Positions 1 to 64,000 of a stretch of DNA of 64,000 bases are shown piece by piece; position 1 is the first letter of the stretch, and every line of letters starts with the position of its first letter. A program made the translations under genes and the position numbers. The notes beneath the pieces were generated by a model. It searched no databases. It was not told where the DNA came from and was given only the letters and a program-made list of their open reading frames with translations. The stretch is from Candidatus Undinarchaeales archaeon (GTDB lineage Archaea > SpSt-1190 > JASMDC01): the NCBI GenBank assembly GCA_030753015.1, contig JASMDC010000011.1, positions 1-64,000 on the forward strand. Direction: 5' to 3'.

Positions 1-299
1 TATACGTTTCCGTTATGCGTTTTCAAGAACGAGGCCGTTCAGCTCAGGGGTAAAATTCTAAAAGGTGCCGGTATTCGGTCGTGTCCTTAATGATACGGTA
101 AACAGTTAGTGGGGGGTCGAGCGGAGGGATTACCCTATACAAGTAGTATAAGACCATTCTCCTGATCCGGGCCCCACGTTACGTTCTTTAAAAAATAGAC
201 GCTTATCCACATCGGGTTGTTATCCGACATTCGGATGCCATGTTGAAATGCTATGATATCCGGACCGACCCGTTCCCCGGACAGGCGAGGACCGGAGCA

Positions 300-1124
300 T
301 CAGTCACAGTAGGTATAATTGATACCGAAGCTGCAGCCCATCAAGGCACAATTCTGCTCATTGACCACTCTTTTTTCCTCTTCGATGATCTTTGAAAGGT
401 CGTCCCCCTTGGATCGATAGAGGCACTTCTGCTGTGGTTCATTACCGCAACACCCGCAACCGCATGCAAGATACCACTCGACGGCAGCCTCCTCCGTCCC
501 CGTGCAGTCCTCAGGGCAGTTGCACGGCGACTCCAGCTCCTCGTCGCACACACCGTTCCCGCATGGGGCGCAAACGGTCGGCAGCTCCATCTGGGCCATG
601 CTCTCCATGCACGTGCCGTCCTCCGCCACCGAGTACTGGTCCTTGCGCAGCACGCGCACTCCGCCCTCGGGCCCGCAACCATCACCGCCAACCTCCAGCA
701 CGCACCGGCCGTCGCGGCACAGCGCCCGTGTCCGCGGTATGTCGGTGAGCTGGCAGGTCGGTACCATGAAGCACGTCGGTTCGAAGCACTGGTAGTCTGC
801 CTCGCACGCCTCCCCGTCCTTGATCGAGGTCTCCCACGCGCTGGCCCCGTTGCAGAAGAGGTTGTTGTTGTCCGTCCGGTCGCCCGGCGTGCACGGGGAC
901 GCAGCGCACCGGCCCATGTCCGCCTTGTAGTGGTCGCAGGCGTTCGAGGTGCACTCGGCATGTTCGCGACAGTCCTCACCTGCGGCCTTCAATGTTGCTG
1001 CTGGCGTGCTCGTCGTGGCGGGTGCGGCACCCGGCGCCACGTCCTCACCCTGCAGGCATCCTGGAAGGAGGAGGAGGCATCCGATGATCGCCAGCACAGC
1101 AGCATCACGAGGTATCATCGCCAT
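300..1124 (-). CDS. Cys-rich putative lipoprotein
   Basis: Start moved to ATG 1124 (GGTGA SD upstream, next to stop of previous gene); hydrophobic N-terminus with lipobox-like LLLPGC; many Cys incl. CGNGVCD..ESPCNCPEDC module. Confidence 0.75.
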   Translation of the reverse strand: MAMIPRDAAVLAIIGCLLLLPGCLQGEDVAPGAAPATTSTPAATLKAAGEDCREHAECTSNACDHYKADMGRCAASPCTPGDRTDNNNLFCNGASAWETSIKDGEACEADYQCFEPTCFMVPTCQLTDIPRTRALCRDGRCVLEVGGDGCGPEGGVRVLRKDQYSVAEDGTCMESMAQMELPTVCAPCGNGVCDEELESPCNCPEDCTGTEEAAVEWYLACGCGCCGNEPQQKCLYRSKGDDLSKIIEEEKRVVNEQNCALMGCSFGINYTYCD

Positions 1125-1132
1125 CACTGTAC

Positions 1133-4100
1133 TCACCCTGTAACTTCGCTCCCGGGCAATTCTGCCTGCGGCACTATGCGCTCGACGGTGGGGATGCACC
1201 CGCACTCCTTGGGCTCGATTGTGCACACGTCCTTGTCCACGTGCAGCTCGCAGGTGTCCAGGCAGCGCTTCGCCGTCACCTTGAGCTTGCATTCGCCGTA
1301 CACGATGGACGCGTCGATGTCGATGTCACCGAACTCGGTCTGCTTCATGACCACCAGGCGCGACTCGGGGAACAGGTCGGAGGGGACGATCATGTCGAGC
1401 CACACGGTCCCGTCGTCGGTACGGGCGACGATCCTTATGAGCGTTGTGGTGTCGGCCGGCACGTTGACGGGATCCGAGACCAGGGACGCGCTCTCCTGCG
1501 GTACCAGTATATCGGCCGTGATGTATGGTGCAAGCTCGACCGAGTGGTTGGCAGCATGGAGCACCTCGCCGCCCTCGGTGACGACCGAGAGCTCGACCTC
1601 GCCCGAGAACGGGCGCGGGTGCCAGTTCTGGAGCTCTATGGCCGCACGCACGTCGAGCGGTTCGCCCGAGCGGCTGACTGGACGGTCCTCCCTGTCGATG
1701 AAGAACGCATAGGTGAGCGTGAGGTCGAACGCCCTGACCTTAAGGCGCGCATCGGCGTAGATCTTCGGATTATCGTGGGCGAGGCAGTCATGGGTAACGG
1801 TGGAGCCGGTGCACGGATTGTCCCCGGCCTCGGCGTGGAGCACGTCGCGGAATAGGACGTGGTCCGTGGAGTTGATGACCTCCGCATGGAGCCCGAACGT
1901 GGCCCCGTCCATCGACGGCGGTATGGTGTACGTCCGTGTGTGGAGCTCTGTCGTCCCCTCGGAGCCCGTGGTCGCTGTGCTCTCGCTCTTCGTGCCGTCG
2001 AGCATGTTCCCGTCATGGGTGATGGTCCGGGTGACGGTGAGCTGGCCCTCGCCCTCGACGACCACGACGCCCGCCACGGTGTCCCCCGGATAGGCCTCGC
2101 GGGCCGTGGTGTTCTCGGGGAGGAGGATGAAGGAGCCGTCGCGCACGGCGCCCACGTCGAGCATCGTTGCAAGCTCGCCGATCTCGGAGACAACCTTGTC
2201 GCCCGCGTAGGTGGAGACCGAGGCCTTGGGGCGCAGGAATCGGATGTTCCCCTGTCTGTCCGCCTCGAGCGGGTCGCTGGTCAGCGTCAGGTTGTCCCGT
2301 GCCTCGAGCTGGAAGTTCTCGTCCGACACGAACACCGCGGTCTTCATGCACGAGCACCCGCCGGTCTCCGGACAGGTGCAGGTGAACAGCTTGTCTACCT
2401 CGATATCGATCGATCCCTCGAAGGGGAACACCCCGGAGTTCTCGACGCGCGCTGTGATGTCCACAATCTCACCCGGCAGGACGGCATGCACGTCGTCGGC
2501 GAAGGAGACGCTCAACCGCAGCGAGGGGGCCAGGGCACGGCACGCCTTGATGCAGGAGATGATGCGGGCGGAGGGGCCTGTGGCCTCGGCGGGGACGCAC
2601 TGGGCCATGCAGTGGATGGCGGACTGCGGGATGTCGTGGCCCGAGCCGTCCTCGTCGAGGCGACCGTCACCGTCATCATCGATGGTGTTGACCATGTCCT
2701 CGTCGATGTCGCCGTCACCGTCGTTGTCGAGGCCGTCGCCGCACGAGGAGACGCAGTCCATGCCCTCCAGGTTCTCGAGGCAGTTGCTCTCGCAGGTCAC
2801 GTTGATCTCGTTGCACCTGACGGTGCACAGCCTGGCTGCATTGACGTCGTCGGGGAACCGGTCGAAGCAGATGGTCTGGCACCGGTCCTCGTCCGAGCAG
2901 CCGTCCGCATTCGCCACGCACACGCCGCGGCAGCATACGCCGCCATCGCACTCCTGACCGTCGGCCTTGTCATCGCAGGCCGGTGAGCCCGAGCACGCGC
3001 TGGCGCCGGGAACGCAGTTCTTGTCGCAGCACATCCCCTCCTCGGCACCGGCGGCGCAGGGGATGCCCTCGTGGATGTCGCACTGCTCGTCAGGCGACCC
3101 GCAGGACTGGGCTCCGGGGATGCAGGTGGTGTCGCAGCAGAGGCCCTCGACGCCCTCGCACGCGTCGCTCTGGACCTTGCCCGCGCATTCGATCGAGCAC
3201 GCCAAGGCCCCGGGGACGCACCGGTGCTCGCAGCAGAGCCCGCCCTCGCACTCGGTACCGTCCGCAGCCTCGGCACAGGTGTCGGTGGTACAGGCAGTGG
3301 CGTCCGGGACGCACAGGAGGTCGCAGCACCAGCCGCCGGAGCAGGCCCTGTCCTCCTCCTCGCACGTTTCGCCATCGCACGAAGAGGCGTCGGGCACGCA
3401 CTGGCCCTTGCAGCACAGCCCGCCCTCGCACTCCGTCTTGTCGGGCCGTCCGAGGCAGGTGTTCCCCGCGCACTTGGCCACGCACCGCATCGCATCCTCC
3501 GATCCGGCCGTGTGCTTGACCGAGCACATGTCCTCGCAGGTCACATCGCAGGTCTCTGCGGTGATGCGCTTCTCGGCCTCGAGCCCGCGGCCCGTGCAGC
3601 AGAGGTCGCCGGAGCCGTCCTTGCACAGGCCGAAAGTGACCTTCGAGGAGGTGCCCGTGGTCGAGACGTCCCCGATGAGCCGGCATGCACCGGCCCAGTG
3701 CTTGGCCTTCCTATCGGCCGTGAGGGTGCTCGTGATGACGCCGTACTTACGACCGGCGGCGTGAAGGTACTTCCCGTCCCCGAGCCAGATACCCGTGTGG
3801 GAGATGCCCTGTTTGTAGGTGTTCTTGAAGTAGATGGCGTCCCCGCGCACAGGTTCGTCCACGAGCTTGCCCTGCTTGCGGCACCACTCGTACTGGGCGG
3901 AGGCCGTGCGGGGGATGTTCACGCCATGCTTCTTGAACACCTGCTGGGTGAGCGACGAGCAGTCGATGTAACACTTCCCGCCGGAGCAGTAGGGTACCTT
4001 GGTGGACATCTCGTAGTTCCAGCCCAGGTACTCCCTGGCAGTCCCGCACACGGCGTCGGACTTGTCGGAGTCGGTCCTCGTCGCACCCTTGAACGTCTCG

Positions 4101-7100
4101 ACGCCAGCGGTCTCGCCCACCATCTTCTCGCAGCACGCCGCGAGCTTTGCGGCCAGCGCCGAGTCCACCCTCTCGTCGCAGGTGGCGTCGGTGATCTGCT
4201 GTAGGCCCTCGACCAGGCACACGCACACTCCCAGCTCGGGATGGCAGTGCCCCTGGGGAGCGCCCATGGAGCCGCACACCAGCGAGCACTGTTCGCTCGC
4301 ACCCCCCGGACCCGTGCCAGGGGAGGATGACGGAGGGCCACGGTAGTCGAAGCATTTCTGTGAGTCGAGGAAGATCGCCTGCGGGTCCAGCTTGCCCATG
4401 GACACGAGGCTCATAAGAGGGGCGTCCGGCCACACGTCCAGGTTCGACTCGCGGACGGTGACGGGCTTGGGCTCCTGGAGGCACCGGCCGACCTGCTTGT
4501 TCTCTTTGGCGCACCCATCGCAGGAAAGATCGTTGGCCACGGCGGTGATCTCCTGGAGGGTCGCAGGTCCGGTGAGAACGCACTCGTCGTCGAACACAGA
4601 GGTGTCCACGGTCCCGTCGAACATGCACAGCTCAGCTCCCTTCCATCCCTCGGTGGCCTTGATCTGGTACGAGTTGAGATCTCCTGCCTCCTGGTTGTGG
4701 GTCCCGCTCACGTCGTTCTTGAGCTCGTTGCTCCCGGCGAGGCCGACGATGTCGATCGCCAGCTTCTGGAACTGTGCCAGGGTCGTCTCCCCGTTCGTGG
4801 CGAGCTCGTTGGAGCTTTGCTCGATGCCCAGCAGGATGTCGATGGTGTCCTTGCGTGTCGTCGCCGCGCCCTGGCGCAGGTTCTCCTCCTCGGCCTGTGC
4901 CAGCTCGCGCATCTTGGCCTCGAGGGACGGGTAGACCTTGTCGTAGTGCTCGAGGAACCGGACCGCGCGGCCGATGGCGTCCGCCACGTGGCCGGGGCTG
5001 TGCGTCCGTCCGTCACCGAGGACCGCCGAGCCCTCCACGGTGCACAGGTCTTTTACGTCAAAGGCCTTCTGATAGCACTCTTCCAGCGTGCGGGGGAACA
5101 CGAGAGCGTGCTCGCGCTTCTCCTTCGAGACCACGACCGCCGAGCAGGCGTCGGTGTCGGTGAACCGCTTCCCGTCCTTGCACACATCTCCGTCCTTCTC
5201 GTGGCAGCAGGAAACGGTGAGCGACTGGCCGGAGACCTCGCACGACGTGACGCCCAGGTCACCGCCGTCCCCTTCCTCCTTGGGTGTGAGCGTGCACCCG
5301 CTGGATGGCACGGTCCGCAGGCCCGCCGGGCACCCCTCCTCGCACTTGTCCTTGTCGGTGTACCGGCACTCGCCCTCGACCGGGTCGATGTCGTCCTTGC
5401 CGCACTTGGTGGTGTCGGCCGGATCGTTCCCCGCAGCGCATCCCGTTCCGGGGCAGCAGGGGAGCACGATGCACAGCGAGCACGTCTTCGCCTTCTTCAG
5501 GGCGTCAGCGGGCCGGGCGTCCTTGAGGCAGGCGGCGAGCTCGGCAGGGCAGGCCTTCACCGCCATCTCGCCGCATACGGCGGGCGTGAACTCGGGGCTA
5601 GCCACGCCCTCGGGATCGAGATTCAGCTCGTCGCACGATGTGTACTCGCCCGTGAACTGGGTGATGGCCTTCTCGCACTGCTTCTCCTGCTTCCTCAGCG
5701 CGTCCTCGAGGACGACGAGGTGTTCTTTGAGCGCCATGTAGAACTGTTTCATCTTGCCCAGCGTCTCGATGAGGTCGGCGCGGTACTCGTTGATGTTGTC
5801 GTACGTCCGGTCGGGGCAGGTGAGCAGCGACGTGTCCAGGCTCACGGACGCATGGGCACCCGCATCGATGGGATCGACGGTCACGCTGGCACGCTGTGTG
5901 CTGTCGGGCTCGCACTTCGTGCCGAGGTAGGGGATCGTTTCGAGATCGAGAGTGCCCGGGAGGATGGCGCCGGTGGCGGTCGTGGCCATGGCGGGCGCGC
6001 TCTGGGCTCCGGAGGGCATCGACGCCTCGAGGTGGTCCATGCACTTCGTCGTGTCGCAGGGACCGGTCACGCACATCTCGACCCTCGTCTTGTCACCACC
6101 GCCCTTGGTACCGGCCATCACCTGGCACCCAGCACAGGGATTGGCGTTGGTGTCGTCCTCACCGTTGGGCGCCCCGTCGTTGTCCCAGTCATCGTCCTGA
6201 GCGTTCGGGATGCAGTCGCCGTCGAGGTCGAGGTTGGTGACCCGGGGATCGGCGTCGGTGGAGTCCGGGATGCTGTCCCCGTCGCAGTCGTAGAGGTACC
6301 GGCAGTCCTCGACCTCCTGGTTGTCGGGGAGGCCGTCGTTGTCGTTGTCGCCGTCAAGGGTGTTGGGCGTTCCGTCGCCGTCGATGTCCTGGTCCTGGGC
6401 GTTGGGGATGGAGTCGCCGTCCATGTCGTCGTCGAAGTTGTTGCAGATGCCATCACCATCGATGTCGTTGCGCGGGTCCACGGACCCGGTGCTCCCTGAC
6501 TCGAGCTCGGGGAGCGGGTCGATGGCCTTGTCGTTCACCCTGATCTCGAAGTGGAGGTGGGGTCCCGTGGAGTACCCGGTGCTACCAACGAGGGCGATCT
6601 TCTGTCCCTGGCTGATGTCCTGACCGGTGGAGACCAGCAGCTTGGAGCTGTGGCCGTACCGTGTCTGGACGTTCTTCCCGTGATCGATGTACACGACGTT
6701 CCCGTAGCCCGTGGCCCACCCGGCGTACTTGACCTTGCCGGCCCCCGCGGCGACGATGGGCGTGCCCTGGGTCTGAGAGATGTCGAGCCCGTGGTGGTAG
6801 GAGCTGCAGTCGGCACAGGGTTTGGGACGCGGTCCGAACCGGGAGGTGATCCTGCCCTTGAGGGGCCAGATCCACTGGCTGTTGGTGAGGTAGTCCGGGC
6901 AGTTGACGGTACCGGCGGCAGGCGAGAGGGCCGGGACGTCGGCGGGTGTGCCCCCCAGCTCCTTGCATGCCTTGCGGAAGGTCGAGTAGATCTTCTCGGG
7001 ATAGACCGTACCGGTCTTCTTGCAGTAGTAGTCGACATCGTTCCACTTGGTACCCGGCCCGTAGTACTTGATGCACGACTTCATCATGGCGTCGGCGAGC

Positions 7101-7594
7101 GACATCCCTTGCTTACGGTTCTCGATGGCGGTGGCCATGGCGCCGTTGCCCCGGTTGTACCCGAACAGGATGAGGGTGAGCACCTCGTCCTCGTTCGCGC
7201 CCATGTTCATCGCCTTGTCCAGGCTCCCCTTGAGGTGCTTCATACCAAGGTCGATACCGAACCGGACGTCGGTCTTGCACCTGCAGTAGTCGGGCGACCC
7301 CTTGTCCACCCGGCATGGGTGGTCGACCTGCATGATACCGCCGCAGTTGACCTGGGCCCTGCAGGACGATTCCCTGATGACCTGGGCCATGAGCATCACC
7401 GGATCGATGATCTTGTCGACGCCGTATTTGCCCATGAACTCGAGGAAGAGATCCTTGTACGGAGCGCAGGACCGCAAGCTGCTAGAGCCGAGCCGGGAGA
7501 GGTCGGCGCCCTCGCAGGCGGCGATCCCGGTGGCCGTCACGAGTAGGAGCGGGATGAGCAGGAGCACGAAACGGCGGACCGCGACCACGGTCAT
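1133..7594 (-). CDS. Giant secreted multi-domain peptidoglycan hydrolase (lytic transglycosylase/lysozyme-like + M23 peptidase + TSP3-like Ca repeats + NlpC/P60 + Cys-rich and Ig-like regions)
   Basis: Signal peptide; SLT motifs RESS/GIMQ/GYNRG; M23 HHGLD..YGH..HLH; DxDGDG repeats; NlpC/P60 DCS..HTG..LH; ATGA overlap with upstream gene. Confidence 0.9.
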   Translation of the reverse strand: MTVVAVRRFVLLLIPLLLVTATGIAACEGADLSRLGSSSLRSCAPYKDLFLEFMGKYGVDKIIDPVMLMAQVIRESSCRAQVNCGGIMQVDHPCRVDKGSPDYCRCKTDVRFGIDLGMKHLKGSLDKAMNMGANEDEVLTLILFGYNRGNGAMATAIENRKQGMSLADAMMKSCIKYYGPGTKWNDVDYYCKKTGTVYPEKIYSTFRKACKELGGTPADVPALSPAAGTVNCPDYLTNSQWIWPLKGRITSRFGPRPKPCADCSSYHHGLDISQTQGTPIVAAGAGKVKYAGWATGYGNVVYIDHGKNVQTRYGHSSKLLVSTGQDISQGQKIALVGSTGYSTGPHLHFEIRVNDKAIDPLPELESGSTGSVDPRNDIDGDGICNNFDDDMDGDSIPNAQDQDIDGDGTPNTLDGDNDNDGLPDNQEVEDCRYLYDCDGDSIPDSTDADPRVTNLDLDGDCIPNAQDDDWDNDGAPNGEDDTNANPCAGCQVMAGTKGGGDKTRVEMCVTGPCDTTKCMDHLEASMPSGAQSAPAMATTATGAILPGTLDLETIPYLGTKCEPDSTQRASVTVDPIDAGAHASVSLDTSLLTCPDRTYDNINEYRADLIETLGKMKQFYMALKEHLVVLEDALRKQEKQCEKAITQFTGEYTSCDELNLDPEGVASPEFTPAVCGEMAVKACPAELAACLKDARPADALKKAKTCSLCIVLPCCPGTGCAAGNDPADTTKCGKDDIDPVEGECRYTDKDKCEEGCPAGLRTVPSSGCTLTPKEEGDGGDLGVTSCEVSGQSLTVSCCHEKDGDVCKDGKRFTDTDACSAVVVSKEKREHALVFPRTLEECYQKAFDVKDLCTVEGSAVLGDGRTHSPGHVADAIGRAVRFLEHYDKVYPSLEAKMRELAQAEEENLRQGAATTRKDTIDILLGIEQSSNELATNGETTLAQFQKLAIDIVGLAGSNELKNDVSGTHNQEAGDLNSYQIKATEGWKGAELCMFDGTVDTSVFDDECVLTGPATLQEITAVANDLSCDGCAKENKQVGRCLQEPKPVTVRESNLDVWPDAPLMSLVSMGKLDPQAIFLDSQKCFDYRGPPSSSPGTGPGGASEQCSLVCGSMGAPQGHCHPELGVCVCLVEGLQQITDATCDERVDSALAAKLAACCEKMVGETAGVETFKGATRTDSDKSDAVCGTAREYLGWNYEMSTKVPYCSGGKCYIDCSSLTQQVFKKHGVNIPRTASAQYEWCRKQGKLVDEPVRGDAIYFKNTYKQGISHTGIWLGDGKYLHAAGRKYGVITSTLTADRKAKHWAGACRLIGDVSTTGTSSKVTFGLCKDGSGDLCCTGRGLEAEKRITAETCDVTCEDMCSVKHTAGSEDAMRCVAKCAGNTCLGRPDKTECEGGLCCKGQCVPDASSCDGETCEEEDRACSGGWCCDLLCVPDATACTTDTCAEAADGTECEGGLCCEHRCVPGALACSIECAGKVQSDACEGVEGLCCDTTCIPGAQSCGSPDEQCDIHEGIPCAAGAEEGMCCDKNCVPGASACSGSPACDDKADGQECDGGVCCRGVCVANADGCSDEDRCQTICFDRFPDDVNAARLCTVRCNEINVTCESNCLENLEGMDCVSSCGDGLDNDGDGDIDEDMVNTIDDDGDGRLDEDGSGHDIPQSAIHCMAQCVPAEATGPSARIISCIKACRALAPSLRLSVSFADDVHAVLPGEIVDITARVENSGVFPFEGSIDIEVDKLFTCTCPETGGCSCMKTAVFVSDENFQLEARDNLTLTSDPLEADRQGNIRFLRPKASVSTYAGDKVVSEIGELATMLDVGAVRDGSFILLPENTTAREAYPGDTVAGVVVVEGEGQLTVTRTITHDGNMLDGTKSESTATTGSEGTTELHTRTYTIPPSMDGATFGLHAEVINSTDHVLFRDVLHAEAGDNPCTGSTVTHDCLAHDNPKIYADARLKVRAFDLTLTYAFFIDREDRPVSRSGEPLDVRAAIELQNWHPRPFSGEVELSVVTEGGEVLHAANHSVELAPYITADILVPQESASLVSDPVNVPADTTTLIRIVARTDDGTVWLDMIVPSDLFPESRLVVMKQTEFGDIDIDASIVYGECKLKVTAKRCLDTCELHVDKDVCTIEPKECGCIPTVERIVPQAELPGSEVTG

Positions 7595-10500
7595 ACCCTC
7601 CCACGCGGTGCATATATAGGTTTCCTCGCGATCGCCGTCGCTGCCAGGAGGCCGAGCAGGGCAAGATGGGCGACGGTAAGGCCCGGGGCCGTGCGCATCT
7701 CCACGCCCATGGACTGGGCAGGCGAGCGGACCACCACGTCGATAGCACCGGAGTCGCGCAGTTCGCCGTCCTTCTCCTCTACATCGATGACGAGCGTCCG
7801 CTTCCCCGAGATGAGGCCGGTCACCTGGAGCAGGAGCTGGCGGTACTCCCAGGGTTGGAGCACGAAGGTCGGGCGGAAGATCATCACGTTGTCAGCGAGC
7901 ACACCGCTGGCCCGCACGGTAAATGTCTTTGCGACACCCGATGGATTTGCTATGTGGACGGCGATGACGTACGAATCGCCAAGGATTACCTCGAACTGGG
8001 TTTCCGATATGAGCAGAAGGTTGAGCTTGTTGGAGCACACCATGTTGATCGGATCCGCGAACTCCCCCTTGGCGCAGCACACGCCCATGGTGCACAGGTT
8101 GGAGGCACAGATCTCGTTGCACTGGCAGGCCTGGCCCTTATCGAGCCGTGAGCTCTCGGCCACGCATGCACCATTGCCGTTGCACACCTCGTACGCAGGA
8201 TCGCCCGAGTCGCACACGGTCCCGCACGCCGTGCACTGGGTGTTGCAGACGCCCAGGGGATGGATGTTATCGCAGACCTCTCCCTCCTTGCAGTCCGCGA
8301 CGGTCCGGCACAGGCCTTTCTTGGCCACGAACTTCAGCTCGAGGACATCGTCCACTTCGAGGAGCGGCACCTCCCACGCCACCAGGGAGACGGCGTCGAG
8401 GACCTTCACCTTACGGTCGAAGTGGAGCTCCTCGATGCTGTGGGTCACGCCCTTCTTCACGCGGTAGGGCACCACAACGTCCTCCATGGCCTGGCCCTTG
8501 GCGTTGTAGAGCCTGATGGTGAACAGCGACCAGTAGTACTCGATCCCATCGGGAACGGAGATCTCGACGAGGGCGGGGACGGTGACGGCGATGAGGTTGT
8601 CCTCGGTGAGGTTGAGGGTGAGGATGTCCGTGCGCCGTTTGAGCGCCAGTGCGGTCTTGGATACGTCCTCGCGCTCCACCTCCAGCCGGTACGACTCGCG
8701 CTCGGTGATGGTGATGGTCACCCATCCGGCAGCGACCTGGGCCACCTTGGACCGCACCTCGTCCATGAACGCGGGGTCCACGGCGACGCCCGACACGCTC
8801 GTCGCGAGGATCGCGTCCCGAAGCCGACCCTCCTGCTCGGCGAGCCGATCTTGCGCCACCTTCGTCTCGTCCACTTCGAACACGGTGTTGACCATGCCCA
8901 CAAGGACACGGAGCGCGGTCACCGTGGTCATGAGATCATCCGACGGGAGGTCGGTAAGCTGTGCCTTGGTGAAGAACTGCTCGATGGTCCTGTTGTTGAT
9001 GATGGCACGGAGGTTGTCCAGGGAGCGGGCGCGGTCCTGGATGCGTTCGAGCATGAAGAGCGCGGTGTCCATGCCCCCGGCGGTGCGGGCGTACTCCTGG
9101 GTTGTGGTGAGCCGGTAGAGGGCAACGACACCGTAATCGAGCGCCCGCGAGAGGTCCTCCTCCATGTTGAAGTCGAGCTCGGTGGCAGTATCCTTGATCG
9201 ATGCGTTGAGGGCGATGGTGGCGTTGAGGGCCTGGGCGAGCTTCGGGAACCGGTCCTGGAGCTGGGCGGCAAGGACCGCGGTCTCGCCCGCCGCGTTGGC
9301 CACCATCTCGTTGATAGCGGGCCCGAGCATCCTGGTGAGCTCCTTCTTCTTGGTCAGCGGGAGGATGTCGGCGTATCTGCGGGCCGCGAACCGGTTGTTC
9401 ACGTCCTCGAACCGATACCCGAGACCCAGCGGGACGTTGCACATGAACACGACCTTGGCAAGGTCGTCGTCTGCGAACTCGCACAGCAGGGCCGCCCGGC
9501 CCGCCAGCGCCATCAGGGTCTCCCGGCAGGCGGTGAGCCCGCCGAAGAAGCACTCCTGGAATGTGATCATGTCGGTGTTGAGGAGGCCGTCGCAGATCTG
9601 GGTGTTGTCGATGCAGAGGTCGAAGTGCTCACGGCACTCCTCGTCGTCCAGGCAACGCTGACAGGTCTGTAGGTGGCGTGCGCATTTGAGACAGCGGTTG
9701 TTGTTGGACGCGTCCGTGTACAAGCAACCCTCCAGACCGCCGATGAGCTCATCGGTGCAGTTCTCGGGATGGAACAGGCAGAAGTGGCACTGTGTCTGCC
9801 GCACCTGGCACTTGTCGATGTGGTCGAAGCACCCGTCCGTGCGGTCACAGACATCGCACATGGTCGTCGGGTACGAGAGGGTGACCGACGAGTAGAAGCA
9901 CTGGTCCGTCGTTGCCGAGATCCTTACGCGTTCGCCCGTGGCGTTGAGCCGGATATGGGTGGCATAGCCCAGTTCCTGGGGTAGGTCCTGGTACCGGCCC
10001 TTGAGATAGGTGAGGCCCTGGTAGGTGTCGAACAGGTCGAACATCGGGTAGGTGCAATGGCATCCCAGAAGCGAGCAGGTGAAAATGTTGATGTCCAGGG
10101 ACGCGCCCGGGAACACCTCGTAGGTCTTGCTCTCGGCGCAGCTACCCTGGTTGAACGGATCACGGAGGGGATCGGTGGCGCAGGCCTCTTCCGCGTAGAC
10201 AGGGGTCTCCCGGGCGAACACCTCCAGGCCGATGGCCGGATGGTAGTCGCCATGGTAGCAGTAGCCGGCGGTGCCGCACCACTTCTCGTCCACGTCGTCG
10301 CCGCAGCACGTCCCCTCGCGCCATTCCTCCTCCACGCACTGCTCGCAGTAGTGGGCGTCGTCGTCCGGATCGGCGACAGGATGCCACACACCCTCGAGGC
10401 AGTAGCCCCGGTCACCGCACCAGGACTCGCCCGGGTCGTCGCCGCAGCACTCCTCGTCCGAGAGGTCGTAGAGCGATTCCCAGATGTTGCCCGCACAAGC

Positions 10501-13500
10501 GGTGCAGAAGTGCTCGTCGTCGTCGTAATCGGCCACGGGGAACCAGGCCGCCTGGAGGCAGTAGCCGTCCTCCTCGAGCCCGCACCAGCTCTCCCCCGCG
10601 TCGTCACCGCAGCACGTGTCGATGTCGTCGTCGACGCTCCTGAACCACCAGCCGTTGGGAGTCATGCACCGGCACGCGGGCTGGTCGAAGTCGGGCTCAT
10701 CGGTCCGCTGGTTCTCGTTGCAGTACCAATTCTGTGAGCCGTAGGACGGGGACGAGCACCAGGTGTCGGTCTCCGTGTCGCCACCGCAGCAGCGGTTCTC
10801 CCCGGACGGGTTGTCGGTCGTGAAGAGGTTCTGTCCGGCCTTGCAGTCGCAGTACTCCTTCTTGTCGTCAGCGTTGTCCTCGCGCACGGCGTTGTCGCAG
10901 TACCACGCACCATCGCCGGGATTAGGGCTCTCGCACCAGCTCTCTCCGGCCTCCTCGTTCACGCCACCGCAGCACTTGAACGGTCCCCCGTTCTTGTCCG
11001 AGTAGAGGTCTGGGCCCGCCTCGCAGTCGCAGTAGTCGCGCTTCAGGTCGGCATCGTCCTTGCGGACGTTGGTGTCGCAGTACCATTCGCCGCCACCGGG
11101 TACGGGATTCGAGCACCATGTGTCCACCTCGCCGACATCACCACCGCAGCACCTGTCGTCGCCTGCGTTGTCGACCGTGTAGAGGTCCTCGCCGGCCTCG
11201 CACTCGCAGTACTCGAGCTTGCTATCGGCATCGTCCTTGCGCACAGCATTGTCGCAGTACCATGCACCGTCACCGATCCTCGTGCTCTCGCACCATGTCT
11301 CGCCGGGTTCCTCGTTGACGCCACCGCAGCACTTATCGGCGCCGCTGTTCTTGGTGGAGTAGAGCTCCTCCCCGGCCTCGCAGTCGCAGTAAGCCTGCTT
11401 CACGTCGGCATCGTCCACGCGCACGGCGCCGTCACAGTACCACTGGCCGTCGCTGGCGGTGGGGCTCTCGCACCACGTCTCGGCCGCCTCCTCGTTGACG
11501 CCGCCGCAGCACCGGTTCGAGCCACTGTTCTTGGTGGTGTAGAGGCTGGGACCGGCCTCGCAGTCGCAGTAGGCCAGCTTGCTATCGGCATCGTCCACAC
11601 GCACAGCGCCGTCGCAGTACCAGGCGCCGTCGCCGACGGTAGGGCTCTCGCACCACGTCTCTCCAGGTTCCTCGTTGGTGCCCCCGCAGCACATGCTCGC
11701 ACCGCTGTTCTTGGTGGTGTAGAGGCGTAGCCCCGCCTCGCAGTCGCAGTAGGCCTGCTTCGTATCGGCGTCGTCCACGCGTACGGCGCCGTCACAGTAC
11801 CAGTCACCGTCACCGGGCGTTGGGCTCTCGCACCAGACCTCGCCGGGCTCCTCGTTGACGCCACCGCAGCACTTGTTGGCGCCGCTGTTCTTTGCCGTGA
11901 AGAGACTGGTGCCTGCCTCGCAGTCGCAGTACTCCTGCTTGTAGTCGGCGTCGTCCATGCGCACAGCACCGTCGCAGTACCAGGTGCCGGCACCGCTAGT
12001 GGGATTCTCGCACCACGTCTCCCCGGCCTCCTCGTTGGTGCCGCCGCAGCACTTCTTCGAGCCCGCGTTGTTCGTGGTGTAGAGGTTGGCGCCCGCCTCG
12101 CAGTCGCAGTACTCCTGCTTGACGTCGGCGTCGTCCTTGCGTGTAGCACCGTCGCAGTACCAGTCACCGCCACCGGCGGTAGGGCTCTCGCACCACGTCT
12201 CGGCCGCCTCCTCGTTGACACCGCCGCAGCATTTGTTGGCGCCCGCGTTCTTTGCCGTGAAGAGGTTGGTACCTGCCTCGCAGTCACAGTACGCCTGCTT
12301 GTAGTCGGCGTCGTCCTGGCGCACGGCGCCGTCGCAGTACCAGGTGCCGCTGCCCGCCGTCGGGCTCTCGCACCAGGTCTCTCCGGCCTCCTCTGCGTTC
12401 CCGCCGCAGCATCGTTTATTGCCGCTGTTCTTTGTGGTGTAGAGGTTGGACCCGGCCTCGCAGTCGCAGGCTGGCTGGGTCGTGTCGGCGTCGGGCTCGC
12501 GGGCGCCGTCGTCGCAGTACCAGGTACCGGCACCGGAGGTGGCGCTCTGACAGAAATCCTCCCCCGCGTCATCGCAGCACGTGGACCGGGCCCAGTGGTC
12601 GGCTCCCAGGATGCAGGTACAGGCCTTCTTCGAATCGTCACCGTCCACCGTCTTGGACCCGGTCAGGCAGTACCAAGACGAGGTGGCTGCGCAGAAGTCG
12701 TCGGTGGCTCCGCCATCGTCACCGCAGCATATAGTCTCCTGGGACGACCATAGCTTGGAACCGCAGGTCTGGCAGCCGTAGGACGACTGGTCGTAGTCGG
12801 TGATGTAGACACCGGAATCGCAGTACTTGTTGGTCGGCCCGCAGTAGGTGTCGGTCGACCCCCCGTCATCGCCGCAGCACTTGTTGCTGAGCCATACCTT
12901 GCTGCCACAGGTGACGCACCCGTACTCGGACTCGTCGGGATCGTTGTGGAGGGTACCCGACTCGCAGTACTTCCCGGACGCATCGCAGTACGTGTCGGTG
13001 GCCCCACCATCGTCACCGCAGCACTTGCTTTTTAGCCAGCTCTTGGACGCACAGGTCTCGCACCCGTACTTCTTCTTGTCCGGATCGGTGTACTTGACAC
13101 CGTCGAGGCAGAAGTTCGTGGAGCCTGCGCAGTAGTCGTCGGACGCACCGTCGTCCCCGCAGCACTTGTTGTTGAGCCATACCTTGCTCGCGCATGTCTG
13201 ACACCCGTACTTCTTCTTGTCCGGATCGGTGTACCAGCTGCCGTCGAAGCAGTAGCTCGTTCCCGAGCAGTAGTCGTCATTGGAGCCGTCGTCGCCGCAG
13301 CATTTGTTGGCCTTCCATGAGCCGCCCTTGCACACACAGCTGTTGGCGTCGTTGTCGCCGTTGCTGTTGGCGCACTTCGAGCACCAGTTCGCGTTCCCGA
13401 CGGCACAGTTGTAGCCCCCACCGCCGCATTTCAGGCCGGTGCACTTCTTCTCGCCGTCGCACTTCTTGCAGGCACCGCACTCTGAGTTCGAGCAGCAGTT

Positions 13501-13689
13501 GCCCCCGGCGTACCAGTTACCGCCGCAGCAGATGCCACCGGTCTTTGCCTGACAAGCATCGCTGACACAGTCCTGGCACGCGTTGCAGACCGGATCGCAA
13601 GCGGCGATGCCGAGATCGGGCAGGACCACCAGGGCGAGGAGGGCAGTAAGGACAAGGCAGATGCCCCACTTCCCGTCCGGTATTTCCAC
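7591..13689 (-). CDS. Giant Cys-rich repeat surface protein with C-terminal membrane anchor
   Basis: Signal peptide; about 20 six-Cys repeats; helical region; Ig-like segments; C-terminal APG + TM helix + RK tail. Confidence 0.85.
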   Translation of the reverse strand: MEIPDGKWGICLVLTALLALVVLPDLGIAACDPVCNACQDCVSDACQAKTGGICCGGNWYAGGNCCSNSECGACKKCDGEKKCTGLKCGGGGYNCAVGNANWCSKCANSNGDNDANSCVCKGGSWKANKCCGDDGSNDDYCSGTSYCFDGSWYTDPDKKKYGCQTCASKVWLNNKCCGDDGASDDYCAGSTNFCLDGVKYTDPDKKKYGCETCASKSWLKSKCCGDDGGATDTYCDASGKYCESGTLHNDPDESEYGCVTCGSKVWLSNKCCGDDGGSTDTYCGPTNKYCDSGVYITDYDQSSYGCQTCGSKLWSSQETICCGDDGGATDDFCAATSSWYCLTGSKTVDGDDSKKACTCILGADHWARSTCCDDAGEDFCQSATSGAGTWYCDDGAREPDADTTQPACDCEAGSNLYTTKNSGNKRCCGGNAEEAGETWCESPTAGSGTWYCDGAVRQDDADYKQAYCDCEAGTNLFTAKNAGANKCCGGVNEEAAETWCESPTAGGGDWYCDGATRKDDADVKQEYCDCEAGANLYTTNNAGSKKCCGGTNEEAGETWCENPTSGAGTWYCDGAVRMDDADYKQEYCDCEAGTSLFTAKNSGANKCCGGVNEEPGEVWCESPTPGDGDWYCDGAVRVDDADTKQAYCDCEAGLRLYTTKNSGASMCCGGTNEEPGETWCESPTVGDGAWYCDGAVRVDDADSKLAYCDCEAGPSLYTTKNSGSNRCCGGVNEEAAETWCESPTASDGQWYCDGAVRVDDADVKQAYCDCEAGEELYSTKNSGADKCCGGVNEEPGETWCESTRIGDGAWYCDNAVRKDDADSKLEYCECEAGEDLYTVDNAGDDRCCGGDVGEVDTWCSNPVPGGGEWYCDTNVRKDDADLKRDYCDCEAGPDLYSDKNGGPFKCCGGVNEEAGESWCESPNPGDGAWYCDNAVREDNADDKKEYCDCKAGQNLFTTDNPSGENRCCGGDTETDTWCSSPSYGSQNWYCNENQRTDEPDFDQPACRCMTPNGWWFRSVDDDIDTCCGDDAGESWCGLEEDGYCLQAAWFPVADYDDDEHFCTACAGNIWESLYDLSDEECCGDDPGESWCGDRGYCLEGVWHPVADPDDDAHYCEQCVEEEWREGTCCGDDVDEKWCGTAGYCYHGDYHPAIGLEVFARETPVYAEEACATDPLRDPFNQGSCAESKTYEVFPGASLDINIFTCSLLGCHCTYPMFDLFDTYQGLTYLKGRYQDLPQELGYATHIRLNATGERVRISATTDQCFYSSVTLSYPTTMCDVCDRTDGCFDHIDKCQVRQTQCHFCLFHPENCTDELIGGLEGCLYTDASNNNRCLKCARHLQTCQRCLDDEECREHFDLCIDNTQICDGLLNTDMITFQECFFGGLTACRETLMALAGRAALLCEFADDDLAKVVFMCNVPLGLGYRFEDVNNRFAARRYADILPLTKKKELTRMLGPAINEMVANAAGETAVLAAQLQDRFPKLAQALNATIALNASIKDTATELDFNMEEDLSRALDYGVVALYRLTTTQEYARTAGGMDTALFMLERIQDRARSLDNLRAIINNRTIEQFFTKAQLTDLPSDDLMTTVTALRVLVGMVNTVFEVDETKVAQDRLAEQEGRLRDAILATSVSGVAVDPAFMDEVRSKVAQVAAGWVTITITERESYRLEVEREDVSKTALALKRRTDILTLNLTEDNLIAVTVPALVEISVPDGIEYYWSLFTIRLYNAKGQAMEDVVVPYRVKKGVTHSIEELHFDRKVKVLDAVSLVAWEVPLLEVDDVLELKFVAKKGLCRTVADCKEGEVCDNIHPLGVCNTQCTACGTVCDSGDPAYEVCNGNGACVAESSRLDKGQACQCNEICASNLCTMGVCCAKGEFADPINMVCSNKLNLLLISETQFEVILGDSYVIAVHIANPSGVAKTFTVRASGVLADNVMIFRPTFVLQPWEYRQLLLQVTGLISGKRTLVIDVEEKDGELRDSGAIDVVVRSPAQSMGVEMRTAPGLTVAHLALLGLLAATAIARKPIYAPRGRV
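10240..13330 (-). repeat. Intragenic tandem repeat array (about 11 units of 177-180 bp flanked by shorter approx 140-165 bp units)
   Basis: gtcgcagtacca recurs at 180-bp spacing about 10.7-12.5 kb; protein unit CCGG.NEE..E.WC.SP..G.G.WYCD.A.R.DDAD.K..YCDCEAG. Confidence 0.9.
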
Positions 13690-13754
13690 GGATAGATCCT
13701 CCGCTCGATAGACCTTCGTCTACCTGCTAGGAGTACAATCCGCGTTCGTGTTTT

Positions 13755-14219
13755 TTATAGGTTGGTTTTTAAGGGGAACCGGAGCACGCGCCGCACCGGG
13801 ACGAAGCCGCAGAGCTCGTAGAACGCGGCGGCGCGTTCGTTGCCCTCGTTCACCGAGACCTCCAGAACAGAGCAGTCCTCGCGCTGACCATCGCTCTTGA
13901 CGTGGTCCATCAGAATGCGGCCCACACCCTTGCTGCGAACATCCCGGTCAACGGCGATGAAGGAGAGGCGGCATACGTCCTGGCCGCTCCATCGGTCGCG
14001 GGTGAACCGGAACCATGCAGCGCCGACGACGCGTTCACCATCGCAGGCCACCACCACCCGCTCGCCCCGAGCAAGGCTCTCGCGGAGCTCGCGCTCTCGC
14101 TCGGCGGCGTTCCAGACCCTCTCGGGGAAGAACTCCTCGGTGAATGTGAGATCCAGGGCTACAACAGCGGCGAGGTCGGCGGGAGAGCTGGGATTCAGGG
14201 GGCGGATGGTGACGGGCAT
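13755..14219 (-). CDS. GNAT family N-acetyltransferase
   Basis: Motif A IAVDRDVRSKGVGRILM and motif B NERAAAFYELCGF. Confidence 0.9.
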   Translation of the reverse strand: MPVTIRPLNPSSPADLAAVVALDLTFTEEFFPERVWNAAERERELRESLARGERVVVACDGERVVGAAWFRFTRDRWSGQDVCRLSFIAVDRDVRSKGVGRILMDHVKSDGQREDCSVLEVSVNEGNERAAAFYELCGFVPVRRVLRFPLKTNL

Positions 14220-14234
14220 GTCCTCTCTCGACTC

Positions 14235-17200
14235 CTATCCCGTGATGATCATGTCCACGGGCGGTGCCTCGGTCTTTGCGTCCGGACGGTAGTAGTCGTA
14301 CACGATGGATCGCGGGGCTGTGGCCTTCACCGGGTAGAGCGCTACGAGCCTGTACGTGAACTTCAGCCCCTCCTTGTCCAGGTTCTGGATGTAGAGGATC
14401 GCCTGCCGCGGCTTCACGGAGTACCTAGAGATGACACCCCGCTGTTTGAGATTCTCGAGGTCCTCTGCCACGACGGCGAACCCGGGCGGGATGCCCATAT
14501 CGGCGACGATGAAGGGCGCCACGCCGGCACCGTTGTTCCATACCTTGACGTCGGCGGTCACCATGTCATTGGTGGCAAGCTCGGTCCTGTCGTACTTGAG
14601 CGAGAACCCGACCATGTCCTGGGCCGAGCGCTCGGCGAGCACCGTGGGGTGCGACCATGGCAGATAGTACGAGCCCACGACCTGGTAGTGGAGCAGCCCT
14701 CCACCCTCGGTGACGAGCTCTACGGTGTGCGCTCCGGGTGCCAGTTCGTCGCCCAGGGAGACGAGGTGCATGATGTCGACGTTCCCCTTCGTGACACGGA
14801 GGGTGCGGACCTCGGCGTCGTCGACCTTAACGGTGATGGTGGCGTCAGCGCTCTCCTTGGCCTTGAGGGACGAGCCCATCAGCGCCTTGAGGCTGAGCAC
14901 CGTAGAGTAGGTGGAGCCCCACTTGCCGAAGCTGTCCTTCTCCGAGGTTATGAACGCCAGCGCCTTGGTGACCAGCATGGGGGAGTGTTGTGCCTCGATG
15001 AGGGCGAGCGCGATCATGGCGCTGTCCTCGAGGCTCTTGGCCTTTCCGCCCGAGCCCATGAACCCGCGTGGCGCGTCCATGTCCTTGGGGGCCCACCACG
15101 CCATGTCGTCCTTGACGGTGGCCCTGTCGACGGCCTGGACGAGGAGCTGGTTCGTGAGCGAGTCGGAGACGTCGTACTCCACCATGGCGCTGAGGCAAAG
15201 GGCGATGGTGTACATGTCGGCCGTGGCCGGATCGATGTTCTTGCGGAGGTAGCTCAGCGCACGGGAGAACGCCCTATGGTCGCGGTCGAGGCCCGACTCG
15301 AGCAGGCTCCATACAAGGTAGCACGTGGTGCCCGTCATCGACTTCTGCCGCTTGCTCATTTCGAACATGGCTCCCTGCGGCTCCCACGAGCCGTCGGGCT
15401 TCTGCTCGGAGAGCAGGTACCTCTGGGTCCGCTCGATGACGGCCGGGTCCACCTCGTACACCTTCGCCATGTCGCTGAACTGCTGTAGTCCCATGGCGGT
15501 GAGCAGGAGCTTGGCCGGCGGATTACCGAACCAGTCGAACCCGCCGGGCGTCGATGTCTCGAAGCTCAGCAAGCGCTGGTAGCCCACACCGATGAAGTTC
15601 TCGGCCTTCAGCTCCAGCTCCGGATTCGCCTGCTTGGTCTCGCGCAGGTACTGGAGCACCATGATGTTGGGATAGGTCGTGGACGAGGTCTGCTCGAAGC
15701 ACCCGGTAGGCATCTTGAGCATCCCGTCGAGCCCCTCGACGATCTGGCTCATCACGCCGGGATGGATCTTGAGGATGGCCTTGTAGCTGTCGGGGATCGC
15801 GTCTGCCGGGACGGTGAGCGGCACCGTCACGGTCCCCTCCTTCAGACGTTCGGACGTGCTCGTGCGGAACTCACGGCCGTTGGGGAGGATCTCCACCTCA
15901 CGGCGCACAGCGTCGCTCGAACCGGTTCCGTAGGCGAACACGGTGAGGTTGTGGCGGCCGATGGTGTCCGCGCGCAGAGACAGGTGAGCCGACGTGATAT
16001 CGTTGGCACCGAGCGTGACGATGATCTCGCGCTTCGAAGGATCGCTCATCGGAAGCAGCGTGTCCTGGAGCGTGAACCACGGATCATCGGGATCCTCCTC
16101 CACCACCAGCCGCACATCCTGCTCGGCGTCGAGGTAGTTGTACACCGTCAGCGGCACGGTCACTGTATCGTTCTGTGTGAGGAACACGGGGAAGTCGATG
16201 TCCACGAAGAAGTCCTGGAACACGAGGATGCCCGCCTCGGTCGAGCCCAGTTCGCCGCTCATGGCGTTCGCCATGGCGCCCACCTTCCAGGTGGTGATGG
16301 AATCTGCCAGAGGGACGTAGATATCGGCCTTCCCCTGCTCGTCGGTGATGACCTGGGGATTGACGTAGAGCGTCTCCGGGAAGAACGCACGGACGCGCGG
16401 GCCCTCCTCCTCGCTGCCCCCGCCACCTTCCTCGTCCAAAAACTCCACTTCCATATCAGCCTTACCCATCGAGAACGACGTCATGATCTGCTTCTCCGGC
16501 CTGCTCTTGATGTCGTTGAGGATGCGCTCGCGCATGGTGTCGGACACCTCGTCGTTCATCCCCATGTTGACGCTCCGCATGAGGGGTGTCGCCAACGCGA
16601 AGAAGCCGATGATGAGGAGGGGCAGTGCGATGCCGAACGCGGAGATCAGCATGGGCAGTGCGAGCTTTGTCCGCTGGCGCATGTGCCGGGCAGCGCCCCC
16701 GCAGAACGGGAGCATCAGCAAGCTCGAGGCAAGGAGGAAGACCGCGCCGACGCTTCCTTCATCGAGCGCACCGCTCCGAGAGTATGAGAAGATGAAGGGC
16801 ATGGCGATGATAACCATCATGAAGACGAGAAGGGCGAAGAGATGGTTCTTGATGCCGGCGAGCACGGTGTCCGTCACCGAGGCGTTGTACAGGATGAAGA
16901 GCGATCTGAGCATGAACGCTCCAAGGACCGCGACGCAGGCGACGATCACGATAGGGCTGCGGACCATGGTCCCGGCCGCCATGACACCGAGCAAGGCGAT
17001 TGGGAAGAGGATACCGGCGATGAAGCGGGCATAGTACCCTGCCGCACGGACGTGCTGGAGCCGCCAGAGGGTGACGCTCAGGAGGAGGAAGGTGAGGAGA
17101 AACACGCCTTTCGGTGCGTCCTGTTCACTATAGCTGAGGTCGTCGATGCCATCGTCCACCCACTCGAGCATGTAGATGAACGCGACCAGAGCGCCGAACA

Positions 17201-19373
17201 CCAGTCCGACTAGGACAATGCCCTTGACGAGGTCCTTGATGGCGGCCCACCACCCCTCCTCTGTACCTCGTACGAAGGCAGCGACGCTCGCGAGGCCCGC
17301 CAGAAGGCATACAAGAGAGAACAGCAGGGCCTGGTTCCGGAAGAACGAGCGCTTCGCCTCCTCCACTTGGGCCTCCTTCTCCTCACGTGTGGATACCTGG
17401 ATGCCGAACGGGCCCAACTTTGCCTCAGGCGCGTTGCGCGCCAGGAACACCTGCTCGGCGATGTGAATGTCCTCCTCCACCTTGACGGTGTCAGGTGCCG
17501 GTGCCGGCCGCTCGGGTGCCATGGGGTTGAACCCGTACACCGTGAACCGTGGTCGTGCAAGCTCGCGTCCCAGGTAGAACGCCATGCGCTCGAACCCGGC
17601 CTTGGCCTCCTCGAGAGCGAACACCGACTCGTCCACGACGGTGAGCCCGACGGCCGCGGGGACGCCTTCACCCTTCCGTTCGGTAGCGATGCTGAGCTGG
17701 GCTAGTTCTCCCGGTTTGTAGCTCTCCTGGTCCGTCCCGATGGACACCGCGAGCTGGTCTGCGGGGAGCACCACGATGCGTCGCGTGGCCCGCTCGACGG
17801 CTGTGCTGCGAGTGGTGTGATAGGCGTGCACGATGAGCTGGCCCGCCATCGAGGCGTCGATGTCGAACACCGCGTCTCCCTGTCCGCTCTTGAGGGTGAG
17901 GGAGCGGGCGTCCACGGTCTGTCCGTCCTTGACCATGTCGACGTAGGCGGCAGGAGCGGCCCCCGAGTGGAGCACGGTGACCGTCGCCGTATCGCCCACC
18001 CGGTACACACCCCTGTCCGTCCGGACGAGGATGGTGCTCCGCTCGAGCTCGTAGTCGCGCCGTTCGCGTCCCTCGCGATAGGACCACTTCTTACTGCCCG
18101 TGCGAGCTTCCGCATCCTTCGCCTTGAGGATGAGCTGCGGATTGTTGTTCTGTGGCCTGAACTCGAACGAACCGAGGCCGAGGCTCCCGGTCTTCACGGT
18201 CGTCGAGAAGTCGACGTCACCGCTCACTTCCACCGTCGCGGGGACCGGTACACCGTCGGGTGTCGAGGTGGCCACGTACATCACGTTGAGGAAGTTGAAG
18301 TTCAAATGCCCGCTCTCGGGGATGAGGTCGATTACGATATCGGATGTGGACACGGGGAACTGGCGCACGATCTGCTCGACATGGTCGCCCCGGTCGGTCA
18401 CCGAGACGTTGAGAAAGAGGAGAGCACCGCCCTTCTCCAGCTCGGAGCCGTGGAACGCCGCGGGCAGGGTGTAGGTGAACTTGACCTGGCCCATCTCGTC
18501 CGTGGTGCCCTTCCAAGAGTGGAGCTCGCGCTCACCGACGTCCACGGTATAGAACACGACCTCGGCCTCGCTCTTGGAAACGGGCTTGCCGAAGAAGTAC
18601 CGGGCGGTGATGGTCCCCTCGAGCTTGTCGTTCGGCTTGTAGAAGGAACGGTCGGTCTGCAGGGCGACCCTGAACTTGGGAAGGACGTACCGCTCGACCC
18701 TGATGCTCTTCTGGCTCTGGACGCCGTTGACGATGACGGTCACGCGGTACCTGCCGAGGATGAGCTCGGGGGCCAGCGCGATGCTCACTGACGCGATCCC
18801 GTACTCGCTCGTGGTGATGACCTTGCGGAACACCTTGTTGCCTTTGGGATCCTCCAGCTCGAAGGTGGCGTTCGTGGCGGCAAGGGGCTTGGCGTCGATG
18901 GAGGAGAGAGCAAGAGCGCGTACGTGCACCAGTTGCCCGGGCTGGTAGAGGGGCTTGTCCGTGGACACTAGCACCTTGGCCTTGCGCTTCACGGTCAGGA
19001 TCGCCTCGTGCGTATCGGTCCCCGACTCGATGATGAGGGTGTAGGTCCCCTCCTCCTCGGGCGCGACGAACTTGGGCGCAGAGCTCCCTTCCGTGTTCGT
19101 TTTTCCCTCGAACATGAGCTTCTTCTCGCCGGGCCGGTCCTTGGGTGTGATGTAGACCTTCACGGCCTCGTCGGGACGTGGCTTGTCGGTACCGACGTGG
19201 CGGGCGACCACCCTGATCGCCTGGGGCGCACCAGGCTGCACGACCGCCTGGCCGAGGACGATGGTGTCGTACTGGTCGATGCGCTCCTCCATGGTGGAGG
19301 CGCGGTACGCCATGAACTGGTTCGCACCCAAGAAGAGGATAACGAGGAATACAGCAAGAATATACCTTCCCAT
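14235..19373 (-). CDS. Alpha-2-macroglobulin / thioester-containing protein with internal multi-pass TM insertion
   Basis: TDKPLYQPG, EYVLP-like RYVLPKF, VVDESV, RAFFPETL, DSITTW, thioester GCFEQ (15690-15704), QKPDGSW, C-terminal YDYY. Confidence 0.92.
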   Translation of the reverse strand: MGRYILAVFLVILFLGANQFMAYRASTMEERIDQYDTIVLGQAVVQPGAPQAIRVVARHVGTDKPRPDEAVKVYITPKDRPGEKKLMFEGKTNTEGSSAPKFVAPEEEGTYTLIIESGTDTHEAILTVKRKAKVLVSTDKPLYQPGQLVHVRALALSSIDAKPLAATNATFELEDPKGNKVFRKVITTSEYGIASVSIALAPELILGRYRVTVIVNGVQSQKSIRVERYVLPKFRVALQTDRSFYKPNDKLEGTITARYFFGKPVSKSEAEVVFYTVDVGERELHSWKGTTDEMGQVKFTYTLPAAFHGSELEKGGALLFLNVSVTDRGDHVEQIVRQFPVSTSDIVIDLIPESGHLNFNFLNVMYVATSTPDGVPVPATVEVSGDVDFSTTVKTGSLGLGSFEFRPQNNNPQLILKAKDAEARTGSKKWSYREGRERRDYELERSTILVRTDRGVYRVGDTATVTVLHSGAAPAAYVDMVKDGQTVDARSLTLKSGQGDAVFDIDASMAGQLIVHAYHTTRSTAVERATRRIVVLPADQLAVSIGTDQESYKPGELAQLSIATERKGEGVPAAVGLTVVDESVFALEEAKAGFERMAFYLGRELARPRFTVYGFNPMAPERPAPAPDTVKVEEDIHIAEQVFLARNAPEAKLGPFGIQVSTREEKEAQVEEAKRSFFRNQALLFSLVCLLAGLASVAAFVRGTEEGWWAAIKDLVKGIVLVGLVFGALVAFIYMLEWVDDGIDDLSYSEQDAPKGVFLLTFLLLSVTLWRLQHVRAAGYYARFIAGILFPIALLGVMAAGTMVRSPIVIVACVAVLGAFMLRSLFILYNASVTDTVLAGIKNHLFALLVFMMVIIAMPFIFSYSRSGALDEGSVGAVFLLASSLLMLPFCGGAARHMRQRTKLALPMLISAFGIALPLLIIGFFALATPLMRSVNMGMNDEVSDTMRERILNDIKSRPEKQIMTSFSMGKADMEVEFLDEEGGGGSEEEGPRVRAFFPETLYVNPQVITDEQGKADIYVPLADSITTWKVGAMANAMSGELGSTEAGILVFQDFFVDIDFPVFLTQNDTVTVPLTVYNYLDAEQDVRLVVEEDPDDPWFTLQDTLLPMSDPSKREIIVTLGANDITSAHLSLRADTIGRHNLTVFAYGTGSSDAVRREVEILPNGREFRTSTSERLKEGTVTVPLTVPADAIPDSYKAILKIHPGVMSQIVEGLDGMLKMPTGCFEQTSSTTYPNIMVLQYLRETKQANPELELKAENFIGVGYQRLLSFETSTPGGFDWFGNPPAKLLLTAMGLQQFSDMAKVYEVDPAVIERTQRYLLSEQKPDGSWEPQGAMFEMSKRQKSMTGTTCYLVWSLLESGLDRDHRAFSRALSYLRKNIDPATADMYTIALCLSAMVEYDVSDSLTNQLLVQAVDRATVKDDMAWWAPKDMDAPRGFMGSGGKAKSLEDSAMIALALIEAQHSPMLVTKALAFITSEKDSFGKWGSTYSTVLSLKALMGSSLKAKESADATITVKVDDAEVRTLRVTKGNVDIMHLVSLGDELAPGAHTVELVTEGGGLLHYQVVGSYYLPWSHPTVLAERSAQDMVGFSLKYDRTELATNDMVTADVKVWNNGAGVAPFIVADMGIPPGFAVVAEDLENLKQRGVISRYSVKPRQAILYIQNLDKEGLKFTYRLVALYPVKATAPRSIVYDYYRPDAKTEAPPVDMIITG

Positions 19374-19452
19374 ACAGGTCCAGAGTGCAGGAAATATTAA
19401 ATGGCCTTTGTTATGTTTGGTAGTGAGGGTGTGTGAGCTTCTCCTCCCGTCT

Positions 19453-19477
19453 CCCCAAGGGTATGTTTAAATGGGGC
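19453..19477 (+). promoter_or_regulatory. TATA-containing promoter motif CCCCAAGGGTATGTTTAAATGGGG
   Basis: Near-identical copy at about 21242-21267 upstream of the paralogous gene. Confidence 0.65.
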
Positions 19478-19496
19478 TTCCAACGGCACGAATGTT

Positions 19497-20312
19497 GTGC
19501 TCTACGAGATCGGTGCATATCTTACCGATATCTACGAGAACCTCGATCAGCCAGGACCTGAGCCGAACACAGGTCTGAAAGGACTTCTTCGACGGGATCC
19601 AAAGACCAATCCGCTCGACGACCTCAGCGCACTCAGGCCAGCCCTAGACAATGGCTATGAGAAGGCCATCCTCAGTCAGGCCGACGCGGTCCGCGAACAG
19701 CTCGAGGCATACGCGGTCGAGGCCGGGTACGACGGGCTCCTGAAGGTCCGGTACGAGCTCGCCGAGAAGGAGCGTGGACCTGGTAAGGACGGCGTCCTCA
19801 TGGCGACCTACGGTATCGGCAGCGCCTCGATGGACCTGCCCTTTCGTGTGCGATCAGGAGAGGACGGCGGCATCGCCGCTGTGCCGAGCTTCACGTACGT
19901 CTTCGATGACCAGGCCCGTGTCGCGTTCCACGATCCGCGGGGTCCGATGGAGTTCTTCCAATGGGGCCTGTACACGATCGTCGGCGAAGAGCATACGAAA
20001 ACACCAGAAGGGCTCATCGGCGCCGGTAAGGACGTGCGCCTCATCGGTCCCGAAGCGACAGCGTGGGCCGAGCGAAAGGGCCACAAGCTCACACCCGAGA
20101 TGGTCACGGGCGTATACGACCGGGATATCGATGTGCTGGTCATCGGTAATGGTATCAACAACATGGTAGAGGTACCCGACGAGGTCCGGGAAGCGGTAGA
20201 ATCCCACGGTCTCGAGCTCATCGTCGAGCGGAGCCAGGACGCATGCCTCACCTACAACGAGATGATGCGCGAGGGGCGCAAGGCCGCGCTGCTGGTCCAC
20301 GGGACCTGCTGA
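19497..20312 (+). CDS. Unknown 'MLYEIG' domain fused to Mth938-like (DUF498/AAMDC) domain
   Basis: C-terminal GHKL..DVLVIGNG..ACLTYN..ALLVHGTC is typical of Mth938/AAMDC; N-terminal half is paralogous to 21288..21746. Confidence 0.75.
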   Translation: MLYEIGAYLTDIYENLDQPGPEPNTGLKGLLRRDPKTNPLDDLSALRPALDNGYEKAILSQADAVREQLEAYAVEAGYDGLLKVRYELAEKERGPGKDGVLMATYGIGSASMDLPFRVRSGEDGGIAAVPSFTYVFDDQARVAFHDPRGPMEFFQWGLYTIVGEEHTKTPEGLIGAGKDVRLIGPEATAWAERKGHKLTPEMVTGVYDRDIDVLVIGNGINNMVEVPDEVREAVESHGLELIVERSQDACLTYNEMMREGRKAALLVHGTC

Positions 20313-20486
20313 GCCGTGTTCACTTGGATCATGTCTTTTCTGAAAAGCATTGGTGCTGTGTCACCTTTGGCTAAAGACCGAGGTTTACTGAACGATGATT
20401 CAGTAATATACCGCCCCCTGGGTACGAATCTCGTAACTCTTGAGCGAAACCTATATTAACGCCTTGCCCTGCCGAAAAATGTCCTC

Positions 20487-21227
20487 ATGCTCGGAGAGCT
20501 CGACCTCGATTGTGCGGACTATGGCACCTCGGGCGCCGCAGAGGGCTATTCCACCTCGGACGACCTCTCGGGGAAGGCCATCGCTTATGGCGCACTCCTC
20601 GCCGGGGCCATCGCCGGAGTGGTCTACGTCGGCGGCCGCCAGAAGTACGAGAACGAGAGCGAGTTCAACGTCGACGACGGCAGGTTCCGAGTCGAGGAGC
20701 GCCTCCTCTCCCTGCGAAAGCAGTACGACATCCTCAACGAGGAAGGGCATCGCGTCGCCTATATCCAGAAGCCCTGGCTCAGCTGGGGCGATGATTACAA
20801 CGTTTTCGATGGCGACGGGGACCTCGTTGCCAGGATCGACGGCAAGGTGCTCGCCTGGGGCCATGACTTCGATGTTTACGACGCACAAGGCTCCCTCATC
20901 GCCAAGATCGACGGCAAGGTCATGTCCTGGGGCTACGACAGCAACGTCCGTGATCCCGCAGGCGGCACCATAGCCGAGCTGGACAACAAGCTGTTGCGCA
21001 TCAACAACCACCTGGACGTGAGCCAGGGCGGCCGCGATCTGGCTGACATCGACTCCCGCGTCATCTCGTGGACTGACACCTACGACGTACAGTTCCAGGG
21101 TGTCGTGGACGCTGCCACCAAGAAGCTCGTCCTGTACGCGACGGCGACCTTCGACGGTATCAAGGACGCCGCCATGGAGTCCGACAACGACTCGTCCAGC
21201 TCGTCCTCGAGCTCGTCTTCCGAGTAG
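20487..21227 (+). CDS. Membrane-anchored LURP-one/scramblase-like protein with conserved acidic leader
   Basis: Leader + hydrophobic segment; approx 24-aa repeats (Y/F)xVxDxxGxxxAxIDGK..SW; C-terminal helix and poly-Ser. Confidence 0.7.
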   Translation: MLGELDLDCADYGTSGAAEGYSTSDDLSGKAIAYGALLAGAIAGVVYVGGRQKYENESEFNVDDGRFRVEERLLSLRKQYDILNEEGHRVAYIQKPWLSWGDDYNVFDGDGDLVARIDGKVLAWGHDFDVYDAQGSLIAKIDGKVMSWGYDSNVRDPAGGTIAELDNKLLRINNHLDVSQGGRDLADIDSRVISWTDTYDVQFQGVVDAATKKLVLYATATFDGIKDAAMESDNDSSSSSSSSSSE

Positions 21228-21241
21228 CTGCCGTGGCCCGA

Positions 21242-21267
21242 CCCCAAAGGGTATGTATAAAATGGGG
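21242..21267 (+). promoter_or_regulatory. TATA-containing promoter motif CCCCAAAGGGTATGTATAAATGGGG
   Basis: Duplicate of motif at 19453, same distance class from start codon. Confidence 0.65.
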
Positions 21268-21287
21268 ATGTCGAGCGGGCGACCTCC

Positions 21288-21746
21288 ATGTTGTACGAGA
21301 TCGGCGGATATTTAACCACAATTTATGATAATGCTGACCAGCTCGAGACCCTCGAGAATCCCGAGCACTTCCAGGAACCCGACGCGGTACTGGAACGCAT
21401 CCAGGGATTCAAGATCCTCGAGCCCGTCCAGAACAATATCTATCAGGAATGCATCCTTCACCAGGCACATGGTGTCATCGAGAAGCTCGAAGGGTACTTC
21501 GAGGACAGCGAGGATATCGGCGAGTTCAGGACACTCAAGTACGAGAAGTCCGGCACCAGCGAGAATCCCTGGGAGGACGGCGTCCTCAAGGTAACGTACG
21601 ATCTCAACGTGGAGATAGATCCTGTCTTTGGTTTCGAGGTCTCGGACGCTACCGTCGAGGTCCCCTTCCGGCTCCTTCCGGGAGAGAAGGGTGGCATCGA
21701 GCCTGTTGCCGGGTACGAGCTGGCACCACCGATCGAAGGCGAGTAG
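21288..21746 (+). CDS. Hypothetical acidic protein, stand-alone 'MLYEIG' domain
   Basis: MLYEIGGYLTTIYDNADQ..ILHQAHGVIE..DGVLKVTY..VPFRL matches the N-half of 19497 protein. Confidence 0.75.
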   Translation: MLYEIGGYLTTIYDNADQLETLENPEHFQEPDAVLERIQGFKILEPVQNNIYQECILHQAHGVIEKLEGYFEDSEDIGEFRTLKYEKSGTSENPWEDGVLKVTYDLNVEIDPVFGFEVSDATVEVPFRLLPGEKGGIEPVAGYELAPPIEGE

Positions 21747-21775
21747 TCACTCGGGACTGACGCTTCCCGGAGAGC

Positions 21776-22507
21776 TCACTCCAGCGCGTCGATGAGACGC
21801 TTCAGGAGCTTGAGTTCCTTGGGCCAGCCGATGGCCACGACCCAGCTGCCGGGCACGAGCTTCGTGTCCGGTGGCGGATTCTTCAAGAACGTCTTGTCCA
21901 TGTCGTCCCCCGGTAGCTTGACGGCCACGACCAGTGCGCCGGTCCTGCCCTTGATGTCCAGCTCGTCGAGCTTCTTGCCAGCGACGGTCCCGTCCTCGGG
22001 CACCTGTACCTCGTTGATCTCGATGCCGTAGGTGGATGTCAGAGCGTCGTTGAGGAACTCGGCCGAGTAAGGTCTCGTGGCCGCGCGTGCCAGGATATAC
22101 CCTCCTATGACGTAGGGCGACACCACGCGCTCGGCGCCGGTGCGGATGAACTTGCGCTTGGTGGACTCCGAGTACTGGTCGGAGCGGGCGATGATGCGGA
22201 TGTCCGGGTTCAGGTCCCGGGCCGTTAGGGCGATGAAAACGTTGTTGCCCACCTGGGGGAGCGCAGCGATGATCGTGTCGGCGGAGTCGATGAAGGCACG
22301 CTTGAGGCAGGTCTCCTCCGTTGGATCACCCGCCACAACGCCCACCAGATGCTCGGATAGGTACTCCATATCCTCCGCTGTGAGCTCGGGAGCGACCACC
22401 ATCACCTTCTTCCCGATCATCAGAAGCTCCTCGACCGTGTTCTTGCCTACCCCGTCGTACCCGCATACGATGACGTGGTCCGATACCTTCATCTCTCGTT
22501 TCTCCAT
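21776..22507 (-). CDS. Stand-alone RCK (TrkA-N + TrkA-C) regulatory subunit
   Basis: DHVIVCGYDGVG, GDPTEE..LKRA, ARDLNP..RIIAR, VVSPYVIGG, TrkA-C GALVVAVK..NPPPDT. Confidence 0.9.
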   Translation of the reverse strand: MEKREMKVSDHVIVCGYDGVGKNTVEELLMIGKKVMVVAPELTAEDMEYLSEHLVGVVAGDPTEETCLKRAFIDSADTIIAALPQVGNNVFIALTARDLNPDIRIIARSDQYSESTKRKFIRTGAERVVSPYVIGGYILARAATRPYSAEFLNDALTSTYGIEINEVQVPEDGTVAGKKLDELDIKGRTGALVVAVKLPGDDMDKTFLKNPPPDTKLVPGSWVVAIGWPKELKLLKRLIDALE

Positions 22508-22523
22508 GATGATACACCTATCC

Positions 22524-23510
22524 TTACATCGAGCGGAGCGTAGCGAGGTCCTCGCTGCGTCCTATGATGACCATGATATCGCCCTCGTTGACCGTCGTGT
22601 CGGAGGGCGGATTGCGCGTGATCTCCTCGGCGTCCTTCGGGAAGTGGGCCACCAATAGACAACCTGTGCGTTCCATGATGGCGCGGACCGTGTGGCCGTC
22701 CCATTTCGATGGGACCTGGATGTCGTCGATGTCGAGCCCCACCTCCGGGTCCAGGAGCTCCAGGGTGAATGACGTCGAGAGAGGATGGGTCCCGCACTGG
22801 GCAAGCAGCCGACCTGTGATGGACTCGGGGGAGATGGCGAGGTCAGCTCCGGCCCGCTTGAACCTGCCATGGCGGGTCTCGTTGGACATCGCAGCACAGA
22901 TGCGGACCTTCTCGTTCAGGTCCCTGGCCGAGAGGCAGATAAAGGAGTTGGCGCCATCGTCATCGCTCGCGGCGACAACGGCATGTGCGGTATCCACCCG
23001 GGCGGCCAGGAGCACATCCTCGTCGGATGGGTTGCCGCTCACCACATGGAAACCCTCGTCAACGACCTCCCGGGCCCGGTCGTCCTCCACCTCGTCCACA
23101 AGGACCGCGTCGTGGCCCATGGCCTTGACCTCGTGCATGACCATGGAGGCCAGCGCCGTGTCGCCGCAAACCACCACGTGGCGTTCGATGGTGGGCGGGA
23201 CGCCGGTGCGGGCGGACATGAGCTCTTTAAGCCTGCTCTCCAGCACGGCGCTCCCCAGCTGTTCCAGGACGAACATCACCACCATGATGCCGAAGGCGAT
23301 GACGAGCAGGGTGGCGGCGAATCCGGCCGGTGTAGTCGGTGAGAGCACCGACTCTCCGGTGGCCGAGACGATGATGCGGAAGAGCACCTCGGGGACCGAC
23401 TGCCCCTCGATGAGCTGTGGCTCGGCGAAGAGGATGACGACGTAGGAGAGGATTATGAACCCGGCGAAGAAGCCGATGGCGGTGACGTACGGCCGCATCC
23501 CCTCGCGCAT
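22524..23510 (-). CDS. MthK-like 2TM ion channel with RCK domains, atypical pore sequence
   Basis: TM1-pore-SPTTPAG-TM2 then HVVVCG RCK and TrkA-C; the filter reads ATGES rather than TVGYG. Confidence 0.85.
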   Translation of the reverse strand: MREGMRPYVTAIGFFAGFIILSYVVILFAEPQLIEGQSVPEVLFRIIVSATGESVLSPTTPAGFAATLLVIAFGIMVVMFVLEQLGSAVLESRLKELMSARTGVPPTIERHVVVCGDTALASMVMHEVKAMGHDAVLVDEVEDDRAREVVDEGFHVVSGNPSDEDVLLAARVDTAHAVVAASDDDGANSFICLSARDLNEKVRICAAMSNETRHGRFKRAGADLAISPESITGRLLAQCGTHPLSTSFTLELLDPEVGLDIDDIQVPSKWDGHTVRAIMERTGCLLVAHFPKDAEEITRNPPSDTTVNEGDIMVIIGRSEDLATLRSM

Positions 23511-23681
23511 GGTCGGCCGTGGGAGGTGAAGTTATAAATGGATTTCTGGCGGAGTAACCCTGCCCATTTCTATTTTGGGAAAATTATCTATTAACTACTT
23601 AACTGATACTAAATATGAGAATATAGTTTTCATATATGAGAAAATATATAAACTAACGAGGATATATTGTCAATATAGAAA

Positions 23682-24644
23682 ATGTTGCTGGATCTCGTCT
23701 TCGCGAACAGGAACGTCGTGCGTATCCTGCGGGCGCTCTCTTGCGGGCCTTCCCAGCGGTGGTACACTCAGGAGGACATAATCTATATCACGAACATATC
23801 ACGTACCGCCGTCTCTCGCGGGCTCATGCTATTGACCTCGTTGGGGCTTGTGGAAAAGGAGGGACGGGGCTACTTTCTATCTCCCTCTAATCCGCATACT
23901 GAAGCGATAAGTGCATTGTTCTGGGGGGAGATTGCTGATAATAAGATGGGTATCCACATCCGAACGTTCATCTCCGAGTTCACGTACAAGGCTCATCTGG
24001 AGCTGGGTTCCTCGCTGCTGACCGTGGCGCTCTTTGGCAGCTTCGCTAGGAACGACGACATACCGACGAGCGATATCGATCTGCTCGTCATCACCGAAAC
24101 GAAGAACAAGGCTACCAAGGCCGCCCTTGACAGGATCGCGGAAAAAGCTATCGGGAATCTGGAGAACAGGCCATCAATCCACCAGTTCTCCCGCAAGGAG
24201 TTCAGCGCTCTGATACGCGGGAACGATCCTCTGGTCCAATCGCTCGACCGTGAGGCCATCACCGTCTACGGCAGTGAGCTGCGTGCCGCGATCAAGGAAG
24301 GTGCTTTCTTCACGAGGTCCACGAGAAGCGAGGACGGGATGATGAAGGATGTGGTCTTCATCCTCATCAAGAACGGTTTCGACATCCTGTCGAGCCAGTC
24401 TTCGAACATAGACTATCTGGTAGATATCGTTGCACGCAAGAACAACAGGATGCTGCTTGTTGAACTGAAGAGAAGGATCGATAATCGCACCATCAAGAAA
24501 CTTGAATCACAGATCAACAGCATGGAGGGCCTTGTCGTCATCTGTGCGGAACAGCTCAAGACGTCCGTGACGGTCGGTGTTCCGGTCTTCTGCGGAAAGG
24601 AGGGCCTCCGCAGCTTTGAGCGGTACGTGCAGAAGGAGTACTGA
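23682..24644 (+). CDS. HTH + minimal nucleotidyltransferase (MNT antitoxin) + C-terminal PD-(D/E)xK-like domain
   Basis: N-terminal wHTH; GSFARNDDIPTSDID = GSx10DxD; C-terminal VDIVARK..LLVELK. Confidence 0.8.
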   Translation: MLLDLVFANRNVVRILRALSCGPSQRWYTQEDIIYITNISRTAVSRGLMLLTSLGLVEKEGRGYFLSPSNPHTEAISALFWGEIADNKMGIHIRTFISEFTYKAHLELGSSLLTVALFGSFARNDDIPTSDIDLLVITETKNKATKAALDRIAEKAIGNLENRPSIHQFSRKEFSALIRGNDPLVQSLDREAITVYGSELRAAIKEGAFFTRSTRSEDGMMKDVVFILIKNGFDILSSQSSNIDYLVDIVARKNNRMLLVELKRRIDNRTIKKLESQINSMEGLVVICAEQLKTSVTVGVPVFCGKEGLRSFERYVQKEY

Positions 24645-25147
24645 TGGTCACGCTGAAGGATGTAAAGGAACGTTACCCACGGGAATACCGCGATCTGACC
24701 GGGAACCGCTCCGATCAGAACAGACGGTACAAGGAATGCGTGAAACAGGCAAAGGCAGACCTCCACTTTGCAGAGGCTCTTCAGGATACTGGATGTGACG
24801 ATCTTCTGGATAGGGAGTATCGCCTCTATAGCTGGGTGGGGATCATCAGCTATTATGCTATGTACCATACTGCAGAAGCACTCCTCGCTCGGAAAGGGGT
24901 CGGGATGAGGAGCCATGCGGGTGTCGCAGAGACCTTGTCCGCGATGCAGGACGATGGAAAGCTCGACTGCTCGAAGGACACCTACGATTATAGCGATGTC
25001 CTGAAGCGGGCGCTTGGTTTCCGCAAGAACGCCAACTACGTGGAGCTTAGGTCCATCGGGCGAGAACGGAGCGGAGCGTTCCTTACGGCCACGGTCCGCC
25101 CGTTCATCGCGCGGGTCTTTAGTTTTCTTAGCGAGGACCTAACATGA
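24644..25147 (+). CDS. HEPN domain protein (toxin partner)
   Basis: YSW..SYYAMYH.AEALL..KG..SH and RKNANY; TGATG coupling to MNT gene. Confidence 0.85.
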   Translation: MVTLKDVKERYPREYRDLTGNRSDQNRRYKECVKQAKADLHFAEALQDTGCDDLLDREYRLYSWVGIISYYAMYHTAEALLARKGVGMRSHAGVAETLSAMQDDGKLDCSKDTYDYSDVLKRALGFRKNANYVELRSIGRERSGAFLTATVRPFIARVFSFLSEDLT

Positions 25148-25159
25148 GCCCGGTCACCC

Positions 25160-25354
25160 TCATCCCTCGTACTTGAACACATCCTCGATGGACACCTCGA
25201 AGTGCCGGGCGATCTTGAACGCCAGCTCCAGTGACGGGTCGTACTTCCCCCGCTCGATGGCGATGATGGTCTGTCGCGTCACTCCCAGCTTGCCGGCCAG
25301 GTCCTGCTGGGTGAGGTCGTGTTCGGCCCGGTAGACCTTGAGGCGGTTCTTCAC
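25160..25354 (-). CDS. XRE-family HTH transcriptional regulator
   Basis: GTG start; KNRLKVYRAEHDLTQQDLA..GVTRQTIIAIERGKYDPSLELAFKIA. Confidence 0.9.
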   Translation of the reverse strand: MKNRLKVYRAEHDLTQQDLAGKLGVTRQTIIAIERGKYDPSLELAFKIARHFEVSIEDVFKYEG

Positions 25355-25442
25355 GCGCCGTCCACCGTCCCGACCGCAACGGGCCCCTCGTCCACGAGCG
25401 CTCACGCTCAGAAATAGATCTATCATGAGCGTAAGGGCTCGA

Positions 25443-25937
25443 TCACTGCTTGGCGAACAGCTCCACGGCCAGCTCTGCACCCTCGACGATCGCCTCGTAG
25501 CCGGTGCACCGACACAGATGGCCCTCCAGCACGTCCAAGAGCTCATCCTTCGACGGAGATGGATCGCGCTCCAGCAGCGCCACCAGCTCCATGATGATGC
25601 CTGGTGTGCAGAAGCCGCACTGAACGGCACCGCTACGGACCATTGCTTCCTGCACGGGGTGCAGTGTGCCGTCCTTGGCTGCCAACCCTTCCACCGTGCG
25701 CACGCTCTTCCCGTCGGCCTTGCTGGCCGGAACGATGCAGGCCTTCACGGGCTGGCTGTCCATGATGACGGTGCACGCTCCGCACTTACCGTACCCGCAG
25801 CCGAACTTCGCACCGGTCAGGTCCAGCTGGTCGCGCAGCACGTCCAGGAGACTGGCCTTCTGGTGGACCGTGAAAGCGTATGGCTCCCCGTTGACGGTGA
25901 TCGTCACGGTGATGTACTCGTCGGCCATCTCAGGCAC
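25443..25937 (-). CDS. (2Fe-2S)-binding subunit of xanthine dehydrogenase/CoxS family
   Basis: GAKFGCGYGKCGAC..AC and QCGFCTPG..LCRCTGY. Confidence 0.95.
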   Translation of the reverse strand: MPEMADEYITVTITVNGEPYAFTVHQKASLLDVLRDQLDLTGAKFGCGYGKCGACTVIMDSQPVKACIVPASKADGKSVRTVEGLAAKDGTLHPVQEAMVRSGAVQCGFCTPGIIMELVALLERDPSPSKDELLDVLEGHLCRCTGYEAIVEGAELAVELFAKQ

Positions 25938-28260
25938 CTCCTCCCTTCTCGTCCATCGCTCTCTTCAGCTCATCGGGTCGCACGGGGACGCGGAAGAGGT
26001 CCACGCCAGTGGCGTCCTGCACGGCATTGAGCACCGCGGGGCACACCGCTACGATGGGATGCTCGCCCATGGCCCTGGCGCCGAAAGGGCCGTCCTCCTG
26101 TGGCGTCTCGAGCAGATCGACGGTCTGCTTCCCCGGCATGTCACTGGCCGATGGGACGTTGTACTTGCCGATGATCGGATTAGCGAGGTTCCCGTCCTCC
26201 TTGTAGAGGACCTCTTCCTTGAGGGCGTGACCGAGGCCCTGGACCACGCCACCGACGACCTGGCCGCGCGCGGTCTGGGGATTGATGACCTTGCCCACGT
26301 CGAGCGCGGTGGCGAAATGCGTGACCTCGACCTTGCCGGAGGCCTTCTCCACCCTGACCTCGCATGCCTGGGCGCCGAAGGTCCACTCGGCAGCACAATT
26401 ACCCTGCCCGCTCTCGGGATCAGGTGTCTGGAGCCCGCGTACGATGTGAGAGCCTACGGCGACAACAGGATCGCCCACGCAGTGGCCGTCCGGGTAGGTG
26501 TAGCCCTTGACAAGATCCTTGAGAGCGACCCTGCGGGACGGGTCCGAGGCGACGAACACGGCCTCCCCGTCGTACTCCAGCTCGTCCTCGGGCACACCCA
26601 GCACCAGGGCCGCGTTGTCCAGGAGACGGACGACGCACCGGCGGCAGGCGTGGACGATGGCGTTCCCCACCCGGTAGGTGGTCATGGAGGCCACGGTCAT
26701 CCATTCGTAGGGCGAGAGGTCGGTGTCCACACGCGGGATGACCCGGACGCGCTCGTAGGGTACTTTGAGCTCCTCGGCGGCGATCTGGGCGAGCACCGTA
26801 GTGCAGCCCTGGCCCATCTCGATCCCGGCCATCGATACCGTGACGGTGGCGTCGTTGTTGAACCTGACGACCGCGCAGGACGCGGCGTTGGAGGCTGTGA
26901 CCGGCGATTTCATCAGCGAGGCCACGCCCCTACCGTACACGTACCGGTCGTCCTCGGTCCGTTTGTCACCGGCAAAGACCGCCCTCTCAACGGAGGAGAG
27001 GCATCCGTCCAGATCGCCGTTGGCGGGGGTGATTGTCTGCCCCAGCGCATTGATCCGGCCAGCGCGCAGGAAGTTCTTGCGTCGCAGCTCGAAGGGCGAC
27101 ATCCCCAGCTCTCGGGCAAGAAGGTCCATGAGACGCTCACACATGAGGTGACCTTCCGGATGGCTGTAGCCGCGGAAGGCGCCCACAGGCGGTGTGTTGG
27201 TGTAGACACCGTATGAGTCCAGATGGCAGTTGGGGAACTCGTAGGGGCCTGTGCAGTTATGGCCCCCGGCGGTGACGACGTTGCAGGACGTGTCGGCGAA
27301 GGCACCGTCGGCGAAGTACAGACCAGCCTCGATGGCCACCAGGGTACCGTCCTTCTTTGCGCCGATGCGCATCCGGCCCTTCATTCCGCGGCCGACGACC
27401 GATGAGGTGAACACCTCCTTCCGGTCGAGCACCAGACGCACGGGGCGGCCCGGGACGGCCTTGGCAACGGCGGCCACCAGCGGCTCGATGATCACGTCGG
27501 ACTTGCACCCGAAGCCACCACCCAGGAACGGAACGACGACCCTGATCTTGGTCATGGGGAGGTCGTACATGTGGGAGAGGACGCCGCGGAGGATGTACGG
27601 ACCCTGGTTCGACGCCCACACGGTCACTCCGCCATCGGACTCCCAGCGGGCGATCGCGCCATGCGGCTCGATGGTCATGTGGGCCATGTGGGGGAACTCG
27701 AACTTGCCCTCCACGATGTAGTCGGCCTCGTCGAAGCCTTCGGCGGCCCGACCCTTGCGCAGCTTGTAGTGGTGGAACACGTTGCTCCCCTTCTCCGCAT
27801 GGAACCCGGGGACGTGCTCGTACTCTCCGTTGCGTTCGTGCACCTGGGGCGCTCCCTCCTTGACGGCCTCCAGGGGATCGATGACGTGGGGCAGGGGCTC
27901 GTACTCTACCTTGATGGCCTTGCAGGCGGCGGCCGCCTGGAGCTCCGTGTCCGCGATGGCCACAGCGACACCCTCGCCAGCGTGGCGCACCTTGTCCACG
28001 GCGAGCGGCGTCTGGTCCTCGATGCAGATGCCGAAGATGATGTTGCAGTCCTTGCCCGTAACCACGGCACGAACGCCGGGCATGTCCTCGGCCTCCGACG
28101 TGTCGATGGAAAGGATGCGTGCGTGAGCGACACCCGCCCGAAGAACCTTCGCATGGAGCATGCGGGGGAGCTTGATGTCGGCAACGTAGACTGCCTGGCC
28201 GGTGACCTTTTCGACAGCGTCGGCCCGCTTCTTGGAAACACCGATGGACTTGTACCCCAT
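25930..28260 (-). CDS. Xanthine dehydrogenase family molybdopterin-binding subunit
   Basis: EKVTG.A.Y, GGGFGCK, AFRGY, EMGQG, GQVVGG..QGLG, GARAMGE. Confidence 0.95.
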   Translation of the reverse strand: MGYKSIGVSKKRADAVEKVTGQAVYVADIKLPRMLHAKVLRAGVAHARILSIDTSEAEDMPGVRAVVTGKDCNIIFGICIEDQTPLAVDKVRHAGEGVAVAIADTELQAAAACKAIKVEYEPLPHVIDPLEAVKEGAPQVHERNGEYEHVPGFHAEKGSNVFHHYKLRKGRAAEGFDEADYIVEGKFEFPHMAHMTIEPHGAIARWESDGGVTVWASNQGPYILRGVLSHMYDLPMTKIRVVVPFLGGGFGCKSDVIIEPLVAAVAKAVPGRPVRLVLDRKEVFTSSVVGRGMKGRMRIGAKKDGTLVAIEAGLYFADGAFADTSCNVVTAGGHNCTGPYEFPNCHLDSYGVYTNTPPVGAFRGYSHPEGHLMCERLMDLLARELGMSPFELRRKNFLRAGRINALGQTITPANGDLDGCLSSVERAVFAGDKRTEDDRYVYGRGVASLMKSPVTASNAASCAVVRFNNDATVTVSMAGIEMGQGCTTVLAQIAAEELKVPYERVRVIPRVDTDLSPYEWMTVASMTTYRVGNAIVHACRRCVVRLLDNAALVLGVPEDELEYDGEAVFVASDPSRRVALKDLVKGYTYPDGHCVGDPVVAVGSHIVRGLQTPDPESGQGNCAAEWTFGAQACEVRVEKASGKVEVTHFATALDVGKVINPQTARGQVVGGVVQGLGHALKEEVLYKEDGNLANPIIGKYNVPSASDMPGKQTVDLLETPQEDGPFGARAMGEHPIVAVCPAVLNAVQDATGVDLFRVPVRPDELKRAMDEKGGGA

Positions 28261-28709
28261 ATGAACGACCCGAGCGGGCTAGCGGCTCGAAATATAAATA
28301 GCCTTCGTCGGAGTGGGCACAGGTCTTGGGGAGATGTAGATCAGACCTCCAGGATACTTCCACCCCGCTCCAGGGGCAGCCTCTTTCCTAGAACGTGTTC
28401 GAGAAATAAATCCCGCGTGCTTCACAGGCTGTCCGAGCTGTACTTTGACACTACGTTCTCGCTGGAGATGTGCTTAGTGCTGTCTCCCGATACCGACGAC
28501 CTGACCGAATACCTGTTCGGCGAGCGGCTGGTGCCAACGACGGCGAACCTGCGGGACGACATATTCAATCCAGATGCCGGCGAGACGCCGCAGAACTCGC
28601 CCGAGGACGCGTGCTCGTCGGTCTGGGTGTCGGGGATGACGCGCCACCGCGAGCGCGGCGGCATGCACGATGAGAAATCTATATATATGTACGTGTACAC
28701 ATACATAGT

Positions 28710-28931
28710 ATGGGCACCAAGACCATCTCCATCATGAACGAGGCCTACGAGGCGCTCGCTCGGGAGAAAGGCAAAGGTGAGAGCTTCACCGATGTCATCC
28801 TCAAGCTCGTCGGTAGGACGACGTCACTGTCCGATTGCATCGGCACATGGGATGTAGACGATGAAGAGTGGGCGCGAATCGAGAAGGATCTGGTCTGCAC
28901 GTGGCGTTCGTTCGAGGGGCGGCTCCTATGA
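28710..28931 (+). CDS. vapB: VapB-type antitoxin (UPF0330/DUF217-like)
   Basis: TKTISI.NEAY..L...K..GESFTDVI; overlaps downstream PIN gene by 4 nt. Confidence 0.85.
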   Translation: MGTKTISIMNEAYEALAREKGKGESFTDVILKLVGRTTSLSDCIGTWDVDDEEWARIEKDLVCTWRSFEGRLL

Positions 28932-29326
28932 TCCCTTTATGCCTGGACACGGACCTCTTGGTGGCCATACTTCGCGGCGACCCATCCGCCAGGCATTTTA
29001 TCCTGGGCAATGAAAAAGGGACCCAGCTTGCGACGACGACCGTAAACGCGTTCGAGGTCCTCTTCGGCGCGAACCGGTCGCGAAAGAGGAAGGAGAACCT
29101 CCTTGCCACCAACAGATTGCTCAGCAGGCTTCACATCCTTCCCCTCGACCTCGAAAGCGCGGACGAGGCCGCATCCCTGTTCGCCTCGCTCCACGACAAG
29201 GGGTGCCCGCTAGATCTTCGGGACACGCTCATCGCCGCTATCGCCCTGACGAAGGGCTATGTTCTTGTCACGAGGAATACCAAGCACTTTGACAGGGCGA
29301 AGGAGCTCGGTACCAAGATCTGGTAG
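28928..29326 (+). CDS. vapC: VapC PIN-domain toxin
   Basis: LDTD..V, FEV, DTLIAAIAL..LVTRN.KHF. Confidence 0.9.
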   Translation: MIPLCLDTDLLVAILRGDPSARHFILGNEKGTQLATTTVNAFEVLFGANRSRKRKENLLATNRLLSRLHILPLDLESADEAASLFASLHDKGCPLDLRDTLIAAIALTKGYVLVTRNTKHFDRAKELGTKIW

Positions 29327-29475
29327 CGGTAGTGGGGTGCAGGACGGCGGCAGGTTCACCGTTGAGCTGCGCGGCGAGACGGCGCCGTACCTCAAGGTCA
29401 CCCCCTCCATGGACAGGCTGTCCGATAATTCGTAGATCCTGTCGCTTCAAGGCCTCTGAACCATGTCACAGGAAG

Positions 29476-29566
29476 TGTGCACCCTAACTTCTATGGGGGT
29501 GATATTCAGCACCTGGATGGAAAGAGGCCCTCAAACAAGGTCAATAAAGTTGTGCACCCTAACTTC
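29476..29566. repeat. 16-bp direct repeat TGTGCACCCTAACTTC x2
   Basis: Exact copies at 29476-29491 and 29551-29566; the second ends 4 nt before an ATG. Confidence 0.85.
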
Positions 29567-29570
29567 AGTC

Positions 29571-29780
29571 ATGGTGTACACGGAGATCAAGACGATCAAA
29601 GGACGGCAATACAAGTACCTCCGCAAGTGCGTCCGGATCAACGGCCGTGTAGTTCACAGGACAGTGAAGTACCTGGGCCCTTTGAAACCAAGATACAGAT
29701 CCCAGAAAAAGAAGGCGATCCGATCAGACACTTACAACGGGTTTGAGTCAGAAAGCTCACCTCATTCATGGGTGGGATGA
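29571..29780 (+). CDS. Small basic beta-rich protein, probably truncated by the IS remnant
   Basis: MVYTEIKTIKGRQYKYLRKCVRINGRVVHRTVKYLG resembles N-terminal DNA-binding modules of IS1634-type transposases and related archaeal proteins; last codons lie within the IS left end. Confidence 0.55.
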   Translation: MVYTEIKTIKGRQYKYLRKCVRINGRVVHRTVKYLGPLKPRYRSQKKKAIRSDTYNGFESESSPHSWVG

Positions 29781-30319
29781 ATGACGTGTTTCCCTGAAGG
29801 GAACCAAACCCGAAAGGTAAAAGGACCACATGAATACCGGTATGTCGCCCCCCTTTGGTATTTATTGTTGAACGACCTCCTATTGTCTGGAGGGATGCTC
29901 AAGGGCCTTCAAGCGGTATTAAGAGGCGACGCTCATCTGGAGCGATCAGTGGGATGCCTTCATCGGTCTGCTCCGCAACACGGCTGTAGCGGCCTGGGCG
30001 GAGCTGGTCGAGGTGGGCCCGAGGAACACATCACCGATATGCAGCTCGTGCGGGACATAGTTACCAGGGCGCAGACCCGCGTCCATCGATGCCCGCACTG
30101 CGGGTTCGAGGCGTATCCGGATGTGAACGTCGCAGAGAACATACTCGTAGAAACTAGGGCTGGACGAGCCCGAAGTCACGCCTGTGGAGATCCCGCCTAT
30201 ACTCCCGCCATAGACGGGGGGGGGCAAGCGGAATCGCAGAAGCAGGAACTATACGCGGTGAGCCCATCGGGGCGATATACGCTGGAAGCCCGTGGATTTT
30301 ATCCACGGGAGGATGTCAC
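29747..30319 (+). mobile_element. Internally deleted non-autonomous IS200/IS605-superfamily element
   Basis: Left-end-like AAAGCTCACC..GGTGGGATGAATG; right-end hairpin CCCGTGGAT-TTT-ATCCACGGG followed by AGGATGTCAC (30289-30319); tnpB fragments between; left boundary approximate. Confidence 0.8.
29896..30160 (+). pseudogene. tnpB: tnpB remnant (C-terminal RuvC/Zn-finger fragment, frameshifted)
   Basis: One frame: WDAFIGLL..LVEVGPRNTSPICSSCG*; another frame: RVHRCPHCGFEAYPDVNVAENIL. Confidence 0.85.
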
Positions 30320-30402
30320 GATCGCTCCACAAGCAAGAATGGCACCTTGCCCCGGACATCGAGGGCATGATACAGGATGACCACTTTATCAGTGGGATGA
30401 TG

Positions 30403-31344
30403 TCACAGCCACTCCTGTTTGATGAAGTACACGACCGCCACTGCGGAGAACAACAGGCAGATGAGCATGATGATCCAGAACGCGTGGGGCGTCTGGTCGA
30501 GGGGCAGGGTGACGTTCATCCCGTAGATGCTCGACACGAGGGTGGGGAGCGAGAGGATGATGGTGATGGACGTGAGTATCTTCATCACCGTGTTGAGGTT
30601 GTTCGAGACCACCGATGAGTACGTCTCCATCGTCCCCTGGAGGATGTTCGAGAAGATGTTGGCCATCTCGACGCATTGCTGGTTCTCGACGATGAGGTCG
30701 TCGAGAATATCCTCGTCCTCCTCGTAGAGCTTGACGACCTTGCCCTGGGACAGGCGTGCGAGCACGTTCCCGTTGCCCACGATGCCCGTGCGGAAGTAGA
30801 TGAGGTCCTTCTGCAGCTCCATGAGCTCGATGATCTCCTCGTTCCGGATGGAGCTGAGAAGACCCGTCTCGATGTTCTGCATCTCCCGCTCGATGCTGGC
30901 CAGGTGGCGGAGGTAGGCGACGATAGTGCGTGAGATGACCTGGAGGAGGAACAGCGTCGTCTTTGAGGTGGCGAACGATCGCACCTTGTCCTCCCTGAAC
31001 GAGTGGAGCACCGTCTCGTCCTCGAGGCAGACTGTGATGACGTGCTCCTCCGCGAGGATGATGCCGAGGGGGAGGGTGGACAGCTTGAGCCTGCCGCCTT
31101 CCTTCTCGCTCTTGATGGGGATGCGGATGATGAACAGGCGGCTTCCCGGTTCGATGTCGAGGCGGGAACGCTCGTCGTCGTCGAGGGGGAAGAGCATGTG
31201 GTCCTCTACAGCGGTGGTGTTCCCGAGCACCTTCCCCATCTCATCAGGGGTCGGTCGGACCAGGTCGACCCAGTCGCCGGGCTTGACGTCGTCGACGAGC
31301 TGGAGGGTCTCGTCCGCAGCGTGCTTGCGGTAGATACGCATCAT
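30403..31344 (-). CDS. corA: CorA family Mg2+ transporter
   Basis: DWVDLVRPT, SNNLNTVMKILT, IYGMNV signature, two C-terminal TMs; start approximate. Confidence 0.93.
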   Translation of the reverse strand: MMRIYRKHAADETLQLVDDVKPGDWVDLVRPTPDEMGKVLGNTTAVEDHMLFPLDDDERSRLDIEPGSRLFIIRIPIKSEKEGGRLKLSTLPLGIILAEEHVITVCLEDETVLHSFREDKVRSFATSKTTLFLLQVISRTIVAYLRHLASIEREMQNIETGLLSSIRNEEIIELMELQKDLIYFRTGIVGNGNVLARLSQGKVVKLYEEDEDILDDLIVENQQCVEMANIFSNILQGTMETYSSVVSNNLNTVMKILTSITIILSLPTLVSSIYGMNVTLPLDQTPHAFWIIMLICLLFSAVAVVYFIKQEWL

Positions 31345-31435
31345 GGTAAACGACCCCACCTAGGGCTCGGCGCCCTTTCTGGCGCGGAACATAAGAAAAG
31401 CATTTAACCTTGTCCTTGGCCGGGCAGCAGCGCCT

Positions 31436-31966
31436 TCAGGCCGTCTCCCAGGGCAGTTCTGGGCCTAGGGCGTCGAGGAACCACGCGTTGAGCCGACGCA
31501 CGCGGTCGGTGGCCGTGTGGTCGGAGCCGAGCTCACGGATGAACCGTGCTTCCGCCTCCTCGGGGGTACCGACACGAACGCCGAACACCAGGTTGTCGGC
31601 GAAGGCGACCACCCGCTCCTCCAGGCTCTCGGGCAGATAGTCGCGTACCGGCAGGCCCACCGTGGACGCCTCCTTCCGGTCGATACCGGCGCCGATATGA
31701 ACTAGGGCGATCCGCGCGATGGTCTCGTCCTCGTCGCGGAGAATGCGGTAGCCCTCGAGACAATGATCGATCCCGTGGGAGCGAGACCGGCCGATGTCGT
31801 GGAGCAGGGCGCCCGTCTCCACCAGCGCCACGTCAACAGGATGCCCGCGACCTCTCAGTGTCTCGGCGACCCGGCAGGCCAGCCGTGCCACCGTCCGGGA
31901 ATGGTCGATGACGTGGGCCTCGAGACCTGACGAGGTCAGGAGCTCCTCAGCCCGTTCCCTGGTCAC
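31436..31966 (-). CDS. HD-domain protein (archaeal TIGR00295-like)
   Basis: DHS..V, LLHDIGRS, HIGAGI, EERVVAFADNL. Confidence 0.88.
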   Translation of the reverse strand: MTRERAEELLTSSGLEAHVIDHSRTVARLACRVAETLRGRGHPVDVALVETGALLHDIGRSRSHGIDHCLEGYRILRDEDETIARIALVHIGAGIDRKEASTVGLPVRDYLPESLEERVVAFADNLVFGVRVGTPEEAEARFIRELGSDHTATDRVRRLNAWFLDALGPELPWETA

Positions 31967-32441
31967 CGGCAAGGATGTCCCTCCGCGCCCGGAGCTTCTC
32001 GACCACCGTGTCCAGGGGCTCGAGCTGGATGCGGGTTCCTGCCGCGATGTCCATGAAGCCCATCTCGTTCGGGTACCGGGGGACCACGTGAGCATGGAGG
32101 TGGGGGATGCTCGCTCCCGAGAACACTCCTTGGTTGATACCGATGTTGAAGCCCTTGGGCGTGAACACCTCCTCGAGCAGCTGAACGCTCCGTTCCATGA
32201 GGGTGTAGAACGACCCGCGCTCGTCGGACCGGAGGTCGGCCAGGGTCTCGACATGCCGCAAGGGGATGATGAGGAGGTGACCGGGATTGTACGGGTAGAT
32301 GTTCAGCACGACCATCGTGTGATCGTTGCGGTACACCTCGTAGTCGGGATCGGCCCCTTCGCGAACAGCACAGAGGATGCATCCCTCTGGCCGCTCCCCG
32401 CGGACGTACTCTCCCTTCCATGGAACGGTGAGATACGTCAT
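31947..32441 (-). CDS. HIT family hydrolase
   Basis: GCILC, LNIYPYNPGHLLI, FNIGINQG..SGASIPHLHAHVVPR. Confidence 0.93.
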   Translation of the reverse strand: MTYLTVPWKGEYVRGERPEGCILCAVREGADPDYEVYRNDHTMVVLNIYPYNPGHLLIIPLRHVETLADLRSDERGSFYTLMERSVQLLEEVFTPKGFNIGINQGVFSGASIPHLHAHVVPRYPNEMGFMDIAAGTRIQLEPLDTVVEKLRARRDILAGDQGTG

Positions 32442-33562
32442 GATGCGTCCTCCAGCTTCAGGACGATCCGTCCCTCGTCCTCCTTGATCTCCACGACCGC
32501 CTTGGCCTCGGGGAGACCGGCCTTGCTCCCCTCCTCCAGTCGCTCCTTGATCTCGTCCCAGCCCAGGCGCCGCCGGGCCGCGAGCAGGTTCGCAAGGATG
32601 TTCTCCACGAGCTGGAGGTTGGCGAAGATGAGGTCGCCGCGTTTGCGGTCCTCCACGGACGAGGCCTTGAACCCATCGAGGAAGCGCTCCTGTTTCGCAA
32701 GCGTCTCTTCCAGCGAGCGAACCTTCGATTGGCGCTTATCCTCGGCCGCCTTCTCGGCCCTGCCACCGGCGTGCTCCGTGTAGTGGTCGTCCAGGGCCTG
32801 GTTGAATGTGTCGAACGTCTCGCGTTCGGTCTCCCCGTCGATCAATAGCTTGAGCGGTGCAGGTCTCCCCCCGGTAGGCGTGTTCGGCGAGAGCTCGCCC
32901 TCGATCGCCTCGAGGAAGGCGGTCAGGAACGGGAACACCTTCCGCGCTACTTCTTCTGTGGTTGGCGCGTCCTTCTCAACGCTCGCGCGCAGGCACACCT
33001 CTTCTGCATACCTCCCACCGAGCCCGACCTCAACGGCCAGAGCGCGGACGAGGTCCCGTTCGGACGCGGCGAGCAGCTGGACGAAACCCTCCTCGTCAAG
33101 ATCGTAGGGATCACTGGAGATGCTTGGCGGATACTCGTAGGACCTCCCGTGGAGCACGTCCCTGTCCCGCCATCGCTGACGGGAGAGGAGACCGATGATG
33201 AGGCCCTCAGGGCCTAGAAGGGCCAGGTTGCCCTTGCTGAAGAGCTCGAGCAGGAGCACGCGTTCTCCAAGGTCGACCTCGACGATGCGATCGAAGCCGT
33301 ACTGACGCACCTCCTTGATAACCTGGCCGCTAAGGTGCTTACGCAGCTGCATGGCGAGGGCCGTCGCCTGGATGGGGGCGCTCCTGCGCGTGACGCTGAG
33401 GTGGACGCTCCTGCCGGGGACCACGACCAGTTCGGCCTGGCCCGTCAGACGGGAGTAGAGGCGGATGCGGACCTCGTCCTCGAACTGGAACACCTTGTCC
33501 ACACGAGCCCCCTCGAGGACCGCCAGCTCCTTGACGACAGCACGCACGTCAGGGCTGCTCAT
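32438..33562 (-). CDS. NFACT/RqcH (Rqc2) N-terminal half, C-terminally truncated
   Basis: AMQLRKHL, QYGFDRI, LELFSKGN, GLGGRYAEEVCLRA, FNQALDDHY, GDLIFAN; ends at 374 aa without NFACT-R. Confidence 0.85.
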   Translation of the reverse strand: MSSPDVRAVVKELAVLEGARVDKVFQFEDEVRIRLYSRLTGQAELVVVPGRSVHLSVTRRSAPIQATALAMQLRKHLSGQVIKEVRQYGFDRIVEVDLGERVLLLELFSKGNLALLGPEGLIIGLLSRQRWRDRDVLHGRSYEYPPSISSDPYDLDEEGFVQLLAASERDLVRALAVEVGLGGRYAEEVCLRASVEKDAPTTEEVARKVFPFLTAFLEAIEGELSPNTPTGGRPAPLKLLIDGETERETFDTFNQALDDHYTEHAGGRAEKAAEDKRQSKVRSLEETLAKQERFLDGFKASSVEDRKRGDLIFANLQLVENILANLLAARRRLGWDEIKERLEEGSKAGLPEAKAVVEIKEDEGRIVLKLEDAS

Positions 33563-34029
33563 CGGCTCTGCCGTGATCTACCACCCCCGATCTTTAGCAT
33601 CCATCCCAGTTCGCGCTCGCCGTACCGTCCCCATGCGTCACCGACGCCCTCCCGCTCATCCTTATGGATGATGAGGGCCATGAGATTTACTGAGACCGCA
33701 GCGAGGACGGTCAGGTCACGGACATCCTTCATGTCAGCGTCCCGGCCAAGGATGCGGAGAGCGCTCACGGCACAAGAGTTCACCTTGCGAAGGATCCCGT
33801 GGTCCTCATCCTGCGGGGACGGCCATGGATTGTGGTCCACCTCGATCCCGAACCGCTCACGGAGATATGAGGGCTCGAACACGCGCTCCACCCGTTCATC
33901 GTCGACGAAGAGCTTGTAGTTCGCGATGGCATCCGATCGTGAGTCGAGCACAGCGATCTCCTCCATCGTGGGAACGCGTCCCTGCTCGAACACGGCACGG
34001 AGGACGTCGTTCGGGCGGATCCGGGGCAT
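33559..34029 (-). CDS. Hypothetical protein
   Basis: First gene of an operon; ATGA overlap with the NFACT gene; TATA-like element upstream. Confidence 0.6.
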   Translation of the reverse strand: MPRIRPNDVLRAVFEQGRVPTMEEIAVLDSRSDAIANYKLFVDDERVERVFEPSYLRERFGIEVDHNPWPSPQDEDHGILRKVNSCAVSALRILGRDADMKDVRDLTVLAAVSVNLMALIIHKDEREGVGDAWGRYGERELGWMLKIGGGRSRQSR

Positions 34030-34084
34030 GGTCGGGAGGAGGGCACACCACTTAAAAAATGTTACCTACGGCAATTGGACTGAA

Positions 34085-34951
34085 ATGCGCGTCGGTGTCG
34101 CCGTCTTCACGACCGCCGAGTTCTCAATGGACGATGTTGTCCAGAGGCTGGACGACATCGAGCGCTTGGGCGTGGGCCATGCCGAGCTGCGGTTCGGTGA
34201 CGTGCCATTGGCGCGTGAGGGCTCACGCTTCAATCCTCGGGCCCTGACAGAGTTCCAGGACATCCTCTCCTCTTACAGCCTAACCCTCTCGGCCCACGCC
34301 GCCATCTACCAGGACGGGTTCCGGCTCAATCCTGCGCACCCGTCTGCGAGCGTACGCCGCAGGAGCCTTGAGCTTCTCCGCCTCTACCTCGACACCTGCG
34401 AACGGCTCGACGCGTCCCCGCTCATCACGCACCTCGGGAAGGTGTTCCCGGACGGAAAGGACGACGAGTGGCTCAAGGGGGGCGAGGCCGTAGCGGAGGC
34501 GAAGCGCACGGTGCCAGCACTGGCACACGATTCATCGGTCCCGCTGGTGATAGAGAACTCGAACGTCGATCCAGTCCGAGTGGCCGTGTTCGAGCGCCCC
34601 GAGGAGGTCGCCGACCTCGAGTTCCCGGTATGTCTGGACATCGGTCACGGATGGGTGTCCTCATCATACCATGGGTTCGAGCCCGAGGAGTTCGTACGGC
34701 TCCTAAAGAAGCGCATCGTCCACCTCCACGTCCACGACAATCTGGGGCGAGTCCATCCCGAAGGGGAGAGCAATCCCGAGGAGGGATGGGGCGACATACA
34801 CCTGCCCATCGGGAAGGGGACATGCCCTGTGGAGCGCTTCCTCAAGGGACTCCGCGGATTCCGTGGCACGGTCGTGCTCGAGCAAGATCCGTTCAATCCA
34901 GAAGACGTACCGCCGGTAGTGCGACGGGTACGACAGCTCCTCGATGGGTGA
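34085..34951 (+). CDS. Sugar phosphate isomerase/epimerase (AP endonuclease 2-like TIM barrel)
   Basis: SAHA, ITHLG, LVIEN, CLDIGHG, HLHVHDN, DIHLPIGKG, VVLE. Confidence 0.88.
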   Translation: MRVGVAVFTTAEFSMDDVVQRLDDIERLGVGHAELRFGDVPLAREGSRFNPRALTEFQDILSSYSLTLSAHAAIYQDGFRLNPAHPSASVRRRSLELLRLYLDTCERLDASPLITHLGKVFPDGKDDEWLKGGEAVAEAKRTVPALAHDSSVPLVIENSNVDPVRVAVFERPEEVADLEFPVCLDIGHGWVSSSYHGFEPEEFVRLLKKRIVHLHVHDNLGRVHPEGESNPEEGWGDIHLPIGKGTCPVERFLKGLRGFRGTVVLEQDPFNPEDVPPVVRRVRQLLDG

Positions 34952-34999
34952 CCGCCGCCCCAGAAACCTTTATCAATCCCACACGTCCCTGCATGCGCT

Positions 35000-35422
35000 A
35001 TGACCGACCCCAATGCCGCCGAAATGCAGCAGCGGCTCTACGAGATCGAGATCCTCAAGGAGAGGGCCCAGCAGATCCAGCTCCAGCTCATGAAGGTCGC
35101 CGAGACGCGTGAGAGCCTCGCGTTGACCAATGATGCGCTCGAGCGGCTCAAGGACCTGAAGAAGGGTAGCGAGGCGCTCATCCCCATCGGCTCGGGCGTG
35201 TACGTCTACACCAAGCTCGAGGATACCAAGAAGGTCATGGTCAACATCGGGGGCGTCGTGGGGAGCAGGAGCATCCCCGACAGCATCACGTTCATCGATA
35301 AACAGCTCGAGAACCTCGAGAAGGGACAGGAAGGCCTGGAGAAGACCTTCAACGAGCTCAACGAGAACCTCCAGCAGCTCAAGCTGAGCATGCAGATGGA
35401 GCAGATCCCGCAGATGATGTGA
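35000..35422 (+). CDS. pfdA: Prefoldin alpha subunit
   Basis: Coiled coil - LIPIGSGVYV..KVMVNIGG - coiled coil. Confidence 0.9.
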   Translation: MTDPNAAEMQQRLYEIEILKERAQQIQLQLMKVAETRESLALTNDALERLKDLKKGSEALIPIGSGVYVYTKLEDTKKVMVNIGGVVGSRSIPDSITFIDKQLENLEKGQEGLEKTFNELNENLQQLKLSMQMEQIPQMM

Positions 35423-35508
35423 TACGACCGCCCCGGTCGTGCGAAGGTTGAACGCGGGATAGCCGGAGAGCGAAAGGTAGTTATTCCAGCACGGCCTCAT
35501 CTTCTAGT

Positions 35509-38500
35509 ATGAGGGGGGGAAGACTAGTTCGTAGGGTATTGGTCGTTCTCCTAATCAATGTACTCATTGCCATCCTGGCCCATGGAGCCGTGGACGACGG
35601 CCTCATAGCGCACTGGACGTTCGACGAAGGCCGCGGCTCGACCGTCAATGATCATAGCGAGTACGGAAACCACGGGACCGTGGACAGAGCGACATGGACT
35701 GCAGGCGTTTCCGGCGACGCCCTGTCCTTCAATGGGGAGAGCAGCAGTGTGCGGGTCTTGGATTCAGACAGCCTGGATGTCACTGTCGGGCTCACCATCG
35801 CTGCGTGGATCAACGCCGTGGCGTTCTTCGGCGAGGGCGACCACAATGGGAATCCCATCGTCACCAAATGGGAAACTACGAGGAACGGCGTCCCCATCGG
35901 ACAGTACCACCTCTCGCTCTACGAAGGGGGAAATATCATCTTCCGGGTGGCCGGGGACACCGAACTCGACGAGCTCGTCGCCGAGCAAGTGGTGGATGTC
36001 GGCGGATGGTCCCATATCGCGGCCTCATGGGATGGGCGCATAATGAGGTTGTACGTGAACGGAAGCGTGGTGGCCGAGAAATCGTCCAAGGTCGCAACCA
36101 TCCAGAACCGTGAGTACGGAGGGGACGACCTCAAGATCGGTCAAGACACGGGAGGGTGGGATCCGCCGGGCTGGTATTTCCATGGGGCCATCGACGACGT
36201 GCGTATCTACGGGAGAGCGCTGACGGCGGATGAGGTGACAGACCTGCACACGATAGTGGAGAGAGATGCGGGGATGGGACCAACTATGCCTAGTTCCTTG
36301 TACGATGGCCTCCCACCCAATGGCCCCCTCGACCTCTCGACTTTTGTAGTCCATTTCGGCGATGATCCAACCCACCCCTGCACGTCCTGGGACAATGAGG
36401 TTTCTCCGTCGCGGATCACGCTCAAATGCGATCACGCTTCAGCCTGGTGGTCGGCAGTGGCCCTGCGGGAGGTGGACGTCAGCGATTACAGTCGGATGCG
36501 GCTGACGGGTACGATCACGTCATCGCCAGCCATCGAGCGGGATTACCATTCGGTGCTAGTGGTCCTCCCGGGACGGGTGACCTGCGAGGACGGGGATAGG
36601 TACTCGCTATGCTCTCTTGACGGCGAGCCCCTGCAAGGCGTCACCGACGGCGTTGGGTGGGGCCGATGGGACGAGGCCGCGATCGCCTACTGCAATGTCC
36701 GCACGAACGAGGCTGACAGGGAGTGCGAGCTCGACGCGGATGTATCTGGACTTGATACGGTCACGATCGTCTATCTGTTCTCCGACGGTTGGATTATCTG
36801 GAGTGATCTGCACGGAACGCTCTCGGACGCGACTATCGAGCTGGTGCCTGAGGCTTTGGACGATAAGGGTAGCGACTGGCCCATGATCCAGCGGAATCCG
36901 GCGCGCACGGGATACACGGATGATGAGGTCCGGCCCCCCCTCAAGCTCGCATGGAGGTACAAGACAAACGAGGTCGTACGCTCCTCCCCTGCCGTCGTTA
37001 ATGGAACCGTGTACGTAGGATCGTTTGACAATCACGTGCATGCGATCGACGCGACCACCGGTGAGTCGATATGGAAGTACCGTACAAAGGACACGATATA
37101 CTCCTCTCCAGCGCTGTCCGACGGCAGTCTCTACATCGGCTCACACGACGGTTATCTCTATTCTTTGGACGCGGCCACAGGAGAGCTCAATTGGAAGTAC
37201 CAGATGGGTTATTTCTTCAACTGGGACAAGGTCCCCGGTGACGATGAGGGCCGGTTCCGTGATTATTTTTCAGGGAACAGGGTAGTCGATTGGGCGGACC
37301 GGGCCAAGATAACGAAAGCCGATGACAAGATGTCCATCACGGTCACATCGGACGGCGACAGCATCACCATATACCTCAATAAAGAACGGTCCGAGGCGAC
37401 CATTACAAGAAAGCAGCCCACGGGGCTTAGCATGTGGAACTTCCCCGTGTCAGTGGTGAACAACGAAACGATCGTGTACTATCCCAATGTCGCTGTCACT
37501 TCATCGCCCGTGGTATATGACGATACGGTGTACATCAACTCGGTCGACTACCTCTATGCCTTGGACGCGGGCACTGGAGGGCTCAGATGGAGGTATGACT
37601 CCGACCATGTGCTCGATGAGTATCCCGCGATCCACGACGGCCTTGTCTTTATTCCCACCACCGATGGACATGTTCACGCGATCGATGCGGATACAGGCGT
37701 TGGGATGTGGAAGAAAAGGCTAGGTAACAGCAGCATCACCTCGGTCTCCGTGATCCGCGGGATCGTGTACGCGGGCTCAAAGGACCATTTCATCTATGCA
37801 CTTGATGCCGCCAATGGGAACCAATTATGGAAATTTGAGACCGGAGGTAAGATCCACTCCGCTCCCGCCATTGATGATGAACGCGTGTTCATCGGATCGG
37901 ACGACGGTTTTGTGCATGCACTGGACGCGTCTACAGGCGAGGAAAGAGCGAGGTACTGGATCGGTATCTGGGTGTATTCGGCCCCTGCAGTATCTGGTGG
38001 GACCGTGTACATATCCTCACTCGATAATTCGATCTATGCCGTGGACATCGAGACAGAGGAGCAAACTTGGAGATACGAAACGGGTGGGAGGATATCATCG
38101 TCCCCTGCCGTCTCCAACGGTATGATCTACGTGGGCTCCGACGATGAGTACTTGTACGCTTTCAGGGGCTGTCGACCGTCCGAAGGCTGCTGTTCCGACG
38201 CCGATTGTGAGCAGGATATGACCTGCACCTCGCGCGAATGCCTTCCCCGCGACTGTGGTGAGCTAGAAACCTGTGGTAACGAGTGCGTCAATCCGACGGC
38301 AGGCCGATGCTGCAAAGACGCGTGGTACCCCGGTGCCGAGTGCTGCGCAAACGATGACTGCGACGCAGGGACGATATGCGTGTCCGGCACGTGCTCACGG
38401 ATGAGCACCTTCACCCCTTCGACCGACAGCCCCTGGCTCCTGGATGTTCTGGACCTCGGTCCGTTCGAGATCATCGATGGTGCGGCAGAGTGGACCGACG

Positions 38501-39708
38501 GCTACCTCCTCGTCCGCGGTCCCGGCCTGCTCCACTCAGGTTCCGACGAGGGGCTATTCCTCATGCACATCGATCTGGTCGGTGACCGGCTCTCGGCCAG
38601 GACCATCGGTCCGGCCGACGGCGCTACGGCCATGGCCCTCCAGCACCACCGGCTCCTCGTGCACTATGATTCAGGCGAGAGCGCACCCTTCCAGCGCATC
38701 CATCTCGTGAACGGATCCTACCTCCTGGAGCATACCGACCACCACTTCGGTAACCTCACATCGGTGACGGCTGACGGCGACCGTTTCGTGCTGTGCGGCC
38801 CGGACGCTCTCACCATCATGCGGACCGGTGCCTCGGAGGGCGTGGGACATCTCCTGCTCGACAACGGGACCGCTGCATGTTCGGGATACGACTGGATGGT
38901 CTCCGTCGTACATGTCGGAGGAAGGCAGGTCCACGTCCACAACGATACCTATCACCTGCCTCTGTGGTCCTCACCAGAGCTTGATGACGAGCCCACATCG
39001 GTGCTCCTCCATGACGGCCGTGTATACGCCGGTACGCCCCGAGGACGTCTGATGGCCTGGAACCTCACACGAGATCTGGGGGAGCGGACGCTGCCGGGGC
39101 ACACTGGCCCCCTCCAGGTGCTCGCGGCCGATGACAGGTACATCTACTCTGGCGGTGCGGACGGTGTGATAAAGGTCCGGGAGGCGGAGATCCTGTTCGG
39201 TCGCTTCACGCTCCGCGGCCACACTTCGCCGGTGCTGGGGATCGTCCCCCTCGACGACCGTGTCCTGTCCTTCGACAACGGTACTGTGCGCCTGTGGAAG
39301 CGTCCCTATCGTCCAGAACCGGTGGTCGTGACACCGACGATCCGGCCTAACGTGACAGTGGCCCCGAACGTCACACTCGTTCCGAACGTGACGCTCCAAC
39401 CCTCCCCCACCAAACCCTCTGGCAACCTGTTCAAGATGGTGTACGGCTCGTGCGGGGACGACGTGTGCGATACCGACGAGGACTCCGGGAACTGCTGTCG
39501 TGACTGCGGGTGCCCGCCGGGCCAGACGTGTACCGACGATGGATGCATCATCGAGGACCGTTCGATATCGGTGGTCCCGAGCGAAGAGCCGAAGGTCGTG
39601 CTCGAGGAGCCGGACGACCCCATGGACTACGATGCGACCGATGTTGTGAAGATAGTCCTCGTGCTGGGTATCGGAGCTTCCGCCCTTGCGGCCTCGAAGC
39701 GGCCCTAA
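35509..39708 (+). CDS. Secreted/anchored LamG + PQQ-type beta-propeller + Cys-rich + WD40 protein
   Basis: Signal peptide; LamG WTFDEG..WSHIAASWD..FHGAIDDVRIY; repeated SSPAV..VYVGS.D; GHT..V WD40 motifs; C-terminal TM. Confidence 0.88.
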   Translation: MRGGRLVRRVLVVLLINVLIAILAHGAVDDGLIAHWTFDEGRGSTVNDHSEYGNHGTVDRATWTAGVSGDALSFNGESSSVRVLDSDSLDVTVGLTIAAWINAVAFFGEGDHNGNPIVTKWETTRNGVPIGQYHLSLYEGGNIIFRVAGDTELDELVAEQVVDVGGWSHIAASWDGRIMRLYVNGSVVAEKSSKVATIQNREYGGDDLKIGQDTGGWDPPGWYFHGAIDDVRIYGRALTADEVTDLHTIVERDAGMGPTMPSSLYDGLPPNGPLDLSTFVVHFGDDPTHPCTSWDNEVSPSRITLKCDHASAWWSAVALREVDVSDYSRMRLTGTITSSPAIERDYHSVLVVLPGRVTCEDGDRYSLCSLDGEPLQGVTDGVGWGRWDEAAIAYCNVRTNEADRECELDADVSGLDTVTIVYLFSDGWIIWSDLHGTLSDATIELVPEALDDKGSDWPMIQRNPARTGYTDDEVRPPLKLAWRYKTNEVVRSSPAVVNGTVYVGSFDNHVHAIDATTGESIWKYRTKDTIYSSPALSDGSLYIGSHDGYLYSLDAATGELNWKYQMGYFFNWDKVPGDDEGRFRDYFSGNRVVDWADRAKITKADDKMSITVTSDGDSITIYLNKERSEATITRKQPTGLSMWNFPVSVVNNETIVYYPNVAVTSSPVVYDDTVYINSVDYLYALDAGTGGLRWRYDSDHVLDEYPAIHDGLVFIPTTDGHVHAIDADTGVGMWKKRLGNSSITSVSVIRGIVYAGSKDHFIYALDAANGNQLWKFETGGKIHSAPAIDDERVFIGSDDGFVHALDASTGEERARYWIGIWVYSAPAVSGGTVYISSLDNSIYAVDIETEEQTWRYETGGRISSSPAVSNGMIYVGSDDEYLYAFRGCRPSEGCCSDADCEQDMTCTSRECLPRDCGELETCGNECVNPTAGRCCKDAWYPGAECCANDDCDAGTICVSGTCSRMSTFTPSTDSPWLLDVLDLGPFEIIDGAAEWTDGYLLVRGPGLLHSGSDEGLFLMHIDLVGDRLSARTIGPADGATAMALQHHRLLVHYDSGESAPFQRIHLVNGSYLLEHTDHHFGNLTSVTADGDRFVLCGPDALTIMRTGASEGVGHLLLDNGTAACSGYDWMVSVVHVGGRQVHVHNDTYHLPLWSSPELDDEPTSVLLHDGRVYAGTPRGRLMAWNLTRDLGERTLPGHTGPLQVLAADDRYIYSGGADGVIKVREAEILFGRFTLRGHTSPVLGIVPLDDRVLSFDNGTVRLWKRPYRPEPVVVTPTIRPNVTVAPNVTLVPNVTLQPSPTKPSGNLFKMVYGSCGDDVCDTDEDSGNCCRDCGCPPGQTCTDDGCIIEDRSISVVPSEEPKVVLEEPDDPMDYDATDVVKIVLVLGIGASALAASKRP

Positions 39709-39711
39709 CCA

Positions 39712-40170
39712 CTACACGAAGTCCAGATCGACCCATACACCGTGCTTTCGCAGGAGCTGGGCTGCCACGTCGGAGGCCAGGTCCGACACCTTGTCGAGGC
39801 CCTCTCGCACGTCCACCGGGAGGTCCTTGTCCTTGGACATGATCGGATCGAACACGGCATTGATCATCTCGAACACGCCAGAGGCCCGGATGAGATAGTC
39901 CTTCTCCTTATCGGTTCCGGCCGACTCTCCCGCCTGGGCGAGGTAGAGGAAGCCCGTGGCGTTGAGCGCCAGCACGGTGCTGAACAGCGTGTAGGAGCCG
40001 TCCAGATCGAGCGTATCGTACACCTGCATCCGCGCCCGCTTGATGAGAGAGAGCAGGTGCTCTTTCGCCGTCGCGTAGTCCTCATCCTCGGAGAGGATGA
40101 CGACCGCCTTCTCCAGCTCCCCCATCATCCGGTGGAGCTTCTCAGCGTCAAGTGAGTCAAGTTCGCTCAT
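39712..40170 (-). CDS. Hypothetical helical protein
   Basis: GGTGA SD before ATG 40170; coding-like composition. Confidence 0.65.
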   Translation of the reverse strand: MSELDSLDAEKLHRMMGELEKAVVILSEDEDYATAKEHLLSLIKRARMQVYDTLDLDGSYTLFSTVLALNATGFLYLAQAGESAGTDKEKDYLIRASGVFEMINAVFDPIMSKDKDLPVDVREGLDKVSDLASDVAAQLLRKHGVWVDLDFV

Positions 40171-40184
40171 TATGATCACCTTGC

Positions 40185-40754
40185 TCAGAAGTCGGACGAT
40201 GTCAGCATGGCCATGAGTGACTGGGACAGCCCCTGCCGCTCCTCCTTGCACATGTCACCCGAGCTCGTGAGCCTGCCCTGGTAGAGCTTGAACTGATCGA
40301 TCCGGTCCTTGGCCTGGAGGAAGAACATGAGGCTGATGGACGTCTGGGAGAGGTCCTGGAGGGACGCGCCCAGCTCGTGGAGCATCTTGATGTCATTGGG
40401 ATTGGCCTGGAACCGCTGGGTGAGCGTCCGCACGACACCGTGGAGGCGCTTGAGCTCGGTCTTCCACTCCTCCACGTTGTTCTCCGCTTTCATGTAGGCC
40501 TCGGCGTCGCCAACGAAGAAGTCCTCGACGACAGCTGCCTCGTCGGTGGTGAGGGCCTGGTCCTGGTTGAGCTTGGTGATAACGGTCTGCATTTGCTGCT
40601 GCTGAGCGGCCTGAACGAACTCGCGGACATCACCGAGGGCCTCGTCCGCGGCCACCCGTACGTTGCCGAGCTTGACGCTGTCGCCCGCCATGACGGCGTT
40701 GGGAAGTTCTTTGATGATGCTGGCAAGCTTGGGTTCGAGGTTCATGTCGGACAT
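40185..40754 (-). CDS. Hypothetical helical protein
   Basis: Coding-like composition; divergent from hutI; start approximate. Confidence 0.65.
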   Translation of the reverse strand: MSDMNLEPKLASIIKELPNAVMAGDSVKLGNVRVAADEALGDVREFVQAAQQQQMQTVITKLNQDQALTTDEAAVVEDFFVGDAEAYMKAENNVEEWKTELKRLHGVVRTLTQRFQANPNDIKMLHELGASLQDLSQTSISLMFFLQAKDRIDQFKLYQGRLTSSGDMCKEERQGLSQSLMAMLTSSDF

Positions 40755-40809
40755 GCCCTCTTTATCACCCATCAGATTAATGAAGATTTACCCGCCCGTG
40801 GCCCACGCC

Positions 40810-42063
40810 ATGGCACGGATCGCCGCCGACCTCATCATCACCAACGCAGCGGAGCTGCTGATCGTCCCTGATGGGGGATGCCCCCGCACGGGTCCCGCGC
40901 AGGGGCACCTGGGCATCGTGCGCGACGGCGCCGTTGCGGTAGCGGACGGTCGCATCATCGGTATCGGAAGGACCCGGGACGTGCTCGGTGCCTTTTCAGG
41001 GGAGAAGCTCGATGCCAGCGGACGCGTGGTGATGCCCGGGTTCGTGGACCCGCACACGCACCTGGTGTTCGGTGGATCGCGCGAGCACGAGTACGTGATG
41101 AAGCTCGAGGGCAAGAGCTACATGGAGATCATGGAGGCCGGAGGCGGCATCTTCTCCACCGTGCGCGCGACCCGTGCTGCTTCCGAGGACGAGCTGGTCG
41201 CGCAGGCGCGCAGACGGCTCGACCGCATGCTCACCTGGGGGACGACCACCGTCGAGGCCAAGAGCGGGTACGGGCTCACCGTGGAGGACGAGCTCAAGTG
41301 CCTTCGTGCTGCCCTCAGGCTCGGGAGGGAGCATCCCGCGGACGTGGTGTCCACCTTCCTGGGGGCCCATGCGGTGCCCGAGGGGATGGATCCCGATGCC
41401 TACATCGACCTTCTTGTGCACGAGGCGGTCCCGAAGGTCGCCACCGAGGGCCTGGCCGAGTTCTGCGACGTGTTCTGTGAGAAGGGCGTGTTCTCCGTGG
41501 ACCAGTCCCGGCGACTGCTGAGCGCAGCGGCCGAAGCGGGTCTCGCGCCAAAGCTCCACGCCGACGAGCTCTCACAGCGGGGCGGTTCGGAGCTCGCAGC
41601 AGAGGTGGGTGCCGTGTCGGCCGACCACCTCCTCATGGCCTCGGACGCAGGGATACAGGCCATGGCGCGCGAAGATGTCATGGGCGTGCTCCTTCCGGGG
41701 ACGCCGTTCGTGCTGAGGAGCGACTACCCGCGGGCCAGGTACATGGTCGAGCAGGGACTTCCGCTGGCGCTCGCGACGGACCTCAATCCCAACTGCCTGA
41801 CCGAGGGCATGCCGCTCATGGTGGCACTGGCGTGCGTCCAGATGCGCATGCTGCCTGCCGAGGCCATCGTCGCCGCCACCCTCAACGCCGCGTACGCCAT
41901 CAACCGGGCCGACGAGGTCGGGAGCCTCGACATCGGGAAGAAGGCTGACATTATTATCCTCGATGCCCCGAACCACATCCATCTCCCCTACCACTTCGGG
42001 GTCAACCTTGTGGACACGGTCATCAAGGAGGGTGTGGTCGTCCGCGAGGGGCAGACCGGGTAA
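40810..42063 (+). CDS. hutI: Imidazolonepropionase
   Basis: PGFVDPHTHLVFGGSR..E, GGGIFSTV, EAKSGYGL, TFLGAH, DVFCEKG, KLHADE, SADHL, ATDLNP. Confidence 0.96.
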   Translation: MARIAADLIITNAAELLIVPDGGCPRTGPAQGHLGIVRDGAVAVADGRIIGIGRTRDVLGAFSGEKLDASGRVVMPGFVDPHTHLVFGGSREHEYVMKLEGKSYMEIMEAGGGIFSTVRATRAASEDELVAQARRRLDRMLTWGTTTVEAKSGYGLTVEDELKCLRAALRLGREHPADVVSTFLGAHAVPEGMDPDAYIDLLVHEAVPKVATEGLAEFCDVFCEKGVFSVDQSRRLLSAAAEAGLAPKLHADELSQRGGSELAAEVGAVSADHLLMASDAGIQAMAREDVMGVLLPGTPFVLRSDYPRARYMVEQGLPLALATDLNPNCLTEGMPLMVALACVQMRMLPAEAIVAATLNAAYAINRADEVGSLDIGKKADIIILDAPNHIHLPYHFGVNLVDTVIKEGVVVREGQTG

Positions 42064-42097
42064 CCTAACCGTGGTCCTGTAGCGAAGTGATATGATT

Positions 42098-42115
42098 TTG
42101 TATCAATTGATACAA
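42098..42115. promoter_or_regulatory. Perfect 18-bp palindrome TTGTATCAATTGATACAA, candidate operator
   Basis: Exact inverted repeat in an AT-rich intergenic region upstream of a TATA (AACCTTTATAT). Confidence 0.65.
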
Positions 42116-42204
42116 TTATGTGACGGTTGTGGGATTAAACGTGACCCTTGGGAACCTTTATATGGGAGCTCATCGGCCCGTTGCCTCCATCGGGAGGACA
42201 TGAC

Positions 42205-43032
42205 GTGCCGTACCTGGAGGTCGCATTGAATCCGGGAGATATCATATCGGACCTCTACACGGACCCCCGGATCACAAATGCGGGTGATACCTTCCCAGAG
42301 ACCACTCAGTACTCACTTAAGGCCGCCATCTCCCCTGAACCGTACCAGAGCGGTGAGAGGCCCATCTCCTACGGTCTGACGGACGTGTACAGGATCGACG
42401 AGTACGGGACGTGCGATGTTCCGGACATGGACAGGTCCGTTTTCCAGGTAGAGGTCTGCCGACGGGTGACACGAGGTGACGACGGGCAGCCCGTGGTGCA
42501 TGAGGAAGACGCGTACGCGGTCCTCTATCTCAACAGCCCGGACGGGACGAAGGCGTCCGCCGTGCGGTCGGTCGTCGTTGGATCTCCTGGCTACCGCGAT
42601 TACAAGGTCTCGCATCTCGACGGTGAGCTACCTAAAGGGTATACGGAAGGGAACATGAAGGATGTCCTGACCGAGATGGATGTCGTCATCGACGACCGGG
42701 TCGACGGGTTCCTCAGCGATGTGCTGCCAGGGTACGCTTCCGCCGGGCTCGCGTGTGCGTGGGGCCGCCAAGCGACGACCGTCCTCGAATCCATCGCCTA
42801 CCAGGTGGGCCCAGAAAGCGATCCTGACGCGCCGATCATCATCGAGAACTACCATGCCAAGCTCGATGTTGACGGTACCGATGATCCGTACTTCAACGTC
42901 GCCTTTAGAGTGCGGGAGGACGCGATCACCTCGGACTTCGGATCGGGTGAATGGTATGCCCGACGACACGAGAAGATGAAGCCGGTCATCGGATGTGGGC
43001 CTGGCGACGCAACGCTCCTCCTCGAAGGGTAG
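42205..43032 (+). CDS. Hypothetical protein, probable distant member of the 'MLYEIG' family
   Basis: GTG after GGAGG SD; motifs GDIISDLY, RQATTVLE, VAFRV, KPVIG echo the 19497/21288 proteins. Confidence 0.6.
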   Translation: MPYLEVALNPGDIISDLYTDPRITNAGDTFPETTQYSLKAAISPEPYQSGERPISYGLTDVYRIDEYGTCDVPDMDRSVFQVEVCRRVTRGDDGQPVVHEEDAYAVLYLNSPDGTKASAVRSVVVGSPGYRDYKVSHLDGELPKGYTEGNMKDVLTEMDVVIDDRVDGFLSDVLPGYASAGLACAWGRQATTVLESIAYQVGPESDPDAPIIIENYHAKLDVDGTDDPYFNVAFRVREDAITSDFGSGEWYARRHEKMKPVIGCGPGDATLLLEG

Positions 43033-43153
43033 ATGCTGAACATTCCAAACAATACCGTATAAATGATCCGGGTCACGTGAGGACAATCCGGATTCCGATT
43101 CCGCTCGTCGTAGGAACAACCTTTATTAACCCTGCCACGGTCTGACACGTTTC

Positions 43154-43885
43154 ATGGACGCTCTTGACCTCGAATCGGAAGGATATGCTGCTACCGAGTC
43201 GGCCGATGGTTACCGACAGACCAACGACCTCTCATCCTACAGTGTCGCTAGCGGTGTCGCCATGGCGGGCCTCATCATCGGGCTCGGCGTGCTCGCAGAA
43301 GAAGCGGAAGCGCGCGACTGGCGCAATTACGACGTTGGCCAGGACGACAACGGGAACCTCCCCAACCAGCCTCAAGAGCCGCATTACCAGCCTCAGCCCG
43401 AGACCAATCATGTTCAAGAGCACGTCCACCAGCAGCCGAACATCAACTACACTCAGGACTCTGACGGCGACGGTCTATCCGACTACAGGGAGGTCCACAC
43501 TTATGGTACCAATCCCCGCATGTTCGACACCGATCGTGACGGTATCAACGACGGGAGCGAGGTCAACTTCTACAGGAGCAATCCGCTCTCGAACGACACG
43601 GACGGCGACGGCCTCTGGGACGGGAAGGAGGTCTACCATGGGACGAACCTCACGGACTGGGACACGGACAACGATGGATGGTCCGATGGTGACGAGGTGC
43701 GCTACGGCACCAATCCACGCAACTCCCGATCGCAACCCCGTGGAAACAACAGACCCCACTGGCGGGACCGCAATCGCGGCTGGCGCGATCACAACGGACG
43801 ATACCGCCAACCGCACTATCCGCATCACAACGGCGGGGGACGGCTCATAATCAGGCTACCGCGGCTGAACTTCACCATCAGATGA
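43154..43885 (+). CDS. Secreted TSP3-like (DxDGDG) Ca-binding repeat protein with conserved acidic leader
   Basis: Leader + h-region + AEA cleavage-like site; four D.DGDG..D..EV..GTNP repeats; Arg/His-rich tail. Confidence 0.8.
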   Translation: MDALDLESEGYAATESADGYRQTNDLSSYSVASGVAMAGLIIGLGVLAEEAEARDWRNYDVGQDDNGNLPNQPQEPHYQPQPETNHVQEHVHQQPNINYTQDSDGDGLSDYREVHTYGTNPRMFDTDRDGINDGSEVNFYRSNPLSNDTDGDGLWDGKEVYHGTNLTDWDTDNDGWSDGDEVRYGTNPRNSRSQPRGNNRPHWRDRNRGWRDHNGRYRQPHYPHHNGGGRLIIRLPRLNFTIR

Positions 43886-43954
43886 GCTGATTTTCACTCA
43901 GCGGTGACAACAAAAGGAAAACTTTATTAACAGACCGGGGGCCGGAAATCCCTC

Positions 43955-44617
43955 ATGTATGGTCTTGACCTAGAAACCGATGGTATCGCGACCGCCGAGA
44001 AAACGGACGCCTACCATAAGACTGACGATCTCTCATCCTACGGTATGGCCGGCACGGCTATCGCTGCCGGTGCCATCGTGGGCGTGTTCGCTCTTGCAGA
44101 GACGGCCGAGGCCCAGGAGGGCTGGCGTGACAAGAGCGGCTCGTCCAACGGCAGCTGGCGTAACTACGATGTCAACGGTGGCGGTAACAACTACCAGGGC
44201 GGTAGTGATGTAGGCAGTAATGTCGGCAGTGGTATCGACACCGACGGTGACGGTCTGAGCGACCATGCTGAGCTCAACACCTACGGTACTAATCCGCGCC
44301 TCATCGACACCGACCGTGACGGGATCAATGACGGGACAGAAGTGAAATTCTACGGTAGCAACCCACGGGACATCGATACCGATTGGGACGGTCTCGCAGA
44401 TGGTAAGGAGGTCTACCACGGTACGAACCTCAAACACTGGGACTCGGACGGTGATGGCTGGTCCGATGGCGACGAGGTGCACCGCGGCACCAACCCACGC
44501 AATTTCAGGTCGCACCCCGGCCCGCGATACCACCACCGCTGGAACGGCCACCGTGGTCATCACAGTGGTGTGCGGATCCGTATCGGCCTGCCCCAGCTCA
44601 ACATTTCCATCAGGTAG
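43955..44617 (+). CDS. Paralogous TSP3-like repeat protein with conserved acidic leader
   Basis: Tandem paralog of 43154..43885 with the same architecture. Confidence 0.8.
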   Translation: MYGLDLETDGIATAEKTDAYHKTDDLSSYGMAGTAIAAGAIVGVFALAETAEAQEGWRDKSGSSNGSWRNYDVNGGGNNYQGGSDVGSNVGSGIDTDGDGLSDHAELNTYGTNPRLIDTDRDGINDGTEVKFYGSNPRDIDTDWDGLADGKEVYHGTNLKHWDSDGDGWSDGDEVHRGTNPRNFRSHPGPRYHHRWNGHRGHHSGVRIRIGLPQLNISIR

Positions 44618-44650
44618 TGTAGCGCTCCCGAGTTCGACGGGAACTCTTTG

Positions 44651-44938
44651 CTAGAGCGTCAGCGCCACGTCGAACCGTGAATAATCGCCAGTGGCCTCTT
44701 CCCAGGTGGTATGCACATCGTCCACCTTGGAGAGGCGCGGCCCCTGGTGTGCCCAGGAGATGAGGCGTTCGATCGCTCCACGGGGGCCTTCTACGATGAT
44801 CTCAACGTCGCCGGTGCGTAGGTTGCGGACCAGGCCCGTGAGGCCGAGGTCGTCGGCGACATCGCATGCTGTGACCCGGAAGAAGACTCCCTGGACGAGG
44901 CCTGATACGATCACGTGGGCGCGCACGCATTCATCCAT
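44651..44938 (-). CDS. acyP: Acylphosphatase
   Basis: VSGLVQGVFFR, GLVRN..GDVE, QGP. Confidence 0.93.
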   Translation of the reverse strand: MDECVRAHVIVSGLVQGVFFRVTACDVADDLGLTGLVRNLRTGDVEIIVEGPRGAIERLISWAHQGPRLSKVDDVHTTWEEATGDYSRFDVALTL

Positions 44939-44949
44939 GCGTTCACCTC

Positions 44950-45456
44950 CTAGACGGGGTGTGAGGGGTATATCGAGAACTCGCAGGCAGATTCTCCTCG
45001 CGCAGCACAGCGTCGCTCCAGGCACAGGAAGCGCTCGTGGTAGTGCCCTTCGAACACTCCTGCGAAGAGCCCGCGCAGGTAGTCGCAGACGGGTCGTTGT
45101 GACTCTCCTGCGTGCTCCAGGAACGATACGGCGAAGAACGAGTCCTCGACCCTGAGGATGCCCCCCTTGTGGCCTGTGTCCAGTGATACCACTGTCAGGG
45201 TACCGACGTTCGTCTCTGAGAGAAAGGAGCCTGCCTCGTCGAGGGACGCCTCGAGACCTTCGGTCACCAGTCTCAGGCCCATCTCCCTACCGGCGTCGAA
45301 GGCGATGGGGGACGAACCGCGACCCGCCATGCGCTGGAACATCCGCTCGATGCGAGCGATGAAGTCACCGGTAAGGACGGCGGAACGGATGCCCCGCACC
45401 CGGATGTTCCCGGGGGCGATGACTGTGTCGTTGTCGTCGGCCATGATGTGTCCCAT
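44950..45456 (-). CDS. V4R (4-vinyl reductase) domain protein
   Basis: PVCDYLRGLFAG..ERRCAARGESACEF; start uncertain (45444-45492). Confidence 0.85.
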   Translation of the reverse strand: MGHIMADDNDTVIAPGNIRVRGIRSAVLTGDFIARIERMFQRMAGRGSSPIAFDAGREMGLRLVTEGLEASLDEAGSFLSETNVGTLTVVSLDTGHKGGILRVEDSFFAVSFLEHAGESQRPVCDYLRGLFAGVFEGHYHERFLCLERRCAARGESACEFSIYPSHPV

Positions 45457-45529
45457 ATCGGCGGCAGTTCCGTCCGTCCGATAGTGCGACATCCTCTTTT
45501 ATTAACGTTTTGTCGCGGCAACGACGAGC

Positions 45530-46459
45530 CTACGGACGCAGTCCGCAGCAGAGAGCAAGGAACAGCCCGGCGGCGGTTATGTCGGCGGTCGTGCCGGGAT
45601 TGCGGCGGTTCCCGTCCCTGCGGAGTTCGTCATCGAGCGACCGGACCGCATGCCACCAGTCAACGGAGAGCGGTTCGAGCCCGGTCACGATCGACCTGGC
45701 GGCGAGCATGACCTCCCGGGCCACCTCGTCACCGCCCTTGCGCCGGATCAGCGAGTCGGGGCGCTCGGCGAGCAGCTCCATGTAGGCGAGCACCACAGCC
45801 TCAGGCTCCAACCTCTCGCGCTCGAGGAGGAGAGAGCAGCAACGGCGGGACCGGGGAAAGCCCTCAACGAGCTCACGGGCCACGTCGTCCCGCGACACGG
45901 CCTCGCCGAAGGCGATGAGCGGAGTTACACCCTGGGATACCACCTGCTCGGCAGCGTCTGATGCCGTGGCGTCCCAACGCTCCGTCCGGCCGAGCCCACC
46001 GGGACTGGCCGCAGCGATGGCGCGGTAGATCGCGCCAGTGTCCTCCGATGTCGCCTCGCGCATGAGCTCACCGGTGGCGCTGATGAGCCCCTCGAGGGTA
46101 CGGTCGTCAAGTGCGAGCGTGCGCACTGCGCCCGCTGCCAGGGGGACGATGAGGAATATGGTGCCAAGGAGGGTGTTCCCCCCATGGTGCCACCGCCCGC
46201 CCTGGAGCACGGCCTCCTCCATCGCGAGCCCGAGACCGGCAGCGGAGGGCTCTCCGGTGGCACGGGACGCCAGCCTGTGGAGCGGTCCATGGAGCGCTGA
46301 TGCAGAGGCCAGGAAGTGTGCGTGCGTGATGTCGGGGAAAGAGGCGACCGGCGACACGTTCCCCGGCTTGGGATGGGCACTGACCTCGATGGCAGGCGCC
46401 AGCAGGGCCGCAGTGATTGCATCGTCCGGTCCCTCGAGGATGAGGTCGGTCATCGTCAC
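45530..46459 (-). CDS. citG: Triphosphoribosyl-dephospho-CoA synthase (CitG family)
   Basis: EVSAHPKPGNV, NTLLG, PDSLIRRKGG, NPGTTADI. Confidence 0.9.
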   Translation of the reverse strand: MTMTDLILEGPDDAITAALLAPAIEVSAHPKPGNVSPVASFPDITHAHFLASASALHGPLHRLASRATGEPSAAGLGLAMEEAVLQGGRWHHGGNTLLGTIFLIVPLAAGAVRTLALDDRTLEGLISATGELMREATSEDTGAIYRAIAAASPGGLGRTERWDATASDAAEQVVSQGVTPLIAFGEAVSRDDVARELVEGFPRSRRCCSLLLERERLEPEAVVLAYMELLAERPDSLIRRKGGDEVAREVMLAARSIVTGLEPLSVDWWHAVRSLDDELRRDGNRRNPGTTADITAAGLFLALCCGLRP

Positions 46460-46568
46460 GGCCAGGGTAGGTGGGCCGGGGCTTAAAAAGATTGCGAGGA
46501 CGGAGTAGAGGCAACAGGAAAGTATAAAAACAGACGAACGGGCCGTCGACCACTAGAAGGCTCACGCT

Positions 46569-47441
46569 ATGCTTCGAGACTATCCAGTCGAATCTGTGAG
46601 CAGCGCTCCGGGGACCGGGCGCCTGCTCTACGACCACCTCATGAAGCATATCCACGTCCCTGCCACCGCCAACCACGACATCTGGTATGCTGGTGAGGAG
46701 GCGAAACTGGCGGACCCTGATACATACTCCTTCCGCGGAGGGACACCCTATGGTGAAACCCTTGAGCTCAGGACCCTGGCGGGACAGGACCTCGAGGAGG
46801 GCGATAACGTCGTCGCCACCGACCATGGTACCTTCCTCTATACATTCCCGACCAAAGAGGACTACACAGCCTCCGACGAGAATGAGGTACCCGTGTACGC
46901 CAGTGACCTCTCGACCGCTGCCCGCAAGGGGCTGAGCATCCCCGACACGGCCCGCGAGGAGGACAAGGTCTTCAATCCCAACTTCCGACCGTACGAGGAG
47001 CTTGACCCGTTCACCAAGTACAGCAACGAACTGGCGTCCCTCTCGCTCCCCAAGTCCCTCTCCAGCTGGTGGGCCGGCCTTCAGGGCAAGGTCAACTACT
47101 CCGAGGCCGATGTGCTCTCGTACCTCGACGCGTGCTTCGACAACCTGAGCGGCCCGGAGATGACCCACCTCATGCATGGGAACAACATGGCATGGTCGGC
47201 CCTGGCCTACATCCGCGAGCGCGGTGCCATCGAGGGCGACCTGATGAAGGAGTTCCACGCCCAGAACCCGACGGACTTCTACATCAAGGACCTGGGCACC
47301 CTTCTCCCTGCCATGTTCTACTCCCTGGCCATGCTAGGCAAGGATCCGGTGGAGTACTACGAGCGACTGGACATCGAGATATGGGGCGCCAAGGAAGCGG
47401 CCGAGCACATGCAGGGGCTCATTCGGAAGCCAGTGGAGTAG
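46569..47441 (+). CDS. Hypothetical protein with possible RyR-repeat-like motifs
   Basis: ATANHDIW ... NPNFRPYEELDPFTK..N; strong coding bias. Confidence 0.65.
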   Translation: MLRDYPVESVSSAPGTGRLLYDHLMKHIHVPATANHDIWYAGEEAKLADPDTYSFRGGTPYGETLELRTLAGQDLEEGDNVVATDHGTFLYTFPTKEDYTASDENEVPVYASDLSTAARKGLSIPDTAREEDKVFNPNFRPYEELDPFTKYSNELASLSLPKSLSSWWAGLQGKVNYSEADVLSYLDACFDNLSGPEMTHLMHGNNMAWSALAYIRERGAIEGDLMKEFHAQNPTDFYIKDLGTLLPAMFYSLAMLGKDPVEYYERLDIEIWGAKEAAEHMQGLIRKPVE

Positions 47442-47446
47442 GACGG

Positions 47447-47752
47447 TCAGTCCGCTTCGGCCGGTCCCTTGACATCAACGACCCGCACGATCTGTACCTT
47501 GACCTTGGTGAGCAGTGCGGCCAGGGCGCCCAGGATTATTATATGGGGCGCGAAGATCGTCAATGCGCCGCCCATCGCCACCCCGCCGGTAAGTGGTACT
47601 TCGAGAAGCACGTCGTCAGAGGATCGTCGCACGATGAGCCGGCGCACGTTCCCCTTGTGCACGATGTCCTTGACACGGTCCACCAGCTCCCCGGCATCGA
47701 GCTCATACTCCTCGATGCGCTCCTTCTTCCGAGCATCAACTTTCTTCGTCAT
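47447..47752 (-). CDS. DUF4342 family protein
   Basis: ELVDRVKDIVHKGNVRRLIV..LEVPLT.G + hydrophobic segment. Confidence 0.85.
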   Translation of the reverse strand: MTKKVDARKKERIEEYELDAGELVDRVKDIVHKGNVRRLIVRRSSDDVLLEVPLTGGVAMGGALTIFAPHIIILGALAALLTKVKVQIVRVVDVKGPAEAD

Positions 47753-47774
47753 TTCGGCACACCTGTCCTGTACG

Positions 47775-48059
47775 TTAAACGGCCGCTAAACAACTGGCAG
47801 TGGGATGCGTTCCATGAGCGAGGGCCACGGGGATCAGTGCATCCTCGCCCGTACCGGTGATGGGGGCAGCGTGTACCCTCCCCGGTCCTATCTCACCGAG
47901 GCACACGGGACACACTCTTCGTCCCTCCACGCGCTGGATGCAGGCGCTGCACACGACCGCTCTGCATCCACCGCATTCGAGGTACTCCCATTCTTCTTCA
48001 ACAGCACTCCCGCAGACAGTGCATGTCCGTTCACCGTCACGTTCGGTCAGTAGGTCCAT
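47775..48059 (-). CDS. Small Zn-finger protein
   Basis: CTVC, CGGC, CSAC, CPVC; GAGGTGA SD. Confidence 0.65.
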   Translation of the reverse strand: MDLLTERDGERTCTVCGSAVEEEWEYLECGGCRAVVCSACIQRVEGRRVCPVCLGEIGPGRVHAAPITGTGEDALIPVALAHGTHPTASCLAAV

Positions 48060-48069
48060 GTATCTCACC

Positions 48070-49518
48070 TCAGTCCTCGATGGCCTTCTTCAGGTCTCCT
48101 CCGCACTTGGGGCACCTGACGCACCTGTGGAGGATCGAGCTCTCGCAGTAGGGGCACACCTTCGTGCGCTCATCGTCCTTATCTTCGGTCTTGTCTTTGA
48201 TCGCTTTCTTCTTTACGGTCTTCTTCTTCACGTCCTCGGTCCGGAGGCTCACGACCTCGATGTCCTCATCTTCCTCCTCGGAAGGCGCCTTCCGGACGGT
48301 CCTTCTCCGCCTGCGGTCAACGATCTCCTCGTCGCTAGAACCGTTCCCCTGGTCCCAGGAGAGTGCCACGGTGACCATCGCCCCGAGCCCGACTATCATG
48401 CCCAGGAGACTGATCCATTCACCCAGTATCGGCAGCCAGCGGAGGACTGTGAAGATCACCCATCCACCAAGGAACTGGACGTACCGGTTCTTCTCGGGCA
48501 GTGCCTGCTCACCGATGAGCACCGAGATGACCACCGTCGTCAGGAACAGCGCTGCGACGAACAGGAATCCCCCCATGATGGAGAAGGGGATGCCCACGAT
48601 GGTGATCAGGAGGAGGATGAGGCCTATCGGTACGCCGATGAGCACCCCGAATCCTATTGCACCGGTGTACAGCGGCTCGTCCATGATGGCCTCCGAGGTA
48701 CGGTCGAGAAAGGGACCTCCCCAGTGCACCACGGCCAGGCCGAAGGCGAGCGAGGCCACTACGAACATGATGGTGAGCACGAACAGGACCATAGCTCCGA
48801 TGGCGAGGATGCCCCCGACGAAGGGGAGGTTGTGGGCGAGGTCCGAATCGTCGAAATCGAAGGGCAGGTTCTCGTCCATGTGCTCGACGCGCTCCACGCT
48901 CCCCCGGACGCGGTCCAGGTTCCCCGGTGCGTCCTCAGCGCTGTAGACGAGGTTGCCGCCGATGATGGCGTCGGGTGAGATGTCGAAGTCCCCGGCACCG
49001 ATCTTGGCGTTCGCCAGTACCTTCCCGCCGAGCCTCACGGCCCCAGCGTTCGCAGTAAGGTCGCCCCGCACGATACCGTCCATGTCCAGTTCACCGCAGA
49101 AGGCGACGAGCTCCCCGTCGATCACGGCAGTAGGACCAACACTGACCTCCCCGCCAAGGGCCACGACCTCGCCGGAGACATTTCCGCGGATGTCGACCTT
49201 ACCGCCACCGGTACGTACATCGCCGCCGACGGCGTCGAGGATTGTCACATGACCGCCGCCGATGAGTATGTCGCCACGGACCGGGGCCCGGACCTCGACA
49301 TCCCCTCCGAAGACTATTAGGTCGCCATTGACGGGAGCAGTGACACGGACATTGCCCCCAGCGCTATAGACATTGTCGTCGATAGCCAGGCCATCACCTC
49401 CGATGGTGACCGTCTCGTGCTCTCCCATTGCCAGTGTGTATGCAGCGGCCGAGCCGATCATCACGAACAAGCAGATGATCGCAACCAGCATCCGGTTCAT
49501 CGTTCGTTCCATCCTCAT
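48070..49518 (-). CDS. Polymer-forming (bactofilin-like beta-helix) membrane protein with C-terminal Zn ribbon
   Basis: Signal peptide, GG.V.V...V.GD repeats, several TMs, Lys-rich tail, CPYC/CPKC. Confidence 0.8.
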   Translation of the reverse strand: MRMERTMNRMLVAIICLFVMIGSAAAYTLAMGEHETVTIGGDGLAIDDNVYSAGGNVRVTAPVNGDLIVFGGDVEVRAPVRGDILIGGGHVTILDAVGGDVRTGGGKVDIRGNVSGEVVALGGEVSVGPTAVIDGELVAFCGELDMDGIVRGDLTANAGAVRLGGKVLANAKIGAGDFDISPDAIIGGNLVYSAEDAPGNLDRVRGSVERVEHMDENLPFDFDDSDLAHNLPFVGGILAIGAMVLFVLTIMFVVASLAFGLAVVHWGGPFLDRTSEAIMDEPLYTGAIGFGVLIGVPIGLILLLITIVGIPFSIMGGFLFVAALFLTTVVISVLIGEQALPEKNRYVQFLGGWVIFTVLRWLPILGEWISLLGMIVGLGAMVTVALSWDQGNGSSDEEIVDRRRRRTVRKAPSEEEDEDIEVVSLRTEDVKKKTVKKKAIKDKTEDKDDERTKVCPYCESSILHRCVRCPKCGGDLKKAIED

Positions 49519-50090
49519 CCCTCCTGTTTGATGATACTCGCGTTCCATTTCAGGTACCGGACCGTCAGGCCGGCGAAGGCCCTGGCCAGGTACATATCGA
49601 CCATGACGAAAAGCAGCCCACCGAGAGAGAGCCCGATCATGAAGATGAGGCCGATGAAGGGATGGCCCCCGATGGTGTAGCCATACCCGCCGATCGATGA
49701 CAGGATGATTGCGACGATCCCGGTGAGGCCACCGAAGGTAAAGCCCACAGCTACCGCGAAGAGCGCGAAGAGCACTCCGACCAGGGCAAGGAACGGTCCG
49801 AGGACGAACACGAGATTGAAGAAGCCGAGCCCTGCCGCAGCGAGCACCGCCCGCAGGATGTTCTCTATCGAAGCGGAGTCCTCGGCCCGCTGGACCATGA
49901 AGTCCGCCTTGAGCTGGCGGGCCAACGCCTTCGGGCTTCCGAGGGCGCGAGCTATACCATCCTCGCTCCGTCCCTCCTCGAGCCCTGCCTCGAAGTGCTC
50001 CCGGTAATCGTCGAGAACGTCCTCGAGATCGTCCTTGGGAACCCCACGTAGATGCCTCCTCAATGTCCCGATGTACTCCTTCCTATTCAT
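49515..50090 (-). CDS. DUF1700 (HAAS) membrane protein
   Basis: [29 protein letters not shown]; GLGFFNLVF. Confidence 0.9.
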
Positions 50091-50403
50091 TATTGGCACC
50101 CTCCAGGAAATGATTCACACGCTCGACGAAGGTCAGCCACTCGTCGGTAAGCTCGTCCTTCATCGTCTTCCCTTCCGATGTCAGCTTGTAGTACTTCCGG
50201 GGGGGCCCCTCCTGGGACTCCTGTAGGTAGGTGGTGACGTAACCGTCATTCTTCAATCGGCGGAGAAGGGGGTAGATCGTGCCCTCGGAGATTGAGATGT
50301 TCTTGGAGATCTCGGCCACGAGTTCGTAGCCGTAGCAGTCCTTACGTCTCAGCTGGGCGAGCACACAGAGCTCCAGTACGCCTTTCTTGAATTGGATGTT
50401 CAT
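50083..50403 (-). CDS. PadR family transcriptional regulator
   Basis: [34 protein letters not shown]. Confidence 0.95.
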
Positions 50404-50438
50404 GAAGTCATCACCTCACTAGGGTTTGTTGAATGCAC

Positions 50439-50500
50439 AGTACCTTGTAGTACAAGGTACTATATATACCTTTGCATTGGAACGCAAGGTACTATATATA
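50439..50500. promoter_or_regulatory. Candidate PadR operator: AGTACCTTGTA-G-TACAAGGTACT plus a second degenerate site
   Basis: Perfect 11-1-11 inverted repeat at 50439-50461; CAAGGTACTATATATA repeated at 50453 and 50485; upstream of padR. Confidence 0.75.
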
Positions 50501-50559
50501 CGGAGGTAATATGGCCCCTCGTGCAAAGGCATTTAAGGAGTGTTCCCCAACTCCGCCCG

Positions 50560-51276
50560 ATGCGCCGCTTCCACGACATCGGCCTCCGGTACCCCGGAAC
50601 ACCCGAGGACGCCAGGGAGCTCGTCACCGAGGCGAAGCGCATGGGCTTCCATCGCGTGTGCATCAACGTCCCGGTCCGGGGCAAGGAAGGGATCAAGCTC
50701 CTCAAGTCGCTCAGGGACCAGGACCTCGGAGAAGGGACGCTCATCGGCGCCGATATCGACGTGATCGGCGGCTCCAAGAACGGTCTCCATAACCTTCTCG
50801 GCCGGGCGAGGAAGCTCGCTGACATTGTCGCGGTACTGGGCGGTGACCTGGCGATCAACAAGTACGCTGTCGAGTCGCGCGAGACCGATGTGCTCCGCGC
50901 CCCCTATCGCGGCAGACGTGATTCGGGCGTGGACAAGGTCGTAGCGGAGGCCGCTGCCAGGAACGGTGTAGCGCTGGAGCTCTCGTTCGCTGATGTGCTC
51001 GCTCCCAACAGCGGTCGGATCGGTCTCCTCCGACGGCTCGGAGAGCTCGTTGAATTTGCAGGAGCGTTCGATACCTGCTTGGTGCTTTCCAGCGGTGCCA
51101 TCGATATGCTCGGGCTTCGGGTGCCACAGGACCTTGCCGCGTTCGTCACCTGTCTCGGGATGGACAATGAGGACGCCCTTGAGGCCGTAAGCACGGTACC
51201 GGGCGAGGTCGTGGACAGGGCATTAGAGCGAAAGGACGAGCGCATCATCGCGCCAGGAGTGCGGGTGATCGGATGA
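50560..51276 (+). CDS. rnp3: Ribonuclease P protein component 3 (Rpp30)
   Basis: VLGGDLAINKYAVE..DVL, AAARNGVALE, SSGA..LR; position upstream of pop5-psmA. Confidence 0.88.
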   Translation: MRRFHDIGLRYPGTPEDARELVTEAKRMGFHRVCINVPVRGKEGIKLLKSLRDQDLGEGTLIGADIDVIGGSKNGLHNLLGRARKLADIVAVLGGDLAINKYAVESRETDVLRAPYRGRRDSGVDKVVAEAAARNGVALELSFADVLAPNSGRIGLLRRLGELVEFAGAFDTCLVLSSGAIDMLGLRVPQDLAAFVTCLGMDNEDALEAVSTVPGEVVDRALERKDERIIAPGVRVIG

Positions 51277-51659
51277 ACGAGAAGAAGAAGCGGCGAGTGC
51301 CGGCTTACTTGCGAAAACGAAAGAGATATATAGTGTACCAAGTTTGGCCAGCCGGGAACCCTACCCCAGGGTTCAACGATGTGGACAGGGCCATCCGGTC
51401 GTCCGTCCGGTCATTTCTCGGCGACCATGGGGCGGCTCAGGCCGGCGTGTGGGTCATGAAGGACCGGTACGACCCCGCGACCGGGCAGGGCCTCGTCCGC
51501 TGCGTGCATGAACGGGTCGATCAGGTCAGGGCCTCTCTGGCCCTCGTGACCGGGATCGGCGATGCACGGGTCCGCATCGACACCCTGGGCGTCTCCGGTT
51601 CGATTAGAACAGCAAAGCGAAAGTTCACGGGTGATGAGAATGGAACTAATGACACCTGA
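51273..51659 (+). CDS. rnp2: Ribonuclease P protein component 2 (Pop5)
   Basis: P.YLRKRKRYI, FLGD.G, GLVRC, VRASL, TLGVSGSIR. Confidence 0.9.
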   Translation: MNEKKKRRVPAYLRKRKRYIVYQVWPAGNPTPGFNDVDRAIRSSVRSFLGDHGAAQAGVWVMKDRYDPATGQGLVRCVHERVDQVRASLALVTGIGDARVRIDTLGVSGSIRTAKRKFTGDENGTNDT

Positions 51660-52383
51660 AATGATGGGATATGATCGTGCGAGTACCGTCTTCTCTCCGG
51701 ACGGCCGCCTCTTCCAGGTCCAGTACGCCATGGAAGCGGTACGGAGGGGCGCCACAGCCATTGGCATCGTCTGCAAGGACGGTGTCGTGCTTGCGGCGGA
51801 CAAGCGCATCTCCAATGTGCTCATGGTCCACAGCTTTGTCGAGAAGATCTTCGAAGTGGACGATCACGTGGGGGTCGCAACCTCCGGACTTGTGGCCGAC
51901 GGGCGCAAGCTCGTGGACGACGCGCGCATCGAATCCCAACGTAACCATATAGTGTTCGACGAGGCCATCGAGATCGCCTCTCTGGTCAAGCGCATCTGCG
52001 ACATCAAGCAGCTTTTCACACAGTACGGAGGGCTAAGGCCCTTCGGTGTCTCCCTCCTCATCGTAGGTGTGGACGAGACCGGGCCCCGCCTCTTCGAGAC
52101 CGATCCCAGCGGTACACCTACCGAGTGGAAGGCCACCGCCGTGGGAGAGGGACGCAAAGAGGTCCTCGAGTACCTAAAGGAGAACTACAAGGACGATATC
52201 TCCCTTGAAAAAGGCCTCGGTCTGGTGTTCAAGGCGCTCCAGCGCATCATGAAGGAGCCGATCGAGCCCGAGAAGATTGAGGCCGCGATAATCACCACCA
52301 AGGAGCGGAAGTTCACCAAGCTAGGGAAGGACCGGCTCGTCAAGTACCTCAAGAAGCTCGAGCCTGAGAAGGACAAGGACTAG
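51640..52383 (+). CDS. psmA: Proteasome alpha subunit
   Basis: GYDR..TVFSPDGRLFQV.YA, SGLVADGR, TQYGGLRPFGVS, ETDPSG. Confidence 0.97.
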   Translation: MELMTPEMMGYDRASTVFSPDGRLFQVQYAMEAVRRGATAIGIVCKDGVVLAADKRISNVLMVHSFVEKIFEVDDHVGVATSGLVADGRKLVDDARIESQRNHIVFDEAIEIASLVKRICDIKQLFTQYGGLRPFGVSLLIVGVDETGPRLFETDPSGTPTEWKATAVGEGRKEVLEYLKENYKDDISLEKGLGLVFKALQRIMKEPIEPEKIEAAIITTKERKFTKLGKDRLVKYLKKLEPEKDKD

Positions 52384-52396
52384 GGGGTCGGCCAGC

Positions 52397-53101
52397 GTGG
52401 TCGACATCGACCGGGCAGTGATCGCCCGGCTCCAGAAGTTCGGATCGACCTTCGAGATCCTCGTGGACCCCGACGTGGCTCGGGAGTACAAGGAGGGCAA
52501 GAAGGTCGATATCGACAAGCTCATGGCGGCCCAGGACGTGTTCAAGGACGCTCACAGTGGAGACCGGTGCGGCGAAGAATCGCTGTTGAAGGTGTTCGAG
52601 ACCACCAATCCATTCGAGGTCGCCAAGCAGATACTCGACAAGGGCCAGATCCAGCTCACAACCGAGCAGAAGCGCCATATGGCGGAGGAGAAGTACAAGC
52701 AGGTCGCAGCCCTCATCGCCCGCAATGCGATCAATCCGCAGACAGGCACTCCGCACCCCGTTGTCCGTATCGAGCGTGCCATGGAAGAGGCAAAGGTGCA
52801 CTGCGATATCTTCAAGGACGCCGAGCAGCAGATGGCCGACGTCGTCAAGCTGCTCAGGCCGCTCCTGCCGCTCAAGTTCGAGACGCGAATAATCGCGCTG
52901 AAGGTTCCTCCGAGCTTTGCGAGCAACGCTCAGCGGGAGGTCCGCACGTTCGGTGAGATGAAGCAGGACCAGTGGCTCAAGGACGGATCATGGGTCGCCG
53001 TGGTGGAGATACCTGCGGGGATGCAGGACGAGTTCTTCGGTAAGCTCGCCGGCCTCACCCATGGCGAGGCCGAGACGCGCGTGCTGGAACATTTCCCCTG
53101 A
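52397..53101 (+). CDS. Ribosome maturation protein SBDS/Sdo1
   Basis: FEILVDP, KGQIQLTTEQKR, NPQT.TPHP..RIE.AM. Confidence 0.95.
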   Translation: MVDIDRAVIARLQKFGSTFEILVDPDVAREYKEGKKVDIDKLMAAQDVFKDAHSGDRCGEESLLKVFETTNPFEVAKQILDKGQIQLTTEQKRHMAEEKYKQVAALIARNAINPQTGTPHPVVRIERAMEEAKVHCDIFKDAEQQMADVVKLLRPLLPLKFETRIIALKVPPSFASNAQREVRTFGEMKQDQWLKDGSWVAVVEIPAGMQDEFFGKLAGLTHGEAETRVLEHFP

Positions 53102-53107
53102 GCACTG

Positions 53108-53788
53108 GTGACATCGATGGCCCGCATCCTTGTGAAACCTCGGCAGCTCGTCGTTCCCGGTACACCGCTAGCATCGGGTGTGGTGGGGGGCGCCGCCCCC
53201 GGCACCCGGCTCGATGGTGATACGCTCTATGCCACCGTCGTGGGCCTGGCGTCGGTGCGTAGTGGCGATGTGGGCATCATCCCCCTGGGAGGCCCCTACC
53301 TGCCGTCCAAGGGCGATATTGTCATCGGCATCGTCACGGCCGTACGCGGAACGTGGATAGAGATCGACATCAAGGCACCCTGGTCCGCGGACCTGGGGCT
53401 GGAGGGGGGTGACGACCGGAGACCGGAGCGTGGCTGGCGGAAAGGTGACGCAGTGCTCGCGACCGTGACCGGGATGGACGAGGAGAAGCACGCTATGCTC
53501 GACATCAGCGGAATGGACCATGGTCCGATCTCCGAGGGGCTCCTCATCGATGTACCGGCCCCCAAGGTGGCCCGGCTAATCGGGCGTAGTGGGAGCATGG
53601 TGGGCATGATCCGTGAGCTTACCGGCTGCACCATAATCGTCGGCCTCAACGGACGTGTCATGATACAAGGGACGCCCGGGGGCCAGCTCCTGGCCGCACG
53701 GGCCGTCGGGCTCGTCGAGGCCAATGCTCACACTCACGGATTGACCGATGCCGTTCGTGTGTTCCTGGAAGGTGAGCGCCGTGATTAA
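53108..53788 (+). CDS. rrp4: Exosome RNA-binding subunit Rrp4 (divergent)
   Basis: LVVPG, YLPSKGDIVIG, KH KVARLIGRSGSM, G.NG.V, AHTHGLTD. Confidence 0.9.
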   Translation: MTSMARILVKPRQLVVPGTPLASGVVGGAAPGTRLDGDTLYATVVGLASVRSGDVGIIPLGGPYLPSKGDIVIGIVTAVRGTWIEIDIKAPWSADLGLEGGDDRRPERGWRKGDAVLATVTGMDEEKHAMLDISGMDHGPISEGLLIDVPAPKVARLIGRSGSMVGMIRELTGCTIIVGLNGRVMIQGTPGGQLLAARAVGLVEANAHTHGLTDAVRVFLEGERRD

Positions 53789-54494
53789 TAGGCGACCCGA
53801 GAGCCTGTTCGTCGATGGAAGACGGCTTGATGGCCGAGCTCTCGACGCGTTGGGCACCGCTGTGGCCGAGACCGGGATAATCCCCCAGGCCGACGGGTCC
53901 GCAAAGGTGGAACGGAGCGGCACAAAGGTGCTCGCCACGGTCCGCGGTCCACATGAGCCCCAAAAGCATGAAGATGATCTCACGCACGTTCGCTGCACTA
54001 TAGATGTCCCCTCGTTCAGTGGTCCTGTACAGCATGACGACCTCACCGAACGGATGGAGGGGGCCTTGTGCTCTCTGGTGCTCTTCGACGACCTCCCCGG
54101 GTGTGTAGTCGATGTGCGTATCCAACTCGTGGCCTCGGGCGCAAGCGTTCTCGCCACGGCCCTCGCCGCCGCTACTCTCGCACTGGCCGACGCCGGTGTG
54201 CCCATGCGCGATCTGGTGGCCGCTGTGGACGTGGTCATCGTCCATGATGCACAGGGGAAACGGTTCATCGCCCTGGATCCGTCAGAGATCGAGGGTACAT
54301 GGGCCTCGTCCACGATCACTGTATGCTTCACCTGCCATAGGGGGGACCTCGTCCTTCTCTGTGCTAACGGCAGGCAATCACAGGACGAGCTTGAGAGCGC
54401 CCTCACGCTCGCAGCGCGTGGCATGGGCGCCGTCAGCGACCTCATGACCGACTCGTTCCTCCGCCGGTATGCGACAAGAGGTGAGGACAAATGA
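53781..54494 (+). CDS. rrp41: Exosome subunit Rrp41, catalytic motifs degenerate
   Basis: DGRRLDGR, ADGSA, TKVLATVRGP, LALADAGVPMRDLV; conserved position between rrp4 and rrp42. Confidence 0.88.
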   Translation: MINRRPESLFVDGRRLDGRALDALGTAVAETGIIPQADGSAKVERSGTKVLATVRGPHEPQKHEDDLTHVRCTIDVPSFSGPVQHDDLTERMEGALCSLVLFDDLPGCVVDVRIQLVASGASVLATALAAATLALADAGVPMRDLVAAVDVVIVHDAQGKRFIALDPSEIEGTWASSTITVCFTCHRGDLVLLCANGRQSQDELESALTLAARGMGAVSDLMTDSFLRRYATRGEDK

Positions 54495-55264
54495 TACCTG
54501 CCCGACTGGTGGATTGCACCGTGGTCCGTCGAACGGTACGACGTTCTCTAGCGAACGGTCAGCGGTTCGATGGCAGGGGTCTGGGCGATGTCCGGCCCGT
54601 GAAGGTCATGTGCGACGTGGCTCCCGTGGCCGAGGGCTCCGCTCAGGCGTTCATTGGGATGACGCATGTCATCGCCGGTGTCCGGCTCGAGGCTGCTCCG
54701 CCCGTGGCGGACCATCCTGTGGAGGGAGTGCTCCATGTCCATGCCGGCAAGGATGGTGCTCGTCTTGCCTGGGCCGTTGAGCGTACCCTTCGTGATACCG
54801 AGGCCGTTGACCTCATGCGTCTGTGCATCGAGCCAGGACGGACCGTGTGGCACGTGTGGCTCGACGTGCGCTGCATCAACGATGACGGTTCCCTGGTCGA
54901 TGCCTGTGTATTGGCATCGGTCGCAGCTCTCGCCACGGCGCAGATGCCACGCTTCGACGGCGGGAGAGTGGTCCGGGACGAGCGGATAGGTCCACTGATG
55001 GTGGACGGCCTACCTGTCACCTGCACTCTTGGCCTGGTGGACGGAAAGCTCGTGGCCGACCTCACCCGGGAGGAGGGGACGGTGGCCGACGCCAAGGTGC
55101 GCGTAACCTTCCAACCGGACGGCGCTCTCGCACAGGTCATGGCTAGTGGTCGGGGCACGCTCTCGTCAGACAAGATATCGCAGGCCGTCGCACTCGCGAA
55201 GAGGGCAGCACCGACGCTCCGTGAGGGTGTCCTGGCCGCCGTCGCAAGGTTTAAAAAAGCCTAG
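54491..55264 (+). CDS. rrp42: Exosome subunit Rrp42 (divergent)
   Basis: GQRFDGR, AEGSA, LCIEPG..VW...LDV..INDDGSLVDA. Confidence 0.9.
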   Translation: MIPARLVDCTVVRRTVRRSLANGQRFDGRGLGDVRPVKVMCDVAPVAEGSAQAFIGMTHVIAGVRLEAAPPVADHPVEGVLHVHAGKDGARLAWAVERTLRDTEAVDLMRLCIEPGRTVWHVWLDVRCINDDGSLVDACVLASVAALATAQMPRFDGGRVVRDERIGPLMVDGLPVTCTLGLVDGKLVADLTREEGTVADAKVRVTFQPDGALAQVMASGRGTLSSDKISQAVALAKRAAPTLREGVLAAVARFKKA

Positions 55265-55279
55265 GTGGTGGGCTTGGCG

Positions 55280-55876
55280 ATGAGCAGGCAAAGGAAACTC
55301 GTGCCGTTGGAGAAGTACCTTGTCAGTGGCGTACATATCGGCACCCGCCAGAAGATGAAGGATATGAGCGAGTTCATTTACAAGCTCCGTCCTGACGGTC
55401 TGGCCGTGATGAACATCCAGAAGATCGACGAGCGCCTGCGGGTAGTCTCCCGATTCCTATCCCGGTACGAACCTGGCGAGGTTCTGGTCGTGGCAGCCCG
55501 TGAGACCGCCAAGAAACCGATCCGCAAGTTCGCCGAGGCCACGGGGTGCAAGCCCTGCATTGGACGGTTCATGCCCGGGACCCTTACAAATCCTGCTTAC
55601 GAGAAGTACACTGAGCCGAGGGTCGTGTTCGTCAATGATCCGATCGCCGACAAGCAGTGTATCACCGAGGCCATGGAGGTGGGTATCCCCATCGTGTCCC
55701 TCTGTGATACCAACCACATTAAAGAGAACATCGACCTGATCATCCCCGCCAACAACAAGGGGAAGAAGTCGCTCGGGCTGGTCTACTGGATCATCGCTAA
55801 GGAGATGCTCATCGAGCGCGGGGTCCTTCCTCCGGATGTCGAGTACGAAGTACCAGTGGAAGAGTTCGGAGGCTAA
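55280..55876 (+). CDS. rps2: 30S ribosomal protein S2 (uS2)
   Basis: YLVSGVHIGTRQK, GRFMPGTLTNP, DLIIPANNKG. Confidence 0.97.
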   Translation: MSRQRKLVPLEKYLVSGVHIGTRQKMKDMSEFIYKLRPDGLAVMNIQKIDERLRVVSRFLSRYEPGEVLVVAARETAKKPIRKFAEATGCKPCIGRFMPGTLTNPAYEKYTEPRVVFVNDPIADKQCITEAMEVGIPIVSLCDTNHIKENIDLIIPANNKGKKSLGLVYWIIAKEMLIERGVLPPDVEYEVPVEEFGG

Positions 55877-55879
55877 GAT

Positions 55880-56719
55880 ATGCTACGGCTCCCGGCAGTG
55901 GCGGGCCAGCATTACTTTGCAGATACTGATAAGCTCGAGCTCCAGATCAAGCACTGTTTCACCCATGAGCTCGGTCCCGGAGCGCTCCCTGGAGAGCGCT
56001 CGGACAAGCGTATACACGGCATCATCGTCCCCCACGGTGCGTTCATGTTCTCCGGTGCCTGCGCGGCCCATGCCTACAAGTTGATCGGTGAGTCCGCGAA
56101 GCCGGACGTTGTCATCATCGTCGGACCCAACCACACGGGCACTGGTGCAGGCCTTGCCGTCTACCCGGCCGGCGCGTGGAAGACGCCGTTGGGGGAAGTG
56201 AAGGTGGACGAGGCGTTCGCCAAGACCATCGTGAAACACGGTGAGATGCTCGACCTGGACGAGATGGCGCACCAGTACGAGCCATCCATCGAGACACAGC
56301 TTCCGTTCCTCCAGTTCGTGCTCCCCGACGTCCCTATCGTCCCCATCCTAATGATGATCCACGACATGGACGCCTGCGACGACGTCGCCTTCTCGATCGT
56401 CGACGCTGCTGAGGAGATGAAGAAGAAGGTGCTCATCATCGCTTCCTCGGACTTCTCGCACTTCGTCCCCGCCCGCGTGGCATCGGAGCTGGACGATCTG
56501 GTGCTCCAGAACATCGAGAAGCTCGACGAGGAGCGTCTGATGAAGACCATCGAGCGTAAGAAGGTCTCCATGTGCGGATTCGCGCCCGTGAGCGCGATGA
56601 TGGTCGCCTGTAAGGAGATGGGCGCCAAGAGTGCCCGTGTGCTCAAGTACTACACTTCGGGTGAGATCCTAAACGACAACACCCAGGTCAATGGCTACGC
56701 ATCGTGTGTCGTGGAGTAA
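55880..56719 (+). CDS. MEMO1/AmmeMemoRadiSam protein B family
   Basis: PAVAG..Y, VPH...FSG, GPNHTG, WKTPLG, ASSDFSH, SMCG. Confidence 0.93.
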   Translation: MLRLPAVAGQHYFADTDKLELQIKHCFTHELGPGALPGERSDKRIHGIIVPHGAFMFSGACAAHAYKLIGESAKPDVVIIVGPNHTGTGAGLAVYPAGAWKTPLGEVKVDEAFAKTIVKHGEMLDLDEMAHQYEPSIETQLPFLQFVLPDVPIVPILMMIHDMDACDDVAFSIVDAAEEMKKKVLIIASSDFSHFVPARVASELDDLVLQNIEKLDEERLMKTIERKKVSMCGFAPVSAMMVACKEMGAKSARVLKYYTSGEILNDNTQVNGYASCVVE

Positions 56720-56818
56720 CGCTCGCATCATCTCCGAGACGTTCGGACGAGGCACCTCCTATACAAGCCTTATAAATATCAACGGGTATCAATACAGTAC
56801 GCTCGGAGGGCGAGAACC

Positions 56819-57079
56819 ATGGAGGAAACAGCGACCTGGCTCAAGGACGTTCTCGGGGGTGAGAAGCGGCTCCATGAGGTCCTCGAAAAGCTCGAGGGGA
56901 ATGAGAAGCTCTCTCTCCATTGGTTCGAGAAGCTCGGCGCGATCATCGACGAGCATGGCGCGGAGATCGATGATACCATGGTGATCCGCCTCTCCACCCT
57001 TCTGGACGAGTTCGGACGGCTCGCGTCCACCAGTTCCTGTCTCCGTTCGGAGATAGAGTTCATCCTCAAGAAGAGCTGA
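56819..57079 (+). CDS. Small hypothetical protein
   Basis: TTATAAATA promoter and GGAGG SD upstream; coding-like. Confidence 0.6.
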   Translation: MEETATWLKDVLGGEKRLHEVLEKLEGNEKLSLHWFEKLGAIIDEHGAEIDDTMVIRLSTLLDEFGRLASTSSCLRSEIEFILKKS

Positions 57080-57106
57080 GGCTGCTGGCCTCCAGAGGCG
57101 TTCCAC

Positions 57107-58246
57107 GTGGAGAGGATTAGCAACATAATCATTGTAGGAACGGCGCACGTCTCTGCCGACTCAATCGATGAGGTGCGTTCCGTGATCTCAAAGGAACGTC
57201 CTGGTGCTGTCGCCGTGGAACTGGACGAGAAGCGCTACAAGTCACTCGTTGAGGGAAAGGACTGGCGGAAGGAGCCCATCGCCGATCTTCTTCGCTCCGA
57301 CCGGCTCTACATCGCCCTGGCCAACGCGTTGATGCTCGCTTTCCAGCGAATGGTCGGACAACGTGTCGGCAGCCGCCCGGGGGAGGAGATGCTGGCCGCG
57401 ATCGAAGCGGCGAAAGAGGTGGACGCCGAGGTAGTGCTCGTGGACAGGGACATCACCAAGACCCTTCGCCGGGCTTTGGACGAGATGAGCGTTAGGGAGA
57501 AGTACGGTATACTCAAGGAGCTGCTGTCCCCTGACGACGAGGTTCTCCAGACGGAGGTGGACGAGCTCCTGGAGACCTACAAGGACGCCAATGTCATCTC
57601 GGAACTTGTCGACCAGCTGCGTGAATTGTCGCCTGGCGCCCACCGCGTGCTCCTGGCAGAACGGGACGCCTACATGGCACGTCGCATCCAGGCCGCGGCG
57701 AAGGACCGTTCAGTCGTCGCCGTGGTAGGCGCAGCTCACGCCAACGGCATAGCCACTCACTTGCGCACCGAGGAGGAGATCCCGGAGGTCGAGATCGTGG
57801 AGCGCCGGCACTGGGGCCGCATGTTCCTGTACGCACTCCCCTTCATGTTCGTTGCCGTGTTCCTGCTGGCCATGCTCAAGGGAGTGGCCATCGGTCCAGA
57901 GCTCGGCCGGTGGGTGCTCATCAACGGTGCGCTTTCGGCACTGTGCACGCTGCTCGTGCGCGGGAGCATCCCTGCCATCGTCATAGCGTTCCTGGCCGCC
58001 CCAATCACGAGCCTCTCACCGTTCCTGGCCGCGGGATGGTTCGCCGGACTGACGGAGGCATGGTGGCGGCGGTTGACGGTGGAGGACCTGGAGGACCTGA
58101 CGAAGATCGAGGATATGGACGATCTCATGGCCAATAGCGCCTTTCGCGTGCTCCTCGTGGGAGCTGCGGCGAACATAGGGAGCACCATAGGGACCTTCGT
58201 GAGCATCCCTGCAGTGCTCACTCCCATCCTCACAAAGCTAGGATGA
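57107..58246 (+). CDS. traB: TraB/PrgY (GumN) family protein
   Basis: VGTAHVS..S, VAVELD..R, PGEEM, DRDI..T, ERDAYM, VVGAAH; C-terminal TMs. Confidence 0.92.
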   Translation: MERISNIIIVGTAHVSADSIDEVRSVISKERPGAVAVELDEKRYKSLVEGKDWRKEPIADLLRSDRLYIALANALMLAFQRMVGQRVGSRPGEEMLAAIEAAKEVDAEVVLVDRDITKTLRRALDEMSVREKYGILKELLSPDDEVLQTEVDELLETYKDANVISELVDQLRELSPGAHRVLLAERDAYMARRIQAAAKDRSVVAVVGAAHANGIATHLRTEEEIPEVEIVERRHWGRMFLYALPFMFVAVFLLAMLKGVAIGPELGRWVLINGALSALCTLLVRGSIPAIVIAFLAAPITSLSPFLAAGWFAGLTEAWWRRLTVEDLEDLTKIEDMDDLMANSAFRVLLVGAAANIGSTIGTFVSIPAVLTPILTKLG

Positions 58247-58285
58247 GAGGCGTGCAACCCATCTGGGAAGTTTAATAAAGCCTTA

Positions 58286-59704
58286 GTGGTTATCGGCATC
58301 GTGGCACTGCCACTTACGCTGCCAGTCATCCTTCTCTTTATCGAGTTCGTCGTAGCCATCATCCTTGTGTACTTCGGCAGCGAGTGGGTGGTCGACTCGG
58401 CGTCGGCCATGGCGCTCTATCTCGGAGTGTCCTCCGCCTTCATCGGCCTCACCCTCATCTCGGTGGGGACATCGATCCCGGAGATCGCCGTTTCGACGAC
58501 TGCGGCGTTCAAGGGGTATGGCGGAGTGTCCGGTGGCAACATCATCGGCTCGGACCTTGTCCAGATCACCCTCATCCTGGGCATCTGTGCCTTCATCCGC
58601 CCCATCTTCATGGAGCGGTCCGAGGTACGCCAGGACGGTATCATCATGCTCGCGGCCGCGACCCTTGGTATCCTCGCGATGCTCACGGGGACCTGTGCGC
58701 ACACGCTCCAGTGCGAACCTGGCCCGGATACGTTCAGCTGCATCGACCGTAGCGGCGAGTTCACATCCCACCTTGAGTACATCGAGGCCTCCGGAAAGGC
58801 AAGATTGATCATGGGACTCGATATGCACGACGCGGAGCTCACCGTCGTGTGCGAGGGCGACGATCCGCCGGGACAGGACATCCCGTTCAACAAAGATACC
58901 CTGTGCATCCCCGAGAAGATCTCGCTCATCGAGGACGAAGTGGATTCGGACTCGTGCATGTGCAAGAAAGTGTTCGGGAACGACGGTGACATTACCATCA
59001 CCTGCAAGAACGTGTTGGTCCGGTACGATACTGAGCTCGACCAAACGACCGGGACGGTCGAGGTGACCTATCTCGATCCGAGCACCCAACAGCTGTCAAA
59101 GGTGAACGCCACCTGTACCTCGAACGCCGCCTCGGCGACCTTCGACACCGGGTGTGTCACGCGGTTCGAGGGGCTGGGACTTGCCCTGCTCTATATCTGT
59201 TACGTGATCTATCTCTACAAGCACTCCACTCCGCCCGAGGAGATCCAGCAGTCCAAGATCACCCGGGAGAAGGCCGTGGTGCTCCTGATAGCGGGATTCA
59301 TCTTTGTGGTGGTGGGGAGCAACATGCTCGTTCGCACGTCCGTGAACCTAGCCATCATGTTCGGCGTCCCTGCCTTCATCATCGGCATGACGATGGTCGG
59401 CTTCGGCACATCGCTGCCCGAGCTGATCATCTCGGCCATGGCCGCCTATAAAGGGGAGGAGGAGATGAGCCTGGGCAACCTCGTGGGCAGCAATATCACC
59501 GATCCGCTCTTTTCCATAGGCTTCGGCGCCTTCATGGGCGGGAACATCATCGTCAACTCGGGTCTGGTGCGCAGCAACGGCCTCTACATGCTGATCTGCT
59601 CTGCAGTGGCAGTCGCCATAATGTGGCGCACAGGTCGCGTAGGGCGCAAGGCCGCTTTCCTCCTGTCCGGCCTCTATTTTGTGTACCTGTACTTCCTGTT
59701 CTGA
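58286..59704 (+). CDS. Ca2+/Na+ antiporter (YrbG/CaCA) with a Cys-rich insertion
   Basis: Alpha repeats GTSIPE..GNIIGSD and GTSLPE..GNLVGSN; start approximate. Confidence 0.9.
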   Translation: MVIGIVALPLTLPVILLFIEFVVAIILVYFGSEWVVDSASAMALYLGVSSAFIGLTLISVGTSIPEIAVSTTAAFKGYGGVSGGNIIGSDLVQITLILGICAFIRPIFMERSEVRQDGIIMLAAATLGILAMLTGTCAHTLQCEPGPDTFSCIDRSGEFTSHLEYIEASGKARLIMGLDMHDAELTVVCEGDDPPGQDIPFNKDTLCIPEKISLIEDEVDSDSCMCKKVFGNDGDITITCKNVLVRYDTELDQTTGTVEVTYLDPSTQQLSKVNATCTSNAASATFDTGCVTRFEGLGLALLYICYVIYLYKHSTPPEEIQQSKITREKAVVLLIAGFIFVVVGSNMLVRTSVNLAIMFGVPAFIIGMTMVGFGTSLPELIISAMAAYKGEEEMSLGNLVGSNITDPLFSIGFGAFMGGNIIVNSGLVRSNGLYMLICSAVAVAIMWRTGRVGRKAAFLLSGLYFVYLYFLF

Positions 59705-59744
59705 ACGAGCGGTAGGCGATCCCGTCGTATATATGCTCGTGTCC

Positions 59745-60956
59745 CTACTCGTCGCCGACCTCGTACCCGCCGACGCGGCGCATCCCGGAGGCCGCGAAAG
59801 CCGCGTATCCGGTAGCTGCTCGGATGACCTCGCTAACGGGGACATGCTCGTCAGGGCGATGGGCCAGCGACTCGTCGCCCGGCCCGAATCCCACGGTCGG
59901 GATGTTGCGGACACCGGCCGTGTACGCCCCGTCGGTGCTGAAGTTCCATACGGTCGCTTCCGGTGAGAGCCCGACGGCCTCCAGCGTCCGGAGGCACCCT
60001 TGGCCCAGGGCCGAGCCGTCGGGGAGCAGCCAGGCCGGGTAGAACGCCTCACCTTCCACCTGGAGCCCTGTGTGGCATCTGAGCTGGTGGTGCCTGAGCT
60101 TGGCCAGAGCACCCTCCAGGCCGATGGATTCGATGAGCTCGCTGTACTGGTCCACAACGTCCTCTGCGGTCTCACCCATCACGGTCCGACGGTCGACCTG
60201 TACGGTGCATCGCTCGGGGACCACGGGGCCGTCACCGGGCGAGCAACCGATACCTACAGCGCACTGAGTGCCTCTGCCAAGGAGGTCGTGAGCGGGCAGC
60301 TGGATAGTGTCCAGCCGGTCCAGAACACGTGTCATCCCCATGAGCGCGTTCTCACCCAGATGCGGCATGCTCGCGTGGGCCGATACGCCAGCTGTCGTTA
60401 ACGTGACCTCGGCACGGCCCCGGTGACCGATGGCCAGGTCGAGGCCCGTGGCCTCGCCGAGGATCACGAGGGCGGGCTCGTGGACACGCCCCTCTTCGAG
60501 CAGGTGGCGCATGGCAAGGCCCTCGCACGTCTCCTCGTGAACAACGAAGCACACGATACGCTCACCAGGTGGCTCGATACCGGCCTTTGCCAGGACGTCG
60601 CCCATGAACGCCATGGCTGCCAGCGCGCCCTTCATGTCGACGGCGCCGCGGCCAAAGACCTGGCCGTCAACGACCGTCCCGCAGAATGGCTCGCACGACC
60701 ATGCCTCCCTATCTCCAGGAGGGACAGTGTCCATGTGACCATTGAAGAGGATCGAAGGGCCGTCGCCACCGTCGATCCGGCCCACCACGGAGCCCAGAGG
60801 ATCGATGAACACCTCATCGAAGGTACGGTCCAAGCGGTCCAGTAGGAGCTCGGCCACCGCTCCTTCGTCACCTGAGAGGGAGGGGGTCCTCACCAGTCGC
60901 TGGCAGAACCTGACGATGTCGTCCTCGACAAGATGGGCGGCCCTGGCGATGTCCAT
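59745..60956 (-). CDS. M20 family metallohydrolase (YgeY/ArgE/DapE-like)
   Basis: FNGHMDTV, GRGAVDMKG, HEE, GHRGR, SAHAS.P, FSTDG, GFGPG.E..AH..DE. Confidence 0.92.
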   Translation of the reverse strand: MDIARAAHLVEDDIVRFCQRLVRTPSLSGDEGAVAELLLDRLDRTFDEVFIDPLGSVVGRIDGGDGPSILFNGHMDTVPPGDREAWSCEPFCGTVVDGQVFGRGAVDMKGALAAMAFMGDVLAKAGIEPPGERIVCFVVHEETCEGLAMRHLLEEGRVHEPALVILGEATGLDLAIGHRGRAEVTLTTAGVSAHASMPHLGENALMGMTRVLDRLDTIQLPAHDLLGRGTQCAVGIGCSPGDGPVVPERCTVQVDRRTVMGETAEDVVDQYSELIESIGLEGALAKLRHHQLRCHTGLQVEGEAFYPAWLLPDGSALGQGCLRTLEAVGLSPEATVWNFSTDGAYTAGVRNIPTVGFGPGDESLAHRPDEHVPVSEVIRAATGYAAFAASGMRRVGGYEVGDE

Positions 60957-61040
60957 GTAGCTCCAGAAGGAGTAAAGGATTATATTGACATCGTACGAGG
61001 ATAGTCGCCCGGTGCAGAAGATTAATAATCATTGTAACAT

Positions 61041-62114
61041 ATGGAACAGGGGATTAGGTTGGAACGTCCTTCTACGACAAGCCTCATAGGGATTCTTGTC
61101 CTGCTACTATCGATTGGATACTTCTGGAGTACAGATGACGTGACGGAAGCCGAACTCGTAGTCCCATCAGATGCTACTCCCGATGTCGACGCTCTTATCA
61201 TCGACTTGCGCACAGGTGATACAGAGACTCGGTCTCGGGCTGCACAAGTGCTCATCAAGCATGGTCCTTTTGCAGTGGACTCTCTCTCAGAAATCATACA
61301 GGATGATGATCCTGCAGTCCGACAGTGGATCGCCATCGTCATGGGAAACATTAACCATCCACGGGCCGTGAAGCTTCTCCTCACCCTCCTCAAGGATGAA
61401 AACGCGACCGTTAGGTTCCACACGGTGCTAGCTCTGTCCAGCTTGAACGATACTCGTGCTATTGCCCCGCTCATAGAGATGCAGATGGACCCTGATCATG
61501 AAGTAAGGGTGGTCGTCGCCGAGGCACTCAAGGAGCTGGGCTATACCGAGCCCACACCCACGGAGCGCCCCCTAGACGAGCTGTTTGATGATATTAAGGA
61601 CAAGGAGATCAAGAATAGGGACCTCGCAGCTGCGGAACTTGCCGCGCAAGGGGAGCGTGCCATTGAACCGCTACTGGTCGAACTGAACGGGACGGACGCG
61701 AACGGAAGGGAGATGGCGGCGCGTGTGCTCGGGGAAATCGGCAATCCCCGTTCCGTGGACCCGCTCGTTGTAGCCCTTAACGATGAGAGCGACCTGGTCA
61801 GGGAGAGCGCAGCGCTCGCACTTGGCGCGGTGAACGATACAAGGGCCATCCCAGGTCTCATCGCAGCGCTCAATGACACCTCATCATATGTGAGGGAGAA
61901 CGCGGCCCAATCCCTCGGCCAGATCCATGATTCCAGGGCCGTCGAACCACTAATAGGATTGCTGAGTGACAGTGATGCTGACGTTCGAGCAGCTGCCGCA
62001 AGGAGTCTCGGTGAACTGGGTGACCCGCGCGCTGCAGATCAGCTTAAGACACTCCTCGAGGACGAGATGGACTATGTGCGCGAGGCTGCCAGGATGGCCC
62101 TTGAGACGCTCTAG
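61041..62114 (+). CDS. Membrane-anchored HEAT/PBS-lyase repeat protein
   Basis: N-terminal TM; repeated VR..AA..LG...D.RAV.PL..L.D. Confidence 0.9.
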   Translation: MEQGIRLERPSTTSLIGILVLLLSIGYFWSTDDVTEAELVVPSDATPDVDALIIDLRTGDTETRSRAAQVLIKHGPFAVDSLSEIIQDDDPAVRQWIAIVMGNINHPRAVKLLLTLLKDENATVRFHTVLALSSLNDTRAIAPLIEMQMDPDHEVRVVVAEALKELGYTEPTPTERPLDELFDDIKDKEIKNRDLAAAELAAQGERAIEPLLVELNGTDANGREMAARVLGEIGNPRSVDPLVVALNDESDLVRESAALALGAVNDTRAIPGLIAALNDTSSYVRENAAQSLGQIHDSRAVEPLIGLLSDSDADVRAAAARSLGELGDPRAADQLKTLLEDEMDYVREAARMALETL

Positions 62115-62214
62115 TCAAATATAGTACTGTTTATATTTTGTACACTCAATAAATACGTACTATACGCAATTTTTAATACGTACTAATACATACGTATTAT
62201 CAGGGAACAGCCCA

Positions 62215-64000
62215 ATGTCAGCTTCTACGAGGCGCAAGGATGATTCCGCTCCCGTGAGAGGACAGGCAGGCCTTGAGTTCTTAGCTACCTACGGGACCAT
62301 GATCCTCGTAGTGGCAATGGCCGGAGGTGCCATGCACTCCATTGGATTGTTCAACAGTGAATTATATGAAAGGGGTTCCTGCGTCGGCGGCCATGTCATT
62401 CAGTACCGTGACCACGTGTTCGGCGCGAACGGGGAGTTCCGGCTCCATCTCTTCAACGGAGCTGGGAAGCACATCAACATCACCTCGATCGATGTGGCCT
62501 ATCCGGAGAAGGATGAGTATCACCAGGGTAACACCGCACTGGAGCTCGTGGAAGCAGGTCATGGGATAGTAGTCATGCGAAGCTCCTTCAGAGAACTAGA
62601 GGAAGGTCGTAGGTACTCGGCTCAAGTGCGTATCAACTTCGACGAAGTGCACGGCATGTCGGACCACACAGAGGTCATGGTATGTACAGGACACCTGGTC
62701 AAATTTGACAACACGACGACGTTATCACCCTCAGTTTCTCCGACCGCCACTCCAACTCCCACACCCACGCCCACTCCCACGCCCACACCCACGCCCACAC
62801 CCACCCCGGGTCCATCCCCGGGCCCGCTGTGTTGTGGTGACAAGGACACTCCTGTGCTCTACAACGACATGGGGAACAAACCGGACTGCTCTAACCTCCC
62901 CGCGGCGAACAAGACCATCAAGCTCGTGGATAGCGAATGCAATCCGTTACCGAACGTTCGGGTGAACCTCCGTCGGTCTAACGGGGGCTATATCACCAAC
63001 GCACGGACGGACGCGAACGGTGTGGCGGATTTCAGTGGGTACAGCGGCCGTGCCACCCCTGACTTCTTCGAGATCGATTATAACGGTGCGACCTATCCCA
63101 CAGCACCGGGCACCTTCGACACAGGTATAGCACTCCAGACGAGAGAGTATCAGATACAATTCAAGAACCATGAATGCAACCCCATTCCCAACGCTCGAGT
63201 GAACTTGCGTCGCTCGAACGGTAGATACGTTACTCGGGCCAATACGGACGCCAACGGTTATGCTGTCTTCGAAGTGGTACCCGAATCCTCTATGCGGTTT
63301 GAGGTGAACTACAACGGTGGCACACTGATGACCGATCCGATGCCTCCGAACATCGACGTCATAGTCAGTGCCAGGGCCTACAGGCTCTACTTACTCAACA
63401 GCACTGGTGATCCCATCGAGAATGTCCGTGTGAATCTGCGCCGGTCCGACAACAGACACCTTCTGTACACACGGACGGATACTGAGGGCATAGCATCCGT
63501 GGATGTGCTTCCTGACCTACCTCTGCTCTTCGAGGTGGATTACAATGGGGCCACCCACAGGACGAACGTTACAACGACCCACGAGCTCGAGACCGTGCGT
63601 ACACATGCGTTTGACCTTGAGTTGACGGACAGCGATGACCAGCCCATTGAGAGCGTACGCGTGAGACTCCGCCGGTCCAACAACAGGAATGTGATGAGCG
63701 CGTACACGAACGCCACAGGTATCGCACGATTCCAGGTCCTCCCTGAGGCACAAATGAAGATGGAGCTTACGTACCACGGTGTGACCCATCAAACAGAACC
63801 CACTACGGTCAGCGAGGATACCCAGCTCTCCGTCCAGACCTTGGCCTTCGCCTTGAACGTAACTAACAGCACTGGTTATCCCATCGAGAACGTCAGAGTG
63901 AACCTCCGCCGATCAAATAACAGGAATGTAATGAACGTACGTACCAACGCCTCGGGCATCGCGAAATTCGAGGTGTTACCGGGCGCTCAGATGCGGTTCC
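62215..64000 (+). CDS. Class III signal peptide (pilin-like) protein with PT linker and approx 78-aa beta-sandwich repeats; runs off the window end
   Basis: Not in the ORF track; hand translation MSASTRRKDDSAPVRG|QAGLEFLATYGTMILVVAM.., (PT)n at about 62750-62810, repeats NVRVNLRRSN..RT(D/N)A.G.A.F. Confidence 0.85.
   Translation, partial: MSASTRRKDDSAPVRGQAGLEFLATYGTMILVVAMAGGAMHSIGLFNSELYERGSCVGGHVIQYRDHVFGANGEFRLHLFNGAGKHINITSIDVAYPEKDEYHQGNTALELVEAGHGIVVMRSSFRELEEGRRYSAQVRINFDEVHGMSDHTEVMVCTGHLVKFDNTTTLSPSVSPTATPTPTPTPTPTPTPTPTPTPGPSPGPLCCGDKDTPVLYNDMGNKPDCSNLPAANKTIKLVDSECNPLPNVRVNLRRSNGGYITNARTDANGVADFSGYSGRATPDFFEIDYNGATYPTAPGTFDTGIALQTREYQIQFKNHECNPIPNARVNLRRSNGRYVTRANTDANGYAVFEVVPESSMRFEVNYNGGTLMTDPMPPNIDVIVSARAYRLYLLNSTGDPIENVRVNLRRSDNRHLLYTRTDTEGIASVDVLPDLPLLFEVDYNGATHRTNVTTTHELETVRTHAFDLELTDSDDQPIESVRVRLRRSNNRNVMSAYTNATGIARFQVLPEAQMKMELTYHGVTHQTEPTTVSEDTQLSVQTLAFALNVTNSTGYPIENVRVNLRRSNNRNVMNVRTNASGIAKFEVLPGAQMRF

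Follow-up and report, generated by a model that had tools for sequence, protein, structure and literature searches.

One of the closest described systems is the canonical archaeal exosome (S. solfataricus 2BR2/2JE6, A. fulgidus 2BA0, P. abyssi 2PNZ, M. thermautotrophicus 2WNR, T. acidophilum 8XIE), whose three genes are also those of the locus described here and lie in the same superoperon (Rpp30, Pop5, psmA, SBDS, Rrp4, Rrp41, Rrp42). The sources consulted (PMC7144898, PMC4824110, preprint 10.64898/2026.03.16.711897) describe archaeal exosomes as uniformly active phosphorolytic enzymes, regard PNPase as their equivalent in bacteria, and place the loss of core activity within eukaryotes. The eukaryotic Exo9 core is an RNase PH-type ring without phosphorolytic activity that is nevertheless retained (preprint 10.64898/2026.03.16.711897). 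In Halobacteria and Methanomicrobiales the exosome has been replaced, with aRNase R in its place (PMC7144898).

The proteins encoded in the window (the whole 64,000-nucleotide stretch of DNA that was analysed) share the RNase PH fold domains of the canonical complex and align full-length to its solved subunits, and an Rrp41-Rrp42 interface is predicted. Unlike in that complex, Rrp41 has lost both catalytic Asp residues together with the G(S/T)R motif and the Arg-Arg (RR) loop, a loop of 15–17 residues is gone from Rrp42, and all three proteins remain under the NCBIfam equivalog cut-offs. As in Exo9 (yeast/human, e.g. 2NN6, 4IFD), the phosphorolytic residues are missing (a likeness drawn here at the sequence level only) and the cap subunit Rrp4 is kept. 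The window genome differs from Exo9 in having two ring paralogues rather than six and no detectable Rrp44/RNB partner; moreover, inactivation would have occurred independently, in a prokaryote, and the putative replacement is a PNPase, for which no docking to the ring is known. With Halobacteria and Methanomicrobiales the likeness would lie in the takeover of 3′-5′ decay by a bacterial-type enzyme, but there the exosome genes are gone and the enzyme is the hydrolytic RNase R, whereas the window genome keeps inactivated exosome genes and the enzyme is a phosphorolytic PNPase.

The locus also resembles the Csl4-less exosome of Undinarchaeota and DPANN cluster 2 (Dombrowski et al. 2020, PMC7414124), in which Rrp4, Rrp41 and Rrp42 are present; the order Rrp41-Rrp42-uS2 is common to other genomes of the phylum (uS2 and Rrp41 match positions, G002–G016). 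Csl4 was not found in the window genome (NF034126). The phylum is already known to lack it (PMC7414124), and the absence is no sign of decay specific to this lineage.

The genome containing the window (G000) is a metagenome-assembled genome, 98.9% complete with 5% estimated contamination. Genomes of the genus with the dead Rrp41 measure 3.6–3.85 Mb, compared to 0.6–1.2 Mb elsewhere in the phylum. The host is a marine archaeon. A sister genome (G001), whose contig is labelled Candidatus Undinarchaeota, served for comparison. The identified features of the locus are as follows.

52397..53101, + strand, SBDS, upstream context gene of the superoperon (Rpp30, Pop5, psmA, SBDS); TIGR00291, 284.9 bits (cut-off 126.55)
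53108..53788, + strand, rrp4, exosome cap subunit with N-terminal, S1 and KH domains, GXXG (GRSG) kept; NCBIfam NF003181, 173.8 bits (cut-off 200), profile positions 2–219 of 221
53748..54494, + strand, rrp41, RNase PH-fold ring subunit with predicted ablation of the catalytic centre; Pfam RNase_PH (PF01138) 63.2 bits and RNase_PH_C (PF03725) 22.5 bits, both over cut-off; TIGR02065 (ECX1 equivalog) 118 bits (cut-off 318.7)
54030..54035, + strand, rrp41 Q95-H96, site of the RNA-binding Arg-Arg (presumably R98/R99 of S. solfataricus), from alignments
54144..54152, + strand, rrp41 S133-V134-L135, site of the phosphate-binding G-(S/T)-R, from alignments
54294..54314, + strand, rrp41 G183 to T189, spanning the sites of catalytic D182 and D188, from alignments
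54491..55264, + strand, rrp42, non-catalytic ring partner with a loop deletion; NCBIfam NF003282, 179.7 bits (cut-off 280)
55265..55876, + strand, uS2 (rps2), context gene abutting rrp42; TIGR01012, 273 bits (cut-off 211.5)

The rrp41 gene sits between rrp4 and rrp42 in the proteasome/exosome superoperon, and all three exosome ORFs lie on the + strand with zero internal stops. The rrp4 stop codon (TAA, 53786–53788) is located inside the rrp41 frame (overlap of 8 to 41 nt, depending on the start codon), an ATGA at 54491–54494 is common to the end of rrp41 and the start of rrp42, and the rrp42 stop codon (TAG, 55262–55264) abuts the uS2 frame. The stop-free genes with overlapping junctions reported in a preliminary description of this DNA were recovered.

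Rrp41 was compared with the S. solfataricus protein by HMMER alignment to 2je6_B/2br2_B and with MAFFT. Three independent alignments gave the same result: ADAGSR reads SGASVL (S138 corresponding to V134 and R139 to L135), D182 is replaced by G183 (Ala in G001) and D188 by T189. The RNA-binding arginine pair, which we take to be R98/R99 in the S. solfataricus numbering, is replaced by Q95/H96 in a loop shorter by 7–8 residues. These are the replacements reported in the preliminary description, and since alignment with archaeal Rrp41 and Rrp42 restored neither the catalytic Asp nor the GSR/GTR motif, its reading of the site stands. The D182/D188 pair has a catalytic role in the S. solfataricus exosome, where D182A by itself abolishes activity (PMC3539426). 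On sequence grounds, the window Rrp41 is predicted to have lost phosphate binding, its hold on the RNA 3′ end and coordination of the catalytic metal. The residue aligned to R67 of the neck loop is Lys or His in the window and Glu or Asn in G001. Since this position is not conserved and R67G in S. solfataricus lowers RNA affinity 1000-fold (PMC4824110), the ring may also thread RNA poorly.

The window, G001 and protein cluster P0002 all share the loss of the two Asp, of G(S/T)R and of the RR loop, and Q95-H96 and S133-V134-L135 are invariant across these three sequences. Unlike them, all of the 27 other archaeal Rrp41 proteins aligned, 14 of which come from the same phylum, keep all three motifs. 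The dead clade has in addition an invariant C193-x-x-C196-H197 directly after the lost Asp, as well as a new C119. The Rrp41 model was matched at E ≤ 1e-25 in 377 of 401 sampled archaeal genomes. In the per-genome table of these 401 genomes, the weakest best E-values are those of G000 and G001 (about 1e-33), far weaker than the next ones (3e-59 and 1e-60), which argues that the divergence is not due to chance.

In Rrp42, a deletion between A85 and G86 (near nt 54746) of 15 (HMMER) or 17 (MAFFT) residues removes the E.GPP loop, the absence of which had been noted previously. The ARVVDR motif was also described as altered to AWAVER. This holds for the window, where W94 takes the place of Arg (nt 54770–54772), but it is not a lineage-wide trait, since G001 keeps the Arg (ARAVER). 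Further Rrp42 variants (P0241–P0243) are full length. The possibility that Rrp42 has become a new catalytic subunit was rejected, as our reading of the alignments shows the equivalent positions to be those of an ordinary Rrp42. Rrp4 aligns over its full length with A. fulgidus Rrp4 (2ba0_A, 112 bits).

The exosome genes were said to be more diverged than psmA, SBDS and rps2, and two kinds of evidence agree. The exosome proteins score under their NCBIfam cut-offs and the neighbours, including psmA (343.1 bits, cut-off 219), over theirs. Amino acid identity to G001 is 82.5–86% for the exosome genes and 93–96% for psmA, SBDS, uS2 and the MEMO-like and TraB-like genes. The dN/dS values (NG86, from the single species pair of window and G001; dS about 0.4–0.6) are 0.176 for Rrp4, 0.164 for Rrp41 and 0.183 for Rrp42. 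Pooled, the trio gives 0.176 (bootstrap 0.140–0.233) and five neighbours 0.068 (0.051–0.088), the neighbour pool being taken without Rpp30 and without Pop5 (0.34; short and overlapping psmA). The three exosome genes are thus under purifying selection, relaxed about 2.6-fold relative to the neighbours. Since the dead site is common to the window and G001, this constraint acted after inactivation, and a value of about 0.18 favours a retained non-catalytic complex over free decay. The same value could also be a mean of earlier constraint and recent relaxation.

The estimate comes from one pair because searches brought up no additional dead-clade sequence for which DNA was at hand. Scanning metagenome_contigs with an alignment of the three dead-clade sequences yielded 338 pattern matches and no relative. 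A word-based search recovered three clusters, of which one is the window's own and the others lie at 89% and 83% (next best at most 36% identical). In a HMMER pass over 1.84 billion representatives, one cluster was obtained at E ≤ 1e-30; the next best match had 101.8 bits and 34% identity.

Structure prediction for the Rrp41-Rrp42 pair gave a docking score of 0.72, compared to 0.23 for the best of three controls, although likeness to solved homologous complexes may account for this pass; among reference cases, 116 of 157 solved complexes attain the docking mark, as do 2 of 215 mismatched pairs. At least 81% of the contacts agree between runs, and the partner pLDDT is at least 85. Rrp4, Rrp41 and Rrp42 would still fold and most likely still assemble into a capped ring. 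Three metatranscriptome runs from two studies supplied contigs that match, at ≥99%, the 3′ end of rrp4, the rrp41/rrp42 junction and rrp42, other parts of the operon being uncovered. This is a weak hint of transcription, as DNA carry-over could also yield such contigs.

The only RNase PH domains in the window genome are those of Rrp41, Rrp42 and one 750-aa PNPase, encoded at the following position.

70911–73163 of contig C106 (G000:C106:70911-73163), PNPase; TIGR03591, 818.4 bits (cut-off 525.05), profile positions 2–688 of 689

This full-length protein has two PH cores plus a KH and an S1 domain. Its alignment with the solved 5yjj_A runs over the entire length; RRE, GSSS and D..D.K (second core) are in place. 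It thus has the domains and catalytic motifs of bacterial PNPase (e.g. 5YJJ, 3GME), from which it differs by its archaeal host genome. Bacterial contamination as its source was rejected, since archaeal marker genes surround the gene in the interior of its 111-kb contig (it lies between type III RuBisCO, PAN and NAC) and PNPase is also carried by G001. In a quick tree the protein falls into a 22-row clade (SH-aLRT 100), sister to PNPases labelled Patescibacteria; the 18 other rows comprise 13 labelled Thermoplasmata/Thermoplasmatota/Proteinoplasmatales, four unlabelled and one labelled Eubacterium cellulosolvens. A further lineage holds a PNPase (P0122) that is 67% identical.

The window genome also encodes an RNase D-like protein (PF01612 147.9 and HRDC 100.3 bits; TIGR01388 193 bits). 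RNase D is a bacterial relative of the exosome cofactor Rrp6. Both species of the genus are among the only four of 151 sampled archaea in which such a gene was detected; it was found in none of the 15 other genomes of the phylum and none of 37 genomes of a separate class labelled Thermoplasmata (that of G041). Searches of the window genome found no second rrp41 (PF01138), no RNB nuclease of the Rrp44/RNase R type (PF00773) and no RNase E/G/FAU-1 (PF10150). Four proteins of the beta-CASP type and a single weak RNase J-like match are present. The missing motifs and the lack of a second rrp41 support the suggestion, made in the preliminary description, of a non-phosphorolytic archaeal exosome (either a scaffold or an intermediate of exosome loss).

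The distribution of PNPase was then compared with the state of Rrp41. Among the 401 sampled archaeal genomes PNPase is present in two, which are also the only two of 17 in the phylum (it was found in none of the 15 others) and exactly the two with a dead Rrp41. In the class labelled Thermoplasmata, PNPase is present in 32 of 37 genomes, and Rrp41 scores over the cut-off in 10 genomes and is degenerate in three; in the other 24, of which 21 have PNPase, it was not found. The three genomes with degenerate Rrp41 (G048, G049, G050) have all lost both Asp, two have lost the Arg of GTR, and all carry PNPase. PNPase occurs together with an apparently intact Rrp41 in eight genomes of this class and also in G042 (where the PNPase lies on a short 4-kb contig). 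PNPase is thus permissive for the loss, but not sufficient.

These observations are probably best explained by exosome phosphorolysis having been made dispensable by PNPase, with the ring persisting as a non-catalytic RNA-binding or docking complex. The lineage would have acquired a bacterial-type PNPase of a clade otherwise labelled Thermoplasmata/Thermoplasmatota, an enzyme that would perform the same phosphorolytic 3′-5′ decay and, in reverse, tailing. We infer that this acquisition made the loss of Rrp41 catalysis tolerable. The ring would have been kept, presumably to serve as a platform for RNA binding or protein docking by way of its intact S1/KH cap.

A rather unlikely alternative is that the locus is a snapshot of exosome loss, in which function disappeared after the arrival of PNPase and the genes are on their way out, their frames still open owing to the short time elapsed or to their place in an operon ahead of the essential uS2. 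Non-synonymous change two to three times faster than in the neighbours and the deletions in Rrp42 and in the Rrp41 neck loop are compatible with this, and the Thermoplasmata-labelled genomes without a detected Rrp41 show that complete loss does happen in PNPase-bearing archaea. However, at the observed dS the dN/dS of the trio is far from neutral even at its upper bootstrap bound, and selection on an open frame for translational coupling would not keep amino acid change this low. Furthermore, the dead-site residues are the same in three species-level lineages, both the window and G001 are free of stops and frameshifts, and the additional Rrp42 variants are not truncated.

It seems improbable that the inert ring takes part in a eukaryote-like division of labour, serving as a docking or RNA-presenting hub for the RNase D-like (Rrp6-family) DEDD-HRDC protein or for PNPase. 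Although the RNase D-like gene is shared by both species of the genus and rare otherwise, and the cap subunit is intact, this gene (contig C40) lies away from the exosome operon (C20), and a link of the ring to either nuclease is only hypothetical. A model that follows eukaryotes strictly, with RNA threaded by the ring to Rrp44, is weakened by the neck positive charge, which varies within the genus, and by the lack of a detectable RNB nuclease in the window genome. Finally, it is very improbable that Rrp41 or the ring is still an enzyme, active through residues hidden to the alignments. The clade-specific Cys and His residues might be candidates for such a role and purifying selection is compatible with an activity, but all four elements of the known mechanism were lost at once and, in our reading of the alignments, Rrp42 has not gained them. 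We know of no RNase PH-fold enzyme that works without these elements.

A full-text literature search (with subscription-only reviews outside its coverage) brought up nothing published on natural inactivity of an archaeal Rrp41 or on replacement of the exosome by PNPase in archaea. To the preliminary description, the present analysis adds an intact bacterial-type PNPase and an RNase D-like gene in the genome with the dead exosome, in which neither Csl4 nor an RNB nuclease was found. As a speculative and quite unlikely extension, archaea may have gone independently through the change known from eukaryotes, in which a catalytic exosome turns into an inert ring kept by selection. In this genus the dead Rrp4/Rrp41/Rrp42 complex would be an RNA-recruiting hub that passes substrates to nucleases of bacterial type gained by horizontal transfer (the PNPase, the Rrp6-family RNase D-like protein, or both); PNPase-bearing archaea would then span the states of active ring, dead ring and no ring.

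For annotation, the finding is a warning that genes named “exosome complex exonuclease Rrp41” do not always encode exonucleases. The locus would be a natural parallel to the yeast and animal exosome core that turned into an inert ring, and an independent replicate of that step in a simpler 3:3:3 complex, open to expression and assay. Together with the PNPase-bearing class labelled Thermoplasmata, it would provide a comparative series on the displacement of one RNA-decay machine by another after horizontal transfer, and it may allow a direct test of what use an exosome ring has once catalysis is lost.

The exosome genes of the window are part of a proteasome/exosome superoperon of the typical archaeal kind, encoded on the + strand and organized as follows.

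50392-51276, +, Rpp30, first of the superoperon listed
between Rpp30 and SBDS, +, Pop5 and psmA, in that order
52397-53101, +, SBDS, upstream of Rrp4
53108-53788, +, Rrp4, open frame
53748-54494, +, Rrp41, open frame
54491-55264, +, Rrp42, open frame
55265-55876, +, uS2, downstream of Rrp42
after uS2, +, MEMO-like gene, last of the superoperon listed

As the preliminary description had stated, the three exosome frames contain no stops and are tightly joined: the Rrp4 stop falls within the frame of Rrp41, an ATGA is common to Rrp41 and Rrp42, and the Rrp42 stop directly abuts uS2. The gene order is identical in the sister species of the same genus (G001). The gene callers of the protein collection begin the window Rrp42 at Met40, which gives a 218-aa product (P0244, P0245) and leaves out window 54491-54607. 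The longer frame is correct, because the G.R.DGR..R motif conserved in the RNase PH fold falls within residues 1-39 and the overlap with rrp41 at ATGA depends on them.

The window Rrp41 was aligned by HMMER to solved chains from S. solfataricus (2je6_B/2br2_B), A. fulgidus (2ba0_F) and T. acidophilum (8xfx), and by MAFFT with 16 and with 32 other Rrp41 proteins. All of these alignments bear out the claimed loss of the catalytic and RNA-binding motifs: S-V-L stands at the site of G-(S/T)-R, Gly183 and Thr189 occupy the catalytic Asp positions, and Gln-His replaces Arg-Arg in a loop shortened by 7–8 residues. The three motifs are kept in 27/27 other archaeal Rrp41 proteins from relatives' genomes, 14 of them of the same phylum. 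According to passages of PMC3539426, the Asp residues with which PNPase binds metal have their S. solfataricus counterparts in D182 and D188, and the D182A enzyme is inactive. Judged by its residues, the window Rrp41 is incapable of the known phosphorolytic mechanism. The reported loop loss in Rrp42 also held: in the alignments it lacks 15–17 residues of the loop that precedes the ARVVDR helix. The helix itself carries Trp in place of Arg in the window alone, the sister species retaining Arg. The alignment of Rrp4 to solved Rrp4 spans the entire protein, in which the KH GXXG motif is retained.

Two further features distinguish the Rrp41 proteins lacking the catalytic motifs (those of the window, G001 and protein cluster P0002). 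A Cys-x-x-Cys-His motif (C193-H197, window 54324-54338), just past the lost catalytic Asp, is invariant among them, and Cys119 (window 54102-54104) is specific to them, other Rrp41 proteins having Pro-Arg there. These residues could form a metal site or a disulfide, or could be there by chance.

Rrp4, Rrp41 and Rrp42 each score under their NCBIfam equivalog cut-offs, whereas SBDS, psmA and uS2 clear theirs by a wide margin, in agreement with the earlier view that the three exosome genes are more diverged than their neighbours. An Rrp41 model was matched by 377/401 sampled archaeal genomes at E ≤ 1e-25, the weakest best E-values (about 1e-33) being those of the window's own genome (G000) and G001, followed by 3e-59 and 1e-60. 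Among 5.8 billion proteins, close Rrp41 relatives form three 90% clusters (the window's own, 89% and 83%), beyond which identity is ≤ 36%; when 1.84 billion representatives were searched in full with HMMER, one cluster alone came up at E ≤ 1e-30.

The sister genome contig is labelled Candidatus Undinarchaeota, and the Rrp41-Rrp42-uS2 order common to the window and the phylum genomes supports this assignment. Both genomes of the genus (3.6–3.85 Mb, GC approximately 61%) encode type III RuBisCO, PAN and HxlAB; the other 15 of the 17 species genomes of the phylum measure 0.6–1.2 Mb, and the uS2 of the genus is just 43–55% identical to theirs. A relative of a DPANN-type phylum with so large a genome would be notable in itself. 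Lack of Csl4 is given as a trait of Undinarchaeota and DPANN cluster 2 in the part of PMC7414124 consulted.

In G000 (3.85 Mb, 117 contigs, 98.9% complete, 5% estimated contamination), a search for csl4 found none, and RNB nuclease and RNase E/G were likewise not found. RNase PH domains are confined to Rrp41, Rrp42 and one 750-residue protein on contig C106, so that no second rrp41 was recovered among them. The C106 protein is a full-length PNPase (818 bits vs cut-off 525), which aligns end to end with solved PNPase and contains the RR, GSSS and D..D.K motifs, and thus looks competent. Its gene lies mid-way in a 111-kb contig, amid those for type III RuBisCO, the proteasome-activating nucleotidase, bifunctional HxlAB and NAC, and therefore belongs to the archaeon; it is also present in G001. 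A TnpB-family RNA-guided endonuclease gene is located approximately 8 kb from it (G000:C106:62249-63427; L011:4250-5428, - strand). The genome also encodes, outside the window:

G000:C40:169086-170303 (locus L157:1420-2637), +, RNase D-like gene (DEDD 3'-5' exonuclease and two HRDC domains)

Rrp6, a cofactor of the eukaryotic exosome, has RNase D as its bacterial relative. The protein encoded on C40 scores 193 bits against TIGR01388, under the cut-off of 299. Its gene occurs in 4/151 sampled archaea, including both species of the genus; it was detected neither in the remaining 15 phylum genomes nor in any of the 37 genomes of the PNPase-bearing class described below.

PNPase was detected in 2/17 phylum genomes and 2/401 sampled archaea, exactly the two with motif-less Rrp41. 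The nearest relatives of the C106 protein (55–62% identity) are mostly labelled Thermoplasmata or Thermoplasmatota, and in a quick tree it grouped within a well-supported clade of these sequences, to which Patescibacteria-labelled ones are sister. In a separate archaeal class labelled Thermoplasmata (the G041 class, after a genome encoding one such relative), PNPase is present in 32/37 species genomes. Rrp41 exceeds the cut-off in 10/37 and is clearly degenerate in three (G049, 253 bits; G048, 199; G050, 172); in 24/37 (21 with PNPase) it was not found, which does not equal absence as genome completeness is not given. Both catalytic Asp residues are gone from each degenerate protein, and the Arg of GTR from two of them as well. 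The replacement residues are unlike those in the window, and the inactivations in the two groups therefore look independent. PNPase and an intact-looking Rrp41 occur together in eight genomes of the class, and also in G042, where PNPase is on a 4-kb contig. Because the two coexist, PNPase appears to permit, rather than force, loss of exosome catalysis. Bona fide bacterial-type RNase PH (312–313 bits vs cut-off 141.5) was identified in two Thermoplasmata-labelled PNPase-bearing archaea (G076:C177, L147:1498-2226; G074:C3, L148:1498-2208), and frames of approximately 250 aa in about eight further G041-class genomes are candidates by likeness.

Pairwise NG86 dN/dS between the window and G001, a single species pair, was 0.176 for Rrp4, 0.164 for Rrp41 and 0.183 for Rrp42. 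For this pair the pooled exosome value was 0.176 (bootstrap 0.140–0.233), compared to 0.068 (0.051–0.088) for the neighbours psmA, SBDS, uS2, MEMO-like and TraB-like, i.e. constraint is approximately 2.6-fold relaxed, yet far from neutral. The genes are not pseudogenes, and are conserved at the protein level. Since the dead site is common to both species, the measured selection acted on an already inactive protein. Structure modelling supported Rrp41-Rrp42 docking (score 0.72, best control 0.23; runs agreeing in at least 81% of contacts, partner pLDDT at least 85). The mark applied was reached by 116/157 solved complexes and 2/215 mismatches; because homologous complexes have been solved, the score indicates likeness, not proof. 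A weak hint of transcription comes from metatranscriptome contigs (three runs, two studies), which matched parts of the operon at ≥ 99%. At least half of the sampled words of window 53108-55264 were present in four marine, seawater or unspecified metagenome runs from four studies, besides 10 possible source runs, and in one of the four 12/12 contigs were at least 99% identical to it; seawater samples therefore repeatedly contain this organism or strains close to it.

The main rival explanation, that the exosome genes are merely late in being lost, is countered by their low dN/dS (in the one species pair measured) and by the fixation of the dead-site residues across three lineages. The evidence points to a dead ring still under selection. 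PNPase would provide phosphorolytic 3'-5' decay and tailing, β-CASP nucleases would take 5'-3' decay, and the Rrp4/41/42 complex would be kept for a task other than catalysis, most plausibly to bind RNA via the S1/KH cap or to serve as a dock for other factors. At the position aligned to neck Arg67 the window has a basic residue, Lys or His, and G001 has Glu or Asn; R67G in S. solfataricus cuts RNA affinity thousand-fold (PMC4824110, in excerpt). Classic pore threading may therefore be weakened, which, together with the failure to find an RNB nuclease in G000, argues against a simple copy of eukaryotic Exo9-Rrp44. The initial reading of a non-phosphorolytic archaeal exosome is thus supported, and is extended by the ongoing selection and by the acquired PNPase, which we infer to be the concrete cause of the tolerated inactivation.

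Fold, gene context and homology mark the complex as a derived archaeal exosome, but its Rrp41 lacks the defining catalytic features and falls below the curated score cut-off; functionally, the complex would resemble the Exo9 core of yeast and human, which is inert. Portions of a preprint (10.64898/2026.03.16.711897) and of PMC7144898 place the loss of core activity within eukaryotes and describe archaeal exosomes as active, processive enzymes; the replacements noted in the latter are by RNase R, after exosome genes were wholly lost. Searches of full-text literature that includes few subscription journals turned up no account of an archaeal Rrp41 that is inactive by nature, nor of a PNPase with such a role in archaea. 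The reading is directly testable with three recombinant proteins. A dead archaeal exosome is a new form of a known machine, of interest for RNA decay and exosome evolution.
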